NCBI GenBank assembly: GCA_963765765.1
Contig: CAVXYC010000020.1
Coordinates: 512,001-576,000, forward strand
Direction of reading: 5' to 3'
DNA: 64,000 nucleotides
Source of the DNA: an uncultured Chloroflexia bacterium
Lineage (GTDB): Bacteria; Chloroflexota; UBA6077; JACCZL01
Shown: positions 1 through 64,000 of the stretch, one piece after another
How positions within the stretch are numbered: position 1 is the first letter of the stretch
Layout of the letters: each line of letters opens with the position of its first letter
Position numbers and translations under genes: made by a program
Notes under the pieces: model-generated
What the model was told of the DNA's origin: nothing
Database searches by the model: none
The model's input: the letters and a program-made list of their open reading frames with translations, nothing else

Positions 1-1
1 G

Positions 2-106
2 CAACCTGCACCAGCGGTCGGCGGAGACGTGACCGAGGCATCCATGCAAGTCATGATCAAAGCTCCACCCTCAGTCGTCGAAGTGCTCTCCAAGGCGGGT
101 AGGTGA
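2..106 (+). CDS. 3' end of TctC/Bug-family substrate-binding protein (partial)
   Basis: Frame 2 reads QPAPAVGGDVTEASMQVMIKAPPSVVEVLSKAGR*, 22/34 identical by hand alignment to the C-terminus of the binding protein ending at 4967; lies upstream of tctA. Confidence 0.75.
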   Translation, partial: QPAPAVGGDVTEASMQVMIKAPPSVVEVLSKAGR

Positions 107-213
107 TCCGTCAACGCTCTCCCCCGTTTGGGGCGCACGGCGTCACCGGGGACTCTGAGGGCACGCTCAAACCGGCGAACCAAGCCTGATACCAATGCAC
201 ACCGAGGGCGGAC

Positions 214-2170
214 ATGCTCGAGACCTTTCTGGCTAGCTTTGGCAAGCTTCTCGATCCGCAGGTCATGCTCTTCATGATGATCGGGATCGTCATCGGTATG
301 GTCGTGGGCATTTGCCCGGGCTGGTTCCACCGTGACGATGGCGCTGATGCTGCCGTTCATTTACAGCATGACGCCATACGAGGCTTTTGCCTTCCTGCTG
401 GGCATGTATTCGGTCTGCGCGACCACGGGCGACATCACGTCCGTACTCGTCGGAGTCCCTGGCGAAGCCGTCTCGGCGGCATTGGTCGTGGATGGCTTCG
501 CCATGACGAAAAACGGCGAAGCGGGCCGGCGCTCGGGGCGGCAGTATTCAGCTCGGCGATCGGTGCGTTGATCGGAGCCGCCTTTCTCGCGATCTCCATT
601 CCCGTGATCCGACCGGCGGTCTCTTGCTCGGCCAACCGGAGCTCTTTATGCTCAGCGTGCTAGGCCTGTCCATGGTCGGAGCACTCAGCGGAAGGTCTCT
701 GCTTAAAGGTATCGTCGCCGGCGGTTTCGGGCTCCTGCTGTCTGCAGTAGGAACCGAATCTCAGGTTGGAATCATCCGCTACGCGGGCGAGAATCTCTAT
801 CTGCTCGACGGGCTTCCGCTCATTCCGATCGCAGTCGGGCTGTTGGGCCTCCCAGAGCTCATAAGATCTTCATTGCAAGCGAACCGCCATCGCGCGTCAG
901 GGCCACGTCACCGGTGCCACAGCAATGCAGGGCGTACGCGACACGTTTACCCACTGGTGGCTTGTGGTGCGGTGTAGTCTCATTGGCGTTGTCCTTGGGG
1001 TCATACCGGGCGTGGGTGGCGGGCTCTCCCAGTGGCTCGCTTACGGACACGCCGTACAGAGCTCCAAGGATCCGAATCGATTTGGTAAAGGCGCAGTTGA
1101 GGGTGTGCTCGGGCCTGGGGCTAGCAACAACTCCAAAGGGGCGGCCACCTCATACCCACCGTCGCCTTCGGCGTTCCCGGGAGCGCGGCCATGGCCATCT
1201 TACTGGCCGCCTTCGTCATCATGGGAATTCAACCCGGCCCCAACATGTTGACGCGGAATTTGGACCTGACTTTCTTCCTTGTGTGGGTGCTGGTGGCCGC
1301 CAATCTGATCGGCGTCGCCCTGTCATTCCTGTTCTTGAACCAGCTTGCCAAAATCACGTTCGTGCGCGGAACGCTGCTCGTCCCTTTCATCACCCTGCTT
1401 ATCTTCCTCGGCTCGATGACCGCCACCGGACAGGTTGGCGATCTCGTTGTCACGCTGTTCTTCGGCGCCCTGGCCTGGACGATGCACAAGCTCGGATGGC
1501 CCGTGGTCCCATTGATCCTTGGGTTGGTCCTGGGCGATCGAGCCGAAAACAGCTTGTGGATCAGCAGTCGAATCTTTGGATTCAGTTGGCTTGGACGACC
1601 AATCGTGATCGCGCTCATCATCGTGGCTGTAGCAGCGATCATCTTCACGCTGACGAAAATGCGCCGCGGCGTCCAAATCGACGCGGTCGAGGATCCGCCC
1701 AACCTGAGGATTGCTCGCCTTGGCTTCAGTGTCGCGGTCTTTGCCACGGCAGTAGCGGCGGTCGTCGCGTCACTGGACTGGCCGGTGGCAGCCCGACTCT
1801 TTCCCATTGCCATAGGCAGTGTCACGGCGGTGGCGGCGTTCTTTCAAGTCATCTTCGACATGTTGAACTTAATTAGTGGGAGGAACAGCCAGCCTATCCA
1901 GAACCCGCCGAGAAGGCCGAAGCGTCGCGCGTGGAGAGACGTCGAACCGTCGAGATCTTCGGCTGGATGCTCGGACTCTTCGCGGCGATCTGGGCCGTCG
2001 GCTTCACATTTCTGGTGGCGCCGTTCATCCTGCTCTACCTTAAGCTCTCCGCCCAGGAGAAGTGGAAGACCGCACTCATCGCAGCTGGCGTCACGGGCCT
2101 GATTTACTGGGTGTTCTTCGACATGTTCTTGAATGTCTCAACGCCATCCGGTGCGTTGATTCCCTGGTAG
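214..2170 (+). CDS. tctA: TctA-family tripartite tricarboxylate transporter permease with fused C-terminal TctB-like domain (frameshifted)
   Basis: TctA motifs spread over ORFs 214, 332, 624, 925, 1191: VGVPGE..ALVVDGFAMTKNGEAG, GVIPGVGG, FGKGAVEGVLGPGASNN, GIQPGP; TctB-like tail AARLFPIAIG...LYLKL...FLNVSTPSG. Confidence 0.85.
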
Positions 2171-2269
2171 CGGAGCTCGCGAGAGAATCCCAAGCATAGA
2201 TCACAAAGGATAGTCCCCGCCCCAACTAAGGTACGGGGGCTTTACTAAATCTGATGAGGATTGATGAGA

Positions 2270-3473
2270 TCAGGCCGTGGCATCTCCCGGAGTCCGAACC
2301 TCTGGCAAGTTCACTTCATCCTTCAGGTGGAAGAACTCGATGCAGTTACCCTTGACCATCTTCTGGACCTCGTCCTCGGGAATGCCGCGGAAGTTCTCCT
2401 CCATGCTCTTGAGCGAGTTTGGCCAATCGGTCTCGCCGTGCGGCATATCGGACGCCCACATCACGCGATCCACGGGGCCCTCGTGATGAACCGCCCGCAC
2501 ACCCACCGGATTCCAGAGGAAACCCCAGTAGACGTGCTCCTTGATGTACTCGCTGGGCATGCGATCGAGCGGTTTCAGTCCGAGTAACTTGTCCGCCCAG
2601 CGATAGTGCCGCTGGTAGTGGTTGTCCATCTGCTCGAAAAAGTTCGGCAGCCAGCCGATCTGCGTCTCAGCTACATAGAGCTTAAACGTGGGAAATCGAT
2701 CAAAAACGCCGAACCAGAGAAGCTGGACCGCATGGATACTGCCGCGGAAGCCGTACTTGCCAAAACGCAGGATGACGTCGTTCTCGCCGTCCTCAGGCGC
2801 TCGCTCGTACTCGAACATCTTGCCGCGTCCGCCGTATGTACCGGATGGGAAAGCCAAAGTCTACGTGGATTGTGATCGGCATCTCGAGATCAACAGCCGC
2901 CGCCCAGAATCGATCGTCATCCTTGGTTGGGAATGACTTACCACTTGGGAAGGAGTTGAGCGTCACGCCAACAAGACCGAGCTCCTTACACTTCTTGAGC
3001 TCTGCGATGGCGGCGTCGACACCAATCTCGGGAATGACGCCAAGTCCAAGAATCGATCGGGAAATGCCGGGCAATACTCCTCACCCAGATACTCGTTGAA
3101 CGCGCGAACAACTGAGCAGTAGGCCTCGTCGTTACGAATACCGCGCCAGAGGTTCGGACCGGACACACCGGTGAACATGATCTCGGCGTCGATTCCATCC
3201 TGGTCCTGCTCACCGGACGCGCTGATCCGGCAGTCCTGTGCCAGGCGTTTCGGCGTAAGTCCCGCCGATGGTCAGACGCTCCCAGCCGCGCGTGCCGAAA
3301 TTGAGCCCGAGCACGTTCAGCGGCCGTCCTTCCACCATCAGCGCCTCGCCCATTGGGATTTTGATTGTGCGCGGCGCTCGGTCTCGATGCTTCGCGGGAA
3401 CTCTATCCGTCCAGCGCTCGGGCGGGATCTCGAGATGCGAGTCGGCGGAAATGTATCGATACGGACGGCCCAT
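2270..3473 (-). CDS. Amidohydrolase_2 family metal-dependent hydrolase (frameshifted)
   Basis: ISADSHLE N-terminus after a GGAG RBS, RAFNEYLGEEYC, PITIH, VAETQIGWLP, MWASDMPH; pieces in ORFs 3210, 2963, 2793, 2270. Confidence 0.85.
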
Positions 3474-3727
3474 GTCTCCTCCTCGGCACTCAGCCTCTGC
3501 TGACCTTGAGTTAACTGTCACGCTGGCCGGGATCATAGGTCGGGTGCCGATGAGCGTCAAGCGAGGCCATGGGGTACGGCGTAGATGAGTCGTACGAGTA
3601 CTCCACGGTTCAACCCTTTGTTTGTGGCGCTGAAAAATCGGCGATATACTGCCCGCCATCGACCGGAAGGCAATCAGGGCGCTGGCAGACGGAACACAGT
3701 GCGGATTGCTGCTGAGGGAGCCATTAC

Positions 3728-4967
3728 GTGCGACTGTCATTCTGGGTCTCTGTAGTCTCAACTGCGTTGCTAACACTGGCCTGCTCGCCCACGACACCGT
3801 CACCCACTGCCGCCCCGGCAAAACCGACGGCCGCGGCCGGCGCGCACCCGCCGCGTCCCCGGCTGCCGCGTCCTCACCCGCTGCCGCGGCATCGCCTGGT
3901 GCGGCAGCGTCTCCGGCTGCTGCAGGCGCCTCAACTGGCGGGGCGCCCGCCGCGTCAGCAAGCAAACCGGCTGTCGCGCCGGACTACTCGTTCTACGCGG
4001 GCAAAACCGTACGAATCCTGGTGCCCTTCGCGCCGGGCGGCGGGCAGGATATCACCGCGCGCCTGTTTGCCAGCAAATGGGGCGACTTCTTTCCTAGCAA
4101 ACCCAACTTTATCGTCGAGAACATGCCTGGCGCGGGCGGCGCCGTGGCCATGCGGGACTTGATGGAAAAGAAAGCGCCAGACGGACTTACGCTGATTCTG
4201 CCCGGATCCGGGGTTGCATTGCGATGGTTCCTCAAGGAGCAGGGTCACACCTACCCAATGGAAAAGATGCGTGCGATCGGGGCGCTTCCATCCGGACCCG
4301 TAAACGTGGTTCGGACGGACGCGGGAGATTCACTCGAAAAGCTGATCGGGCGAGATAAGCCATTGCGCAGCGGCCACAACGCGCCGGCGCGCTTGGACCA
4401 GTCGACGGCGCCTTGATGATGCGCATGTTGGGTGTGCCCATGGACTTCATCTACGGATTCGAGGGATACGGGGAGGTCGCCATCGCCGTGGAGCGCGGTG
4501 AGATCGAAAACTCGTCTCCTGGCATTCCTGGCTACCTCCAGACGTGGATACCAATGGCGGAGAGTAAGATGATCTATCCGCTATTCCAGCTTGGACAGCT
4601 CAACGAGAAGGGTGAGGTGGTGCGCAGTCCAATGCTCCCAAATGTCCCCACCGGATATGAGGAGTACAAGCGAGTTAAGCGCACCGAGCCATCAGGCGAG
4701 GACTGGGAAGCCTACAAGGTCCTGATCGGTATGAGTGCGCTGAACGGCGCAGTGCTGACTCATCCGGACTTACCCGCCGAGCGACTTTCCGCCCTTCTTG
4801 ATAGCTTCAAAAAGATGATCTCCGATCCGTCATGGGAGCCGGAGACGGTCAGAGTCCTGGGTGCGCCTACGCCGGCCGTCACCGGGGACGTTTCCGAGGC
4901 GTCTATGCAGGTAATGACCGAGGCGCCGGCCTCGGTCGTGGACTTACTCTTACAGGCCGGCAAGTAA
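3728..4967 (+). CDS. tctC: TctC/Bug-family substrate-binding lipoprotein (frameshifted)
   Basis: Lipobox LTLAC, Ala/Pro linker, GKTVRILVPFAPGGGQDITAR, VENMPGAGG, AVERGEIE. Confidence 0.85.
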
Positions 4968-5040
4968 TCGCCGGGCTCGATCTTCATAACTACACTATTC
5001 CCTCACAGGTTCAAAGGGAGCCCTGCTATAGTGCCCACCC

Positions 5041-7278
5041 ATGACGGGCGACATGCGGAGCGAATTTAACTGGCACGAACCGCCGTCCGCGGATCGAGTT
5101 GACGGTGCCGAGAAGGTCACCGGCGCTGCACAGTTCGCCGCCGACGTGGCGCGGCCGGGCCTGCTTCTCGCCAGGGTCCTGCGAAGCCCCCACCCTCACG
5201 CGCGGATTGTACAGATCGACGCGAGTAGAGCGAGAGCGCTGCCTGGCGTGCATGCTGTACTCACTGGGCAAGATCTGGCTGACTACCGCATCGGGCGTGC
5301 AATGCGCGACATGCCGCTCCTGGCGCATGACAAGGTTCGCTTTATTGGCGAGAAAGTCGCGGCAGTCGCGGCCGAGGATGCGGAAATAGCCGAAGCCGCT
5401 TGCGCGCTGATCGACATCGAATACGAAGAGCTGCCTGCTGTATTCGATCCGCTTGCGGCTATCCAACACGCCGCGCCGATGGTCCACGACCCTGATCTCG
5501 TTCGGGCCTGGAAGACACCCACGCAGGTCGTGGCCGATTATCCAAACAGCGTCTCGATGCCCACGTGGGGCAATACGGTCGAAGAGCTCCAGCAGGAGTT
5601 TCTGCACTGCGCACACGTGTTTGAGCACACTTTCCATACGCCCAATCAGCACCAGGGTTACCTGGAGCCCCACACGGCCACCGTCGAGATCGACGAGCAA
5701 GGACGCGCCCACTTCTGGGCGTCCAATAAGGCGCCATTCCTGCTGTTCAACTACCTCAAGGACAGCATGGGACTCACGCGCAACGAGATAGAGTTCCACA
5801 TGCAGCCACTCGGAGGCGACTTCGGCGGTAAGGGCTCGTTCATGGACATCCCACTGGCGTACTTCCTGGCTAAGGCCGCTGGCCGTCCGGTGCGAATCAC
5901 CATGTCGTACGCCGAGGAGCTCATCGCCGGAAACCCGCGGCACGCCTGCACCATCGTCGTCAAGAGCGGTTTCGATGCCGATGGTCGAATTCGGGCCCGC
6001 TATACGCGGGCGTACTTCAACAGTGGTGCATACGCGGCATTCAAGCCAGCGCCCGACGCCACCCTACCCAACATCCGTGATGGTGGCATGGGCACATACG
6101 AGCCACCAGTCTGGCGGGTGGAAGGGCACATGATCTACACGAACACCGTTCCGTGTGGTCACATGCGCGCCCCGGGCGACGCCCAACCCTACCACGCACA
6201 GGAATGCCACATGGACCTGTGCGCACGGGCCATGGGCATTGATCCGCTGGCGTTGCGTTTCCGCAACGCCACCCATGACCGACGCGATCGATTCAAAGGC
6301 GGCTCCGGTGGAGGCGCGCCGCCACGAGCGACCGAAGTACTCCAGATGGCAGCGGAAGCCATTGACTGGGCTGCTCCGCGAGCCGAGGGCGTGGGACGCG
6401 GAATCGCCCTGGTTGGCATCGGCAACAGCGTTGGCATCTATAGCGCCGAGATCGTCGTCGAACGCGACGGGACCGTCGTGATGCGAACTCCGATGATGGA
6501 AAACGGTGCGGGACAGCTTACAGCGTTTCAACAGCTTACGGCCGAGGAATTCGGCGTGCCCCTGAGTCAAGTCCGCGTTGAGCAATCGCTCGAGAACATC
6601 GAGTTCGATCGGGGACTCGGCGGAAGTCGGATTACCCGAATGACCGGGAAGATTATCAACATCATCCATACGACGCTACGTAAGCGCCTGGCCGAACTTC
6701 TGGCGGCTGAGCTTGGTGTAACCGCTGAGGTGATCATCTCCGAGCCCGGCGGGTTTCGATCACCCGACGGCAGTTTTCACAGCCTCGCCGACGTCGCGGA
6801 TCTCTCCCCTGAGCCACTCTCCGAAGTGCTTAAGTACGAAGGCGCCAACGAGGATAAGGTGGAAGCATTTGCCGCGCAGGCGGTGGAAGTTCACGTGGAT
6901 CGCGAGACGGGCGACGTAAAGGTCCTTCGCGCAGTCACGGCCCACGAGCTTGGCCGCGTGATCAACCCGCTCCAGCACCAGGGTCAGATCGATGGCGCTC
7001 TGTTGCAAGGGTTCGGGTACGCGATGACCGAAGGGCTCGTTGTGGAGGACGGGCGCGTCGTGAACGCGGGACTCCATGAGTACAAACTGCCATCGATCGC
7101 GGACCTGCCGCCGCTCGAAACCTACAAGCTCCCACCTGACTTAAGGCTGGGCATCACGCCCATAGGCGAAGGCGCGAACTGTGGGATGTCCGCCGCGATC
7201 GTGAATGCCATCATCGACGTGGTTGGCCAGCAGGTGGAGATTCCCGTCAGCGCCGAAGCGATACGGAACCTACGGTAA
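5041..7278 (+). CDS. Xanthine dehydrogenase-family molybdopterin-binding large subunit
   Basis: Intact 745 aa ORF; KVTGAAQF, RSPHPHARI, GGDFGGKG, GQIDGALLQGFGYA motifs. Confidence 0.92.
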   Translation: MTGDMRSEFNWHEPPSADRVDGAEKVTGAAQFAADVARPGLLLARVLRSPHPHARIVQIDASRARALPGVHAVLTGQDLADYRIGRAMRDMPLLAHDKVRFIGEKVAAVAAEDAEIAEAACALIDIEYEELPAVFDPLAAIQHAAPMVHDPDLVRAWKTPTQVVADYPNSVSMPTWGNTVEELQQEFLHCAHVFEHTFHTPNQHQGYLEPHTATVEIDEQGRAHFWASNKAPFLLFNYLKDSMGLTRNEIEFHMQPLGGDFGGKGSFMDIPLAYFLAKAAGRPVRITMSYAEELIAGNPRHACTIVVKSGFDADGRIRARYTRAYFNSGAYAAFKPAPDATLPNIRDGGMGTYEPPVWRVEGHMIYTNTVPCGHMRAPGDAQPYHAQECHMDLCARAMGIDPLALRFRNATHDRRDRFKGGSGGGAPPRATEVLQMAAEAIDWAAPRAEGVGRGIALVGIGNSVGIYSAEIVVERDGTVVMRTPMMENGAGQLTAFQQLTAEEFGVPLSQVRVEQSLENIEFDRGLGGSRITRMTGKIINIIHTTLRKRLAELLAAELGVTAEVIISEPGGFRSPDGSFHSLADVADLSPEPLSEVLKYEGANEDKVEAFAAQAVEVHVDRETGDVKVLRAVTAHELGRVINPLQHQGQIDGALLQGFGYAMTEGLVVEDGRVVNAGLHEYKLPSIADLPPLETYKLPPDLRLGITPIGEGANCGMSAAIVNAIIDVVGQQVEIPVSAEAIRNLR

Positions 7279-7345
7279 GCTCGTAGAGAGCGGCGGAGGA
7301 ATGTGTAGCGCGGGGCACAAGACCCATAGGAGTACGCACCTTTCA

Positions 7346-8845
7346 TCACGGAGGCGTCACACTGGGGATTAGGCAGCCTTCGGCAGGGTCGTGCGCGGAG
7401 CGGGTCGTTCGAACGGGATGATGGCGGCAGGTGCCTGGTCCAGGACGTCCGACAGCGTGGTCAGATACGCGGTGATCCAGTTCTTGATCGCCGGATCCGG
7501 GCTCTCGAGTACGCACCGGCCGCGCCACCACCAACTCAGTCGATCCGTCGTTGCCCACCCCTCCAGGGCCTCCCGCACCGCCGCCGGGGTTCCCGTGGCA
7601 CTGAGTCCCAGCCCCAGTCCGATCTGGACCAGCGCCCCGAGCGCCCAGAAGCCCACGAGCGCATCCACCTCCGGTGCGTGCGTACAGCGTCCGACCACGC
7701 GGTCGAAGTGCCAGCCATGCTGCCCATCCCAGCCGCCCTGCAGATCCCGATAGGTCCCTTCGATGGCCCAGCGCTGCCCATACTGCGCCACCGCCACCAG
7801 CGGATTCACGGCGGTGGTGAACACCACCAGCCATTCGTCCCGACTCGCACCCTGGGATGTGCCGGCCCGTGTGTGTTCCTGGTGCTTCCGCCGCCGGGCG
7901 CCTTTCCGCGCGCGCTCGGCGAGGCTGGCCGGCCCGCGCTGGTGCGACGGCACCACCGCCAGCTCCCGTCCGGCGATCACCATCCAGCCGGTCACCGCCT
8001 CGGCGCCCGCACCGAACGCCACCCGCTGGATGGTGATCGCCGTGGGATCCGCGGCGTCCAGCAGCAGTCCGACCCGGCGGCACTGCCCGTCCGCCAGCGT
8101 TACCGCGTGGCGCGCCTGCAGCCGCACCGTCCAGTCCGCGCCGCCCTGCTGGAGCGTGCGGAAGAAGCTCTTGGCCGGAAACGCCCGATCCGCCACCAGA
8201 CACACGCGCACCCCCACCGGCCACGATCGCAGCAGGCGCGTCACCAGCCCATCGACGGTCGGGCGAAATCGGCCGCGCGGCCACGGATAGGGCAGCACCG
8301 CCCAGGCCAGCGGGATCGCCCGGCCCGGCACCACCAACCCGATGGTGAAGATCTCCCACGGTCCACAGCGCACGCTATCGAGCGCCACGAGCCAGGGAAC
8401 GCCCGGCGCCGGGGCGTGACCGGCCTGGTGCACCCAGGCCAACGCGGCAAAGATCAGGAACGGACTGAGCGCTCCGGAGGTCAACCCAGACCGGGTGCAG
8501 AGCGCGGCGGACGCTGCCAAAGCGATGCCGCGCGGCACGGGCACAGGGGGCCGGCAAGATCCGGATCACGGCACTCGGACGCCGGTCCTGAGCCACCAGC
8601 AGGGTGGCCAGCACGGGTGCCACCGCGGTCCGTGCGGTGGCGTGGCTGATGAGCCGACTGGACTGGAGCAGCCGCTCCAGCAGCGGGTACAGTTCGGTGG
8701 GCGTGAGCATCAGGGGACTCTCCCGGTTTCCACGGTGTGGATCGAAGACCCCCATGGTGCCGAAGACCTCCGACTCACCGCCCGCTGTTTTTCCCCCAAC
8801 GCAGCCTGTTCACCCGCTCCACAGCTGCTCGTGACGCGCCTGTGA
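7346..8845 (-). mobile_element. IS4-superfamily insertion sequence
   Basis: Imperfect terminal inverted repeats TCACGGAGGCGTCAC (7346-7360) and GTGACGCGCCTGTGA (8831-8845), 12/15 match, enclosing a DDE transposase; no target duplication seen. Confidence 0.7.
7369..8710 (-). CDS. IS4-like DDE transposase (frameshifted near 5' end)
   Basis: LVALD, CLVADRAF and YGQRWAIEGTYRDLQ (YREK-like) motifs; N-terminus MLTPTELYP in the frame of ORF 8375..8755. Confidence 0.8.
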
Positions 8846-8938
8846 CCAAACCGGCGCACTCCTATGGCACACGACCCCCGCGCTACCGACATCATCTGAG
8901 CCGACTCAGACTGCCGCGCATCATGGAGCCCCGCAAGT

Positions 8939-9682
8939 ATGCAATCGTCGCCACTCATCTACACCGATTACGCCGACTGGTATCACCTCTTCACCGCTCC
9001 AGAGGAGTACGACGAAGAGGAAGCAATCTACAGCGGCGCAATCATTGCCGCGTCGAGTACGACGCCCAGGACACTCCTGGATCTTGGCTGTGGGGGTGGG
9101 AATCTCGCCTGGCACTACAAGCACCGCTTCCAGGCCACGCTCACCGATATCTCCGCCGACATCCTGGAGCAGAGTAAATCGATCAATCCTGAGTGCGAGC
9201 ACCTGATCGGCGACATGCGCACGCTACGCCTCGGCCGCACTTTCGACGCGGTGCTCGTGCACGACTCCGTGATGTACATGACCACCGAGCAGGACCTGCG
9301 TCAGGCCATGGAGACCGCGTTTGTTCACACCCGACCGGGTGGCGTGGCACTCTTCGCCCCTGACTGCGTTCGTGACACCTTCAAGTCACGGACAGACCAT
9401 GGCGGAAACGACGGCGAGGGGCGAGCCGTTCGCTATCTGGAGTGGACTGGGGATGATGACCCGACCGACACAATCATCGAGACCGACTTCGTGCTCATCC
9501 TGCGTGAGGATGGACAGCCTCCTAGAACGGTTCACGATCGTCACATTGAAGGTCTCTTCTCGCGAGCAGAGTGGATGGAGTGGTTGGCGGAAGCAGGATT
9601 CCAACCAACGGTACACTCGTTGATTCACAGCGACGTGGAGCCAGGGACAGTGGAGTTCTTCGTCGCTGTGCGGCCGAACTAG
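8939..9682 (+). CDS. Class I SAM-dependent methyltransferase
   Basis: LLDLGCGGG motif I, GDMRTLRLGRTFDAV. Confidence 0.9.
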   Translation: MQSSPLIYTDYADWYHLFTAPEEYDEEEAIYSGAIIAASSTTPRTLLDLGCGGGNLAWHYKHRFQATLTDISADILEQSKSINPECEHLIGDMRTLRLGRTFDAVLVHDSVMYMTTEQDLRQAMETAFVHTRPGGVALFAPDCVRDTFKSRTDHGGNDGEGRAVRYLEWTGDDDPTDTIIETDFVLILREDGQPPRTVHDRHIEGLFSRAEWMEWLAEAGFQPTVHSLIHSDVEPGTVEFFVAVRPN

Positions 9683-9715
9683 TTGCCTGATACTCGAAAC
9701 GCGGGCCTGACCAAC

Positions 9716-10220
9716 TTACGACCTGATCTCTTCGGTCGATCGCAGTCTCTCAGCCGCGTCCAGCACCGCATCGACGATCTTGACGTAGCTTCCGCAGCGG
9801 CACAAATTGCCGGCCAGATATTCGCGTATCTCATCGACAGATGGCGCCGGATTCTCCTCGAGTAGGGCTTTGGTTGTGAGAATGAAACCGGGCGTGCAGT
9901 ACGAGCACTGGAATGCGGTGTGATCCACGAACGCTTGCTGAATTGGATGAAGCCCACCTGCATCACCGAGCCCCTCGATTGTGATGATGTCCAAATCCTC
10001 CGAGAGACTCGCTAAGCATGAGGCACGCGCTCATCGGTTTCCCGTTGACTATCACCGTGCACGCACCGCACATCCCGATGCCGCATCCCTCTCGAGCGCC
10101 GAACAGCTTCAGCTCACGTCGAAGGACGTCCAGCAGCGTCTCATCGAGCCCCACCGTCACTGAATGGGCAGTGCCGTTCACGCGAAGCTGAACGGTGGAC
10201 CGCATATCAGAGAGCGTCAT
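9716..10220 (-). CDS. (2Fe-2S)-binding small subunit of molybdenum hydroxylase, CoxS/CutS type (frameshifted)
   Basis: GCGIGMCGACTV, TIEGL, QCSYCTPG, GNLCRCGSY; ATG overlaps the stop of the FAD subunit. Confidence 0.9.
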
Positions 10221-11074
10221 ACTGCCGTCACCTGCTGAAGTGCGCGTCGAACGAAGACTCGAATCATCTCCTTGCGGTACCAAGATGAGCCCCGCAAGTC
10301 TGAAAGTGGGTCAATCTCAACGGCATATCGCTCGGCAATCTCGCTTATCAGCTCACCGGTCATCTGCTGGCCCAATCCTATTCGTTCCGCGGACGGAACC
10401 TCCCGCGGAGTCTCGTCCACCGCGCCCACGACTACACGAAGATCAGTGCAGAGACCATTAGCATTCTGATCCACAATTGCGCAGACGCCAACGCATGGAC
10501 GATCCTCTGACGACCGAGTGGTGAACTTCAGATAGGTCGCACGGGCTGTCGGTGCGAGCGGCGGAATCACGATGTCGGTCAAAAGCTCGTCCGCAGCCAG
10601 ACTTGTCTCAAAGAAACCTGTGAATAACTCGCTGAGTGGAATTTCTCGACGCCGATTCGGTCCAATCACACAAGCCCGCGCGCGGAGCGCAACGAGCACG
10701 GACGGCGGGTCGGACGCGTAGTCGGCTTCCGTCACGTTCCCCCCCACGGTGGCGGCGTTACGGATACGCACGTTTGCAACTTGATGGTACGTGTCGGACA
10801 ACGCTGGGAGGCGCTCGCGAACGAGCGGCGAGTGCTCAGCATCAGCCAGGGTGATCAAAGCGCCAAGCTTGACGGAGCCATCTTCTGTCGTTCCGATATC
10901 ATCCAGGCCTGAGACGCGGGCCAAACTGATAAGTACTTCCGGGGCAATCAGCCGGTTTTGTAGCATCAGCACGACCGCCGTCCCACCAGCGACTACCTTT
11001 GCCCCGTCGCCATGCTGCACTAGAGCAGCCACCGCCTCTTCGAGGGTCTCGGGCTTAAGCACCAGGCTAACCAT
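10217..11074 (-). CDS. FAD-binding medium subunit of molybdenum hydroxylase, CoxM type
   Basis: AGGT, IRNAATVGGN, DLRGSSWYR motifs. Confidence 0.9.
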   Translation of the reverse strand: MVSLVLKPETLEEAVAALVQHGDGAKVVAGGTAVVLMLQNRLIAPEVLISLARVSGLDDIGTTEDGSVKLGALITLADAEHSPLVRERLPALSDTYHQVANVRIRNAATVGGNVTEADYASDPPSVLVALRARACVIGPNRRREIPLSELFTGFFETSLAADELLTDIVIPPLAPTARATYLKFTTRSSEDRPCVGVCAIVDQNANGLCTDLRVVVGAVDETPREVPSAERIGLGQQMTGELISEIAERYAVEIDPLSDLRGSSWYRKEMIRVFVRRALQQVTAV

Positions 11075-11149
11075 CAGTGGCGCCGCTCCCACAATTCCAC
11101 GGATTGACCGCGACTGCCACCGGTTGTCTCCGACCTTGAATGCCAACGT

Positions 11150-13376
11150 TCATTCAGCGCGCTCACGGATCGCCCGCAATACCCGCTCCGGAGTCAACGG
11201 CAGCTCATTGATACTGTGCCCGATGGCATCGGCCACGGCCGCGCTCACCGCTGCAACGGCGGGTGGGAGCAGCGTCTCACCGAGACCGTGGATCTCGCCT
11301 GACTCGCCCTCAAGGACGTGGGTTGTCAGAGCGTCCGGTATATCGCCGAACGATGGAATGAGATAGTCCGAAAGATTCGGGATTCGTGAGGCGTCCCGCG
11401 TCAAATACCATCTCTTCCATCAATCCCTGTCCAAGCCCAAAGATGGCGCTGCCCTCGTTTTGCAGCTCACATTGCTGCGGATTGACCACTCTTCCGGCGA
11501 AGACGCCTGCGTGAAGCCTGATAACGTGCACTCGACCGGTCTCAGTGTCCACCTCAACGTCAGCAGCACAGACGCCGTGGTGCCAATGGTCCGATGCGCC
11601 GAGCCGACCGGTCACAGGATCCGGCTTGGGTCGACTCTGGAACCGCCCCTGTCCGAGTACGGTGCCGATACGTAGCTTGCGGATCAGCGCGCCATACGAC
11701 ATTGAGCGCTCGGGCGCTCCGCGAACGGCGATCATCCCATTTTCGAGCACCAGGTCGTCTGGCGCGACCTCCAGATCCACGGCTGCCAGCTCCGCGAGCT
11801 GCCGTTTTAGGTCACCCCCGGCAACCTTGACCGCGGAGCCCATCACTGCCGTCGTTCGGCTAGCGCTGGTCGTCTCATCGAACGGTGTTAGATCCGTATC
11901 GGGGTCGGAGATCGACACGTACTCCAGCGGAACACCGGTGGATTCAGCTGCTATCTGAGATAGTGCGGTCTTTGCCCCCTGGCCCATCTCGACGCTGCTC
12001 GTAAGGACGCTCAAGCTTCCGTCCTCATTGAGCTTGCACATCGCGGCCGATGTTGAAGGCGAACGCGTGGTTTTGATGCAGAGCGTGATCGCCCGACCAC
12101 GGCGCAATGGACCTGCATCATCGTTGCTGGAACGATCGTTCCAACCGATCGCGCGCTCGGCATCATCGAGGAGCTCGGAGATGTGGAGATCATCCAGCTC
12201 ACCGCCACCAAAGTAGCGATCGCCGTTCTGCACGAGATTGCGCCTGCGGAGCTCCAGCCGGTCCATCTTCAAGCGACGCGCCACTTCATCCAGGTGTGTT
12301 TCAGCGGCCCATACAGCTTGCGCGGCGCCCGGACCGCGAAATGGGCCGGACGGCAGCAGGTTGGTAAACACAGCGTGCGACTCGAGCAACGAGTTCGGGA
12401 TGCGGTATGCCGCGAGGGTAGCCTGGCCTCCGGTACGAGTAACTCTCGAGCCTGTCTCCGCGTATGCGCCTTTGTTGTAGAAGCATTGCACGTGGCCGGC
12501 CACCAGCCGGCCGTCCGACATCGCGCCGATTTTCATACGAATCGTGGCCGCGGACCGACAGCTCATGAGGAAATCCTCAGCCCGATCGAGCGCGATGCGG
12601 ACCGGCCGACCACTCTTTAACGCCAGGAGCGCCGCGACGGGCTCTAGCTTTCCGTAGAGCTTGGATCCATATCCCCCGCCAAGGGTCTGGGTGATAACGC
12701 GGACGGAGCTGAGTGGCAGCTTGAAGATCTGGGCCAGCAAGTCACGCACGGCATAGGGACTCTGAGTGCTGCTCCATACCGTGAGCTGTCCCATTTCGAA
12801 GCAAGCCAACGCCACGTGTGGCTCGAGTGGCACGTGCTGCACCGCGGGACAGCGGTACTCCTGTTCTACGATAACGTCTGCTTCTCGGAAGCCGGTTTCG
12901 ATGTCACCGTGACGAACCTCGAATCGGTCGTGCAAGTTCGTTTCGCCCTGCACGATCGGCGCATCGGCTGCCAGGGCCTCAACAGCATCGAAGACTCCGG
13001 GAAGCTCCTCGTATTCGACATCGATCAGGTCTAAGGCCCGCTGGGCGGTGGCCTCGTCCACCGCGGCAACCGCGGCCACGGCCTCGCCGGCGTAGCGTGC
13101 ACGCTCCATCGCCAGCACCGGCTGATCGCGCACGAGCGGTCCGTAGAAGGGATCAATATCATCGCCGGCCAGGTCATCACGCGTCACGATGGCCACAACG
13201 CCGGGGATCTCCTGGGCGGCGGCAACATCGATTCCTACAATCCGTGCGTGAGGATGTGGACTGCGGAGTATTCGGCCGACCAGCATACCGGGGAGCTCGA
13301 TGTTGAGCACGTAAGGAATGCGACCGGTCACGCGTTGGGCCGCGTCGACCATAGGGACCCGCTGTCCAATAGCCAT
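11150..13376 (-). CDS. Xanthine dehydrogenase-family molybdopterin-binding large subunit (frameshift near 3' end)
   Basis: RSPHPHARI, GGGYGSK, FRGPG, EMGQG, C-terminal GLGE...LPLTPERV in ORF 11150..11404. Confidence 0.9.
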
Positions 13377-13567
13377 CGCTCTTCCACCTCGACGAGTGGG
13401 GCTCATTATAATGGCGCGACGGTCGGGCGTTGTTGCTGTACAGCCGGGCATTCCATACGTAACGTGAAGCCAGGAATGACGGCGGAACACGTGTCTCCGC
13501 CTTGTACTACCGATGCTTCTGGCCAGGCAATTGAGAACCAGCCAGCTTCAACCGTGAGGACCTTCGT

Positions 13568-14596
13568 ATGACGTCAAGTGCTCCCCGGGCCACTTTTGGC
13601 TTGATCATCTCCGCGAATTACCCCGCGACAACCGATCTTAGCGCCCGACTCGCGGATCATCGCGACCAGGTCAAGCTGGCGCGCGAGGCAGGATTCACGT
13701 CGGTCGTTACCAACCAGCATTTCCTATCGCACCCGACCACCAGCTTCTCCACGATCCCATACCTGAGCAGCATGATCGACATCTCGGGCGATATGCGACT
13801 GGTGATTGGCGTGGCGCTTATGCCGCTGCAGAATCCCGTGTACCTTGCCGAGGACGTCGCGACACTCGATTGGCTATCCGGCGGGCGGGCCATCCTGGGC
13901 CTGGCCATGGGCTACCGTCCGGAGGAGTTCGCGGCGATGGGTGTCTCGCTCCGCGAGCGTCGGGGGCGGTTCGAAGAAGGCATCGAGGTCATGCAACGCA
14001 TCTGGGCCGCCCAGACAACCTGGAGCTTTGAGGGCCGCTACTACAATTACGAGAATCTTCCCGGTGGATTGAAGCCGAAGCAAAAGCCCCATCCGCCCAT
14101 GTGGTTCGCCGCGGACGTCGACGCAGCGGTGGAACGGGCGGGCCGATTGGGCGCAGCCTGGTACTCCAATCCACGCGCCGGGCTTACCTCGCTCACCCGC
14201 CAGGCCGCGATCTATCGCAGCTCACTCGCCGAGCACGGTCATCCGCTTCCGGACATATTCCCGCTCCGGCGCGAGCTCTTCATCGCTCCCACGGATGCCG
14301 AAGCGCGGCACGTGGCCGTGCCACACATCATTCATCAGCTTGATCTCTACCAGAGCTGGGGCCAATTCGAAGCAATGCCCAAGGACGACCAACCGCCAAT
14401 GAGGTTCGATGAGAACAACATCCCCGATGCCTTCCTGGTAGGCTCTCCCGAATCCCTGGCCGAACAGATCAATCGTTATGTCGATACGCTCGGCGTGAGC
14501 CACTTCGTCGTCAAAATTCAATGGGCCGGGATGGACCACAGAGACGTCATGCGTTCGATCGAGCTCATCGGCAATGAGCTCGCCCCCCGTCTCTGA
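13568..14596 (+). CDS. LLM-class flavin-dependent oxidoreductase
   Basis: QHF, PVYLAEDVATLDWLSGGR, PKPKQKPHPPMW, VGSPE motifs. Confidence 0.9.
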   Translation: MTSSAPRATFGLIISANYPATTDLSARLADHRDQVKLAREAGFTSVVTNQHFLSHPTTSFSTIPYLSSMIDISGDMRLVIGVALMPLQNPVYLAEDVATLDWLSGGRAILGLAMGYRPEEFAAMGVSLRERRGRFEEGIEVMQRIWAAQTTWSFEGRYYNYENLPGGLKPKQKPHPPMWFAADVDAAVERAGRLGAAWYSNPRAGLTSLTRQAAIYRSSLAEHGHPLPDIFPLRRELFIAPTDAEARHVAVPHIIHQLDLYQSWGQFEAMPKDDQPPMRFDENNIPDAFLVGSPESLAEQINRYVDTLGVSHFVVKIQWAGMDHRDVMRSIELIGNELAPRL

Positions 14597-14667
14597 TGCA
14601 CGGCGGTCTGTCACATACGACCGCCGACAAGCGATGTGCCGGAGCGCCTGACCGCTGATTGGGGAGA

Positions 14668-15666
14668 GTTAACGCGGTCGCGCGGATACATCAGCACCTG
14701 TCCGAACCACCGGCAGTCGCACGGTAAAGCACGACCTCGGCCTTCTTCGCTCTCCACCTTTGCTCCGGGCTGTATTTCACGGCATCTAAGAGCAGATTCC
14801 CCAGAACTCGTTCGAGGCGAGGGAGATCCCAAACCCCCACCACCTCGGAATTGGCGTGTACAAATCGGATGTGATGACGGCTGAAGGCTTGTTGGTGCTC
14901 AGAGACTATTCGGCGTGTCAGATCCACCAGGTCACCGGGGCAAGATTCAACGGAAGCGGTTGATCCGCCTGTATACGAGCCAGATCGAGTAGCTCATCGA
15001 TCTGATCCACTGCCTTCGCGACCATAGCGTCAATGGTTTCCAGACCTTGCATCAGCTTTGCCGTATCGGCGACACGGTTCTGGTCGTCTGTCGCTTGAGA
15101 AGCTGCGCGTAACCCTTGATCGCCCCGAGCGGGTTTTTCAGATCGTGCGCCACCGCGGCAAGAAACTCGTCCCGGATTCGAATAGCATCTTCGGCGGCCA
15201 GGCGGGACTCCCGCTCGGCTTCCTCGGCCGAGGCTTCAGCCGTCAGGTGCTCACGCAGCTCGTATTGACGACGGCGGGCACGCAGGGCAACCTGGGCGGC
15301 ATTCACCAGTGTGGTGGCCCGGACGGGTCGGTCGAGGAACGTCGCGTTGGCCTGTTGCCCGAGTCTGTCCGTCAGGTGCGTCAGAGCAGGCGCCGGCATG
15401 CCGCCGCTAACCAGCACGATCAATGGAGTATCAGACCACGGAGGCTCGCTTCAGGCTCTCTAGCAACCTGTCCATAGCATCGGCAGACAGTGCTTCCTGG
15501 GTGAGGAGCACAGCACCAGCTCCGGCGCGGAGCGCCTGCTAAGGTCATTCATGTTTGCGCAAATGTAGGCGGGAATATGCACCTTGTCCAATGCCGCCTG
15601 GGCGAGGCCTGCATCCCGGCCAACTGGCGCGAGGACAAGAATGCGCTCATCTAGATTACTGCCCAT
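14668..15666 (-). pseudogene. Sensor histidine kinase with N-terminal receiver-like domain; frameshifted and missing part of HATPase_c
   Basis: Starts [19 protein letters not shown]; H-box AHDLKNPL; N-box NLLLDAVKYSP followed almost directly by VESEEGRG..FTVRLP, with no G1/F/G2 boxes. Confidence 0.7.
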
Positions 15667-17170
15667 CCCCGCCGCCACTCGTATCGCCCTGCTTGCTCGT
15701 GTCAAGTAACGACCGCGCCGAACCAAGATAGGTTGGCGCTCCGGCAAGAACCCCTTGGAAATCTCGCAGCGGTGGCCCCACACCACGCCCGGTCCAAGCT
15801 TGAATTCACGGATTGAGCGCTCATGCATCCCACTGCGCTTCTTGACGACCGAGATAGCCTGGCGGAGCTCGCCGATCGCCTCAAAGTAGCGCAGCAGCAC
15901 CACTGTGTCAGCTAGATAGCTAACATCGAGAGGCGACTGCGCCCGATCACCAATCAAGCCGTGCTGGGCGAGAGACATCAGCGTCAGAACACCCTGCTGC
16001 CCCAGGTAGGTGAGCAGCTCGTGGAGCTGCACGAGAACCAGACGCTCCTCGCTCATAGCGTTGAGATAGCCATTTAAGCTGTCGATGACGATGACCCGCG
16101 CTCCACCTCGTTCCACGGCTTGACGCAAGAGATAGTCGAACTCACCGGGCGACAATTGCCCTGATGAGCTGCTTGAGCGTGATCTGTCCCCGCTCCACCT
16201 GTGGACGCAATCTAAGCCCGAGACCATCGGACCGAGCCATCAGCGTCTGGACGCTCTCATCAAAAATGTAGATAGCAGCGCGCTCACCGCGTTCAGCCGC
16301 CGCTACGGCGTATTGCATGCCGAGTACGGACTTGCCAACCCCCGCCGGTCCCATCAGGAGGGCACTGGTGCCGCGATCCGACCCTCCGCCGAGAAGGCTA
16401 TAGAGCTTCCCGGGACACCACTGGACACGATATCCGGCTGAAGGTGATTCCGATGGTCAAGCGCTACCAGGCGCGGAAACACCTCGACACCGCCGGTTCG
16501 AATCAGGAAGTCGTGGTGACCCCCACGATACTGGCTGCCTCGAAGCTTCACGACGCGAAGGCGACGGCGTTCGTTTCCGTACGTCGGAGCCATCTGCTCC
16601 AGGCGGAGAACGCTGTGAGCCACACTCTCGAGCCCACGGATTCTTCAGCGCTGTCGAGAAGCAGGACAGTACAGTTGCGCCCTGCCAAAAAATGCTTCAA
16701 GCCAAGGATCTGGCGACGATAGCGGAGACTGTCCTGCGCCAGGAGCCGTAGCTCCGCGAGAGAATCAAAGACCACGCGAGTTGGCTTAGTTCGCTCGACC
16801 TCCTCGAGCACGGCCCAGGTCGTCTCGGTAAGCTGCTCCTCCGTGGAGTGAAGAATGGTGTATTGCGCCTCCGGATTGAGACTATCCTCAGTGGGCGCCA
16901 GCTCACGGAGAGCGATGCCGTCCAAATCCCAGCCATGTGACTGTGCGACAGACCTGAGCTCTTCCATCGTCTCCGAGAGGGTGACGTAGAGCACAGGCTC
17001 AGCCTTCTGCGCGCTCCATCGAGCAGGAACTGCAGCGCAAGTGTGGTCTTGCCAGTGCCCGGCGCGCCTTCGACGAGATGTAGACGATGACCGGGGAAAC
17101 CCCCGCCGAGAACCTCATCGAGCCCCGCAATGCCGCTGCACACCCGCGCTGGCGTCACATTCAGACTCAT
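15656..17170 (-). CDS. KaiC-like duplicated RecA-superfamily ATPase (frameshifted)
   Basis: [13 protein letters not shown], Walker A GAPGTGKT and [37 protein letters not shown]. Confidence 0.88.
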
Positions 17171-17455
17171 CCCCGCACACTCCTCCATTGCCAACCGAGA
17201 TGGGGCCGGCCAGAGATGTGCCGCGGACCAGGGATCGGTCATGTGCAACAGGAGTGAGCGGATCGCATCTATTCGCGTCACCCAGGCAGCCCATTCACCC
17301 GGGCGACCACAGGGCTCCGACCTACGGACGGGAACCAGGGCGCCAGCGAAAACAATTATATCAACCTTAACAGTGAGCCCAATGGATTTCGCGCGTCTCT
17401 CATCAGCGGAACAATAGCCCCCACGTCGAACTGAGATCGTTGGCGTTCTCTCTGT

Positions 17456-17971
17456 TTAGTTCGCTTTACAAGCTACCCTCGCACCTTTGCCACGGGTACG
17501 GGTATCAGACTTTGCATATTCCTTCTGTCCCGCTCGCACTACCGCTGCACCGATTGCTATCAGAACCACGCCAAAAGCCAGGAACGCCAGGTCCCACAGG
17601 GCAACGTTGGGCACGTCCTCTCTGACATGGTGAAAGCCAAGAAGGTAATGATTCACGATGCCCTCGACAACGTTGAACAAGCCCCACCCGATCGCCAGGC
17701 AACCGACCAACACCCGTGTAGACCAGGGGCCGATCGGATTGCGGCTGGCACGCCAGAGCAGAGAAAGCCCGATGGCCGTCACCACCCATGTGAACGCGTG
17801 AAAGAGTCCGTCCCACAGCGTGTTGACCTGTAGGTTTTCCAAAGTAGTTGGAGGGTAAGGACCACTTGTCAGCATGTGGTGCCACTGCAAAATTTGGTGC
17901 AGGACAATGCCGTCAATGAATCCGCCCAGGCCGACACCGAGAACCGTCCCAGCCACCACAAACGGAGGCAT
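17456..17971 (-). CDS. DUF2243-family membrane protein (5' end abuts IS remnant)
   Basis: LGGFIDGIVLHQILQWHHM, DGLFH, GWGLFNVVEG..NHYLLGFHHV. Confidence 0.8.
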   Translation of the reverse strand: MPPFVVAGTVLGVGLGGFIDGIVLHQILQWHHMLTSGPYPPTTLENLQVNTLWDGLFHAFTWVVTAIGLSLLWRASRNPIGPWSTRVLVGCLAIGWGLFNVVEGIVNHYLLGFHHVREDVPNVALWDLAFLAFGVVLIAIGAAVVRAGQKEYAKSDTRTRGKGARVACKAN

Positions 17972-18277
17972 CCGGGACGCGTCCGCTCAGGCTGATCCGA
18001 CAGAAGCGCCGCCCCCCACGCTGTCCGTCACTTCCGTCACGAGGGTTTCGTACCCCAACTGGTAGCGCATCTTCAGAAACATCGACCGGAGATAGGTCTC
18101 CATCGGGATCGTCTGCCCGGCCGCGCTTCGATGGAAACCGTGCCACGAATGGGGCCAGAAAGCGCTCATCGTCTAAGAGCGCATCGATCGCCTGCAGCCC
18201 CGGGCTCAAGCGTCAGGGCTGTCGTAGGCAGCAGATCCTTCCAGAAGTACGCGCTGCCGATTCAAGAGTCGCAGCAT
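17966..18277 (-). pseudogene. ISNCY/IS5-like transposase N-terminal fragment
   Basis: IDALLDDERF...GRQTIPMETYLRSMFLKMRYQLGYETLVTEVTDS.WRRFCRI..VPD; GGAGG RBS; ends abruptly. Confidence 0.8.
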
Positions 18278-18424
18278 CGTTCCTCCACTCGCCAGGCCGG
18301 TTGGCGTGCCAGCTGGATACCGTGCCGGGTTTACTCCGTCAAAAACGCGCCCATCCGGTAGAGAACGCAAGAGTGTTTTACTCATTACTTCGCGCTCGTA
18401 GTCAGCGTCTCAGCTATCCCGCAC

Positions 18425-18679
18425 TTATGGCCATCTCCCCTCAGCCCAGCCAATCATTTCCACCACGTCCACGCTGGTGCCCGCGTCATTAGCTAGCGCG
18501 CGGACTTTGGAGATGATCTGGTTGAAACGCGCCTCGTCGAACACGGCATCAGGCGTTGCTTTGAAACGCGCCGCTTGCTCGACGTATTTTCCGCGCTCGG
18601 CAATCAAGGCTACGATCTGCCGATCGAGTCGATCGATATTGGCGCGAACCTCATCGAGTGTTTCGCAGTGGACTACCAT
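18425..18679 (-). CDS. Chorismate mutase type II / PchB-like protein, probably 3' truncated
   Basis: LDEVRANIDRLDRQIVALIAER..AARFK; similarity to the family ends after VVEMI. Confidence 0.8.
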   Translation of the reverse strand: MVVHCETLDEVRANIDRLDRQIVALIAERGKYVEQAARFKATPDAVFDEARFNQIISKVRALANDAGTSVDVVEMIGWAEGRWP

Positions 18680-18734
18680 CCGAACCTCCGTGATGTTGCG
18701 ATGGTACAGAACCGAGCTTCCGGACCCGGAACGA

Positions 18735-19898
18735 CTACTGCAGCGCTTCACGCATGGGCGACTCATAACGTCGCCACACGTCGTACTCTCGCTGCTTCAT
18801 CTCGGTAAATTCGGATCCGGATGCGTATTGCAAATCAGCTTCCACCCCGGCCTCTCTGGCCCACGCAATGAAACCCGGATCACGTAGCGCCGTCATCACC
18901 ATGGCACCCAGATACTCGGCGCGATCATTCGGCGTGTCCGGAGGAACGGCGATTCCTGAGAGCGCAGTTCCAGCAATCTCCAGATCGTCCACATTTGGCA
19001 GATTGAGCTCTCGCGCTGTCGGAATATCCGGCAGTAGCGGACTCCGTTGCGCTTCAAGCGAGAGGATAGCGCGCATCTCCCCGGATTTGACGAACTGAAT
19101 CGTGGAGGAAACCGGGGAAAAAACCTGAAGGTCCAGATCGCCTCGCACGAGCGATGGCGTGATATCAGCCGTACCCGTGAATCCCCCTACGAACGAGGCA
19201 TTCTTGATCTCGAGCGCGGAGGTGAGAGCAACTTGCGACGGCAGAAAACCACCCACGCCGTTGTGCCCCATGCGAATCCGTGTGCCGCGGCGATCGGCAT
19301 TCAGTACGTCCTGAATCGTCCACCATGATGAGCTCATAGGCACGGCCACAAAGGCCGGGGACTTGCGCACGCCACTGACCCATATCCATGTGCTGAGATC
19401 GAAACCTTCAGCAGGCGTAATCAGCACGTCTGTCCAGAGGGTCGTATCCGATGAATAGATAAGTGTGTAGCCGTCGGGCGGAGACTGCTGAAATTGCCGA
19501 GCCGCAATGCGCTGCCCGCCGCCAGGAACGTTTTTGACGATCACAGGCTGTCCGAGCGCTGTCTGGAGCGGATTCGCTAGCTGCCGCGCAACGGCGTCGT
19601 ATCCGCCGCCAGGGTTGAATGGCACAAGAAGCTCTAGAGGCCTCGTTGGGTAATCGGGCGGCTTGGCAATTGGACGAACCGCAACGATTGCAGGAGAAGG
19701 CGCGGATGGCCGGGTCGCTGACGAGGCAGCCCCAGGTGGAGACGCTTTGGAAGCGGGCGTGCTCGTCGGGCTTACTGGCGTAGGCATACGGCATGCTGAT
19801 AGGAGCATCGCCGCTGATACCCCAAGCACCGCGCCGAAGAAGGACCGACGCGTGCCCCTAGGATGTTCAGTGGGGCCCCACGTGTTCGGCCGATCCAC
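18735..19898 (-). CDS. tctC: TctC/Bug-family substrate-binding lipoprotein with Tat signal
   Basis: TRRSFF twin-arginine, LLSAC lipobox, YPTRPLELLVPFNPGGGYD, NVPGGG, PDGYTL, PDIPTARE. Confidence 0.9.
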   Translation of the reverse strand: MDRPNTWGPTEHPRGTRRSFFGAVLGVSAAMLLSACRMPTPVSPTSTPASKASPPGAASSATRPSAPSPAIVAVRPIAKPPDYPTRPLELLVPFNPGGGYDAVARQLANPLQTALGQPVIVKNVPGGGQRIAARQFQQSPPDGYTLIYSSDTTLWTDVLITPAEGFDLSTWIWVSGVRKSPAFVAVPMSSSWWTIQDVLNADRRGTRIRMGHNGVGGFLPSQVALTSALEIKNASFVGGFTGTADITPSLVRGDLDLQVFSPVSSTIQFVKSGEMRAILSLEAQRSPLLPDIPTARELNLPNVDDLEIAGTALSGIAVPPDTPNDRAEYLGAMVMTALRDPGFIAWAREAGVEADLQYASGSEFTEMKQREYDVWRRYESPMREALQ

Positions 19899-19968
19899 GA
19901 AAATTTATCTCCTTAAAGCATCCAACGGCGCGTAATAGCGGCGCGAGAAGCGCTCGCACGCCAAGGTA

Positions 19969-21210
19969 TCACGAGACTGCTGCGAGCGCTCGTTTCGCGC
20001 GCCGGTCGATGACATGAACCCAGACCGCGACCGAGAGTATGGCCCACATCAGGACGCCGCTCAAAGCGAAAGCGGTAACGGTCCCGAACGCGGTGACCAT
20101 GGCACCCATGGCGACAGGCGCAGCCGTGCTTGCAACCTGATTTGCTGACATGCGTAGGCCCAGCGCCACACCCCTTTGATCGGGCGGCGCGTCCTCACTC
20201 ACGATCGCCATCAAGAGCGGAAGACTCAGACCGACACCAGTACCCATAAGAATAGACGGTGCATATACCCAGGGAATCACGGCAACGTGCGGTGAGATCG
20301 CGGCTCCTAAAGCGCCCAGCGCCAGCGCTACAGCCGTAACGATCTCAGGCGTGGCCTTGCGGGTGAGTGGCCCAGCGAAGAGCGCCGTGGCTGTTGAGAC
20401 GATTGAATTGCTCGAGAGCACGCTTCCAATCAGCGTTGCCGAGAATCCCTGACTCGCCAGAAATAGCGGGAAAAATGCGCGCCAGCCGTTTCCATTCCAG
20501 AGGCGGACAAACGTGAGCATCAACGCTACCTGGATGCCACGCACCTTCATGAGCTCCAATGCCGTACCGAAGCCGCCGCTGGAATCTCGCTTCGCCGCCT
20601 TCCGCAGTGATTTGGCCCGGACATCGGGAATGACAAGACCCATAATGAGGAAGAGTACGCACGTACCTCCTACGACTGCGAACGCATTTTGATATCCGAA
20701 GACGTCAGCCACCCAGCCGGCAAGAAGCGGGGCCGCGATGGTTCCGGCATTGCTGGCAAAGCTAAGTTTGCCCATCTGGCCCGGGCGATCCGCCGCTGAG
20801 CCGATATTGCTAACGTAAGTCTGGGAGGCAACCCACGCCGTGCTCCGGCCCATTCCAAGGATGAGCTGGAGCACCATCATGCCCCAGAAGTCGGTGGTAA
20901 ACACGAAGCCAATGCACATCACCGCACAGACGAATGTGCTGATGATGTAGGTGATCTTTGGGCCGAACCGGTCTGCAATAGCGCCCGACGTGACCGAGAG
21001 GAGCGCCGGAATCGCTGCTCCCGCTCCCACGAGGATCCCAATGAGCTCAATGGGGATACCGACCGATTGCGCCCTGAGAGGAATGAGCAGTGACGTCATC
21101 TGCTGGAATTCGAATGCGAATGCACCAGAGACGTAAGTCAGTCCCATTTGCCACGGACGAATACGGACGACTCCGTCTTTCGATACGGTCGGCGAGCTCC
21201 CAGCAGCCAT
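19969..21210 (-). CDS. MFS transporter
   Basis: GAIADRFG motif, 12-TM-like hydrophobicity, intact 413 aa. Confidence 0.9.
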   Translation of the reverse strand: MAAGSSPTVSKDGVVRIRPWQMGLTYVSGAFAFEFQQMTSLLIPLRAQSVGIPIELIGILVGAGAAIPALLSVTSGAIADRFGPKITYIISTFVCAVMCIGFVFTTDFWGMMVLQLILGMGRSTAWVASQTYVSNIGSAADRPGQMGKLSFASNAGTIAAPLLAGWVADVFGYQNAFAVVGGTCVLFLIMGLVIPDVRAKSLRKAAKRDSSGGFGTALELMKVRGIQVALMLTFVRLWNGNGWRAFFPLFLASQGFSATLIGSVLSSNSIVSTATALFAGPLTRKATPEIVTAVALALGALGAAISPHVAVIPWVYAPSILMGTGVGLSLPLLMAIVSEDAPPDQRGVALGLRMSANQVASTAAPVAMGAMVTAFGTVTAFALSGVLMWAILSVAVWVHVIDRRAKRALAAVS

Positions 21211-21373
21211 GTGCGCGAAACCCCCAAGATTAATGCGGTTCTCGGCGCAGGGTTTTGCTAGTGAGAGCTTTAGCCCATCCGCTCCATCCAGAGTTCGGGG
21301 ATCCGGCCTGGAGAGCTACGGCTCTGTTCACTACGTCGCGCTACGCCGGTGGCGCTTTGTATTGCTTGGATAA

Positions 21374-21904
21374 CTAGAAGGGCGGAACCATCGCCCCAAA
21401 CATGACCCCTTTGTAGAGATCCAGTCGGACCAGAGTCGCCAGCCCCCAGAGGCTCGCCGTCGTTCCCGCCGCCAGTAGCGCTGAGCCTATCCAACTGGCT
21501 CCGCCAAACAGCCGCAGGAATAGAAGTACATAGAGCGGAATTGCAACGAGGAAGCCTAAGAACAGGACTCCGAGAGCAGCTAGCATCAAACTTCCGAAGA
21601 CGATGCCGACGATCCGCCAGGGGATCTCAGAGACGAGCACCTTTCTCGGCCCGCCTCCTTGAGACCCTTCCATGCCCTCCTCGACGGCAGCGCCCTCCCA
21701 GCTAACCTCGAACATCGACTCAATTTTGGGCGAGAACTCTCCCACAAGCGAGAGCGCAAGAAGTATGAGCACGGGGACACCGACGATTTGCGGCCAGACG
21801 CGCGCATCCGCCTTGAGTCCGAATGAGGCGACAACCAGTGTGAGGACGAAAGCCATCAGCACGATTGTCACGTAGAACGAGATCGTCTGAAACGGCCGGG
21901 TCAT
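21374..21904 (-). CDS. tctB: TctB-family small permease
   Basis: ARVWPQIVG, LGFLVAIPLY; overlaps the tctA stop. Confidence 0.8.
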   Translation of the reverse strand: MTRPFQTISFYVTIVLMAFVLTLVVASFGLKADARVWPQIVGVPVLILLALSLVGEFSPKIESMFEVSWEGAAVEEGMEGSQGGGPRKVLVSEIPWRIVGIVFGSLMLAALGVLFLGFLVAIPLYVLLFLRLFGGASWIGSALLAAGTTASLWGLATLVRLDLYKGVMFGAMVPPF

Positions 21905-23433
21905 GCGGCTTCCGCCAGATGCCGGGCGCCCCGCTTGAGCTGTTGGGTTCGCCAGAAAGCCCCGAGAACGACAATGAGCAAGAACGTAAAGATCAGAATG
22001 AGCGCTGGCCGATCTGGTCGGAAGAAGCTCAGGAAGTCGTTATTTGAGATCGCCATCGATTGGAAAAACGTCCGCTCGGCCACCTCGCCTAGAAGGAAGC
22101 CGATGACCAGGGTCACCACGGAGAATCCCGCCTTGGTAAGCATGTAACCGAGCACGCCCGCGAAGATCGCGATGAACGTGTCCCAGAGATTGCCCCGGAA
22201 TGAGTAAGTACCAACCAGACAGAGCGCCAGCATCACCGGCGCCATGTAAACGACGCGAACCCGCGTAAGCTTCGCGAGCCAATTCGACATGAATACACCC
22301 AGCAGCGTACCGAACACATTGGCAACAAGTAGCGACAGAACGATGGACCACACCACCCCCGGTTGATCTCGCAAGAGAAATGGACCGGGTTGGATGCCAT
22401 GTAGGATCAGCGCCGCGAGCACGAGTGCGGCCTCAATGCTTCCTGGGATACCAAAGGCCAGCATTGGCATAAGCCCTCCGGGCTCTTTGGCGTTGACAGC
22501 GGTCTCCGCCGCGATGATGCCCTCAGGGTTGCCTTTGTGAAACATTTGCGGCTTATTTGAGAACTGCTTTGCCACGGCGTAGCTAATGAACGCCGCCGCC
22601 GTAGCGCCGATTCCGGGGATCATGCCTCCGAAACAGCCAATGGCGGCGCTACGTATCAGCGCCTTCCATTCGCGAAAGACGTCGGCAGTGCCCACCAGAA
22701 GGTTGCGCCAGCCCGTGAACGATGCTGAGCTCTTGACTACCGTGCTGCCTGCGACGCAGAAGTCAATGGATTGTGCAATCGCGAACAGTCCCACAAACAG
22801 TGCAACAAGCTGGATGCCGTCCCAGAGATAGTCGCGTCCCATCGTAAATCGGCTCACGCCCATCGCCGAGCTGAAGCCGATCAAGCTGAGCATGACACCC
22901 AGGCCGCCACCAATGAGCCCTTTGATAAAGCTGCCTTGAGCGGCAAGAGCAATCATGAAGAGTCCAAGTACGGCAAGTCCGAAAAGCTCGGGAGGACCGA
23001 AGGCGAGTACGATGGTCCGCATCGCGGGAAACAGCGCGATCAGCACGAGGGTCGCCAGAATGGTTCCGAGAATGTTGGATGTGGCGGCAATCCCGAGCGC
23101 CCGCATGGCTTCGCCGCGCTGGGTCATCGGATAACCGTCGAATGTCGTGGCGGCGTTCTGGGTATCACCGGGCACGTTGATCAAGATGGCCGACATTGCG
23201 CCACCAAACGACGTAGCCCCGAGCATGCCCATGAGGAACCAGATAGCCACTTCTGGCTGCCAGCCAAATGTCAGCGGTAGCAGGACAATGAACGCCTGAC
23301 CGCCACTCACACCAGGTAAGACTCCGAAAAACAGTCCGATCAGGTTTCCCAGGAGCACCAGGCCGAGCACATCAGGGCGTGTCAGAAGCGCGAGGTTGTT
23401 CACGATCGGCGTGAAATCGAACCCTACGTCCAT
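21901..23433 (-). CDS. tctA: TctA-family large permease
   Basis: INVPGDTQNAATTFDGYPMTQRGEA, GMIPGIGA, FGIPGS, GIQPGP; intact 510 aa. Confidence 0.92.
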   Translation of the reverse strand: MDVGFDFTPIVNNLALLTRPDVLGLVLLGNLIGLFFGVLPGVSGGQAFIVLLPLTFGWQPEVAIWFLMGMLGATSFGGAMSAILINVPGDTQNAATTFDGYPMTQRGEAMRALGIAATSNILGTILATLVLIALFPAMRTIVLAFGPPELFGLAVLGLFMIALAAQGSFIKGLIGGGLGVMLSLIGFSSAMGVSRFTMGRDYLWDGIQLVALFVGLFAIAQSIDFCVAGSTVVKSSASFTGWRNLLVGTADVFREWKALIRSAAIGCFGGMIPGIGATAAAFISYAVAKQFSNKPQMFHKGNPEGIIAAETAVNAKEPGGLMPMLAFGIPGSIEAALVLAALILHGIQPGPFLLRDQPGVVWSIVLSLLVANVFGTLLGVFMSNWLAKLTRVRVVYMAPVMLALCLVGTYSFRGNLWDTFIAIFAGVLGYMLTKAGFSVVTLVIGFLLGEVAERTFFQSMAISNNDFLSFFRPDRPALILIFTFLLIVVLGAFWRTQQLKRGARHLAEAA

Positions 23434-23588
23434 CGCCCATCCATTGTGTGCATCTCCTATGGGCCGCTAGAGGATAAAAAAAGACGAACTACGCGCCTGG
23501 GGAGACTCGACCATGCCGGACCACGCGCCGCGTATTCGCCTTCAGTATCGACGTGAGAATATACCGCCGTTTGAGAAAACGGGCAACC

Positions 23589-24886
23589 TCAGCCGAATGA
23601 CCGACTTCCGCGCTCGCAATCAGGGTGCCAAGATTGGCGAATTTGAGTCCGTGCCAACCGCCCGAAGCGCGGGGACCCGAGCCGCCACGATAAGAATGAT
23701 GGCGATGCAGACGGCGGCCAGGCCAACCAGCGTGATGGGGGCTCCCCAATACGTTGCCAATGCACCGGCCAGGACACTACCGCGCCGGATATACCGCCCG
23801 ATCCATCAGATAAATGCTCATGATGCGACCGCGCAGCTCATCTGGAACGATCGTCTGCAGGAGCGCCGTGGACGTCGTGAAATATGCCTGACTGCAAGCG
23901 CCCACAATCATGATTAGCGCGATGGACAGCGGGTAAGAGCTTGACATCGCAAATGCCATTACGGTGATTCCAAAGGCAAGCGCGCCGCCAATGAGCATGC
24001 CGCCATGCGCCCCTCGTGCGCCCATCCAGGCGATTGCTACCGTGCCTATGAGCGAGCCCGCACCGGCCGCGGCGTTGAGCGTCCCAAACTCTGCCGGGCC
24101 ACCATGGAGAACGTCACGCGCAATAACGGGAAGCATAGAGAGGTGGGGCGCGAGGAAAACGAGGATCAGCATCGTGGTACCGAGCACCGCTGCCACGGAC
24201 GGCTCGCTCCAGGCGTAGCGAAGCCCCTCACGGACACCACCCGAGCCACCGTGAAGCGTTCTCCGGCCCGCCATTTTCGTAGTGCGGATTGCCGCGAGCG
24301 AAGCCAAATTGGGGACAAAGAGCAAGGCTGTGAATAGGAGCGACCAGGACGTGCCCACGGCCGCGATGAGTATGCCAGCGATGGCCGGCCCCAGTACCCG
24401 GCTTATATTGTGCGCGGCGCTCTGAAGAGCCACGGCGTTCATCAACAACGGCCGTGGCACAAGGTCCGGCATAAGTGCGTGGCGCGCGGGCCGGTCGAAC
24501 GAGAGGAGCGCCCCACGTGTGATGGCGAACACAAACACGAGAAATAGGCTCGGCTCGGGTTGGAATGCCACGGCTGCGAGTCCAAGGGTCACAACCATGG
24601 ACACGAGCTGCGTGCGAATCAACATCACTCGTCGATCCAGGCGATCGGCCAGCACACCTCCCCAGAGTCCGAAGATCAATAGCGGCAGAAATCGACACGC
24701 ATGCAGAAGACCGACCCAGAGAGGCGAGTCGGTGATACTCAGAATCAGCCAGGAAAGGGTGACCTGGTCCATCCAGTCACCAATATTCGAGAGCAGCCCT
24801 CCCAGCCACAGCATGCGGTAGTCTCGTACGCTCAGCGCCTCCACGAGGCGGTTGGCTGATTTGATCTGGCTGCGTATATCGGTCAC
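23589..24886 (-). CDS. MFS transporter (MFS_3 type, frameshift near 3' end)
   Basis: DYRMLWLG..SNIGDWM, GGVLADRLDRR, VPDELRGRIMS. Confidence 0.85.
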
Positions 24887-24964
24887 TTGTATCGGTCGCT
24901 GGTCATCGCGGGTCCGGCGCGACGGATCCGATCGCCACTATGCCACCGCTCAGCGGGAATAAAC

Positions 24965-24999
24965 GAGCCCGAGTCTTCGATAGACGAAGCCCCGGGCTC
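24965..24999 (-). terminator. Probable intrinsic terminator after the amidohydrolase gene
   Basis: GAGCCCG/CGGGCTC and CTTCG/CGAAG stems, followed on the minus strand by GTTTATT. Confidence 0.45.
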
Positions 25000-25039
25000 A
25001 AATTCATCTGGTGCTCTGTTGAGGCCTAGTACACGACGA

Positions 25040-26029
25040 TCACTTAAACCGAGTGAAGACCTTTCGGGCAACGTCTTCGAAGACGTTCTTCCGATCCTGC
25101 TCGGTCAGGAAGTCGATCGCCTCAATGAGTGGCTTGGTATCGTCCAGCCATTTACCCGTCTTCGGATCCTGATAGGAGCCCGTGCCGGGATTCTCAGTCG
25201 CAAACATGCATCGTTCCGTGCCACACAGCTTGAAGAGCAGCTCGAGCGACTCCTGGTTGTAGAGCACGCTATCGAAATAGAACTGCTTCAGGAGGCCATC
25301 AAATCCGTCCACCCCAGCGTGTCGACCGAATGACGCGCGCCATCGCCCGATGTGATACGGGATCGCACCGCCACCGTGACAGACGATGATCTTGAGGTTC
25401 GGGAAGGTCTTGAAGACTTCGCCGCGGAGCATCGACAGGATGCACAGCGACTCTTGAGTAATGAAATAGTTGGTGTAGGTGTCCCAGGGATTCTTGCAGC
25501 CGGCGGAGTGGATCAATGCTGGAACATCCAGCTCGACCATTTTGGCGTAGAGATCGCCCCAGTAGTCCAGGTCACCCATTCCAGGTGTGAGCTGCTCACC
25601 TTCCCATGGGTCAGGGTTGATCATGCAGCCAACAAAACCAAGCTCCTTCACGCAGCGCTCGAGCTCTTCAACTGAGTTCTTTGCCGAGACGCCGCCCGCC
25701 TGAGGCAGACCGCAAACACCCCGATATCGGTCAGGAGCAATGTCGACGGTCATCTTGATCACGTCGTTATTGGCTTCATTCCACCAGTGGACGATCTTGT
25801 CCGGCTTTTCCGAATGCATGAGCTGGAAGGGCCGTGGCGAGAGGAACTGAATATCCGTCCCGACCTTATCCAGATGGTTCTTGAGATGGTTCTCAACCAC
25901 GGGTGCCAGATTTTCTTTGGTAACACCGTGATTTCCTTTGCCGTGGTAGCCGCGACTGGAGAGCAGGCCGGACTTGTACGCGTAGAGCTGTGGCGGGGCG
26001 TTAGTATGCCCGTGAATATCGATGATCAC
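25040..26029 (-). CDS. Amidohydrolase-fold hydrolase, LigY/LigJ-like
   Basis: MIIDIHGH, LYAYKSGLL..RG.HG.G, SPRPFQ, NPDP, HGGGAIPY, YFDSVLY, PGTG..DPKTG; recalled resemblance to Sphingobium LigY. Confidence 0.8.
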   Translation of the reverse strand: MIIDIHGHTNAPPQLYAYKSGLLSSRGYHGKGNHGVTKENLAPVVENHLKNHLDKVGTDIQFLSPRPFQLMHSEKPDKIVHWWNEANNDVIKMTVDIAPDRYRGVCGLPQAGGVSAKNSVEELERCVKELGFVGCMINPDPWEGEQLTPGMGDLDYWGDLYAKMVELDVPALIHSAGCKNPWDTYTNYFITQESLCILSMLRGEVFKTFPNLKIIVCHGGGAIPYHIGRWRASFGRHAGVDGFDGLLKQFYFDSVLYNQESLELLFKLCGTERCMFATENPGTGSYQDPKTGKWLDDTKPLIEAIDFLTEQDRKNVFEDVARKVFTRFK

Positions 26030-26391
26030 GAAGGTCCTCCCGAGAGTGGATCATTGGCGTCCGGCATCATCAGGTGAGATGACGCGAGATACGCGGGTTG
26101 CCTGGAAAACGAGGTCATGCCTGGGGGCCGAGCCGGCGGGCAATGGGCATCCCTGAGCAGCATGTTCCCTCCGTCCGCGCGCCTCCTTCCGCTGCGTGGC
26201 TCGTTCGACCGCGGGATGTTCCGCTCGCCCGATAGCTCCACCCGGTAGAGGCGTTCTCCCAGAGCGTCATCGATCGAGAGTCCGTGCTCGAAAACGGCGA
26301 GCCTACGATACAACAAGGAGGAAATGACGACAAGAATCCAGCGGCGCGCACCGTGAGCGTGATTCGGAGTCACGGCGGTCCCGGATGCTGC

Positions 26392-26868
26392 TTATGCGGG
26401 GCGGCCCTGGCTGGAGCCAGGCTCTTTCTTTTCCAGCTTGTAGAGTCGCTGTATGAGCTGGCGTGTGCGGTACTGGGGAACGTGATGCTGCGGGTCCACG
26501 GCCCTGATGAGATCGGGCGTCAGGGTTCGCTGACAGAGAAGATTCGCCCCCGCCAGCTTCAGCAAACCGTCGACCTCCTGGTAGACCCAACCGTCGTACT
26601 TGTAGCTAGAAGGATGCGTCACCCACTCCCAGCCTTCATCGGCAAATGGTGCAAAGCGCTCATAGAGATAGGACACGACTTCGGAACGATCGTCGATCGT
26701 TTGCATGTGGGCTGGGAGCTTGAGGTCAATCAAATCGATGTAGATCCATCGATGCTGGACAATTCCGGGTGATTCTGCAACATGCGGTTCGCCACCGAGA
26801 GCAACTCCGCACATATTGCAGTAGCGCGAGTCCTCTGGCGGCTCGTTTCCGCATTGACCACAGTTCAT
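26392..26868 (-). CDS. Zinc-ribbon domain hypothetical protein
   Basis: N-terminal CGQCG...YCNMCG; GGAG RBS upstream. Confidence 0.65.
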   Translation of the reverse strand: MNCGQCGNEPPEDSRYCNMCGVALGGEPHVAESPGIVQHRWIYIDLIDLKLPAHMQTIDDRSEVVSYLYERFAPFADEGWEWVTHPSSYKYDGWVYQEVDGLLKLAGANLLCQRTLTPDLIRAVDPQHHVPQYRTRQLIQRLYKLEKKEPGSSQGRPA

Positions 26869-27057
26869 TCGATGCAGCTCCTATCGGTACCGACGGCTCC
26901 CGGTGAGCCTACACCTCACATTCTGGAGCGTCAACCGGTTTCGTTCTAGAAGAAGAGCGCAGGATTGGAGGGGTGCGCCCACCACCGGTCTGGGGCCGGG
27001 CGATTTGTTCGGCCCCGCAAGTCAGCCGCGGGAGCTAACTCGCAGCGCCGTGAGAGG

Positions 27058-28122
27058 CTAACTCACCCATCGGCGCAGCCGCTCAACTCCCTCGGCGTAG
27101 AAACCGATCGCTCGCTCCGCAAGCGTAATTTCGGTTGCCCGACGTCCATAGCCGTCAGAACCGTCGACGGGCGGTGATTGCGCGCACCCAACGACCATCG
27201 CCTTGATCCAGCTAGCCCCATCTGTAAGCTCGAAGCCCAGATCAACGCGGATCGCGTGCGTATCCATCATGAATTGACCAAAGGGGTAGCCGGCGATCGG
27301 TAACACGTAGCTCTCCAGGCCGCCCTTTGCCAGAATGTCCTCGGGAATGCGCACGGACTGTGAGCTGGATCCCAACGCATCGCCGAGAGCTTGAACCCAT
27401 GTTTCAGCGGTGAAAAGCTCCGCCTGCGCAACGTTGTAAGACTTGTTGAACGCCGCCGGATTGCCCACACACGTCGCGAAAGCCCGAGCCAGATCATCAG
27501 CATCAACCACCTGGAACTGTTTCCCGCGACCCCATTCAGGAATCACGATCGGCCCTCCGTCAAGCAGGCGCTGGACGAACCACCAGATCCGACGCGTTCG
27601 ATCATCTGGCCCAACAACAATCGGCGCACGAAGTGCGGTAAACGTAAAGACCGAGTCATCCAGAGATCGGAGCGCCTTCTCCGCGCGCTTCTTCCCATTG
27701 CCGTACTCATGGCCAAGCGTGGGATGAAACGCCGGTATGTGCGTATCCGCGGGGCCAGGTAGAAAATCCAGATCGGCGTCTGACTCGGTGAGGGGGTCCA
27801 GCGCGGACGCATCGTGATACACCGCCATTGAGCTCGTGAACAGATACTGCTGAATCCGTCCGCCGAATGTCTGAACGGCGTTCTCGATATCGTCCGAATC
27901 GTAGGCGATGTTGTCTATCACGGCATCGAAAGTCTCAGTCCTCAGCCGTTCAGTAAACGCCACGCGGTCTCGGCGGTCCCCCCTGATCGCCCTGGCGCGC
28001 TGCATGATCTCAGGCGCCAGGTTACCGCGAGAGACCACGCTTACGGCGTGTCCCGCATTGAGAAGCTGTTCAACGATCCGACGTCCCAGATAACCGGTGC
28101 CGCCGATGACAAGTACGTTCAC
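27058..28122 (-). CDS. NAD-dependent epimerase/dehydratase family protein
   Basis: VIGGTGYLG, FTSSMAVY, YGNGK. Confidence 0.88.
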   Translation of the reverse strand: MNVLVIGGTGYLGRRIVEQLLNAGHAVSVVSRGNLAPEIMQRARAIRGDRRDRVAFTERLRTETFDAVIDNIAYDSDDIENAVQTFGGRIQQYLFTSSMAVYHDASALDPLTESDADLDFLPGPADTHIPAFHPTLGHEYGNGKKRAEKALRSLDDSVFTFTALRAPIVVGPDDRTRRIWWFVQRLLDGGPIVIPEWGRGKQFQVVDADDLARAFATCVGNPAAFNKSYNVAQAELFTAETWVQALGDALGSSSQSVRIPEDILAKGGLESYVLPIAGYPFGQFMMDTHAIRVDLGFELTDGASWIKAMVVGCAQSPPVDGSDGYGRRATEITLAERAIGFYAEGVERLRRWVS

Positions 28123-28312
28123 GATTCACGCCCATGTTGCGCCAGCCTCGGCGCGGATTTCAGAGGGTGCCTATCTATCACATCGACACTCAGGTCTGCG
28201 TTTGGATCGCGGCGGTCTTGAGCGCTTTCCAGCAAGCGGGGCGACACGGAGGTCGCCTTCCAGCTAACGGGAAACGGCAGAGATCGTCGCGATCCCAAGT
28301 GCTCCAGGATGC

Positions 28313-30217
28313 CTATAGCTCGCGCTTGATCGTCTCCGCGGCGACTCGACTGATTCCAGGCACGGCGACAAGCGCATCCACATTTGCTTCACGAATAGCC
28401 TTGACCGTTCCGAAATGGCGCAGCAGCGCGCGCTTGCGGGTGGGCCCGATGCCGGGCACATCATCGAGTGCTGAGCGAATGCTTTTCTTCCCTCGGAGAT
28501 TGCGATGATAGGTGATGGCAAAACGATGCGCTTCATCCCGGATCCGCTGAACCAGAAACAGGCTCTGAGACGTTCGGGGCAGCATCACCGGGTCAGATCG
28601 CCCCGGTAGATATAGCTCCTCGTTCTCCTTTGCAAGTCCCACGACTGGGATCTCCGTGATGTCCAGCTCATTGAAAACCTCGAGGGCCGCGCCGAGCTGT
28701 CCCTTTCCACCGTCGATGATCACGAGGTCCGGGATATTGGTCCAGCTCGTCTCTTGCTCATCCTGGTTTTGAGCTCGGCGAAACCTCCGACGCAGCACTT
28801 CCTGCATCGAGGCGAAGTCGTTGGCGCCTTCAACGGTCTTGATCTGGAAGCGCTTGTAGTCACTGCGCTTAGATTTGGCCTCCTCGAAGACAACCATGCT
28901 AGCCACCTGCGAGGTCCCTTGGATATTGGAGATGTCGTAACACTCGATTCGCAACGGCAGATTGGGAAGCTCCAGGTACTCCTGGAGCTCATCCATCGCG
29001 TCGGACAATCGTTCGGCATCGCGCGACCACTCGTGCCGCACCACAGATAGGGCCTCTTTCGCATTGTCGGACGCGAGCTGAACGACCCTTCGCCGCTCAC
29101 CGCGCTGAGGCACAATGGTGCGCACCGTGTGCCCGGCCAGATCCTTGAGCATGATGCTCACGGCTTCCGGATCTTCGATCTCCATTGGCAGTACCAGCTC
29201 ATCGGGCAGCTCCGAAGCACGACCGTAGAACTGGGTGACGAAAGCGCTGACGATCTTTGCGTCCGTCTCGCCCTCGGCGTTTTCCATGAAGAACGGATCT
29301 CGCCGAAGAAGCTGTCCTTCGCGCATGAAGAAGACCTGGACGCAAGCATACGCACCCTCGCGTGCGAAACCCAGGATGTCCTGATCCACCAGTGTGGAAT
29401 ATCCGAACTTTTCCTGCTCAATGACCTTCTCCGCCGCGCGGAGCCGGTCGCGCAAGTCCGCCGCCATCTCAAACTCGAGGCGCTCGGATGCCGCCTCCAT
29501 GGCCGCCCGAATATCGTTGAGGACGGTGCGATTCTTCCCTTCGAGGAACCGCAGCATCTCGTCAACGATCGTCCTGTACGCGTCTTTCGAGATCTCACCA
29601 ATGCACGGCGCGGGACAGCGCTTGATGTGGAAGTACAAGCACGGGCGAGGATCGTTTCCGGTGATGGTGCGATCGCACAGGATGTGTGGAAACAAGCGGC
29701 TCAGCGTGTCCAGAGTCTGACGCACCGATGTGGCATGGGGATACGGTCCAAAGTAGCGCGCGCCGTCACGCGCCATCTTGCGTGTGACGCGGACCACGGG
29801 CCAATCGTCCTGTACGTTGACGCGTAGGTAAGGATAGTGTTTATCGTCACGCAGCTTGGTGTTGTAACGGGGCTGTTCCTTGCGGACGAGATCGTTTTCC
29901 CAGATCAATGCCTGGACTGGCGATTCCGTGAGAATCCACTCTAGATCCTCAGCCTGCGCTACGACCTGATGAATCTTCAGAGCGTGAAGCTCACCAGCTT
30001 GAAAGTAGGATCGCACGCGAGAGCGCAGGGACTCCGCCTTGCCCACGTAGAGAAGACGGCCCTTCCCATCCTTGAACAGATAGACCCCAGCCTGATCCGG
30101 TACGCGATCCAACGCCGTGGCAAGCCGCGGACGGTTTGCGCCCAGGTCCGCCATGATAGTGGCAGCCTCCCCGCCACGCTGGATAGGCGCACCGGTCTTT
30201 GCATCGATTCGAGCCAT
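28313..30217 (-). CDS. uvrC: Excinuclease ABC subunit C
   Basis: GVY..YVGKA GIY-YIG domain, RIECYDISN, IDGGKGQL, RDEAHRFA, C-terminal HhH. Confidence 0.97.
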   Translation of the reverse strand: MARIDAKTGAPIQRGGEAATIMADLGANRPRLATALDRVPDQAGVYLFKDGKGRLLYVGKAESLRSRVRSYFQAGELHALKIHQVVAQAEDLEWILTESPVQALIWENDLVRKEQPRYNTKLRDDKHYPYLRVNVQDDWPVVRVTRKMARDGARYFGPYPHATSVRQTLDTLSRLFPHILCDRTITGNDPRPCLYFHIKRCPAPCIGEISKDAYRTIVDEMLRFLEGKNRTVLNDIRAAMEAASERLEFEMAADLRDRLRAAEKVIEQEKFGYSTLVDQDILGFAREGAYACVQVFFMREGQLLRRDPFFMENAEGETDAKIVSAFVTQFYGRASELPDELVLPMEIEDPEAVSIMLKDLAGHTVRTIVPQRGERRRVVQLASDNAKEALSVVRHEWSRDAERLSDAMDELQEYLELPNLPLRIECYDISNIQGTSQVASMVVFEEAKSKRSDYKRFQIKTVEGANDFASMQEVLRRRFRRAQNQDEQETSWTNIPDLVIIDGGKGQLGAALEVFNELDITEIPVVGLAKENEELYLPGRSDPVMLPRTSQSLFLVQRIRDEAHRFAITYHRNLRGKKSIRSALDDVPGIGPTRKRALLRHFGTVKAIREANVDALVAVPGISRVAAETIKREL

Positions 30218-30283
30218 ACTTATGTCATTCTACGAAACGCTTGATCCACGCCGGCTGACGGCGTCTCAGCCAATATTGGAGCA

Positions 30284-31795
30284 TTGCCGTTGACTCAAAC
30301 CATGCCGATCGAGAGACTTCTGGCTGACTGCCCGGATGCATCGCTCATCGCTGGCAGCGCTAGCTCCCAGATCCACGGAATCAGCCACGATTCACGGCAA
30401 ATCCGGCCAGGGTGGCTCTTTGTGGCGGTTCCAGGCCTGGAGCGCAACGGCAATAGTTTCATTCCAGACGCGATCCAGGCCGGCGCCGCGGCCATCGTGA
30501 CCGAGACACCCACGGCCGTGGCCGGCGATGTGGCGATCATTCGAGCTCGGTCCGCTCGATCAGCGCTCGCCGATCTCTCCGCCGCTTTCTGGGGACACCC
30601 GTCACGCAAGCTCACGCTCATCGGGGTCACTGGAACGGATGGAAAGACCAGTACCACTCAGATCATCGGCTCGATCCTGCGCGCCGCCGGCCAGTCAGTT
30701 GGTTGGCTGAGCACCGCCGGCATACGAGTTGGCGAGCAGACACGTCCCAACGCGCTCGATCACACGACTCCGGAGGCGCCAGCCGTCCAGGAAGCGCTGG
30801 CCGAGATGGTGAACGCTGGAGTGCGAACAGCAGTGCTCGAGGTCAGCTCACATGCGCTGGCATTGGAACGGGTTCGAGGCTGCGCCTTCGACATCGGTGT
30901 ATTCACCAACCTCAGCCCGGAGCACATCAATTTCCACGGGACGCTCGAGGCATACCGCGACGCCAAAGCTACGCTGATGAGCATGCTCGGATCGCGCACG
31001 GGAGATCTGTCTCCCTACGCCGCGATCAATCTCGACGACCCGTCGTCAGATTCCATGGTGGCTGCCTCGCGCGCGACGGTGAAAACGTTCGGAATCGATC
31101 GTGAAGCCGACTTCACCGCCACGGACATCAAGCTCTCCACCAGCGGATCGAGTTTCCGAGTGCGAGCACCAAGTGGGCAATTTGAGGTGGAGAGCCAGCT
31201 GCTGGGACGCTTCAACGTGTCAAACTGGCTCGCGGCCATCACTGCCACATCCGGGTTGGACGTTAGCCCAGGTCAAGTTCAGGAGGCAGCACGATCTCTA
31301 CGCCCCGTGAGAGGACGTATGGAGCGCATTGATGAGGGTCAGCCCTTCATGGTGGTGGTGGATTTTGCTCATACACCCCAAGCGCTCGAGACAGCCCTGA
31401 GGACGCTCCGTCCGCACAGCGAAGGCCGAGTGCTAACGCTCTTCGGTCAGGCCGGTGGGCGCGACCCCGCGAATCGACCCGCGATGGGAGCACTCGCATC
31501 GAAGCTCTCAGACTATTTTCTCATCACTCTCGACGATCCGATTCACGAAAACCCAGAATCTATCGCGGAGGAGATACGCGCGGGCGCTGTGGCGGCCGGT
31601 GCAATGCAAGGGCAAGATTTCGCCATCCAGCTCGATCGGCGGAGCGCCGTTCGACAGCTCATCGAAATGGCTCGGCCTGGGGACGTAGTACTGCTAGCCG
31701 GAAAAGGGCACGAACAACGCATGCTCGTGGGTGACCAGAAGCTTCCCTGGGATGACGCGGAGGAGGCACGTGCCGCGATTCGTGATCGAAGGTAA
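30284..31795 (+). CDS. murE: UDP-N-acetylmuramyl-tripeptide synthetase
   Basis: GVTGTDGKTST, HTTPEA, EVSSH, FTNLSPEH, VDFAHTP, AGKGHE. Confidence 0.93.
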   Translation: MPLTQTMPIERLLADCPDASLIAGSASSQIHGISHDSRQIRPGWLFVAVPGLERNGNSFIPDAIQAGAAAIVTETPTAVAGDVAIIRARSARSALADLSAAFWGHPSRKLTLIGVTGTDGKTSTTQIIGSILRAAGQSVGWLSTAGIRVGEQTRPNALDHTTPEAPAVQEALAEMVNAGVRTAVLEVSSHALALERVRGCAFDIGVFTNLSPEHINFHGTLEAYRDAKATLMSMLGSRTGDLSPYAAINLDDPSSDSMVAASRATVKTFGIDREADFTATDIKLSTSGSSFRVRAPSGQFEVESQLLGRFNVSNWLAAITATSGLDVSPGQVQEAARSLRPVRGRMERIDEGQPFMVVVDFAHTPQALETALRTLRPHSEGRVLTLFGQAGGRDPANRPAMGALASKLSDYFLITLDDPIHENPESIAEEIRAGAVAAGAMQGQDFAIQLDRRSAVRQLIEMARPGDVVLLAGKGHEQRMLVGDQKLPWDDAEEARAAIRDRR

Positions 31796-31922
31796 TGCTG
31801 ATTTATACAGTCGGTCACAGTTACGTCAACGCCCGTCCTCTTTGACGAATTCGCACCCAGCGCCATGTTAGGATGCTCCACGCGACGGTCGATCTTAATG
31901 ATGGGAAGATCGTCACCGACCT

Positions 31923-32906
31923 ATGGGAATACCATTTTTATCCCGCTTCAAGGCAGCGTCTCTGTCGACGGCTAAACAGGCTGTTTTGGGGCGACATGCG
32001 GCATCGAGACGTGCTCCGAAGCCTGACCTCTATACCATTCTGGGCGTTCCTTCGTACGCCAGCCAGGAAGAGATCCGTGCGGCATACCGCAGGCAGGCCG
32101 GCCCACTCATAGACCGCTGGTGGCTTCCGGGGCGCGCTGAGAAAAAGATCTCGTCGCTCAACTCCGCCTACGAGATTTTGAGCCACTCATCGCGGCGCGC
32201 ACAGTACGACGCGCAGCTCGGTCTCGGCACCACACTGCCTGAACCCGTGGACGACCCCGGTGAGATCGATCACACACAGTCTCTGTTCACGGGCCCTAAC
32301 GGACTGGCGCGAAAAAATCGCCGATCCCGAAGTCGCGGCACCGGGCTCCTGGACACGATTGTCATTGTTTTCGTGGTGGCACTGGCGCTCGGTACCGCGA
32401 GCGTCATTGTGACCATGTTCTCGCCAAGTCTGAGCGGCGTACTGGACTTGACCGAAACCTGGGGATTGACACCCAAGCGGCGCACGGCCGCGGCCGATTC
32501 TCGCCCCAAGCCTCAGGCTTCTCCCGAAGTCGTTGCAGTTGGTCAGCCTACCGCGCAGCCATCGCCCACATCCGCACCACCCACGGGCGTGGAGCGCTAC
32601 GCCGGCACTCAAGTAGACATTTCCGATCCGAACCCTCCTAGAAGGTCCGAGATCACCGTGACGTTGCGTGTCATGAGAGATGGACGGCCAGTTGAAGGCG
32701 CCCTCGCCTACCTTACCGCGCGGTATCGCACTACGGAAGAGCGCTGGCCACAGGGCACAGCCACGGTACGCACGGACGCGAACGGCGTCGCGCAGGTATC
32801 CTTCAATATAGGTGACGCGGCCGCCGGAGTCCCTGTGCCTGTGGAGATGTTTACGCTCATTGAGGGTCAGCAGTTCTCCTGGCGCTCGCAGTTTATTCCT
32901 CGATAG
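31923..32906 (+). CDS. J-like domain membrane protein lacking HPD, with C-terminal beta-rich domain
   Basis: [20 protein letters not shown]...[15 protein letters not shown]; one TM segment. Confidence 0.75.
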
Positions 32907-33002
32907 CTACAAGACCCTGAAAGCGAGAGCAGCCCCGCCCGTGATCCACGGACTTTGCCGTTGGCCGCGCTTCCGTGTTGAGCGCTCTGGGGGCGTGCGC
33001 CA

Positions 33003-33905
33003 GTGAGAACGCTTCAAGTACGAGTTCCGGCCACCAGCGCTAACCTGGGATCCGGATTCGACTGCCTGGGACTGGCGTTGGCTCGATACAATACCCTCAC
33101 CGCGCAACAGGCTGAGGATACTCAGGTTCGTGTGAACGGAGAAGGTGCAGGCCGCCTGGCCGGCGACGGTCGCAATCTGATCTACCGCACGATCACCGCG
33201 GCTTACGCTGACCGCGGCGCCATGCCGCCACCACTCCTTCTCGAGTGTCACAACACAATCCCTGTCGCCCGTGGCCTAGGGAGCAGCAGCTCGGCCATTG
33301 CGGCGGGCCTGGTGATTGCCAACGCCCTATTAGAAGGAGCATTGAGCCAGGACGATTTAGTGCGTATTGGCACGCGACTGGAGGGCCATCCGGACAACAT
33401 TGTTCCGTGCCTTCTGGGTGGCATTCGCGTCTCAGTCAATGCACGCGGCCACGTGGTGACCTGCCCGGTGGAAGCGCCACCGGAGCTCCACGCGGTGATT
33501 TTCGTCCCCAACGTCCCGATGCGCACTGAGGAAGCCCGCGCGGCGCTGCCTCGGAATGTCTCCATGAAGCAGGCCGTGTTCAACGTGAGCCGGGCGGCGC
33601 TCCTGGTAGCGGCGCTGGAACAAGGGCGTCTCGATTTACTGAGCACCGCAACGGAAGACGCACTCCATCAGCCGCCCAGAAGTCGCATCTTTCCCGCGTT
33701 CCCACGCATCATTGAGGCAGCGCTCGCTTCCGGAGCCCACGGTGCGTTTCTCTCCGGCGCGGGCTCATCAGTGCTCGCCTTTTGTACCCAGAACAGCGAT
33801 AAGATTGCGGACGCAATGCAGCGCGCTGCTGCCGATCAATCCGTCGGCGGGTTTGCCGACGTACTCGAGATAGATCGGGCTGGCGCTTCAGTTACGGAGT
33901 CATGA
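33003..33905 (+). CDS. thrB: Homoserine kinase
   Basis: PATSANLGSGFD, PVARGLGSSS, EGHPDN, LSGAGS. Confidence 0.96.
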   Translation: MRTLQVRVPATSANLGSGFDCLGLALARYNTLTAQQAEDTQVRVNGEGAGRLAGDGRNLIYRTITAAYADRGAMPPPLLLECHNTIPVARGLGSSSSAIAAGLVIANALLEGALSQDDLVRIGTRLEGHPDNIVPCLLGGIRVSVNARGHVVTCPVEAPPELHAVIFVPNVPMRTEEARAALPRNVSMKQAVFNVSRAALLVAALEQGRLDLLSTATEDALHQPPRSRIFPAFPRIIEAALASGAHGAFLSGAGSSVLAFCTQNSDKIADAMQRAAADQSVGGFADVLEIDRAGASVTES

Positions 33906-35146
33906 CCCAACACCCTAGCCCGTCAATGTCAATCATCGTTCAGAAATATGGCGGCTCGTCCCTGGCGACCGCCGATCGGATTCGCAACGCGGCGCGTCGA
34001 ATCTCCGCGACACGGCAACATGGCGCCCACGTGATCGTGGTTGTCTCAGCCATGGGCGATACCACCGACGAGCTGCTGGACCTCGCTCGCCAGGTCTCCG
34101 ACGATCCGCCGGCTCGAGAAATGGATCTTCTTCTCTCGACCGGCGAGACGGTTTCCGCGGCGCTCATGGCCATGGCCCTGGGATCATTGGGATTGCACTC
34201 AGTTGCCCTAACGGGCGGTCAGGCCGGTATTCGTACTGACACGATCTATAGTCGCGCACGTATCACGGACGTGAATCCGCAACGGCTGCGCCAGGAGCTG
34301 AATGGCGGTGCCATTCCCATCGTGACGGGCTTTCAGGGTGTCACCGATACTGAAGACGTGACCACCCTGGGCCGCGGTGGATCCGATACCAGCGCGGTAG
34401 CATTGGCTGCCGCCGTTAAAGCCGAGCGCTGTGAGATCTACACGGACGTGGAGGGGATCTACACCGCCGATCCGCGCATGGTGCCCGAGGCGCGCAGACT
34501 TGAGCAGGTCTCCTACGAGGAGATGCTAGAATTGGCGCAGCTTGGCGCACGAGTGATGCATCCGCGTGCTGTTGAGCTGGGCGAACTGTATGACATGCCC
34601 ATTCTGGTTGCCTCCAGCTTTGTGGATGCGCCAGGCACTCTGATTACTCGAGCGGAACACGTGGAAGTACGCAAGAATGTTCGCGGCCTCGCGCATGATA
34701 CGGACGTGGGAAAGATCACCGTCACTCACGTTCCTGACCGGCCCGGCGTAGCCCATTCGATCTTCGCGCCACTGGCATCCGCCGGTATCAGCGTGGATAC
34801 CATCGTCCAGAATGCCGGACTTGACAGCCATACCGACATTTCGTTTACCGTGACCCGCGGAGACGTTGCCCGAGCGCTTCCGCTGGTACAGGCGTGTGCA
34901 CACGAGATGGAGGCTGGCGGCGTGAGCTCCAGCGAGAACCTGGCCAAGGTATCCATCGTGGGAACTGGCATGCAAAGCGCTCCCGGTTTCGCGGCGAGAA
35001 TGTTCGGCTGCCTCTCCGATAGCGGGATCAATATTGAGATGATCACCACGTCGGATATTCGTATCACCTGCATCATTGAGCGTGATCGTGTGAAGGAGGC
35101 GCTTGGAGTGCTGCATCGCGCCTTTGAGCTCGACCGCGACGCTTAG
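33902..35146 (+). CDS. lysC: Aspartate kinase
   Basis: VQKYGGSS, VVSAMG, TLGRGGSDTSA, two ACT domains. Confidence 0.95.
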   Translation: MTQHPSPSMSIIVQKYGGSSLATADRIRNAARRISATRQHGAHVIVVVSAMGDTTDELLDLARQVSDDPPAREMDLLLSTGETVSAALMAMALGSLGLHSVALTGGQAGIRTDTIYSRARITDVNPQRLRQELNGGAIPIVTGFQGVTDTEDVTTLGRGGSDTSAVALAAAVKAERCEIYTDVEGIYTADPRMVPEARRLEQVSYEEMLELAQLGARVMHPRAVELGELYDMPILVASSFVDAPGTLITRAEHVEVRKNVRGLAHDTDVGKITVTHVPDRPGVAHSIFAPLASAGISVDTIVQNAGLDSHTDISFTVTRGDVARALPLVQACAHEMEAGGVSSSENLAKVSIVGTGMQSAPGFAARMFGCLSDSGINIEMITTSDIRITCIIERDRVKEALGVLHRAFELDRDA

Positions 35147-35788
35147 ATGGCAGGACGTGACGCGAGCCTAATAGATCGGGCACAGACCTCCCTCAAAAAG
35201 CTGTGGAGCGGGCAACCTGGCCGAGCGCGCGCGGCCGGCCGCCGTCGACGCGTGCAGGCGATGCCCACCGCTCAATACCGGCAGGCTCCCGTTGAGCACT
35301 GGTCTGAGCGTAATCAGGTTAGCCATTACACGCGTCCCGCCAGCCGACGCGGCGGCGATCATAATGCCACCACGCTGGTCATCGTCATCATCGTCATCGC
35401 CCTCGGGCTAATGCTGCTCTATGCCGTGAGCTCCTGGCTTAATGCCGGTACGAACAGTCGAAGCAGCCCCCCCACCGCCGTGCCAGTCGTGGCAGCGCCC
35501 ACTGTTTCCTCGCCTGTGCCTGCGCCAGCCGCCAGCCCGGGCGCGTTACCCAGTCCACAGGGTGTCATCCTTGGGACGCCCGGCACGGTCGTGATCACTG
35601 GCGCCGCACCATCGCCCGAGCCGCTCCCAGGCGCTCGCCGTACACACCGCGTCGCCCAAGGTGACACGCTGGCCCGAATCGCCCAGCAATACGGCACAAC
35701 CGTCGATGCGATCATGCGAGCCAACAACTTCACCGACCGCGGCCGAATCTTGAGAGTTGGCGAAGAGTTGATCATCCCCGCGCCCTAA
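35147..35788 (+). CDS. Membrane-anchored LysM domain protein
   Basis: TM segment, Pro-rich linker, HRVAQGDTLARIAQQYGTTVDAIMRAN. Confidence 0.88.
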   Translation: MAGRDASLIDRAQTSLKKLWSGQPGRARAAGRRRRVQAMPTAQYRQAPVEHWSERNQVSHYTRPASRRGGDHNATTLVIVIIVIALGLMLLYAVSSWLNAGTNSRSSPPTAVPVVAAPTVSSPVPAPAASPGALPSPQGVILGTPGTVVITGAAPSPEPLPGARRTHRVAQGDTLARIAQQYGTTVDAIMRANNFTDRGRILRVGEELIIPAP

Positions 35789-36060
35789 GCGGGACCTCAG
35801 CTCTCCGTCTGATCTCTATATTCGAAGCTCAATCAGATCGCTGTTCCAAGCTCCTCGGTGGCGCGGGTCTCCGTACCCGTGCGGAGCCGCAAGCCATCCG
35901 ACTGACGATCGCTATCTCGCCGTGCAGAAATCGACAAACTGCCCGAATAAACCGTCGCCCCCAAGGCGCGGTCAGAACCTTCTGCGTCAGTAGACCACTA
36001 CAGAAGCGTGGCTCCCCCGCCAACCTATCAATTAGAATTCCAAGCCGCCGCAACACGTCC

Positions 36061-36135
36061 GCCGATGTAGCTCAGTGGTAGAGCAGCTGTTTCGTAAACA
36101 GCAGGCCGTCGGTTCGAGTCCGACCATCGGCTCCA
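36061..36135 (+). tRNA. tRNA-Thr(CGT)
   Basis: GCCGATG/CATCGGC acceptor stem, anticodon stem GCTGT/ACAGC with loop TTCGTAA, GGTTCGAGTCC T-arm, encoded CCA. Confidence 0.97.
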
Positions 36136-36143
36136 CAATTTAC

Positions 36144-36188
36144 GAACAAAAACACCTCGATGGGCTTCCGTCGGAGGTGTTTTTGTTC
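36144..36188. terminator. Hairpin after the tRNA (bidirectional terminator-like)
   Basis: GAACAAAAACACCTC / GAGGTGTTTTTGTTC perfect 15-bp inverted repeat. Confidence 0.75.
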
Positions 36189-36204
36189 CCAACTGACAGT
36201 GACA

Positions 36205-36233
36205 TTGACAGTAATCGGCGGTAGAAGTATGCT
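36205..36233 (+). promoter_or_regulatory. Sigma70-type promoter of the integrase, overlapping TGACAGT repeats
   Basis: TTGACA-17 bp-TATGCT; TGACAGT at 36194 and 36206. Confidence 0.65.
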
Positions 36234-36290
36234 GCTCCCGAGCGGCGAGAGCCCTGGAAATCAGGCGCTGCAGCTCAATGGAGGGTCGGC

Positions 36291-37444
36291 ATGGCGAAAG
36301 TTCGCGGCGCTCGGGAAGGGAGCATCTACCAGCGCAAGAGCGACGGCCGCTGGGTCGCTGCCTGCACGGTCAACGGCAAGCAGCAGTACCAGTACGCCAG
36401 AACAAAAGAGGAAGCTCGCCAGAAACTGCGCGAGATGCAGCGCAGGCGGGAGGACGGGCAGCCAGTCACCCTGCCGCGCCAGACGCTGGGGCAATTCCTT
36501 GACCGCTGGCTGGAGGACGCGATCAAGCCGAGCGTCCGCTCGCGCACGTATGCCAGCTATGCTCAGATGGTGCGGCTCCATCTCAAGCCGCCCTGGGCCA
36601 TCACCGGCTGGACCAGCTCACCCCGCAGCAGGTTCAGGCATTCATCAGAGCAAAGAGCGAGACGAAGAGCCAAAAGGGCGACGGCAAACTCTCCACCCGG
36701 ACGGTCAATTACCTCCGAGACATCCTCCGCCAGGCGCTCAACCAGGCCATCAAGTGGGACCTCGTCACCCGTAACGTTGCCGAGCTAACGAGCCCGCTTC
36801 GAAGCGAGCGCCGTGAGGCTCAACGGCTCAGCCCGACGCAGTGCATCGCGCTCCTCGACGCCGCGCGGGGCGATCGGCTGGAAGCGCTCTATGTGGTCAC
36901 CCTTGCCACTGGCATTCGCCAGGGGGAAGCCCTTGGCTTGCATTGGGGCGATGTCGATCTGGATCAGGGCACGCTGACCCTGCGGACGCAGCTCCAGCGG
37001 GTTGATGGCAAGTACGACCTCGAGCCGCTCAAGACAGAACGATCTCGCCGTGTGTTGCCCCTGCTGCCGCTGGCAGTCGACAGCCTTCGAAGGCATCATA
37101 CCCAGCAGATTGAGGAGCGGCTGGTATCCGGGCCCGATTGGCAGAACGAGCGCGACCTCATCTTCACGACCAGGGACGGCGCGCCACTGAACGCCCGCGT
37201 CGCCGTCAGCAAGTTCAAGGCGCTCCTCAGGCGAGCCGACTTGCCCGACGTGACGTACCATGGTCTACGACACTCGTGCGCCTCGCTGCTGGCCTACCTC
37301 GACGTTCACCCGAGCGTCATCATGGCGATCCTCGGGCACAGCACATCCCGGTTGACGATGGATCTCTATACCCACGTCGATCCGTCGCTGCTACGCGACG
37401 CGGCTGTCAAGATGCAGGACCTCCTGGCAGGTGGGCGGAGGTAG
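36291..37444 (+). CDS. Tyrosine integrase (frameshifted)
   Basis: EGSIYQRKSDGRW arm domain, ATGIRQGEALGL, HGLRHS, ILGHS, TMDLYTH. Confidence 0.92.
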
Positions 37445-37451
37445 CTCGCAA

Positions 37452-37480
37452 TTCGCACCTCGTCGGGCGGCGAGTATAAC
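37452..37480 (+). promoter_or_regulatory. Putative sigma70 promoter for the candidate ncRNA and DUF3800 gene
   Basis: TTCGCA-17 bp-TATAAC immediately before the structured region. Confidence 0.5.
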
Positions 37481-37483
37481 GAT

Positions 37484-37655
37484 GCGCCGGCGGCCCGGTG
37501 AAGGACGACGCCTCCCCCCTGTGCAGGCGTGGAAGCATGTCGGCAAGTGGTAAGCTGAGTCACACGGACACTTTCAGCGGCGGCTGGCTGGGGCTGCTTA
37601 CGGACTCGCTGTTCATGCCCGTGGAGGGCGGCTTTACCAGCACCCGCGCCGGCGC
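37484..37655 (+). ncRNA. Candidate rod-shaped structured RNA upstream of DUF3800 gene
   Basis: Nested helices found by hand: 37484-92/37647-55, 37497-503/37632-38, 37509-15/37623-30, 37526-36/37608-19, 37550-55/37596-601, with G-U pairs. Confidence 0.6.
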
Positions 37656-37720
37656 CACATCACGCCCAGGTGCGCGCCAATCGGCATCAGATCGTGAACT
37701 GCTTCCAGAGCGTGCTGTAG

Positions 37721-38485
37721 TTGCGCGTTACTGCTTACGCTGACGAATCGGGGCAGGAGCGGTCGATCGGTGTGTACACGGTCGCTGGCTTGGCGTTTAG
37801 CCCCAACGGAGAACTGCAGTTCGTCAAGCATTGGATGCGCGACTTAGCTGTATTTGGACTCACTGAATTCCACACGAATGATATCGTGGCGAGACTGAAG
37901 AGGGGCCGTTCCGCTCTAGCAGAAAGTGACTTCGATCGGCTTTGTGGACGGCTCTTGCGAACCATCAGGAGGAACGCGCTGTTTGCGGTATCCGTAAACA
38001 TAGACACCTGGGCCTACGAATGCACGACCAACTTCGAGCCAGCAGATCCTCAATTCGAAGATCAATCCGTACGGGATCGGGCTTGAGTTTTTCATGGGCG
38101 ATGTGGTGAGGCACATTCAGCCAGATGATGAAGTTCGCTTTATGTTCGACCAAGGCAATACTTCGGCCAAGTGGAAAGCAAGATTCTGGTCCAACATTGA
38201 GCACATGCGCAGCCTTTCAACAGGCCAAGTACGGGCCGCCGCGCGAGAATTGTCAATGGACAGCTTCCAGCGCTCTCGTGGGTGTCACCTCTCCAGTCGG
38301 CCGATTTATTTGCGTGGGTCGCTGCGAAGGGATTCTCGCTACACATCGGACGCGGAGTTGCAGTAAACGCGCCTCAGTGCCTTATGTCAACGTACCCTTT
38401 ACGCCTGCGGCGTAGTCTTCGGCGCTGCACTTTTCCCTGCGCCAATTCGTTCCGTCGGCGTATGAGTCGTCCATTGCCATTTTGA
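37721..38485 (+). CDS. DUF3800-family protein (frameshifted; 3' end uncertain)
   Basis: N-terminal AYADESG, EFHT, FMFDQG, C-terminal LQSADLFAW (DE and QxxD signatures of DUF3800). Confidence 0.75.
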
Positions 38486-38705
38486 CGAGCATGGGCAAGT
38501 CCCTGGCGAAGGTAGATGGGGTTTTACTGACAGTTCGGGCCACTTATGATCCGCCTCGGTACGCAATTCTGGACATTCTGCCCGCGAAGTGCTCGTGATG
38601 ATCGAGTAAGCAAAGTCATTCTGTCAATTAGCCTCGTGCGCCATGCCAACCGTCACCGACAGCAACGTCGAACAAGTCGATTGGCGGAAGCTATAGTCGG
38701 ATACT

Positions 38706-38733
38706 CGTTCCGATAATCCCCATTATCGGAAGT
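38706..38733. repeat. dif-like palindromic site 1
   Basis: CGTTCCGATAA-TCCCCA-TTATCGGAAGT (11-6-11). Confidence 0.7.
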
Positions 38734-38873
38734 CCCACACCAAGCTCCGCTGCGCTACATGGTCCAGCTGCGGGCCTAGGGTAGGCGTCCAGCTTCCAGC
38801 TTCCTTCACGGAAGCCCGAGACTGCTCCACCCGCAGCAAGCCCCCCAGTAGATGGGCGTACACTAGCGGCATC

Positions 38874-39896
38874 ATGACGCCAACCGGTCCGCCGCACCCG
38901 TCGCCGCTTCCTGAGGGGTGGCCTGTCCATGGCCGGCCTCGGTCTGCTGGCCGGCTGCGGGCTGCTCCCTCCCCAGGCCCCAACGTCCGAGCGGGTGCGC
39001 CTGATCGGGGTCCTCGGCGACGCGCCTGGCGAGCGTTGGGACGCGTTCTGGGATGGGCTGCGGGAGCTGGGCTGGGTCGAGGGCCGGAACCTCGCCGTGG
39101 AGTCCCGCTGGGCCGAGGGAGACTCCCGACGGTACCGGGCCCTCGCGACCGAGCTCGTCGAGCGGAAGGTCGAGCTGATTGTGGTGGGGACGTCGAATGC
39201 CAGCCTCGCCGCCAAGCAGGCGACCACCACCGTCCCGCTCGTGGCGATCCTGTTCAGCGGGAAGGCAATCGAGAGCGGGCTCGTCGACAACATCGCGCGG
39301 CCCGGCGGGAACATCACTGGGACGGCCGGGCATAAACGGGTCGCAACTGGAAGGCAGGCAGCTTCAACTATTGAAGGAAGCAGTCCCGTACGCCTCCCGT
39401 GTAGCCGTGCTCCGTAGAGGCAGCGCAGCGGCGACCTCGGCATCAGAGGTCCGCGTGCGGGCGCTCCAGGAGGCCGCGCCCGGCCTCGGGGTACACCTTC
39501 ACGTCGTCCACATACCGAACATCAGCGGCCTCGACGACGCGTTCGCGGCCATGTCCACAGCCGGCGCTGATGCCGTCAAGATTCTCCGCCACCCAGTTGG
39601 AGTCTGCGTGGGGACGCATCGCCGAGCTGGCGCTCCAGTATCGGCTGCCGTCGGTCACGGAATATCCGGAGTTCGCTCGGGCGGGAGGCTGGCTAGCATA
39701 TGGCTTGAGTCGAGCCGAGATCTACCGGAGCGCAGCACCGTACGTGGACAAAATCCTGCGAGGTGCCCGCCCCGGCGATCTGCCGATGGAGCGGCCGACA
39801 GAGTTCGACTTCGTCATCAATCTCAAAACAGCGCAGGCCCTGGGGCTGACCATCCCGCAGGCCCTCCTAACGCAGGCAACCGAAGTCATCCAGTAG
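38874..39896 (+). CDS. Orphan ABC transporter substrate-binding protein, ABC_sub_bind type (frameshifted)
   Basis: LLAGC lipobox, GLRELGWVEGRNL, ARPGGNITG, YVDKILRGARPGDLPMERPTEFDFVINLKTAQALGLTIP. Confidence 0.88.
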
Positions 39897-39907
39897 CAAG
39901 GCCCGCT

Positions 39908-39935
39908 CGTTCCGATAACCCCCATTATCGGACTG
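39908..39935. repeat. dif-like palindromic site 2
   Basis: CGTTCCGATAA-CCCCCA-TTATCGGACTG; 26/27 identical to site 1 over 39906-39932. Confidence 0.7.
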
Positions 39936-40370
39936 ACTCACGGGTCTTGGGTCTCATAACGCTTCTTCTGCGAACCAGGTCTTCCCGAGCCGATCTCACA
40001 TCCTCTTATTTTGGGGTCGCAATAACTCCTGATTAACGTCGTTATGCGAACCGTGCGCAGAATAGGGCGAAAGTCGGCAGGCGTAAATTTCCGTAAACGC
40101 ACTCGGAACGACTGGTGCTGCAATTCCGCGCGCCTACGATTGCGGGCCGAGCGTCCAAGAACCGCCGTCACGTACGCGCGAGAAATCGCCACGAGGGAGC
40201 GGTGCAGATCCCGACGTACGCAGCGGCTAATTTCGTGCGACGCTTCTCCAGCCATCACGCAATGGCGCGGAGCGCTCGATGTGTGCTGTCTCCAGTGCGG
40301 TGCGCCAATGCGCTGGGCACAGAGCTCGCGATGAATGTGCGGCCCAGAATCGTGAATCGATTTGAGGCTG

Positions 40371-40960
40371 TTACTCGTCCTCCTCCGCCAGTTCCGTCGC
40401 CATCTGCATGACCGCCACGGGATCGAGCCCGTATTTCGCCGCAATACGCTCCACCTTTCGCCGCATCGTGAGCATGTCCTCGTGCCGCCCCGAAAAGAGA
40501 CCCAGGTGCTTGCCGAGCAGCTCTAGGACTTGGCAGCTTCGGGTGCAGCTTGATGCGTACTCGCGTCGAGTGACGGAGCGCCCGTTGCCTCGCGCGATGT
40601 CGATCTCCTTCACTCTGACCTGCGCCACCGCGCGTGTGTCGAGCCCGCTCGATTCCCGCAAGCTCGAAATGGTTCGGTCCCCACACCGCGTAATCCTTGA
40701 GGTTGGCGAACGCGATCGACGCCAGGTCCTCAAGCACGCGGTCGGCGTGGAGTCCGACGCGTGCCGATCGCTCCGCCTTCGCGCGTGAAATAGCGTCGAA
40801 AACCTTAGCATTCCTTAGCAACCGCGACGCTTCGACCGCCGCAGAACCGGGGCTGTAGCCCGCACGGATCGCCGCCTGGGTCCCGTTCAGGTCCAGCAAA
40901 TATTCTGCGACAAAGCGCGCCTGCCGCGCGGTCAGCTTCTATGTCAGCCACGCTGCTCAT
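40371..40960 (-). CDS. terS: Phage terminase small subunit (frameshifted)
   Basis: KLTARQARFVAEYLLDLNGTQAAIRAGYS and LELLGKHLGLF, typical of Terminase_2. Confidence 0.85.
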
Positions 40961-41962
40961 CTCCGCTCCTTCCGCCGCCATCCGCTGCCGACATCGATTC
41001 GGGCCCTTCCGCTCACGCGCCCGTCTGGCGGACTCCCGCTTCCACTGGCGCTGCATCTCGGGAGCACAGCGGTCGCAGTAGTGGGCACGGTCGTATCGGG
41101 GCGACCGATCTGAAGGGTACGCATGGCCGCAGCGATTGCAGATCGTCAGGCTCGGCTGATTCACGACGACAGCCATGAGCAGGGCTGCGAAAATCCCGAA
41201 CAGACCCTCGCACTGCACGTAGTACTGGAATCGTTCAGCCGCTTCGTCCCAGTCGGCTCCCGGCGCCGTCCGTGCCAGGTGCGCCAGTTTCGTGACACCG
41301 AGCGCGAGGACGGCGCGCTGGATACTGACGGGCTCATGATGAGCGTACGATTCCATCTCGTTGTCGAGTCGCATTGTGAAGATGGATTCCACCACCTTCC
41401 ACTGACCTGCGTCCGATACCGGGCCCTCGTTCAGGCCCGCGGTGAGATCGATGAGCGTGCGGAACCGCGTCGCCCACGCGCGCCAGCCCTCGACCGGCTC
41501 CGCCCAACGATCGCCATTTCAGCTGCCGCGGTCGGCACGCGAGCCGATAGGGGGCCTCGGGTCTTGCGGATTGTGGAAGAACAAATAGTCCTCGCGGTAC
41601 GTGGAACCGATCTCCGAGAGTTCGTGCGCTGCGGGATAGAGGTGATCCGCGCACAACTCGAGTGGTCCCCAAATACGGGCATACTCAAAGATGGTCTCAT
41701 CGGACGCGTCGGCCAGGCGACTGAACTGCCAAAAAAGCCTCGGGTGGAACCGCACCTCGGGGAAAGGAAGAACGTCCGAGATTGCGATCCGCGGACCCTC
41801 CGGATTCTTGTTCCACGTCCACGTAATGAAGCGGTCACCCTCATGGTCTTCGAGTCTGATGTCGAGCGGTATCTCGACTCGGTTCGGGCCCGTACGGGAC
41901 CCGATCGCGGTGGGCAGCAGTGCTACCCGATGGCGCTTCACGTTGGCCCCTCGTACGTCCAT
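40961..41962 (-). CDS. Hypothetical protein with C-terminal CxxC..CxxC zinc finger and basic tail (frameshifted)
   Basis: ORFs 41519..41962 and 40805..41395; ICNRCG...YCDRC...KRESARRARERK. Confidence 0.5.
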
Positions 41963-41977
41963 GGATGGTTTCCAATT

Positions 41978-41996
41978 AGAGTTTAACTTAGACTCT
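41978..41996. promoter_or_regulatory. Palindromic operator-like site between divergent genes
   Basis: AGAGTTTAA-C-TTAGACTCT, 8/9 inverted match in an AT-rich spacer. Confidence 0.4.
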
Positions 41997-42081
41997 TAAG
42001 AATCCAACAACACGGCCCGTCCTGTGCTTCTACGGATCCATGAGAACGTGCGTGCATGAGCACGCACGCGGGAGATACGGA

Positions 42082-42258
42082 ATGGACCCTATTCTGCTCA
42101 AAGTTGAGGAGTGTGCTCGCGTGCTGAATCTCGGACGGTCGAAGGTCTTCGAGATGATCCGTCGCGGCGAGTTGCCGGTGGTGCGATTCGGACGGAGCGT
42201 GCGCGTTCCAGTGGTGGCGCTGCGTGAGTTGATCGAGCAGCAGACCGACCAGCGCTAG
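42082..42258 (+). CDS. Excisionase-family HTH (HTH_17) protein
   Basis: LLKVEECARVLNLGRSKVFEMIRRGELPVVRFGRSVRVP. Confidence 0.88.
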   Translation: MDPILLKVEECARVLNLGRSKVFEMIRRGELPVVRFGRSVRVPVVALRELIEQQTDQR

Positions 42259-42317
42259 CGAGCAGTCGCACGCACCCGCTCTTAGCGCACGGGCTAGTAG
42301 CCGCATCTGGCATCGAC

Positions 42318-42707
42318 ATGACGGTCGCTTTTTCCGCGGCTCCGGCAGCCATCGAGGCGGCTCGTGGCTATGTGGAGCGAGGGTGGCCCGTCCTGCGTCT
42401 CCATGGCGTGCCCGACGGCAAATGCACGTGCTCAAAGGCGTCATGCCGCTCGGCGGGCAAACACCCGAGTATTCTGCGTGGGGTTCGCGGGGCAACCAGT
42501 GATCTCCAGTGCATCGAGCGCTGGTTACGAGAGAAACCGGACCACAACATCGGGCTCGCCGCCGGCGCTGCGTCCGGATTCGTCGTGCTGGACGTCGATC
42601 CGCGGAACGAAGGTTTCGACAGCCTCGAACGTTTGGAGCGACAGCACGGCGTGCTCCCGCGGTCGCGATCCGATCGGGGCCGCGCTGGATGGGTACAGTA
42701 CGGATGA
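42318..42707 (+). pseudogene. Bifunctional primase/polymerase (Prim-Pol) N-terminal fragment
   Basis: GWPVL..CTC...C..AGKHP, NIGLAAG..SGFVVLDVDPR; similarity stops after about 115 aa. Confidence 0.8.
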
Positions 42708-42959
42708 GCTGAAAGGTATGCTGCAAATGCTGCGTGCGCAGGCGGTCGAATCGGGACTCATCGCCGCACCACCTGGCGGGTTGCTGCCACCGAAGATCTA
42801 ATTCGCCGACGGCGTGCACCCCTGGGTGAACACCTCCGCTGCCAACAGCCCAGGCTCTGACACGACCGGCAACACCAGGGACGGCACGCGCAGGGAGGCC
42901 ACGGGGAGTATACGCAGCCATCGGCGTAGGCTCGAATCGGGGTCGGTCCAAGGGCGGCC

Positions 42960-43160
42960 CGGTCCTGGAATCCCGGATCCCAGCGCTCGTCTGGATACTG
43001 GCGTGCCCAGGCTGAGGCTGATCTGCTCGATCCGCGCGTCCCCCTGGAGCACTAGCTTCCCGAAGGTCCGCCGCAGATCGTGCGCCGCAATCTGAACACC
43101 GAGCGACTCGGTATACGCGCGCACCATATCGGCAACGGCCTGATCGACATCCGCGTGGTG
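42960..43160 (-). pseudogene. XerC-like tyrosine recombinase C-terminal remnant
   Basis: AHDLRRTFGKL..IEQISLSLG, then HASIQT in a shifted frame. Confidence 0.7.
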
Positions 43161-43443
43161 CTGAACCTGCCCCCTTTGGTGATCGCATGGAAGACGGGGC
43201 CCGCATCGATCTCCGCGCATGGCGCATGACTCGGACTTTCGTCGATGGAACCACGCCTCGCGGAGTAGTTCTAACAGCGTCATTGGTCAATGACTGCAAG
43301 AGGAGCGACCATGAGGGTCAAGTTGGCGACCGTGCCGCACCACTGGAGCCGACCGTGTCATGTCGGGAGTGCACGGGCACTTTACAGTCCCGATAGTGCA
43401 TTTACACCTTGTAAAGCATGGCTTCTCCCGTCAGTTGAAGCGG

Positions 43444-43472
43444 TTGACAAATCGGAAACTGGACTGTACTCT
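43444..43472 (+). promoter_or_regulatory. Sigma70 promoter, probably giving a leaderless mRNA
   Basis: TTGACA-17 bp-TACTCT, ATG at 43480 with no SD; TTTACA-CCT-TGTAAA palindrome at 43401-43415. Confidence 0.6.
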
Positions 43473-43479
43473 GAGAGTC

Positions 43480-44620
43480 ATGGATAGAGAGGCGTTTCTC
43501 GCAGAACTCATAGAGCGCCAGGGCAACGCTTCAGGGCGAGAGTTCGCTGAGCGGCTCGGTATCTCTGAGAGTTACTGGTCGCTTATTCGACGAGGCGAGC
43601 GCCCGCTGACGTTGGCGGTGATTCAGCGAGCTATTCAGGAATTCCCGGACCTTTACTTTGTTCAAGGTCTTCAACCCGAGGTAGCCGCAGCGATCGGGCC
43701 GCGTACACCAGAATATCGTTCGGGACGTTGGCGGCGCGATGTGAAACGTCTATGGGTGAATGTCGCAGTGGCGATCTTCATGGCGTTTGGCAGCCTTGTC
43801 GCTACGTCGGGCGCCTTTACGGACTCGACCGGTGAACTGTTTGCTCAATCGGGGCCAACGCCCCAATCTGAACGGCAAGACCAGCGGCAGGCAACTAACA
43901 CACCGAGGGCGACAAATACGCCGAGGGCCACTAACACGCCAAGCGCTACGAACACGCCTGGTGCCACATCGACCAGGTCGCCGGCGACCGTCACGGCGAC
44001 CTCGGCCGGCCTCGACCGGCCCGCCTGCGACGAGTACGCCCGCTGCAACGGTGACGACGACGCCAGCGAGCAGAACCCAGCCACCGCCCGGTACCCCTAC
44101 GGCAACCACGACGCCCGGGACCTCTACCACAACCACGACGCCCGGGACCTTGCTGGTTCCCGTCCCAGGCGGGAGCCCGGTGTCTATCGAGCGGATTACT
44201 GCAAGCTGCGACACTGGCAGCATGGAGGGCCGGATCTACTTCTCAATCTCCGGCACCCCAGGTGAAACCGTGAACTACTCCGTAGAACTCACCGTCTTTT
44301 CGCATATACCCCCTTCACGGCCTGGTGGCGGTAACCAATGGAACGAGACGGGGGGCTCGACCACCGTCAGCGGATCATTCACTATTCCCGCTAGTGGCAG
44401 TGGGACCACCTCGGAGTCGTATTCAATCGCGGTCAATCCTGTGCCGGGCGCCAACTCGTATCGTGTTCAAGTGACCGATGCCAGTTCGAACGTCGTCGTA
44501 GCGAGCAGGAACACTAAGGGTCCCAGCCTCCAGTGCTTCGGGCCCCCAACCAAGCCGAATACCCGGGCCACGTCGCTTCTTTCCCAGCTCTGGCTCGTCG
44601 CCGCAGGTCGCGAACTATAG
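43480..44620 (+). CDS. XRE-type HTH fused to TM segment, Thr/Pro-rich repeats and beta-rich C-terminal domain (frameshifted)
   Basis: REFAERLGISESYWSLIRRGER; hydrophobic WVNVAVAIFMAFGSLVA; ATNTP repeats; continues in the frame of ORF 43760..44620. Confidence 0.6.
43891..43962 (+). repeat. Four 18-bp coding repeats (ATNTPx)
   Basis: ATNTPR ATNTPR ATNTPS ATNTPG with synonymous variation. Confidence 0.8.
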
Positions 44621-44774
44621 GCACCATTGGGCGATCAGACGGAGTTGGCTCGCGCCGTCCGTTGTCTTCTGGCTAGTCTCCGTCGCACCGTCGCCTTCCG
44701 GTCGGCCGAACGAGGCCTCCATGAGACCCGCATGTCCAATAGGCAGGCTCCGAGGTCACGGAGATCGCGTGCTG

Positions 44775-46756
44775 TCATCTCCCCAGGCGCGCAGCGACGT
44801 AGTCGAGTAACGTTCGGGCATCCGCCGAGTGAATGCGTGCCCGGCCTGCGTCCAGATATTCGCCGGCCAGGGCCGGTCGATCCATCTGTCCGGCGAGGTC
44901 CGCTGCGAGCAGGTAGAGCAACGGGTTCTGCGGATCCAGCGCAATGGCCTGCCGTGAGTAGTCGAGTGGCCTGTCCGACGCACGCCCTATAGCGGCGTCC
45001 CGCTCCAGCTCAGCCTGGGCCAGTCGAATGAGCGCATAGGCGTCGCGGTGGCCGTAGAGCGCCGATGCCGCGACGAAATGATCGACCGCTTCGCCGAAGA
45101 GCACCGGATCCTCGGTCGATCGAGCCGTCTCGAGGAGCTGGATCGCGAGTCCTTCCTGGTATACAGGCTCGAAGGGTCGGAGCATCACTGCCCGTCGAAA
45201 TGGGGCAACGGATTCATCCGGCGCCTCTATTCGGGCCTGCAATCCAGATTCGAATGACGCGGCCGCCGGTAACCCCCATACGCCTTCGACCATGAGTCCG
45301 ATGGCAACAGCAACCAATGCAATTCGGCGGGCGCCACTAGGTTGCCATGAGTACGGTACCCGATGGGCGAGCAGACCGAGCGCCGCGCCAGTCAGCAACC
45401 AGCCTAACCAGTCCGTTGCAACACGATTGCGACCGAACAAAAACAGCATCTGGTAACTAAGCAGTGCGAGGAGCAGAGCCAGCGCCGCCCAGCGTCTACC
45501 GGGCTCGGCAAGCGTAGGTTCGTGGAACGTGGCGCGTAGCAGGGCTAGCCCAACGGTCACTTGGAGCGCTAGGTACGCGGCAAGCCCGAGCAGCCCAGAG
45601 TTAACGGCAATCAGCAGCAGCAGATTGTGCGGATTATCGTCCCGCCCCACGTGATTGGTCAGGCTATCCAGCTCGACCGAGCGATGCGTCGGATAGGCCA
45701 GTTGGAATGTATCGGGTCCCCAGCCAACCAGCGGCCGGTCGGCGACGAGCGCGATCGCGCTCTGCCAGAGAGCCTGGCGTGTCTCGAGCGGCGAGCCTCG
45801 ATAGTCACCGAGGCGATTCAGGACGGCATTGTCCGACGGCCAGCGAGGGGCCGGACAAAGAGCAGTGCCACGACGACTGCCAGGGACGCTGCCAGCGGTG
45901 CCAGCGCGATGACGGTCCCCACCCAGCGCCCAGATCGCCAGCGCGCGCACAGCACCAGCGGCCCAATGATGAGGACCTGGGCGATCACTACCAACCAGGC
46001 AGCTCGCGCCTGGGTAAGCCAGAGCGCGACGAACTGCGGCAGCAGGCTCCACAGGGGCAGGTCGCGCCCCAGGCCGCGGCCCCTCCAGGCTAGCCAGGCC
46101 GTCAGCGGGATTGAGATCGCCAAGAGCTCACCCACGCTGTTCGGGTAGCCGAGCGATGCTGTAACTCGACGCCCGTCGATGACCGAGATTGACCACGCGA
46201 TCGGGTCCACTTTGACCTGTTGAACGATGCCGTAGCAGCTGATGAGAGTGGCTGCCAGGGTCAGGCCGCCGACCAGCCGCGCCAGGTCGCTTTCCCTCCG
46301 CACCCAGGCCACCGCGAGCAGGAAACACCCAATCATGAGCGCGATCGTGAGCAGGCCCTTGTCCTCGTCGAAGCTCCCGAGCAGGGAGGTACGTGGCACG
46401 ATCGAGGCAATCGTGGCAAGGACGCTGATGCCGAGAAACAGTAGTCCGGCTTGCACACCCGGAATGCGCAGCACCCCGACATCGACGGTGGCGCGCGCGG
46501 CGATCGCCGCAATTGCCAGGGTCAATCCGAGCTTCTGTACAAAGACCTTCGGCAGCTCGAACTTGTCGGCCAACATCGGGCCGCCGGCCAGTGGGACCAG
46601 CAGGGCCAGAGCTGGCAGCAGCCAGACCGACAGGAGCGGGAGGACGTCCACCCCGCGCGCCGACGCGTGGTCGAGTCCCGCTAGGCGCCGCGCAATCACG
46701 GTTCGGTCAGCGACCGTTCCATGGCTTGCTGCAGAAGACCCAGCGGCAGCACGCAC
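44775..46756 (-). CDS. O-antigen ligase (Wzy_C) family protein with TPR-like tail (frameshifted)
   Basis: FELPK, SLGYPN, TQARAAW, R..LW..A..RPLVGWGPDTF, PHNLLL. Confidence 0.82.
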
Positions 46757-47724
46757 AACCCGCCCACGGCTAGCGTGGCAAATAGCACCAGGTGTAGGCC
46801 GACCGCCGCCGCTAGCGCCGCGGCCGGGCTGAGCCCAAGTGCCAGGAGCGGGGTGCTGACCGCCAGCTCGAAGACACCTAGCCCGCCCGGCGCGCTCGGG
46901 ACGAGCCCGGCGGCGTAGCCGCTCAGCAGCATGATCGCACCAAGTGTCAGGCTCATCGGGATGTCGAGAGCCTGCAACACAAACAGGTTGACAAGCAGTC
47001 CAAGGCCCAGTCCGATTACGGTCAAGGCGCTCGCACCCAGGAGCACCAATCCTCCCCGCAGGTGGCGGAAATCAGCTGCACGCTGTCTCAGCCAGGGAGA
47101 AAGCGGGTGCCAGCGCCGAGCGACGACGATTCCGAGGCACACTAGTAGGGCGAGGCCGGCCACTGCCGTCCTGGGGAGATCGGGCCCGACCGAGCCCAGC
47201 ACGACGAGCCCGAGACAGGCAAGGGCGGCGGCGTCAAGCAACTTTTCGACCATGACAGATCCGCCTACCGTCACCAGGTGGCGACCTTCTATCCGTGCCG
47301 CGAACACGACCCGCCAGACGTCGCCCGCCCGGAGCGGAGCGAGCGCATTCAGGACGCGGGCATTGAACACAAGCGCCAGAAGCTGCGGCAGGCGACCGGG
47401 TTCCACCCCCAGCAGGAGCTGCCAGCGGACGGTTTTCGCCACCTCCACCGCCACTGCAAGCGCGACGGCGCAGGCAAGCCACTGCCATTGCGCCTCGCCC
47501 AGGGGGCGGGAGACCTCCCTCCAGTCCGCGTGAACCAGAACCGGGAGCAGGAGCGCCATGCACACGAGGGAGAGAACGATCCCGACTTGGCGCTGAGCGC
47601 TGGGCGAGGATAGTGCGGGCAGGCCGCGAAGCAGCATCCAGCTAGCCCCTTTCCAGTGGCGCCCCGACGAAGCGGGGCGCAGCGTCGGTGAAACGGTGGC
47701 CGATCTGCTGACATGCGATGACAA
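46696..47724 (-). CDS. Lysylphosphatidylglycerol synthase TM / UPF0104 flippase-like protein
   Basis: RWQLLL, NALAPLRAGD, VEKLLD, PSAPGGLGVFE. Confidence 0.8.
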   Translation of the reverse strand: MSSHVSRSATVSPTLRPASSGRHWKGASWMLLRGLPALSSPSAQRQVGIVLSLVCMALLLPVLVHADWREVSRPLGEAQWQWLACAVALAVAVEVAKTVRWQLLLGVEPGRLPQLLALVFNARVLNALAPLRAGDVWRVVFAARIEGRHLVTVGGSVMVEKLLDAAALACLGLVVLGSVGPDLPRTAVAGLALLVCLGIVVARRWHPLSPWLRQRAADFRHLRGGLVLLGASALTVIGLGLGLLVNLFVLQALDIPMSLTLGAIMLLSGYAAGLVPSAPGGLGVFELAVSTPLLALGLSPAAALAAAVGLHLVLFATLAVGGLCVLPLGLLQQAMERSLTEP

Positions 47725-48667
47725 TCAGGCCGCAGAGAAGGCCCAGGCCCTGCGCCAGGGACCGGGCGAACAGCAGCCACGGTACGATGGGGACCAGTCC
47801 GCGGTCGCTCCGCCAGGCCCGTTGTATCAGTGGCAGACAGGCGCCCATGAACAGCAAGGTAGCGCCGCGCGCTAGAGGGCGAGCGGCAGGTAACCAGGGG
47901 CCGAGCAGTGTCATTGTCACGACGACGCCGGTCAAGGCGATCTGGATTGGCATCATCCGCGGCGTGTAGCCGTCCTCCCGCATCCGCCCTGGATATCGTC
48001 GGTAGAGCTGAGCGCGGTAGAAGCCGAACCGGAACTTCCGTCGGGCGTATGCCCCGAGCCGCTCGGGGTGACGGTGGCTGACTAGTGCATCGGGCGCAAA
48101 GACCATTCGTTTGCCGCTCGCGGCTAATCGGAAAGACAGCTCGACATCCTCAACCGACGTGGCCGGCAGGCGCTCGTCGAATCCTCCGACCTCGGCGAAG
48201 GTCGCTCGTCGGTACGCGACGCAGGCGGTGTCCATGACCGCAACCTGCGGGCTCGTCGCGAGCCGTTCCTGCTTCTCGTCCAGCTCGAGCTGTGTGAATC
48301 GAGCCACCACTGCTCGCTGGCGACTGATGTACCCGCCTCGGACTCCAACCACGCGCGGGTCAGCAAACGGCCGCACGAGCGCTGCAATGCAGTGTGGATC
48401 CGGAGCGCAGTCGGCGTCAAAGAAAATCAGGACATCGCCTGTCGCCTCGGCCGCGCCGGCGTTTCGGGCAGCGGCCGGGCCCCGTCGCGCCAGCTCGAGG
48501 ACGGTTGCACCATGAGCCCTGGCCAGCGTGACGGTCCCATCCGTCGAGCCGTCCACCGCTACGATCACCTCGCACGGTCGCGGGCCGAGTGAGGCGTGCA
48601 CCGCCTCCAGGCATTCCGCCAGCACGTCCGCTGCCTGTCGCGCCGGTATGACTACGCTGACCCGCAT
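47642..48667 (-). CDS. Glycosyltransferase family 2
   Basis: VSVVIPA, DGSTDGT, GPAAARNAG, FFDADC, GGFDE..EDVEL. Confidence 0.9.
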   Translation of the reverse strand: MRVSVVIPARQAADVLAECLEAVHASLGPRPCEVIVAVDGSTDGTVTLARAHGATVLELARRGPAAARNAGAAEATGDVLIFFDADCAPDPHCIAALVRPFADPRVVGVRGGYISRQRAVVARFTQLELDEKQERLATSPQVAVMDTACVAYRRATFAEVGGFDERLPATSVEDVELSFRLAASGKRMVFAPDALVSHRHPERLGAYARRKFRFGFYRAQLYRRYPGRMREDGYTPRMMPIQIALTGVVVTMTLLGPWLPAARPLARGATLLFMGACLPLIQRAWRSDRGLVPIVPWLLFARSLAQGLGLLCGLIVIACQQIGHRFTDAAPRFVGAPLERG

Positions 48668-48867
48668 CTGTCGACGTTTGCCTTCCTTGCTCGCTAAGGC
48701 CTGACCCTGCGCACGGACATACGGGGGGTCCGGGCCCCATCCCGCTCGTGTGCCTTGGGGCCCATTCGAGCGTTGCATATGAAGTATGCTCTCGCTGGCT
48801 AGACTCAGGCTACTTAGCGGGACCGGTACCGTATCAACGTGTCTCGCGTCAGTGAAGGGATCGCCCG

Positions 48868-49530
48868 TTGCGCAGGCGGCTCAAGCAGCTCACACTTAGC
48901 CTCCTGGTCCTCGGCCTGCTGGTTGGCGCCGGTGGCATCGGTACAACCTTCGCCGCCGCGTGCAGCGGCTCACTCGACACCTACCGCACACTGTCAGCCG
49001 CACGGAGCGAGTTAGATCCCGAACGCCAGCCTCGGCCACCAGGCCCAGCAGTGCTTGCCCCCGAGTCGCCGGCCGCCGCGGTTCCCGGCTCGGCAGATCC
49101 ATCCCCGCCCCCGGCCGAGCCGGCATCTGCCCTCCGTCAGCTTGGGACTCAGCTCCGGCGTGCGGCGGGCGAGGCCGTGTTCGGCGTTGTCCGTGCGGTT
49201 CGCACCGCGGGCCACGCCACTCTCTCGAGCTTCCTCGCCCTGAAGCAAAGCGACGTTGTGGCGTATCCGATGCACTCAACGCTGGCTCAAGCGCTCGAAG
49301 TCGCCCACTGTCCGAGGGACGCGATCTGGATCCAGTGGCTCAAGGCCGGTATTCATGCCAGGCGCGAGGACCAGGTCATGCGCGTGGCCAGCGCCCTCCA
49401 AGAACGAGCACGCAGCGCGGACGACGTGACCAGACTGCGGGACATCATTCACGGATACGTCCAGCGCGAGTCATGGAGTCAAGGTATCCAGCAGGTCCAG
49501 GCCACCCTTGCCCCCGCCATCGGTCCTTAG
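48868..49530 (+). CDS. Hypothetical exported protein
   Basis: Signal-like N-terminus and Pro-rich linker; no family recognised. Confidence 0.45.
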   Translation: MRRRLKQLTLSLLVLGLLVGAGGIGTTFAAACSGSLDTYRTLSAARSELDPERQPRPPGPAVLAPESPAAAVPGSADPSPPPAEPASALRQLGTQLRRAAGEAVFGVVRAVRTAGHATLSSFLALKQSDVVAYPMHSTLAQALEVAHCPRDAIWIQWLKAGIHARREDQVMRVASALQERARSADDVTRLRDIIHGYVQRESWSQGIQQVQATLAPAIGP

Positions 49531-50806
49531 GCGCGCCGCGGACGGAATCCGCGGACGCGGATTGGCCATCCCTGGGCTCATGCTGCTCGCCTTTGCTGTC
49601 CGATTTGCGGTTCGATCAACCGATGGCGAAGATAAGTTCTGGGTCAACAGCTACTCGGCGTACTACGAGATGGCGCTCAACTTCACGCGCGGCCAGGGTA
49701 TGTGCATCGACCGTCTCGGCTGGAAGTGTGCCTACTGGCCGCCCATCTACCCGCTCCTGCTTGCGACGACGACGCTGGCCGGCTGGAGTTACTGGCCGAT
49801 CGTCGCGGTGCAATCAGCCGTCGGGGCTGGCACAGTGTGGTGCAGCTATCAGCTCGGGAAGGCGCTCTTCAATCACCGTACTGGGCTGATCGCTGGGGTT
49901 GTCACCGCCTTCTATCCGTACTACGTTGTCCATGACACTGCGCTGCAGGAGACTTCGACATTTACCTTGTTCACCGCGGCGGCGGTTCTGTGCCTGGTCT
50001 GGGCCAAGCAACGTGCCTCGGCTCGCTCTTGTGCGCTCGCCGGTCTCTTTCTCGCGATGGCCACATTGACCCGGGCTAGCCTGGCCGCTTATGCCCTGAT
50101 CGCGCTGGTCTGGCTCCTGTGCTGTGTTGGGCCGCCGAACCGCCAAAGACTCCGATGCATCGTCGCTGCGCTGTTGCCTTTCGGCCTCATTGTCGGCCTG
50201 TGGCTCATCCGCACCCAGATCGTGATCGGGGTGCCCTTGCTTTCGTCTCAGTCGGGCCGGTTTCTATGGATTGGGAACAATCCGTACACCTTCTCGCACT
50301 ACCCATCGGAGAGCATCGATGTCAGTGAGGTCGAGGCCTGGCGAGCGCTCGCGCCCTCCGAGCGGGCCGAGATCGAACGTCTGTCGAGTCAAGAGGCCGA
50401 GCAGGGGCGCTGGTTCGCACGGAAAGGGCTTGACTATATCCGTGCCCAGCCGCTGCTGACCCTCGAAAATGCCGGGCGTAAGCTCCTGGTCGCCTTCTCC
50501 TGCGCCCTCAGCCCCTCTCGCGATGCACTCGTCCAAGCCATCCACGGCCTGGCCTACTGCCCAATCCTCGTCCTCGCAGCCATCGGCGCCTGGCTCTCGC
50601 GCCGCCAGTGGCGTGCACAGTTACCGATCTTCCTGCTCTTCTTGTTCTTCGCGGGAGTGACGGCGCTCTACTGGGCCCACACGAGTCACCGCAGCTTCCT
50701 TGATATCTACCTGCACGTGTACGCCGCCTACGCGCTGACCGGGATTGCCCGGCCGCTGCTGGGAGCGCTTGGCCGTCATCGCGCAGTGGTTGAGGCCAGC
50801 CCGTGA
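49508..50806 (+). CDS. ArnT/PMT-like (GT-C) membrane glycosyltransferase
   Basis: WPPIYPLLLA, YPYYV..D..LQET, ATLTR, WIGNNP; multi-TM. Confidence 0.78.
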   Translation: MPPPSVLRRAADGIRGRGLAIPGLMLLAFAVRFAVRSTDGEDKFWVNSYSAYYEMALNFTRGQGMCIDRLGWKCAYWPPIYPLLLATTTLAGWSYWPIVAVQSAVGAGTVWCSYQLGKALFNHRTGLIAGVVTAFYPYYVVHDTALQETSTFTLFTAAAVLCLVWAKQRASARSCALAGLFLAMATLTRASLAAYALIALVWLLCCVGPPNRQRLRCIVAALLPFGLIVGLWLIRTQIVIGVPLLSSQSGRFLWIGNNPYTFSHYPSESIDVSEVEAWRALAPSERAEIERLSSQEAEQGRWFARKGLDYIRAQPLLTLENAGRKLLVAFSCALSPSRDALVQAIHGLAYCPILVLAAIGAWLSRRQWRAQLPIFLLFLFFAGVTALYWAHTSHRSFLDIYLHVYAAYALTGIARPLLGALGRHRAVVEASP

Positions 50807-51074
50807 CGTATGCCAGCCCGGTCGGCGGCTTATCCTTCGCCCACTGAGCGCAGCGCATGTTGCTGGGCACCGGTGGCACGAACATCGACGAGCACCGCCG
50901 TGAATGTGCCAACTATCATCGCAGTCATAAAATCCCGCAGGTCATTAGTACGGTGGTAATCGGCAGGCCGATTCCCAGTTGCGCATCTCTGCTGACCGAT
51001 CCCACAAAGTCAACCGCCCTACTGGCTACGAGCACAAGATCAGGATTCACAAGCCACTCGGAATCTCGCTCTAT

Positions 51075-51731
51075 CTAGACTCGTCCCATCGCCGCATACG
51101 CTCCGAACCGCAACACTTCTAGCCAGGCCGACTTCGCAGCCTCCTTGTCCCGCCACCAGCCCTGCATCGAGACACAGTGATCCGTGCAGGGGACGGAGAT
51201 GATCTCTGCCGCCCCACCGACTACCTTGCGCCATGTCAATGTAGCCCGCCGCGAGTGGTACTCGTCCGTCACGAGCAACAGGCGATGCACCCCCAGGGGC
51301 TCCAACCGTTGCCAGGCGGCTTGCGCCTCCTCATAAGTCCCGGCCGACATCGGCACGTCCTCCAGTAAAGGCACAACTGCATCACGCGGTATGAGACGCC
51401 CAGGATCCACCTCACCGAAGCTGACCCCGGCCCGCCAGAGCTGGGACCAGCGCATGCAGTAGCCGCGCAGGCAGCTCAGATCCTCCAGCACGTACAGCTT
51501 TGGCGCGTGGCCAGCGCGCACCAGCTCGGCACCCCTCAGGGTCCGCCCACCGAGAGAATCGCCACCAAGCACTACGACGGCGTCGGCTGGGACGGGCTGG
51601 TCTCGCACGACCAGGATGTCGCCCACCGCCTGAAGCCACTGCCAATGGGTCGCGACCAGCAGCCCCGCGACGAGCAGTAGGATGAGCACCCCACGCGTCA
51701 GTCTCGTGCCACGGGAGCGCGGCGATTTCAT
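51075..51731 (-). CDS. YdcF/DUF218 family protein
   Basis: ADAVVVLGG, GTYEEA, LLVTDEYHSRRA. Confidence 0.85.
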   Translation of the reverse strand: MKSPRSRGTRLTRGVLILLLVAGLLVATHWQWLQAVGDILVVRDQPVPADAVVVLGGDSLGGRTLRGAELVRAGHAPKLYVLEDLSCLRGYCMRWSQLWRAGVSFGEVDPGRLIPRDAVVPLLEDVPMSAGTYEEAQAAWQRLEPLGVHRLLLVTDEYHSRRATLTWRKVVGGAAEIISVPCTDHCVSMQGWWRDKEAAKSAWLEVLRFGAYAAMGRV

Positions 51732-52031
51732 TGGATGGATTAAACGACACCCGCCATGGTCTCGTAAAGCCCTGAGCATCGATGGCCAGACGGATCGTCG
51801 GTCGCCAATCTGGGCCAGTGTCGGTCCTCGGGCGGCCATAACTTCCGCAGGCGAGGCGGCGTAGACCACCTTCCGTGAGGACTCTGCCACCTGTCGGACG
51901 TATTAGCACGAATCGGCAACGGTATAATCCGTGCGCTCCCTGCGGATTTTCGTCCTCGGAGCTCGCGGAGCCGTAAAGAAGTACCGAGTCGTATCTCTTT
52001 ATGTAGACGAGCGGCTAACAGGATAGAATAG

Positions 52032-53086
52032 TTGAGCGCACCGAATGCTGGGGGAGGGGGCTTGAGCTGGCAGTGGAATCGCCGCGCGGCGCTCGTGACG
52101 GGCGGCGCTTCGTTCATCGGCTCCCACATTGTCGACGAACTGGTTGAGCGAGGCGCGCGCGTGCGCGTGGTGGACGACCTCAGCAGCGGGAGGGTCGAAC
52201 ACATCCAGGGCCACCTGGACGCCGGGCGAGTCGAGCTCATCCAAGCGGACCTGCGTGAGCCCGGTGTCGCCCGCAATGTCATGCGGGACATCAACGTCGT
52301 CTTCCACCTGGCCGCGGACCACGGCGGCCGCGGCTATGTCGATCTCCACCAGGCAGGCCCGGCCTTCGAACTTCCTTCTCGATGGCCTGGTCTTCTCGGG
52401 AGGCTCGCCGCGCCGATGTCGAAAAGGTCGTATTCGCCTCCTCAGGTTGTGTGTATCCAAACGCCATCCAGACGGACCCAGACGTTGAGCTCTACCTGAC
52501 TGAGGATATGGTTGGTCCGCCCTACGATGCCGATAATCTTTACGGCTGGGCCAAGCTGATGGCCGAGCAGACCCTGAGGGCCTACAGCCGCGAGCATGGG
52601 ATGAAGACGGCCTCATGCCGTTACTTCACGGTCTACGGACCGCGCGGGGTCGAAAACCACGCCGTGATCGCGATGATTGCGAAAGCCTTCATCGGTCAGG
52701 ACCCGTTCGAGGTCTGGGGCGATGGCCGCCAGGTCCGTAACTGGACGTACATCGACGATATCGCGCGCGGCACAATCCTTGTCGCGGAGAGGATTGACGA
52801 CGGCACGGCGGTGAACCTGGGGACCATGGAGCGGGTGCGCGTCATGGACGCCGTCCGCATGGTGCTGGAATACACCGAGCACGACGCCCAGATCAAGCTC
52901 CTACCCAACATGCCCACGGGCCCCGTCAACCGGGTGGCCGACAACAGGCTGGCCCGCGAGCTGCTCGGGTGGGAACCGAACGTTTGCTTCGCCGAGGGGC
53001 TCCGCCGCACGATCGACTGGTACTTCCGCGAGCATGATCGCGATGAGGTCGCTGCCGTGCTGGCTCACAAGTTGACCGAGCGCTGA
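52032..53086 (+). CDS. NDP-sugar epimerase/dehydratase (frameshifted)
   Basis: VTGGASFIGSH, VFHLAA, FASSGCVY, YGWAK, VWGDGRQVR. Confidence 0.88.
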
Positions 53087-53113
53087 AATCGACCCACTGG
53101 GGGCACGCCGAGT

Positions 53114-53860
53114 ATGACCGCCGATCCCGAGGAAAGGGTAAACGTAGTTGTCCGCCCTCTGGCAGACAGCCGGGCATCAGCTTCGGACGCCGCTCACTCG
53201 AGGGAGAGCAGCCTCGCGCCCCCCGTTGTCTCAGTCTCCGTCCCCGTCGCGCGCGAGCCACTTCTCAAGCGGCCGCTGGACGTCGCGCTCTCCAGTGGCA
53301 TGTTGCTCGCGTCTGCCATCGTCTGGGTGGCCATCGCAGTAGCCATCAAGCTCGAGGACGGCGGACCGGTGTTCTATCGCCAGGAACGCTGGGGACGCGG
53401 TGGAAAGCGCTTCTGGGTGCTAAAGTTCCGCACCATGATTCCCGACTCCGATCGCAAGTTCGGCGTTCGCCAGGCGACCGAGAGCGACGATCGCGTTACC
53501 CGTGTTGGTCGCTTCCTGCGTGCCTGCGGTCTGGACGAGCTGCCCCAGCTCCTCAACATATTCCGTGGCGATATGAGCTTCGTCGGTCCTCGCGCTCTGG
53601 CCATTACTGAGCGTGACGCCGCCGGCAACCTGCTCCGCTACGAGACACAGCCCGGCTTCCAGACCCGCGTCTCCGTTCGTCCCGGTCTGACCGGGATTGC
53701 CACCATTTACCTGCCTAAGGACGCCTCGGCGGCGCGGAAGTTCAGCACCGACCGGATCTACATTCGCCGTATGTCATTCTGGCTGGACGTCCGTTTGATT
53801 CTGCTCTCCTTCTGGATTAGCTTCCGGGGCAAATGGGAATCCAGGAAGGGGAAAATGTGA
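53114..53860 (+). CDS. Priming sugar (phosphoglycosyl) transferase
   Basis: KRPLDV, KFRTM, DELPQLLNIFRGDMSFVGPR, RPGLTG. Confidence 0.9.
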   Translation: MTADPEERVNVVVRPLADSRASASDAAHSRESSLAPPVVSVSVPVAREPLLKRPLDVALSSGMLLASAIVWVAIAVAIKLEDGGPVFYRQERWGRGGKRFWVLKFRTMIPDSDRKFGVRQATESDDRVTRVGRFLRACGLDELPQLLNIFRGDMSFVGPRALAITERDAAGNLLRYETQPGFQTRVSVRPGLTGIATIYLPKDASAARKFSTDRIYIRRMSFWLDVRLILLSFWISFRGKWESRKGKM

Positions 53861-54991
53861 CCGATGATGTGGTGATAATCGGGGCGTCCAGCGCAGGGCT
53901 GTTCACAGCCTATGAGCTGGCACGCCACGGAGTCCCGGTTCGCGTCTACGATCAGGCAGAGCGACTTGCCCCGCCCGCGCGGACCTTGATCGTCACCAGC
54001 GAGCTGAATCGTGTGCTGGGGTTCGTGCCGGAAGGCAGCGATAACGCACCGAGTCGAGCGGTTCGAATTCCGCTCAAACGGCACGTTGGCGAGACTCGAG
54101 CTGCGCGATCCAGACCTGATTATCGAGCGGGCCGCCCTCATCGGCCTTCTGGCTGAAAAGGCCGCCGGCGCGCGGCGCTGACCTGCGCTTCGGCCAGCGT
54201 TTCGCCGGCTTCGAGGATCGACGGCAACCACGCGATAGCACACCTACAGCGACGGGGAACCGAGCGGACCGAGCGTGTGGGCGCGCGCTTCGTCATCGGG
54301 GCGGACGGCGCCCACAGCGGCGTGGCGGCCGCTCTCGGCCAGCCGGACCAGGCCACTGTGACCGTTCTCCAGGCGCGGGTCGCGCTCCCTTCGGGCGCCG
54401 ATCCGGCGCTCTCCCAGGTCTGGTTCAGCCCTCGCGAGACCCCGTACTTCTACTGGCTGGTACCCGAGTCGGACGGTTCCGCCGCCATTGGCGTAGTCAG
54501 CCCAGGCCCCCGCGACGCGCGGCCCAGACTGGATTGCTTCCTGGAGAAACACGGCTATCAGCCACTCGAGTACCAGGCCGCCCTGATCCCCGGTACCGAC
54601 CCGGTCCCACGCCCATGATCTCGCTAGGCCGCACCCGCGTCATGATGGTCGGGGACGCGGCCGGGCACGTCAAGGTCACCACCGTCGGCGGGACGGTGAG
54701 CGGCCTGAGCGGGGCCCGAGCGGCAGCGCGGGCCATCCTGCGCGAGTCTGGCTACCACCGCGAGCTGCGGCCGCTCACCTTCGAGCTGACCCTTCACTGG
54801 CTGATCCGCCGCCTGTGGAACCGGTTTAGCGAGGAGGACTACTAACGCTGCTACGTTCGATGAACGAGCGTATCAGCGCCATTCTCCGGTCCCGAAACCG
54901 CGACCAGTGGAGCGGCGCCATCTGGCCTATCCTGGTAGCCCGCCCCCACCTGGTGGCGCTAGCCGCAAGAACGGCCATGAAAGCTAGATGA
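53857..54991 (+). CDS. Geranylgeranyl reductase-like FAD-dependent oxidoreductase (frameshifted)
   Basis: DVVIIGASSAG, VIGADGAHSGVA, YFYWLVP, VGDAAGHVKVTTVGG. Confidence 0.75.
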
Positions 54992-55057
54992 TGAAGCTGT
55001 CGCCGAGCGTTTCAGTAACTGAAACGAGCACTGGCGTTCGAGCAGGATGTCTCACAG

Positions 55058-55948
55058 GTGAGCGTCCGCGCACTCCGACGCCTTTATCTTCCCCTGGGCA
55101 GACTACCGCGCCGCCGGGGCCGTGCCGGATGCGCCGCCCAGCACGATCATTCGCCCGTCCAGCGGCGTCCCCAGTCTGGATCTCCGCGCCCTCTGGGAAT
55201 ACCGCGAGCTGCTCTACTTCCTCGACCTGGCGCGACATCAAGGTTCGCTACAAGCAGACCGCCCTCGGCGCCGCCTGGGCTATTATCCAGCCGCTCTTCA
55301 CGATGGTCGTGTTCAGTCTGTTCTTCGGCCATCTCGCAAAGATCCTTCAGATGGCGTGCCCTACCCGCTCTTCAGCTACACCGCCCTGCTGCCCTGGACG
55401 TACTTCGCCTTCGCACTGGGTGGCGCGTCCAACAGTCTCGTTGGCAGTGCCAATCTGATCAGTAAGGTCTACTTCCCGCGACTGGTTGTCCCTATCTCGA
55501 GCGTCCTGGCCGGGCTGCTGGATTTCGCCATCGCCTTTGCCGTGCTGATCCTGCTGATGCTCTGGTACGGCGCCTTCCCAACTCCGGCCATCGTGTTGCT
55601 GCCGCTCTTCCTCCTCTTATCGCTGGTCACCGCGCTCGGGGTTGGTCTGTGGCTCTCGGCGCTGAACGTGCACTACCGTGACGTGCGCTATGTCATCCCG
55701 TTTCTCACCCAGGCGTGGCTCTTTGCCACACCGGTTGCCTACCCCAGCAGCCTGCTCGAAGAACCCTGGCGTACGCTCTACGGTCTGAACCCATGGTGGG
55801 CGTGGTGGAGGGCTTCCGCTGGGCGCTACTGGGAACGAATCCGCCCGGCCCGATGCTTGCCGTTTCCGCCCTCGCTTCGGTCGCGCTGCTCATCACTGGC
55901 GCCTTGTACTTCCGCCGCATGGAGCGCACCTTCGCGGACGTGGTATAG
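55058..55948 (+). CDS. wzm: Polysaccharide ABC exporter permease (frameshifted)
   Basis: LWEYRELLYFL, DIKVRYKQTALGAAWAIIQP, KVYFPR, YRDVRY, LNPM. Confidence 0.88.
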
Positions 55949-56049
55949 GCTATGAGCTCCGCACACTGTCTTGACCCAGGCTCCACGGCAGGGAAGACTG
56001 ACTGCCCGGAACAACGGCGCCACCGACCGCACGGCAGCCCCAGAGTCCG

Positions 56050-57140
56050 TTGGCCGCACAACGAGAGGCTCCGGGCACGATCCGCTCATGCAGACGAATG
56101 CGTCCATCTGAGTGGGCCTCAGGGGTAATTCTCAGCGTCGCGATGGCAGTATTTCTGTGCTTTGTCTCCAATAATCTGGGGTCTCGCTTCGTTCACCGCG
56201 CTGAGACCATCGATCAGCAGTTGGCGATCCTCGAGGGGAATGAGTACTACTTCGACGGCGCACCCACATATTTCTCAGTCTTCCAGAACCGCGTCTTGTT
56301 TCCGGGCACTCTTAAAAAGTGCGAGCGCTTTCCCGCTTCTGTCCGTTTCGCAGTGGTACCTGTTTCTCCGCTTCCTGACGGCTTTCGCTGCCATGATGGT
56401 ATTTTGGATGTTCCTATCCCGCATGATCGGGGCAACGAGAAAACTTGCTGGCGGTGGGTTGCTGCTTCTGGCGTATTCGCTGGTCTTTACATTCAACCAT
56501 GGCTGGGAGCACCCGACCGATTTTCCTGACGTCGCACTTACGACAGGCATTCTGTGGGCTTCAATGGCAGGATCCAGAGTAATCATGATCGCACTCGCGT
56601 TTTTGATGTGTTTTAATCGAGAATCGTCTGTCTTTTCAGGGATGATCTGGTTCTTTATTAATGGATTTCATGCAAACGGTCGTATCAGGCTTTCAGAACT
56701 GGTATTTTCCGTTTTCACTTGCCTTGCTATGTACGGGATAGTGATGCTAATCAGATACGTCTATGGTGGCCCCAGGGTGTTCGAAGATTCGAATTTCTAC
56801 TGGTTGGCGACTGGTCCAATGCGAATCGGGGATGCGATTCTATCTGCCATGAGAAATCTCAATCCTTCCTCATGGCCCTTGCTCCTCGTGGCAATGCTAG
56901 CGCCCTGTCTGGCCTGGATCTGCTCAAATTGGTCGGCACTGGATCAAGTTACGATTCGTATCCTCATAGCCGCGGCTGCCACGTTCGTCATTTCAGTCTC
57001 GTTTGGCCAGATCAGCGAGCTACGTGATGTGACCACATCGATAGTGCTACTCGTCTCGGCAGCCGTGATCCTCGAGCGGAAGTCCATGGAACACCGGGGC
57101 GGCGAGCTGGGACGAACTACGCGAGCTCGCCGCAATGAGC
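56050..57140 (+). CDS. Multi-TM hypothetical membrane protein between wzm and wzt (frameshifted)
   Basis: Hydrophobic stretches, [14 protein letters not shown]; visibly lower GC. Confidence 0.55.
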
Positions 57141-58493
57141 GATGTCGCCATACACGTCGAGGGCCTCGGCAAGCGCTACCGAATTGGCCAGCGCAAACCA
57201 CACAGAGACCTGCGCGAAACGCTGGCTCACGCTTTCCACGCTCCGTACCGCGCGCTAACGGATTCCCTTTCCCGTCGGGAGCGGGATTCGGTGAGCGGCG
57301 AAGACGGGCCGGTCGAATGGCCCAGCACCATCTGGGCGCTGAAGGATGTCATCTTCGAGGTCAAGCGCGGCGAGGTCGTCGGCATCATCGGCCGCAACGG
57401 CGCCGGCAAGAGCACACTACTCAAGATCCTCTCGCCGCATCACCGAGCCGACCGAGGGCCAGGTCGACGATCCGCGGCCGGGTCGGCAGCCTGCTCGAGG
57501 TCGGCACCGGCTTCCACCCCGAGCTGACCGGCCGCGAGAACATCTACCTCAACGGCGCCATCCTCGGCATGAAGCAGCGGCGAGATCGACCGCAAGTTCG
57601 ACGAGATCGTCGCCTTCGCCGAGGTCGAGAAGTTCCTCGACACGCCGGTCAAGCGCTACTCCAGCGGCATGTACGTGCGCCTGGCCTTCGCCGTCGCGGC
57701 GCACCTGGAACCCGAAATCCTGATCGTCGACGAGGTGCTGGCGGTCGGCGATGCCGCATTCCAGAAACGTGTCTCAACAAGATGCAGAGTCTTGGTCGTG
57801 AAGGCCGAACCGTGATTTTCGTCTCTCATGATCTATCCGCGGTCACTCGTCTCTGCCAGCGGTGCGTCCTGCTAGACGAAGGCTTGGTTCAGCAGGAAGG
57901 CAGTGCTAGGGACGTGGTAGCGCGATATCAGTGGTCCGGAGATTCTCTGCCAGGCAGCTTCTGGGAGCCCGCGCAGAAATCGCCAAAGCGCGTCGTTCAG
58001 CTACTTGGCGCCCGAGTCGTGCAGCGCAGTGGAGAGACTATCACGGAGCTGGATATTCGACAGGACGTTGGAATCGAAATAACGTACGACGTCGCCACAC
58101 CGACTCTCATTGCGCCTAATGTGCATCTGTACACAAACGACGGCACATGCGCATTCGTCTCGATCGATAATTCTGAACAATTCCGCCACTCGCCCCGGCC
58201 TATCGGATCTCAGATTAGTACTGATCCCCGGAAACTATCTCGCCGAAGGCCTTTACCTCGTCACTATTGCTCTGACCACCCTTGTTCCATTTAGAGTTCA
58301 TGTCGAGGAACGGGACGTGCTCGCCCTAAATGTGATTGACACCATACACGGGGACTCAGCTCGTGTCGATTATGCCGGATATCTTCCCGGCGTCGTCCGC
58401 CCGCTCCTGCGCTGGGACCACAGATTGAACCCAAATTCACCGCCTCCAGCCCTTCCCGGCCCTCAAATCACTGTAACGACTGGTAAGCCATGA
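57135..58493 (+). CDS. wzt: Polysaccharide ABC exporter ATP-binding protein with Wzt C-terminal domain (frameshifted)
   Basis: [58 protein letters not shown]. Confidence 0.88.
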
Positions 58494-59231
58494 CCTACGT
58501 CGAACGACTCACACCAAATGGCATAGGTTGGGCTGAACACGGTGCCTTTCACATGCAGCGTTATCGCTATGCTGCGCCGAATGGTGTTTGGCCGAAGCGT
58601 AGCCGATATCGGCTGTGGAACTGGTTTCGGTGCGAAGCTTCTTGCAGACGCAGGAACAAACGAAGTGACCGGGTTCTACTTCTCGAAAGAAGCTCTCGAA
58701 TTCGCTCGCGCCCAGTATAGCCACCCCAAGTCCGGGACGTTCAGTGGGACTGCCAAGAGCTGCATCCGCTGCACGGTCCATTCGACGTGATCACTGCCTT
58801 TGAAATTATCGAACATCTCGCAGATCCTGCCGCGATGCTCGCAAATATCCCACATTGACTCATCAAGGCATTTTCCTCTGCAGCACACCGAATCGGCTCA
58901 CTAGTTTAGAAACATCCACCGCCCAACCAGCCAATCCGTTCCACGTTCGTGAGTATGATTACAACGAATTCTCCAGCGAACTCCTTCAGTATTTCAGAAG
59001 AGTCCAAATCCTAGGTCAGGACTTTCCGCCACCTATAAGTCGATCCATGATAACCTGCACACGATTTATAGTAATCCGTTCATTCGCCTTGGCATCACGC
59101 TCCAACGACTTCGAGGTCACTCTAACCTCAGCTACTTGACGAGAGACCACCGTTCTGTGACCGAAGCCGATTGCTGTATCAGCATATGTAATCTTACATC
59201 ATGCAACTTTCTATTTGCCATATGTCAGTAG
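58490..59231 (+). CDS. SAM-dependent methyltransferase (frameshifted)
   Basis: HMQRY, DIGCGTGFG, FEIIEH, STPNR, NPFHVREY. Confidence 0.75.
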
Positions 59232-59244
59232 GTAACTACTAGCG

Positions 59245-60240
59245 TTGACTCACATATCAATCCTTACGACCTCCCACAACGGTGCAGAGTTCATAATTAT
59301 GTCTGTGGCTAGCATACTCCAGCAGGACTTCACAGATTGGGAGTACTTAATTCGTGATGACGGTTCGACCGACGATACACCATCATTATTGTCCTCAATT
59401 GATGACAGCAGGGTCAGAATCATTTCAGACGATCTTGGACATATAGGAATAGGGAGTTCCATTAATGTCTTACTTAGTCATTCGAAAGGATTATATGTCG
59501 CAATTCAGGAGCAAGATGATATTTCCTACCCGAATAGACTCAGAACGCAGTGTGATATCCTGAGTTCATTTCCAGATGCCGGGATTACATGCGGTCAAGG
59601 TGTCCGTATAAATCGCTTGGGTGCGTATTCACACAATATTCCTATAGAATTAGTTGATATAACAATCAAGTACCGAATGCTTTTTGACAACCCTCTATTC
59701 CATGCGTCCGTGATGTACAGAAAATCTTTACTAGATGAAGCGGGTGGATACACAGTCGATCCGAGATTCTCGTATTGCGAAGATTACGAATTGTTTTCTC
59801 GGCTGCTCCCTTTGACGATGACTCACAACAGCACGAAATGCCTCGTAGCCTGGCGTCGTCATTCTGCCAGCGCATCGGAAGCGCGGACTAAAGATCAGGA
59901 ATCAAGCAAGGCGAGGATAAGAGATAGAATCGTTGGTTCTGTTTTTAAGGACTCCTATCAGCGGCAATGTTTTGACGCATATCTCGCCTTATTTGAGTCA
60001 CCAAAGGGCGAGCATGGTCCGATAAGCTCGGGCATGCTCAGTTATGGAGTTGCCGGGCTCATATTTCTGATTGATGGGCTAGCTGATGCTTTTCGTGTCA
60101 ACGTGGCAGAGTTACGGGAATTTAGGAATCGGTTGCTAGTTAAGTGCGGCAAGCACGTCATTCGATTAGTGGTTGACCCGAAGTCGCCTTTGACCATCGA
60201 AACGCGGCGCGGGGGGCCGGTGAAGCCTTCCGTCTCGTGA
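59245..60240 (+). CDS. Glycosyltransferase family 2 (low GC)
   Basis: DDGSTDDT, QDDISYPNRL, HASVMYR, EDYEL. Confidence 0.85.
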   Translation: MTHISILTTSHNGAEFIIMSVASILQQDFTDWEYLIRDDGSTDDTPSLLSSIDDSRVRIISDDLGHIGIGSSINVLLSHSKGLYVAIQEQDDISYPNRLRTQCDILSSFPDAGITCGQGVRINRLGAYSHNIPIELVDITIKYRMLFDNPLFHASVMYRKSLLDEAGGYTVDPRFSYCEDYELFSRLLPLTMTHNSTKCLVAWRRHSASASEARTKDQESSKARIRDRIVGSVFKDSYQRQCFDAYLALFESPKGEHGPISSGMLSYGVAGLIFLIDGLADAFRVNVAELREFRNRLLVKCGKHVIRLVVDPKSPLTIETRRGGPVKPSVS

Positions 60241-60454
60241 AATGGGGAACTGAGGGGAGAGGATCCTGCCGAAGGCTAGAGTTGAGTTCGAGCGATGGAT
60301 AGAGTGTCATCACTGGCGGCTTCACCTGCTTGGGGTGAGTAACACGTAGACTAGAAGCTGCTCGGCAGCACGGCAGATGAAGCTTTTGCATCAATCCGCA
60401 GGCTCGACTTAAACCGGTGTCCTAAGTGCCGAACGAACTGGTCATTGCACTCTT

Positions 60455-61682
60455 ATGAAAATTGGCTTCGTATCGAGTATGGAATGGGTGCCCTGGGGCG
60501 GAAGCGAAGAGCTGTGGGCGGAAACCGCGCGGGAGGCTCGTAGGTCGGGAATTGAAGTGACGGCTTCTCTCCTGGAGTGGCCGGTGGAAGCCGGACAAGC
60601 TGTTCAACTTACGTGAACTGGGCACGCGGTTTCTATGGCGTCAGCGGAATTACCGGGGACGGTTGCGGCGAACAACGCGGCTATTGGTCAGAATGCTCCG
60701 AAAAGCTGGGCTTCCGTCGCAACTTCTCGAGTACACCTGCGAGAGTCTGACGTCGCCATACCGCGCGGATTCAGCACGCACATTATGATGTCCTTTGCGT
60801 CAGTCTCGGATCAACCTACGACGCAGTGACCTCAACAGATCTGAGGCGTCTACTTCTCACTGTGAAGATTCCCTACGTTCTCATATGCCAGCTTTCGTTC
60901 GACAGCACCGTCCTATCCGATGAACTTCGCGAAGATGCCAGGAAAATCTTCGGCGCTGCATTCCCGGGTGTGTCTTCGTGGCGGCCAATAACCTCGACGC
61001 AACCCAGCGTCAGCTCGGAATAACGTTGCCGAATGCCACGGTACTCCAGAACCCGGTGAACCTCGATGATGTCAGCGCGGTGCCGTGGCCGCAGTCACCT
61101 GTGTGCCACCTGGTATCTGTGGCACGCCTCGATAGTTACCAGAAAGGGCAAGATATCTTACTGGAGGCGCTCAGCGCGCCCGCATGGCGCGAACGTGGGT
61201 GGCGACTTCGCCTTTACGGGGAGGGTCGGGATCGTGCGCATCTTGAAGCACTGACGAGGCAATACGGGCTCGGCGGCAGGGTCGAATTCATGGGTTTCGT
61301 CGAGGACGTTCGGGGAATCTGGGAGCAAGAACACCTGCTCGTGCTTCCGTCGCGCGCCGAGGGGACGCCTCTCGCTCTGATCGAGGCGATGGTGTGCGGG
61401 CGGCCTGTGGTGGCTACTGACGTGGGAGGAAACGCCGAGTGGGTCGAAGACGGCCGCACCGGTTTCATCGCTGCCGCGCCGACCGCGCGCTCTCTGAATC
61501 ATGCGTTGGAGCGCGCGTGGGCCGCGCGCGCGCAGTGGGAGAACATAGGGAAGGCAGCCCGTGCATCTGCCCTGGCCAAAATCGATCCCACACCTGGTAA
61601 GACCCTACTGAAGCTGTTGCAGTCTGCATTGGCGAGCCGGTCTGGTCAGGCGCTTCTAGCCGGGCCAGTAGCTCATTCATAG
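60455..61682 (+). CDS. Glycosyltransferase family 4 (frameshifted)
   Basis: Starts MKIGFVSS..PWGGSEELW; KGQD, PSRAEGTPLALIEAMVCGRPVVATDVGG. Confidence 0.85.
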
Positions 61683-61691
61683 AAACATGAT

Positions 61692-62801
61692 TTGCGAATG
61701 AGCGTTACCGTAGCCATCTGTACCCATAACGGTGGGAGGCGCCTTCCAGACACTCTGGCGCACCTCGCGCGCCAGGTTGTCCCTGAAGGTGTGCCGTGGG
61801 AGGTACTCATTGTCGACAATGCCTCCACTGACGACACTCAAGAAGTGGCGCGGCGGAGTTGGCCGTTTCCGCCGCCAGCTCCAATGACGGTGGTGTCCGA
61901 GCCTGAAATCGGCTTGAGCAACGCCCGGCGTCGCGCCTTTGACTCCGCTCGATACGATCTAGTCAGCTTCGTGGACGACGACAACTGGGTCGAGGCAAAC
62001 TGGGCCAATCTCGTAGTGGACGTGATGGCCGAACATCCTGACGTGGCGGCGTGCGGTGGCCAGGGCGAGCCCCTTTCCGACGGCGACCTGCCGAGCTGGT
62101 TTTCTCGCCACGCGGTCTGCTACGCGGTCGGACCTCAGGCGGAGAAGTGCGGGGACATCACCGATAGCCGCGGTCATCTTTACGGTGCAGGACTGACAGT
62201 TCGGAAATCCGCTTGGCAGCAGCTTGTAGCTTGGGGATTCACATTCAAGCTGGATGATCGTCGCGGTCGTCAACCAAGTTGTGGCGGAGACACGGAGCTC
62301 TGCTTAGCGCTGCGGCTGGCGGGATGGCGACTCTGGTACGAACCACGGCTGCGGTTCCGCCATTACCTACCTCAACAGCGCTTAACTTGGGAGTACCTGC
62401 GATCCTTGCACCGCGGATTTGGCGCCGCTTCTGTCAGCATCGACGCTTACACTCGACTAATGGATGGCTCCTATCGTAGGAGATCGCCAATGAGATCCTC
62501 CTGGCAATGGCAAGCATTGTTGTCGCTTCATATGCTGATCTATTACAGGAGCGCCTGGGCGGGGATCTTCGGCAAGGCTTTGGAGGGCAATGACGAGATT
62601 CTGCGAATCGAGGCGGTCCTTGGGCGCACCCGCGAGCTGTTGCGTCAGCGTGAGACCTATAACGAGAGTCTTGCACTCACACGCAACGTGGCATGGGTGC
62701 TTCACCCACACCAGCATCAGGTGACGAGCTCCGAAGGCGCCACAACTCGCGAGAACAAAGGAGTCGCCAGCGAGTCACGGCTCAAGGAGACAGCCAGGTG
62801 A
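61692..62801 (+). CDS. Glycosyltransferase family 2
   Basis: VAICTHN, VDNASTD, GLSNARR, FVDDD. Confidence 0.9.
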   Translation: MRMSVTVAICTHNGGRRLPDTLAHLARQVVPEGVPWEVLIVDNASTDDTQEVARRSWPFPPPAPMTVVSEPEIGLSNARRRAFDSARYDLVSFVDDDNWVEANWANLVVDVMAEHPDVAACGGQGEPLSDGDLPSWFSRHAVCYAVGPQAEKCGDITDSRGHLYGAGLTVRKSAWQQLVAWGFTFKLDDRRGRQPSCGGDTELCLALRLAGWRLWYEPRLRFRHYLPQQRLTWEYLRSLHRGFGAASVSIDAYTRLMDGSYRRRSPMRSSWQWQALLSLHMLIYYRSAWAGIFGKALEGNDEILRIEAVLGRTRELLRQRETYNESLALTRNVAWVLHPHQHQVTSSEGATTRENKGVASESRLKETAR

Positions 62802-62865
62802 GTATTCCCATGGGATTTGGCGTACTCCGGGAGTACATTCGACTTTCAGTATTCGGATGTGAAGA

Positions 62866-63831
62866 ATGCCGCCAAGAGTCGCCGTCCTGATCACGTACCA
62901 CGACGAGCGCGAGCTCCTCGGTGAGTGCCTCCGGTCGCTCATCATGGGCGAGGATCGACCCGACGAGGTCCTGGTGCACGATGACGCATCGGCGGAGCCG
63001 GCTGTCGCCTATGTCCCAGCCAACATTCCGGTCAGCATCATTCGCTCTGAGACGAATCTCGGCCCGGCCCGCGCTCGTAACGCCTTGCTGCGGGCGAGCA
63101 GTGCTGACTACGTCCATTTCCACGATGCGGATGATCTGTTTCATAACGACTGGTCTTGCCGCGTGCGTCAGGCGAATTGGAACGGGCGATCTGGACGCTG
63201 TCTTTACCGAGATATCTGCCTTTGACGAAACGGGGCATTCTCGGGAGCGCGTCCTGGGTCTGGACCGGTTGACGGATGGCCTCGATCTGGTGCAATTCTG
63301 CATTGAGGGCGCGATGCTTGTCCCGGCGGGAACGTATCGTCGAAGCGTGGTGCTGGCGATCGGCGGCTACCGCGAGGAGCTCTGGCAGTCGGAGGACTTC
63401 GACTTCCACGTGCGCCTGGCTGCCTCCGGCATCCGATACGAAGTCATTACCGATCCCCTCGCAATGTATCAGAATTCGGCCCACCGGGCGCAGCCAGAAT
63501 CGTGAAGAAGTCTGGTCATCGGGGGTTCAAGCAATCCGTCTGCTTTCCGAGGAGCTGCCCCGCCAGTATCGCCCAGCGCTTGCGGACGCCGCGGCCCGTG
63601 CGGGATCCGTTCTGTTCCAGCTCGGCGCACGCAACGAGGCCCGCGCCGCATTCGAGCTGGCGATGCGCCTCGGCCCTCTCTCCTTCAGTCACCGGCGACG
63701 GTTGTATCGAGCCCTGGCGACAGCCTTCGGACCCAAGCCGCGGAGTCCCTCGGCATGTGCTACCGGGGTGTGCTCCCCGAGCCGCTCGTCGTCTGGTCGC
63801 CAGTTGTGGGTCTGTGAGACGCGAGCGGTGA
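62866..63831 (+). CDS. Glycosyltransferase family 2 (frameshifted)
   Basis: HDDAS, NLGPARARN, FHDADD, SEDFDFHVRLA. Confidence 0.8.
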
Positions 63832-64000
63832 AAGGTTCGAGACGCGCGGCTGATAGGCTAATCATCTGGGGCGCATCGGGCCACGCGCTCGTCGTCACGG
63901 ACATCATTCGTCTCGTGGGGCAACACGAGATCGTCGGGTTTCTCGATGACCTCTATGCCGGCCCAGGCTTGACCAGGCGAGTTTCGCCAGTACTCGGTGG
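63828..64000 (+). CDS. PglD/NeuD-family sugar acyltransferase (partial, runs off window)
   Basis: LIIWGASGHALVVTDII...EIVGFLDD from GTG at 63828. Confidence 0.75.
   Translation, partial: MKGSRRAADRLIIWGASGHALVVTDIIRLVGQHEIVGFLDDLYAGPGLTRRVSPVLG

Follow-up and report, generated by a model that had tools for sequence, protein, structure and literature searches.

Directly repeated dif-like palindromes as candidate Xer-type boundaries of gene modules in an uncultured Chloroflexia bacterium

INTRODUCTION

Gene modules bounded by Xer-type recombination sites have been described almost only in Acinetobacter, and their movement is still debated; a full-text literature search returned papers on dif modules for that genus only. 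The Acinetobacter dif (pdif) modules, found on plasmids and chromosomes, consist of one or a few genes between 28-base Xer-type sites of 11-6-11 layout, can stand next to one another and are presumed to move by Xer recombination. Their sites carry distinct XerC and XerD arms and resemble the chromosomal dif site of the host. The modules are usually flanked by inversely oriented sites (PMC11705084).

Several Xer systems work with a single recombinase. In XerS/difSL, XerH/difH, XerA and XerL, an Xer-like gene has its target site close by, and the site is single-copy, lies near the terminus and serves dimer resolution. For XerL, one study describes a single-recombinase dif whose 10-base arms are perfectly dyad-symmetric, and a mobile element that imitates it (PMC9765430). 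Directly repeated dif-like sites also flank the Xer-integrated elements CTX, TLC, the gonococcal island and LME-1, which integrate at the chromosomal dif itself. Integron arrays, in turn, are built from mostly single-gene units, each ending in a recombination site and all in one orientation, and are served by an IntI-type integrase. The attC sites of integrons are imperfect palindromes of 57-141 bases with RYYYAAC and GTTRRRY ends.

Here we analyse a stretch of 64,000 nucleotides from an uncultured Chloroflexia bacterium, called the window throughout; positions given without a contig name refer to it. A preliminary description had proposed that two directly repeated dif-like palindromes in the window bracket an excisable single-gene cassette acted on by one recombinase. 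Compared with the Acinetobacter modules, the locus is chromosomal, belongs to an uncultured host, lies in a window of 61% G+C and is related to modules whose cargo is mostly orphan solute-binding-protein genes.

RESULTS

Two oriented palindromes in the window

The 27-mer CTCGTTCCGATAAYCCCCATTATCGGA occurs at 38704-38730 and at 39906-39932, with 26 of 27 bases identical and 1202 bases from start to start, which confirms the near-identical repeat pair of the preliminary description. At up to two mismatches these two copies are the only matches in the window to TCCGATAA-N6-TTATCGGA, a pattern that did not appear in any of 100 dinucleotide-preserving shuffles. The copies and their surroundings are as follows.

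36061..36135, + strand: tRNA-Thr (CGT), likely integration point of the surrounding island
36291..37444, + strand: phage-type integrase, N-terminal and catalytic parts in two frames (phrog_1, E 6e-57)
38704..38730, + strand: left palindrome copy, CTCGT-TCCGATAA-TCCCCA-TTATCGGA, with a C-rich spacer on the + strand; member of a genome-wide family
38731..38853, + strand: stretch of 123 bases between the left site and the start of paralog homology; no other copy in the genome
38874..39896, + strand: ABC_sub_bind (PF04392) gene, a pseudogene as assembled, with Pfam halves in different frames and indels relative to a paralog
39906..39932, + strand: right palindrome copy, CTCGT-TCCGATAA-CCCCCA-TTATCGGA, in the same orientation as the left copy
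39933..40055, + strand: flank shared with a paralogous locus on C30 (85%), where it leads into an Xer-like recombinase gene
40017-40051: wider second palindrome, TCGCAATAA-N15-GTTATGCGAAC, within this flank and beyond the right site
40255..40899, - strand: small terminase subunit remnant (PF03592; phrog_51)

Both copies have the 11-6-11 geometry that had been claimed for them, with ATAA and TTAT bordering a C-rich centre of six bases. The left arm is CGTTCCGATAA in both; the right arms, TTATCGGAAGT in the left copy and TTATCGGACTG in the right copy, are of the form TTATCGGAAxx, and each is complementary to the left arm at 9 of 11 positions. The centres differ at the first of their six bases (TCCCCA in the left copy, CCCCCA in the right one). 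An XerD arm of the TTATGTxAA type is absent from both copies, and the pattern ATAA-N6-TTATGNNAA has no match in the whole genome, in agreement with the earlier remark that a canonical XerD arm is lacking. The stop codon of the enclosed gene, TAG, occupies 39894-39896, and the right copy begins 9 bases past it, against the approximately 10 bp reported before.

The enclosed gene and its phage-derived surroundings

The gene between the two copies had been regarded as an orphan ABC binding-protein gene. Its two halves score 45.2 and 64.6 bits against PF04392 (cut-off 25.9), which places it in the family, and these halves lie on two ORFs in different frames, at 38929-39417 and 39570-39896. Relative to an intact paralog with 93% identity, C27:48905-49951, its frame is changed by three or more indels: 2 bases are missing near 38895, one base is added near 39330, and further ones fall near 39440-39450. 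The leader, RRRFLRGGLSMAGLGLLAGC, is of the twin-arginine kind and has a lipobox-like motif; just upstream, the frame of the leader has a TGA, and the ATG at 38874 belongs to a different frame. Judged from its reading frames, the gene is a pseudogene as assembled, and the frameshifts in this assembly could be assembly errors. Its neighbourhood yielded neither a permease nor an ATPase gene, and the neighbours that can be named are phage-derived. In this sense the gene is an orphan, as described before, but as assembled it is not intact.

As the integrase and the small terminase remnant flank the module, it lies within phage-derived DNA, and by this gene content the surroundings are a degraded prophage or island. 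Pfam and phrog profile searches gave no matches for the other ORFs between 37.5 and 44.3 kb. Among 40 relatives, the island (36150-44300) has no homologue except for the ends of the ABC gene and weak matches to the integrase.

A genome-wide family of sites in arrays of uniform orientation

The preliminary description had suggested a scan of the genome and of its relatives. Across the 6.49 Mb and 33 contigs of the genome, 27 family copies were found at up to two mismatches, against none for the reversed pattern; at up to three mismatches the count rose to 37, including a few spurious places. With a weight matrix derived from the 27 sites, about 37 places scored 19 bits or more, and none did in the reversed genome. 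The 27 sites give the consensus CGTTCCGATAA-CCCCCA-TTATCGGAACG, of 11-6-11 layout, which has the geometry of Xer/dif-type core sites (about 28 bases, 11-base arms, a 6-base centre, and ATAA and TTAT borders). ATAA-N6-TTAT itself occurs at 27 places in the genome, 21 of which are members of the family.

Because the 6-base spacer is both conserved and asymmetric, each site has an orientation. Clusters of sites are found at C23:452-459 kb (eight or nine sites), C7:0-4 kb, C7:36-45 kb and C1:183-194 kb, and on C27 and C32. All 15 pairs of neighbouring sites no more than 10 kb apart have the same orientation, with the enclosed genes on either strand; at up to three mismatches this holds for 17 of 18 pairs, the lone exception being a doubtful site. 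The window pair is thus not an isolated one, and the motif brackets other genes in same-orientation arrays. The centres vary within the C23 array (CCTCCA, CCCGCC, TCCGCC, TCCCTA, CCCCCA and CCCTCA), many family sites are degenerate, and many cargo genes are fragmented.

The relatives were searched with the 24-base pattern at up to two mismatches. Among 41 genomes (this one and 40 relatives, including G006, which is marked unpublished and on which no specific claim rests), there were 22 matches here, none in the same-genus genome, one and two in two relatives, and none in the other 37. A looser scan of the same-genus genome found a few degenerate relics of the site. A chromosomal dif is present in a single copy and conserved in relatives; this family has 27-37 copies and a match in two of 40 relatives, the same-genus genome not being one of them at this threshold.

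Two other roles for the sites were considered and set aside. An intrinsic terminator was rejected, as the site hairpins have no T-run and none was called by a terminator scan. A tie between site orientation and replication strand was also set aside, as the GC skew is weak and its sign agreed in only some of the clusters.

Modules, their cargo and their boundaries

Most inter-site segments contain one gene, often ABC_sub_bind. In the C23 array, five of the six segments contain one ORF of 170-375 aa and one contains two ORFs of 78 aa; in order, and with genes on either strand, the segments encode an ABC_sub_bind protein, a phosphofructokinase (PFK), a 226-aa unknown, a SnoaL-like protein, the two 78-aa ORFs and a further ABC_sub_bind protein. 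The cargo of other arrays includes methyltransferases, an arsenate-reductase-like protein with an aquaporin, an AurF-like protein and an ECF sigma factor. Genome-wide, 63 profile matches to ABC_sub_bind merge into 31 loci, many of them fragmented. Fifteen of the 27 sites lie no more than 500 bases from a PF04392 match, zones that make up about 1% of the genome, and 12 of the 31 ABC_sub_bind loci have a site within 500 bases. The idea that such a cassette helps to explain the spread of permease-less ABC_sub_bind genes is in line with these 12 loci, but does not extend to the others, which have no site at that distance.

The window gene has eight paralogs with 85-93% identity, most of which carry a site or its remnant 14-60 bases after the stop codon. 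Two arrangements can be told apart. In what we call type-A modules, the site follows the stop codon by 9-19 bases; in type-B modules it follows by about 55 bases and has the opposite orientation relative to the gene. For type-A modules, homology between the window and C1:192519, and between the window and C7:229, stops at the last base of the right site, and homology between C1 and C7:35903 begins at the first base of the left site. For type-B modules, which occur as units of site, gene and site, the homology between C23:452360-453600 and C23:457685-458928 (82%) begins 6 bases ahead of the left site and extends into the right site; a third copy, C1:191302-192543, has the same limits, and the flanks of all three are unrelated. 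Not all limits coincide with sites. On the left, the homology of the window module ends 123 bases inside the left site, and some paralog junctions are 57 bases away from a site and not within one.

Xer-like genes and a candidate chromosomal dif

The genome has 21 matches to PF00589. One of them, on C30, is an Xer-like gene located about 220 bases downstream of the site C30:95085, at a locus paralogous to that of the window. Its best NCBIfam models are XerC (162 bits), XerA (161) and XerD (151), all below the cut-off. Genes of the C30 type were found only here, in the same-genus genome (87% identity) and in one further relative, G029 (69%), which also has a perfect site; in the other relatives, recombinase matches are only about 29-36% identical and correspond to the host XerD-like gene. 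The C30 gene is broken by a +1 frameshift relative to its same-genus counterpart, which itself has an in-frame TAG, and the G029 counterpart is without the N-terminal part.

The genes of the host include an XerD-like gene on C29 (C29:40995-42029; 268 bits, cut-off 330) and an Xer-like gene on C10 (C10:276980-278098). About 90 bases upstream of the latter, at C10:278147-278174, lies GGTTACGATAATGCTAATTATATCTACC, of which the genome has one copy. The same-genus genome has it unchanged, and four more relatives have it with 2-3 mismatches; altogether it occurs in six of the 41 genomes, one copy in each, and is absent from the control. Because of its single copy, its conservation and its Xer-like neighbour, we take GGTTACGATAATGCTAATTATATCTACC as a candidate chromosomal dif. 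The comparison with the chromosomal dif that the preliminary description had called for can be made with this putative dif: agreement with the family arm is 9 of 11 positions for its left arm and 6 of 11 for its right arm. From this alignment, the family site looks as if the left arm of the candidate dif had been doubled.

The same pattern in other organisms

In contigs taken from one genome per species, the 24-base pattern occurs at no fewer than 121 loci, a count inflated by related species, against about 9 by our own estimate for random sequence. A scan of 124 flanking ORFs from the 80 listed loci that have 2-kb flanks placed a PF00589 gene no more than 350 bases away at 13 of them, and no recombinase at that distance at the remaining 67; phmmer flagged a recombinase at 15 of the 121 listed loci. 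All 13 PF00589 neighbours are either Xer-like, below every equivalog cut-off, or unnamed. In nine of the 13 loci the site is at or just upstream of the start of the recombinase gene, as it also is at the metagenome locus L171. The palindrome thus adjoins Xer-like genes in other phyla far more often than expected by chance. A metagenome contig carries a site identical to the left copy of the window beside a recombinase only 28% identical to the C30 one, indicating that site and recombinase do not closely track each other. In several genomes from gut metagenomes (L042, L083), two copies with reverse-complementary spacers stand 156-200 bases apart beside an Xer-like gene; by analogy, this is the layout of an inversion switch. 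Scans of metagenomes and of viral sequences found the pattern in mixed contexts at 15 and 24 loci, of which one and three, respectively, had an adjacent tyrosine recombinase, numbers too low to add much. Finally, the other loci have conserved contexts of non-recombinase genes, for instance between a GGDEF and a HAD gene in Marinomonas. At such non-recombinase loci the pattern may serve other proteins.

A second palindrome, and alternative explanations for the sites

Beyond some 15 of the sites, at a distance of about 45-70 bases, there is a wider palindrome with the related half-sites TCCAGATAA-N14-GGTTATCGGAAC. A TTGACA is usually present inside this second palindrome or about 25 bases after it. 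On C30 the second palindrome leads into the recombinase gene. On C32 a 55-aa ORF weakly like the N-terminus of the recombinase (E = 2) is found at the same 43-base distance; a tblastn search for recombinase remnants, with the same-genus recombinase carrying X at its stop as the query, found only a single weak one (E = 2), beside the C32 composite. No Rfam family matched the composite element at the four loci searched. The second palindrome may be the promoter and operator of the recombinase gene, or an accessory site.

Could the family instead consist of REP- or MITE-like repeats, selfish or structural, that a transposase has spread by acting on their hairpins or terminal inverted repeats, and that are intergenic simply because they are tolerated there? 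The sites are short, intergenic and hairpin-forming (-15 to -21 kcal/mol with flanks, z of about -4 on the + strand), the family is multi-copy and lineage-specific, and many copies are decaying. Moreover, the outer ends of the longer composite in which about 15 copies lie, GTTCCGATAAC and GTTATCGGAAC, are inverted repeats about 110-135 bases apart. Most copies, however, are solo 28-base sites without the second motif, and no target-site duplication was seen at three composite ends compared by eye. REP elements with a REP-associated tyrosine transposase have a Y1-transposase gene flanked by the repeats, which often form inverted pairs. None of the three matches to the Y1-transposase family PF01797 in the genome is flanked by repeats, and the uniformly direct neighbours leave no inverted pairs and no alternation of the kind seen in REP pairs. 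A transposed repeat would also leave unexplained why module homology ends at the sites. We consider this explanation improbable.

Slightly less probable still, in our view, is an operator role, in which a dimeric transcription factor would bind the palindrome to control ABC_sub_bind and other uptake or catabolic genes. The dyad is perfect over 8-6-8 to 11-6-11 bases, the enrichment of sites around PF04392 matches is that described above, and type-B genes have a site about 90 bases upstream of their start. The second motif encloses a conserved TTGACA or stands about 25 bases upstream of one, and in Marinomonas and its relatives the position of the pattern between the same genes is fixed, with no neighbouring recombinase. 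An operator would not be expected, however, to have an asymmetric, conserved spacer and one orientation throughout an array whatever the strand of the genes, nor to flank several genes that are pseudogenes as assembled, and the same-genus genome has ABC_sub_bind paralogs but no site at up to two mismatches. The preliminary description had itself raised, against its own proposal, an operator found only at promoters; the positions of the sites after the stop codons of both type-A and type-B genes argue against it.

That the sites are functionless flanks of an ABC_sub_bind family expanded by ordinary duplication and gene conversion, as the eight close paralogs, most of them with sites or remnants after their stops, and the joint decay of sites and genes might suggest, is the least probable of the three, since unrelated genes are flanked as well (PFK, SnoaL-like, methyltransferases, the arsenate-reductase-like gene with aquaporin, the ECF sigma factor), 12 of the 27 sites lie more than 500 bases from any PF04392 match, type-A and type-B modules differ in site orientation relative to the gene and have unrelated linkers, and random breakpoints would not repeatedly hit sites.

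Search for traces of movement

The preliminary description had proposed looking for empty-site alleles or 1.2-kb circular junctions. Neither these nor a presence/absence polymorphism was found in public sequencing runs, metagenome contigs or the genomes of relatives. No public run contained more than 10% of the sampled words of 38200-40400; the run matches are soil or related metagenome contigs with pieces of the ABC gene at less than 95% likeness, and are uninformative on excision, circles and empty sites. In the relatives, the island has no homologue to compare, as described above, and the C23 array is not comparable with the same-genus genome, which is about 78% identical, is in 650 contigs and has a paralogous region that matches better. 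In one low-depth contig, the match ends at 39932 and the sequence is then unlike that of the window; we do not count this contig as evidence.

DISCUSSION

How does the locus compare with the systems described so far? With the pdif modules it shares one or a few genes between 28-base Xer-type sites, and adjacent modules. It differs from them in that both arms of its sites are alike and that all 15 neighbouring pairs are direct rather than inverted. As in the single-recombinase systems, an Xer-like gene has a site close by, about 220 bases upstream of the C30-type gene; those sites are single-copy, whereas the family here has 27-37 copies and the C10 site is the better candidate for a dif. Elements such as CTX, TLC, the gonococcal island and LME-1 resemble the modules in their directly repeated, dif-like flanking sites, but no module here is at the C10 candidate dif.

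The single-gene spacing and the one orientation of the arrays recall integrons, and cargo of an integron-like kind (an acetyltransferase, a glyoxalase) is found at related metagenome loci. The C30 gene, however, scores 79.5 bits against the integron-integrase model TIGR02249, for which the cut-off is 265, and there is no better candidate for an IntI-type integrase among the 21 PF00589 matches, some of which were scanned against NCBIfam. The sites here are 28-base, near-perfect palindromes, their GTTATCG does not fit the GTTRRRY of attC, and the genes are on either strand relative to the sites. The locus therefore departs from integrons, REP elements, chromosomal dif and classical pdif modules in a defining feature of each, and behaves most like pdif modules. 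The family would be a form of dif module in which the sites have symmetric arms and are directly repeated, and the arrays are like those of integrons.

Site geometry, orientation, one-gene spacing, module boundaries, linkage to a recombinase gene and likeness to a dif arm together are best accommodated if the repeats are recombination sites of the Xer type, delimiting modules that can be, or could once be, excised and inserted. We regard the chances that this reading is right as about even. Interruption of phage-derived DNA by the window module is also in its favour, as are the size of the family, its restriction to the lineage and the Xer-like neighbours of the pattern in other phyla. The sites would be core-type targets of an Xer-family tyrosine recombinase, with two 11-base binding arms and a 6-base crossover region; since the two arms are alike, one recombinase species could suffice to occupy both. 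Modules would consist of the genes between two sites of the same orientation. Excised as a circle with one site, a module could be reinserted at any other copy of the site, so that arrays would grow one module at a time, like those of integron cassettes and of elements that integrate at dif sites. The window module would then comprise the ABC_sub_bind gene and the site on its 3' side, and would have entered a degraded prophage. From these features we infer binding and cleavage of the sites, as well as excision and integration.

Several observations weigh against the Xer-module reading. The search for movement gave no direct sign of it, the C30-type recombinase genes are broken in all three genomes that have one, and some module boundaries are imperfect on the left. 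Classical tyrosine recombination needs matching central regions, and the centres differ between the two copies in the window as well as within the C23 array. The metagenome contig that pairs the left-copy site with a distant recombinase, and the 67 of 80 loci elsewhere with no recombinase inside 350 bases, also count against it. The system looks old and decaying: its linked recombinase is broken, and degenerate sites and fragmented cargo genes are numerous. Any activity today would therefore depend on the Xer-like proteins of the host itself. The excisable single-gene cassette of the preliminary description, acted on by one recombinase, thus has partial support. It gains from the bracketing of genes in same-orientation arrays, from boundaries that fall at sites, from the Xer-like gene next to one copy, from arms that resemble one arm of the candidate dif and from the frequent Xer-like neighbours of the palindrome in other phyla. 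It loses by the lack of an empty site, circle or polymorphism, the broken recombinase genes, the mismatched centres of the window pair, the frameshifted gene and a left limit that lies inside the site.

In a broader and rather doubtful reading, the family would represent a third kind of gene cassette beside integrons and the Acinetobacter dif modules, defined by a single Xer-like recombinase, a symmetric 28-base site and chromosomal arrays of directly repeated, excisable one-gene modules. It would be one of the ways for orphan solute-binding-protein genes to multiply and to move in soil bacteria, and the inverted pairs in gut genomes could drive inversion switches. Should the sites be inert relics, the locus would still record the decay of such a system. 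If the Xer-module reading is correct, the principle would be more general than Acinetobacter, as it would operate in the chromosome of an unrelated environmental bacterium with a dedicated Xer-like gene. It would also supply a simpler test case, with one recombinase and direct repeats that should delete. For the ABC_sub_bind family, it would offer a concrete mechanism for part of the large expansions of its permease-less genes.

Composite elements and possible traces of the recombinase

Close to the dif-like site, at a distance of 45-70 bases, lies a second, wider palindrome with related half-sites, of the TCCAGATAA-N14-GGTTATCGGAAC type, usually followed by TTGACA. Its copies in the window and on other contigs of the host genome include the following:

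window 40017-40051: second palindrome
C1:3165, C1:191212, C6:22578, C7:153, C7:45162, C10:49038: further copies
C23:458979, C23:468790, C27:88244, C30:94973 and others: further copies

In a subfamily of these (C1:3165, C1:191212, C23:468790 and C6:22578), about 200 further bases of conserved non-coding sequence come next and terminate near CCGGTTTATCACCGGGCAATATGCATCGG. An Rfam search of the composite of site and second palindrome, conducted with four loci, returned no match.

On C32, a 55-residue ORF (C32:296598-296762; 6599-6763 of excerpt L025) begins 43 bases past the composite element, the same gap that precedes the recombinase start on C30. The resemblance of this ORF to the N-terminal end of the recombinase is weak (tblastn E = 2); it may be the leftover of another recombinase copy. 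At C23:457667-457712 and on C30 (11290-11345 of excerpt L022), a full site has a second left arm (CTCGTTCCGATAA or GTTCCGATAACCCCCA) immediately in front of it; these extra arms could be footprints of aberrant recombination.

The surrounding island and frame-split genes

The module in the window lies within a degraded prophage or island:

window 36061-44300: tRNA-Thr, a phage-type integrase split across two frames and a small terminase remnant

The remaining ORFs of this island were assigned to no family and, apart from the ABC gene ends and weak integrase matches, no homologue of it was found among 40 relatives. Genome-wide, the 63 matches to the ABC_sub_bind profile merged into 31 loci. Many ABC_sub_bind genes and several integrases across the genome are split between frames, reflecting either widespread pseudogenes or assembly indel errors.

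A candidate chromosomal dif and paired sites in other genomes

Outside the window, a single-copy site was found about 90 bases upstream of an Xer-like gene:

C10:278147-278174: ATAA-N6-TTAT site, 28 bases

The site is identical in a same-genus genome and carries 2-3 mismatches in four other relatives, and is a candidate chromosomal dif adjoining its own recombinase gene.

Pairs of sites also occur in other genomes:

L158 (C92 of the related genome G007): a four-gene block (ArsR regulator, pyridine nucleotide-disulphide oxidoreductase, Clp_N protein and a 158-residue ORF) enclosed between two site-like sequences that point the same way, at 34-55 and 3990-4011
L042, 2001-2224; L083, 2001-2180; L031, 2001-2218; L029, 2001-2209: palindrome pairs in gut-metagenome genomes

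The gut-metagenome pairs consist of the same palindrome as the window sites, spaced by 156-200 bases, with spacers that are reverse-complementary or palindromic; in L042 and L083 an Xer-like recombinase gene adjoins the pair. Invertible DNA switches are laid out in this way.
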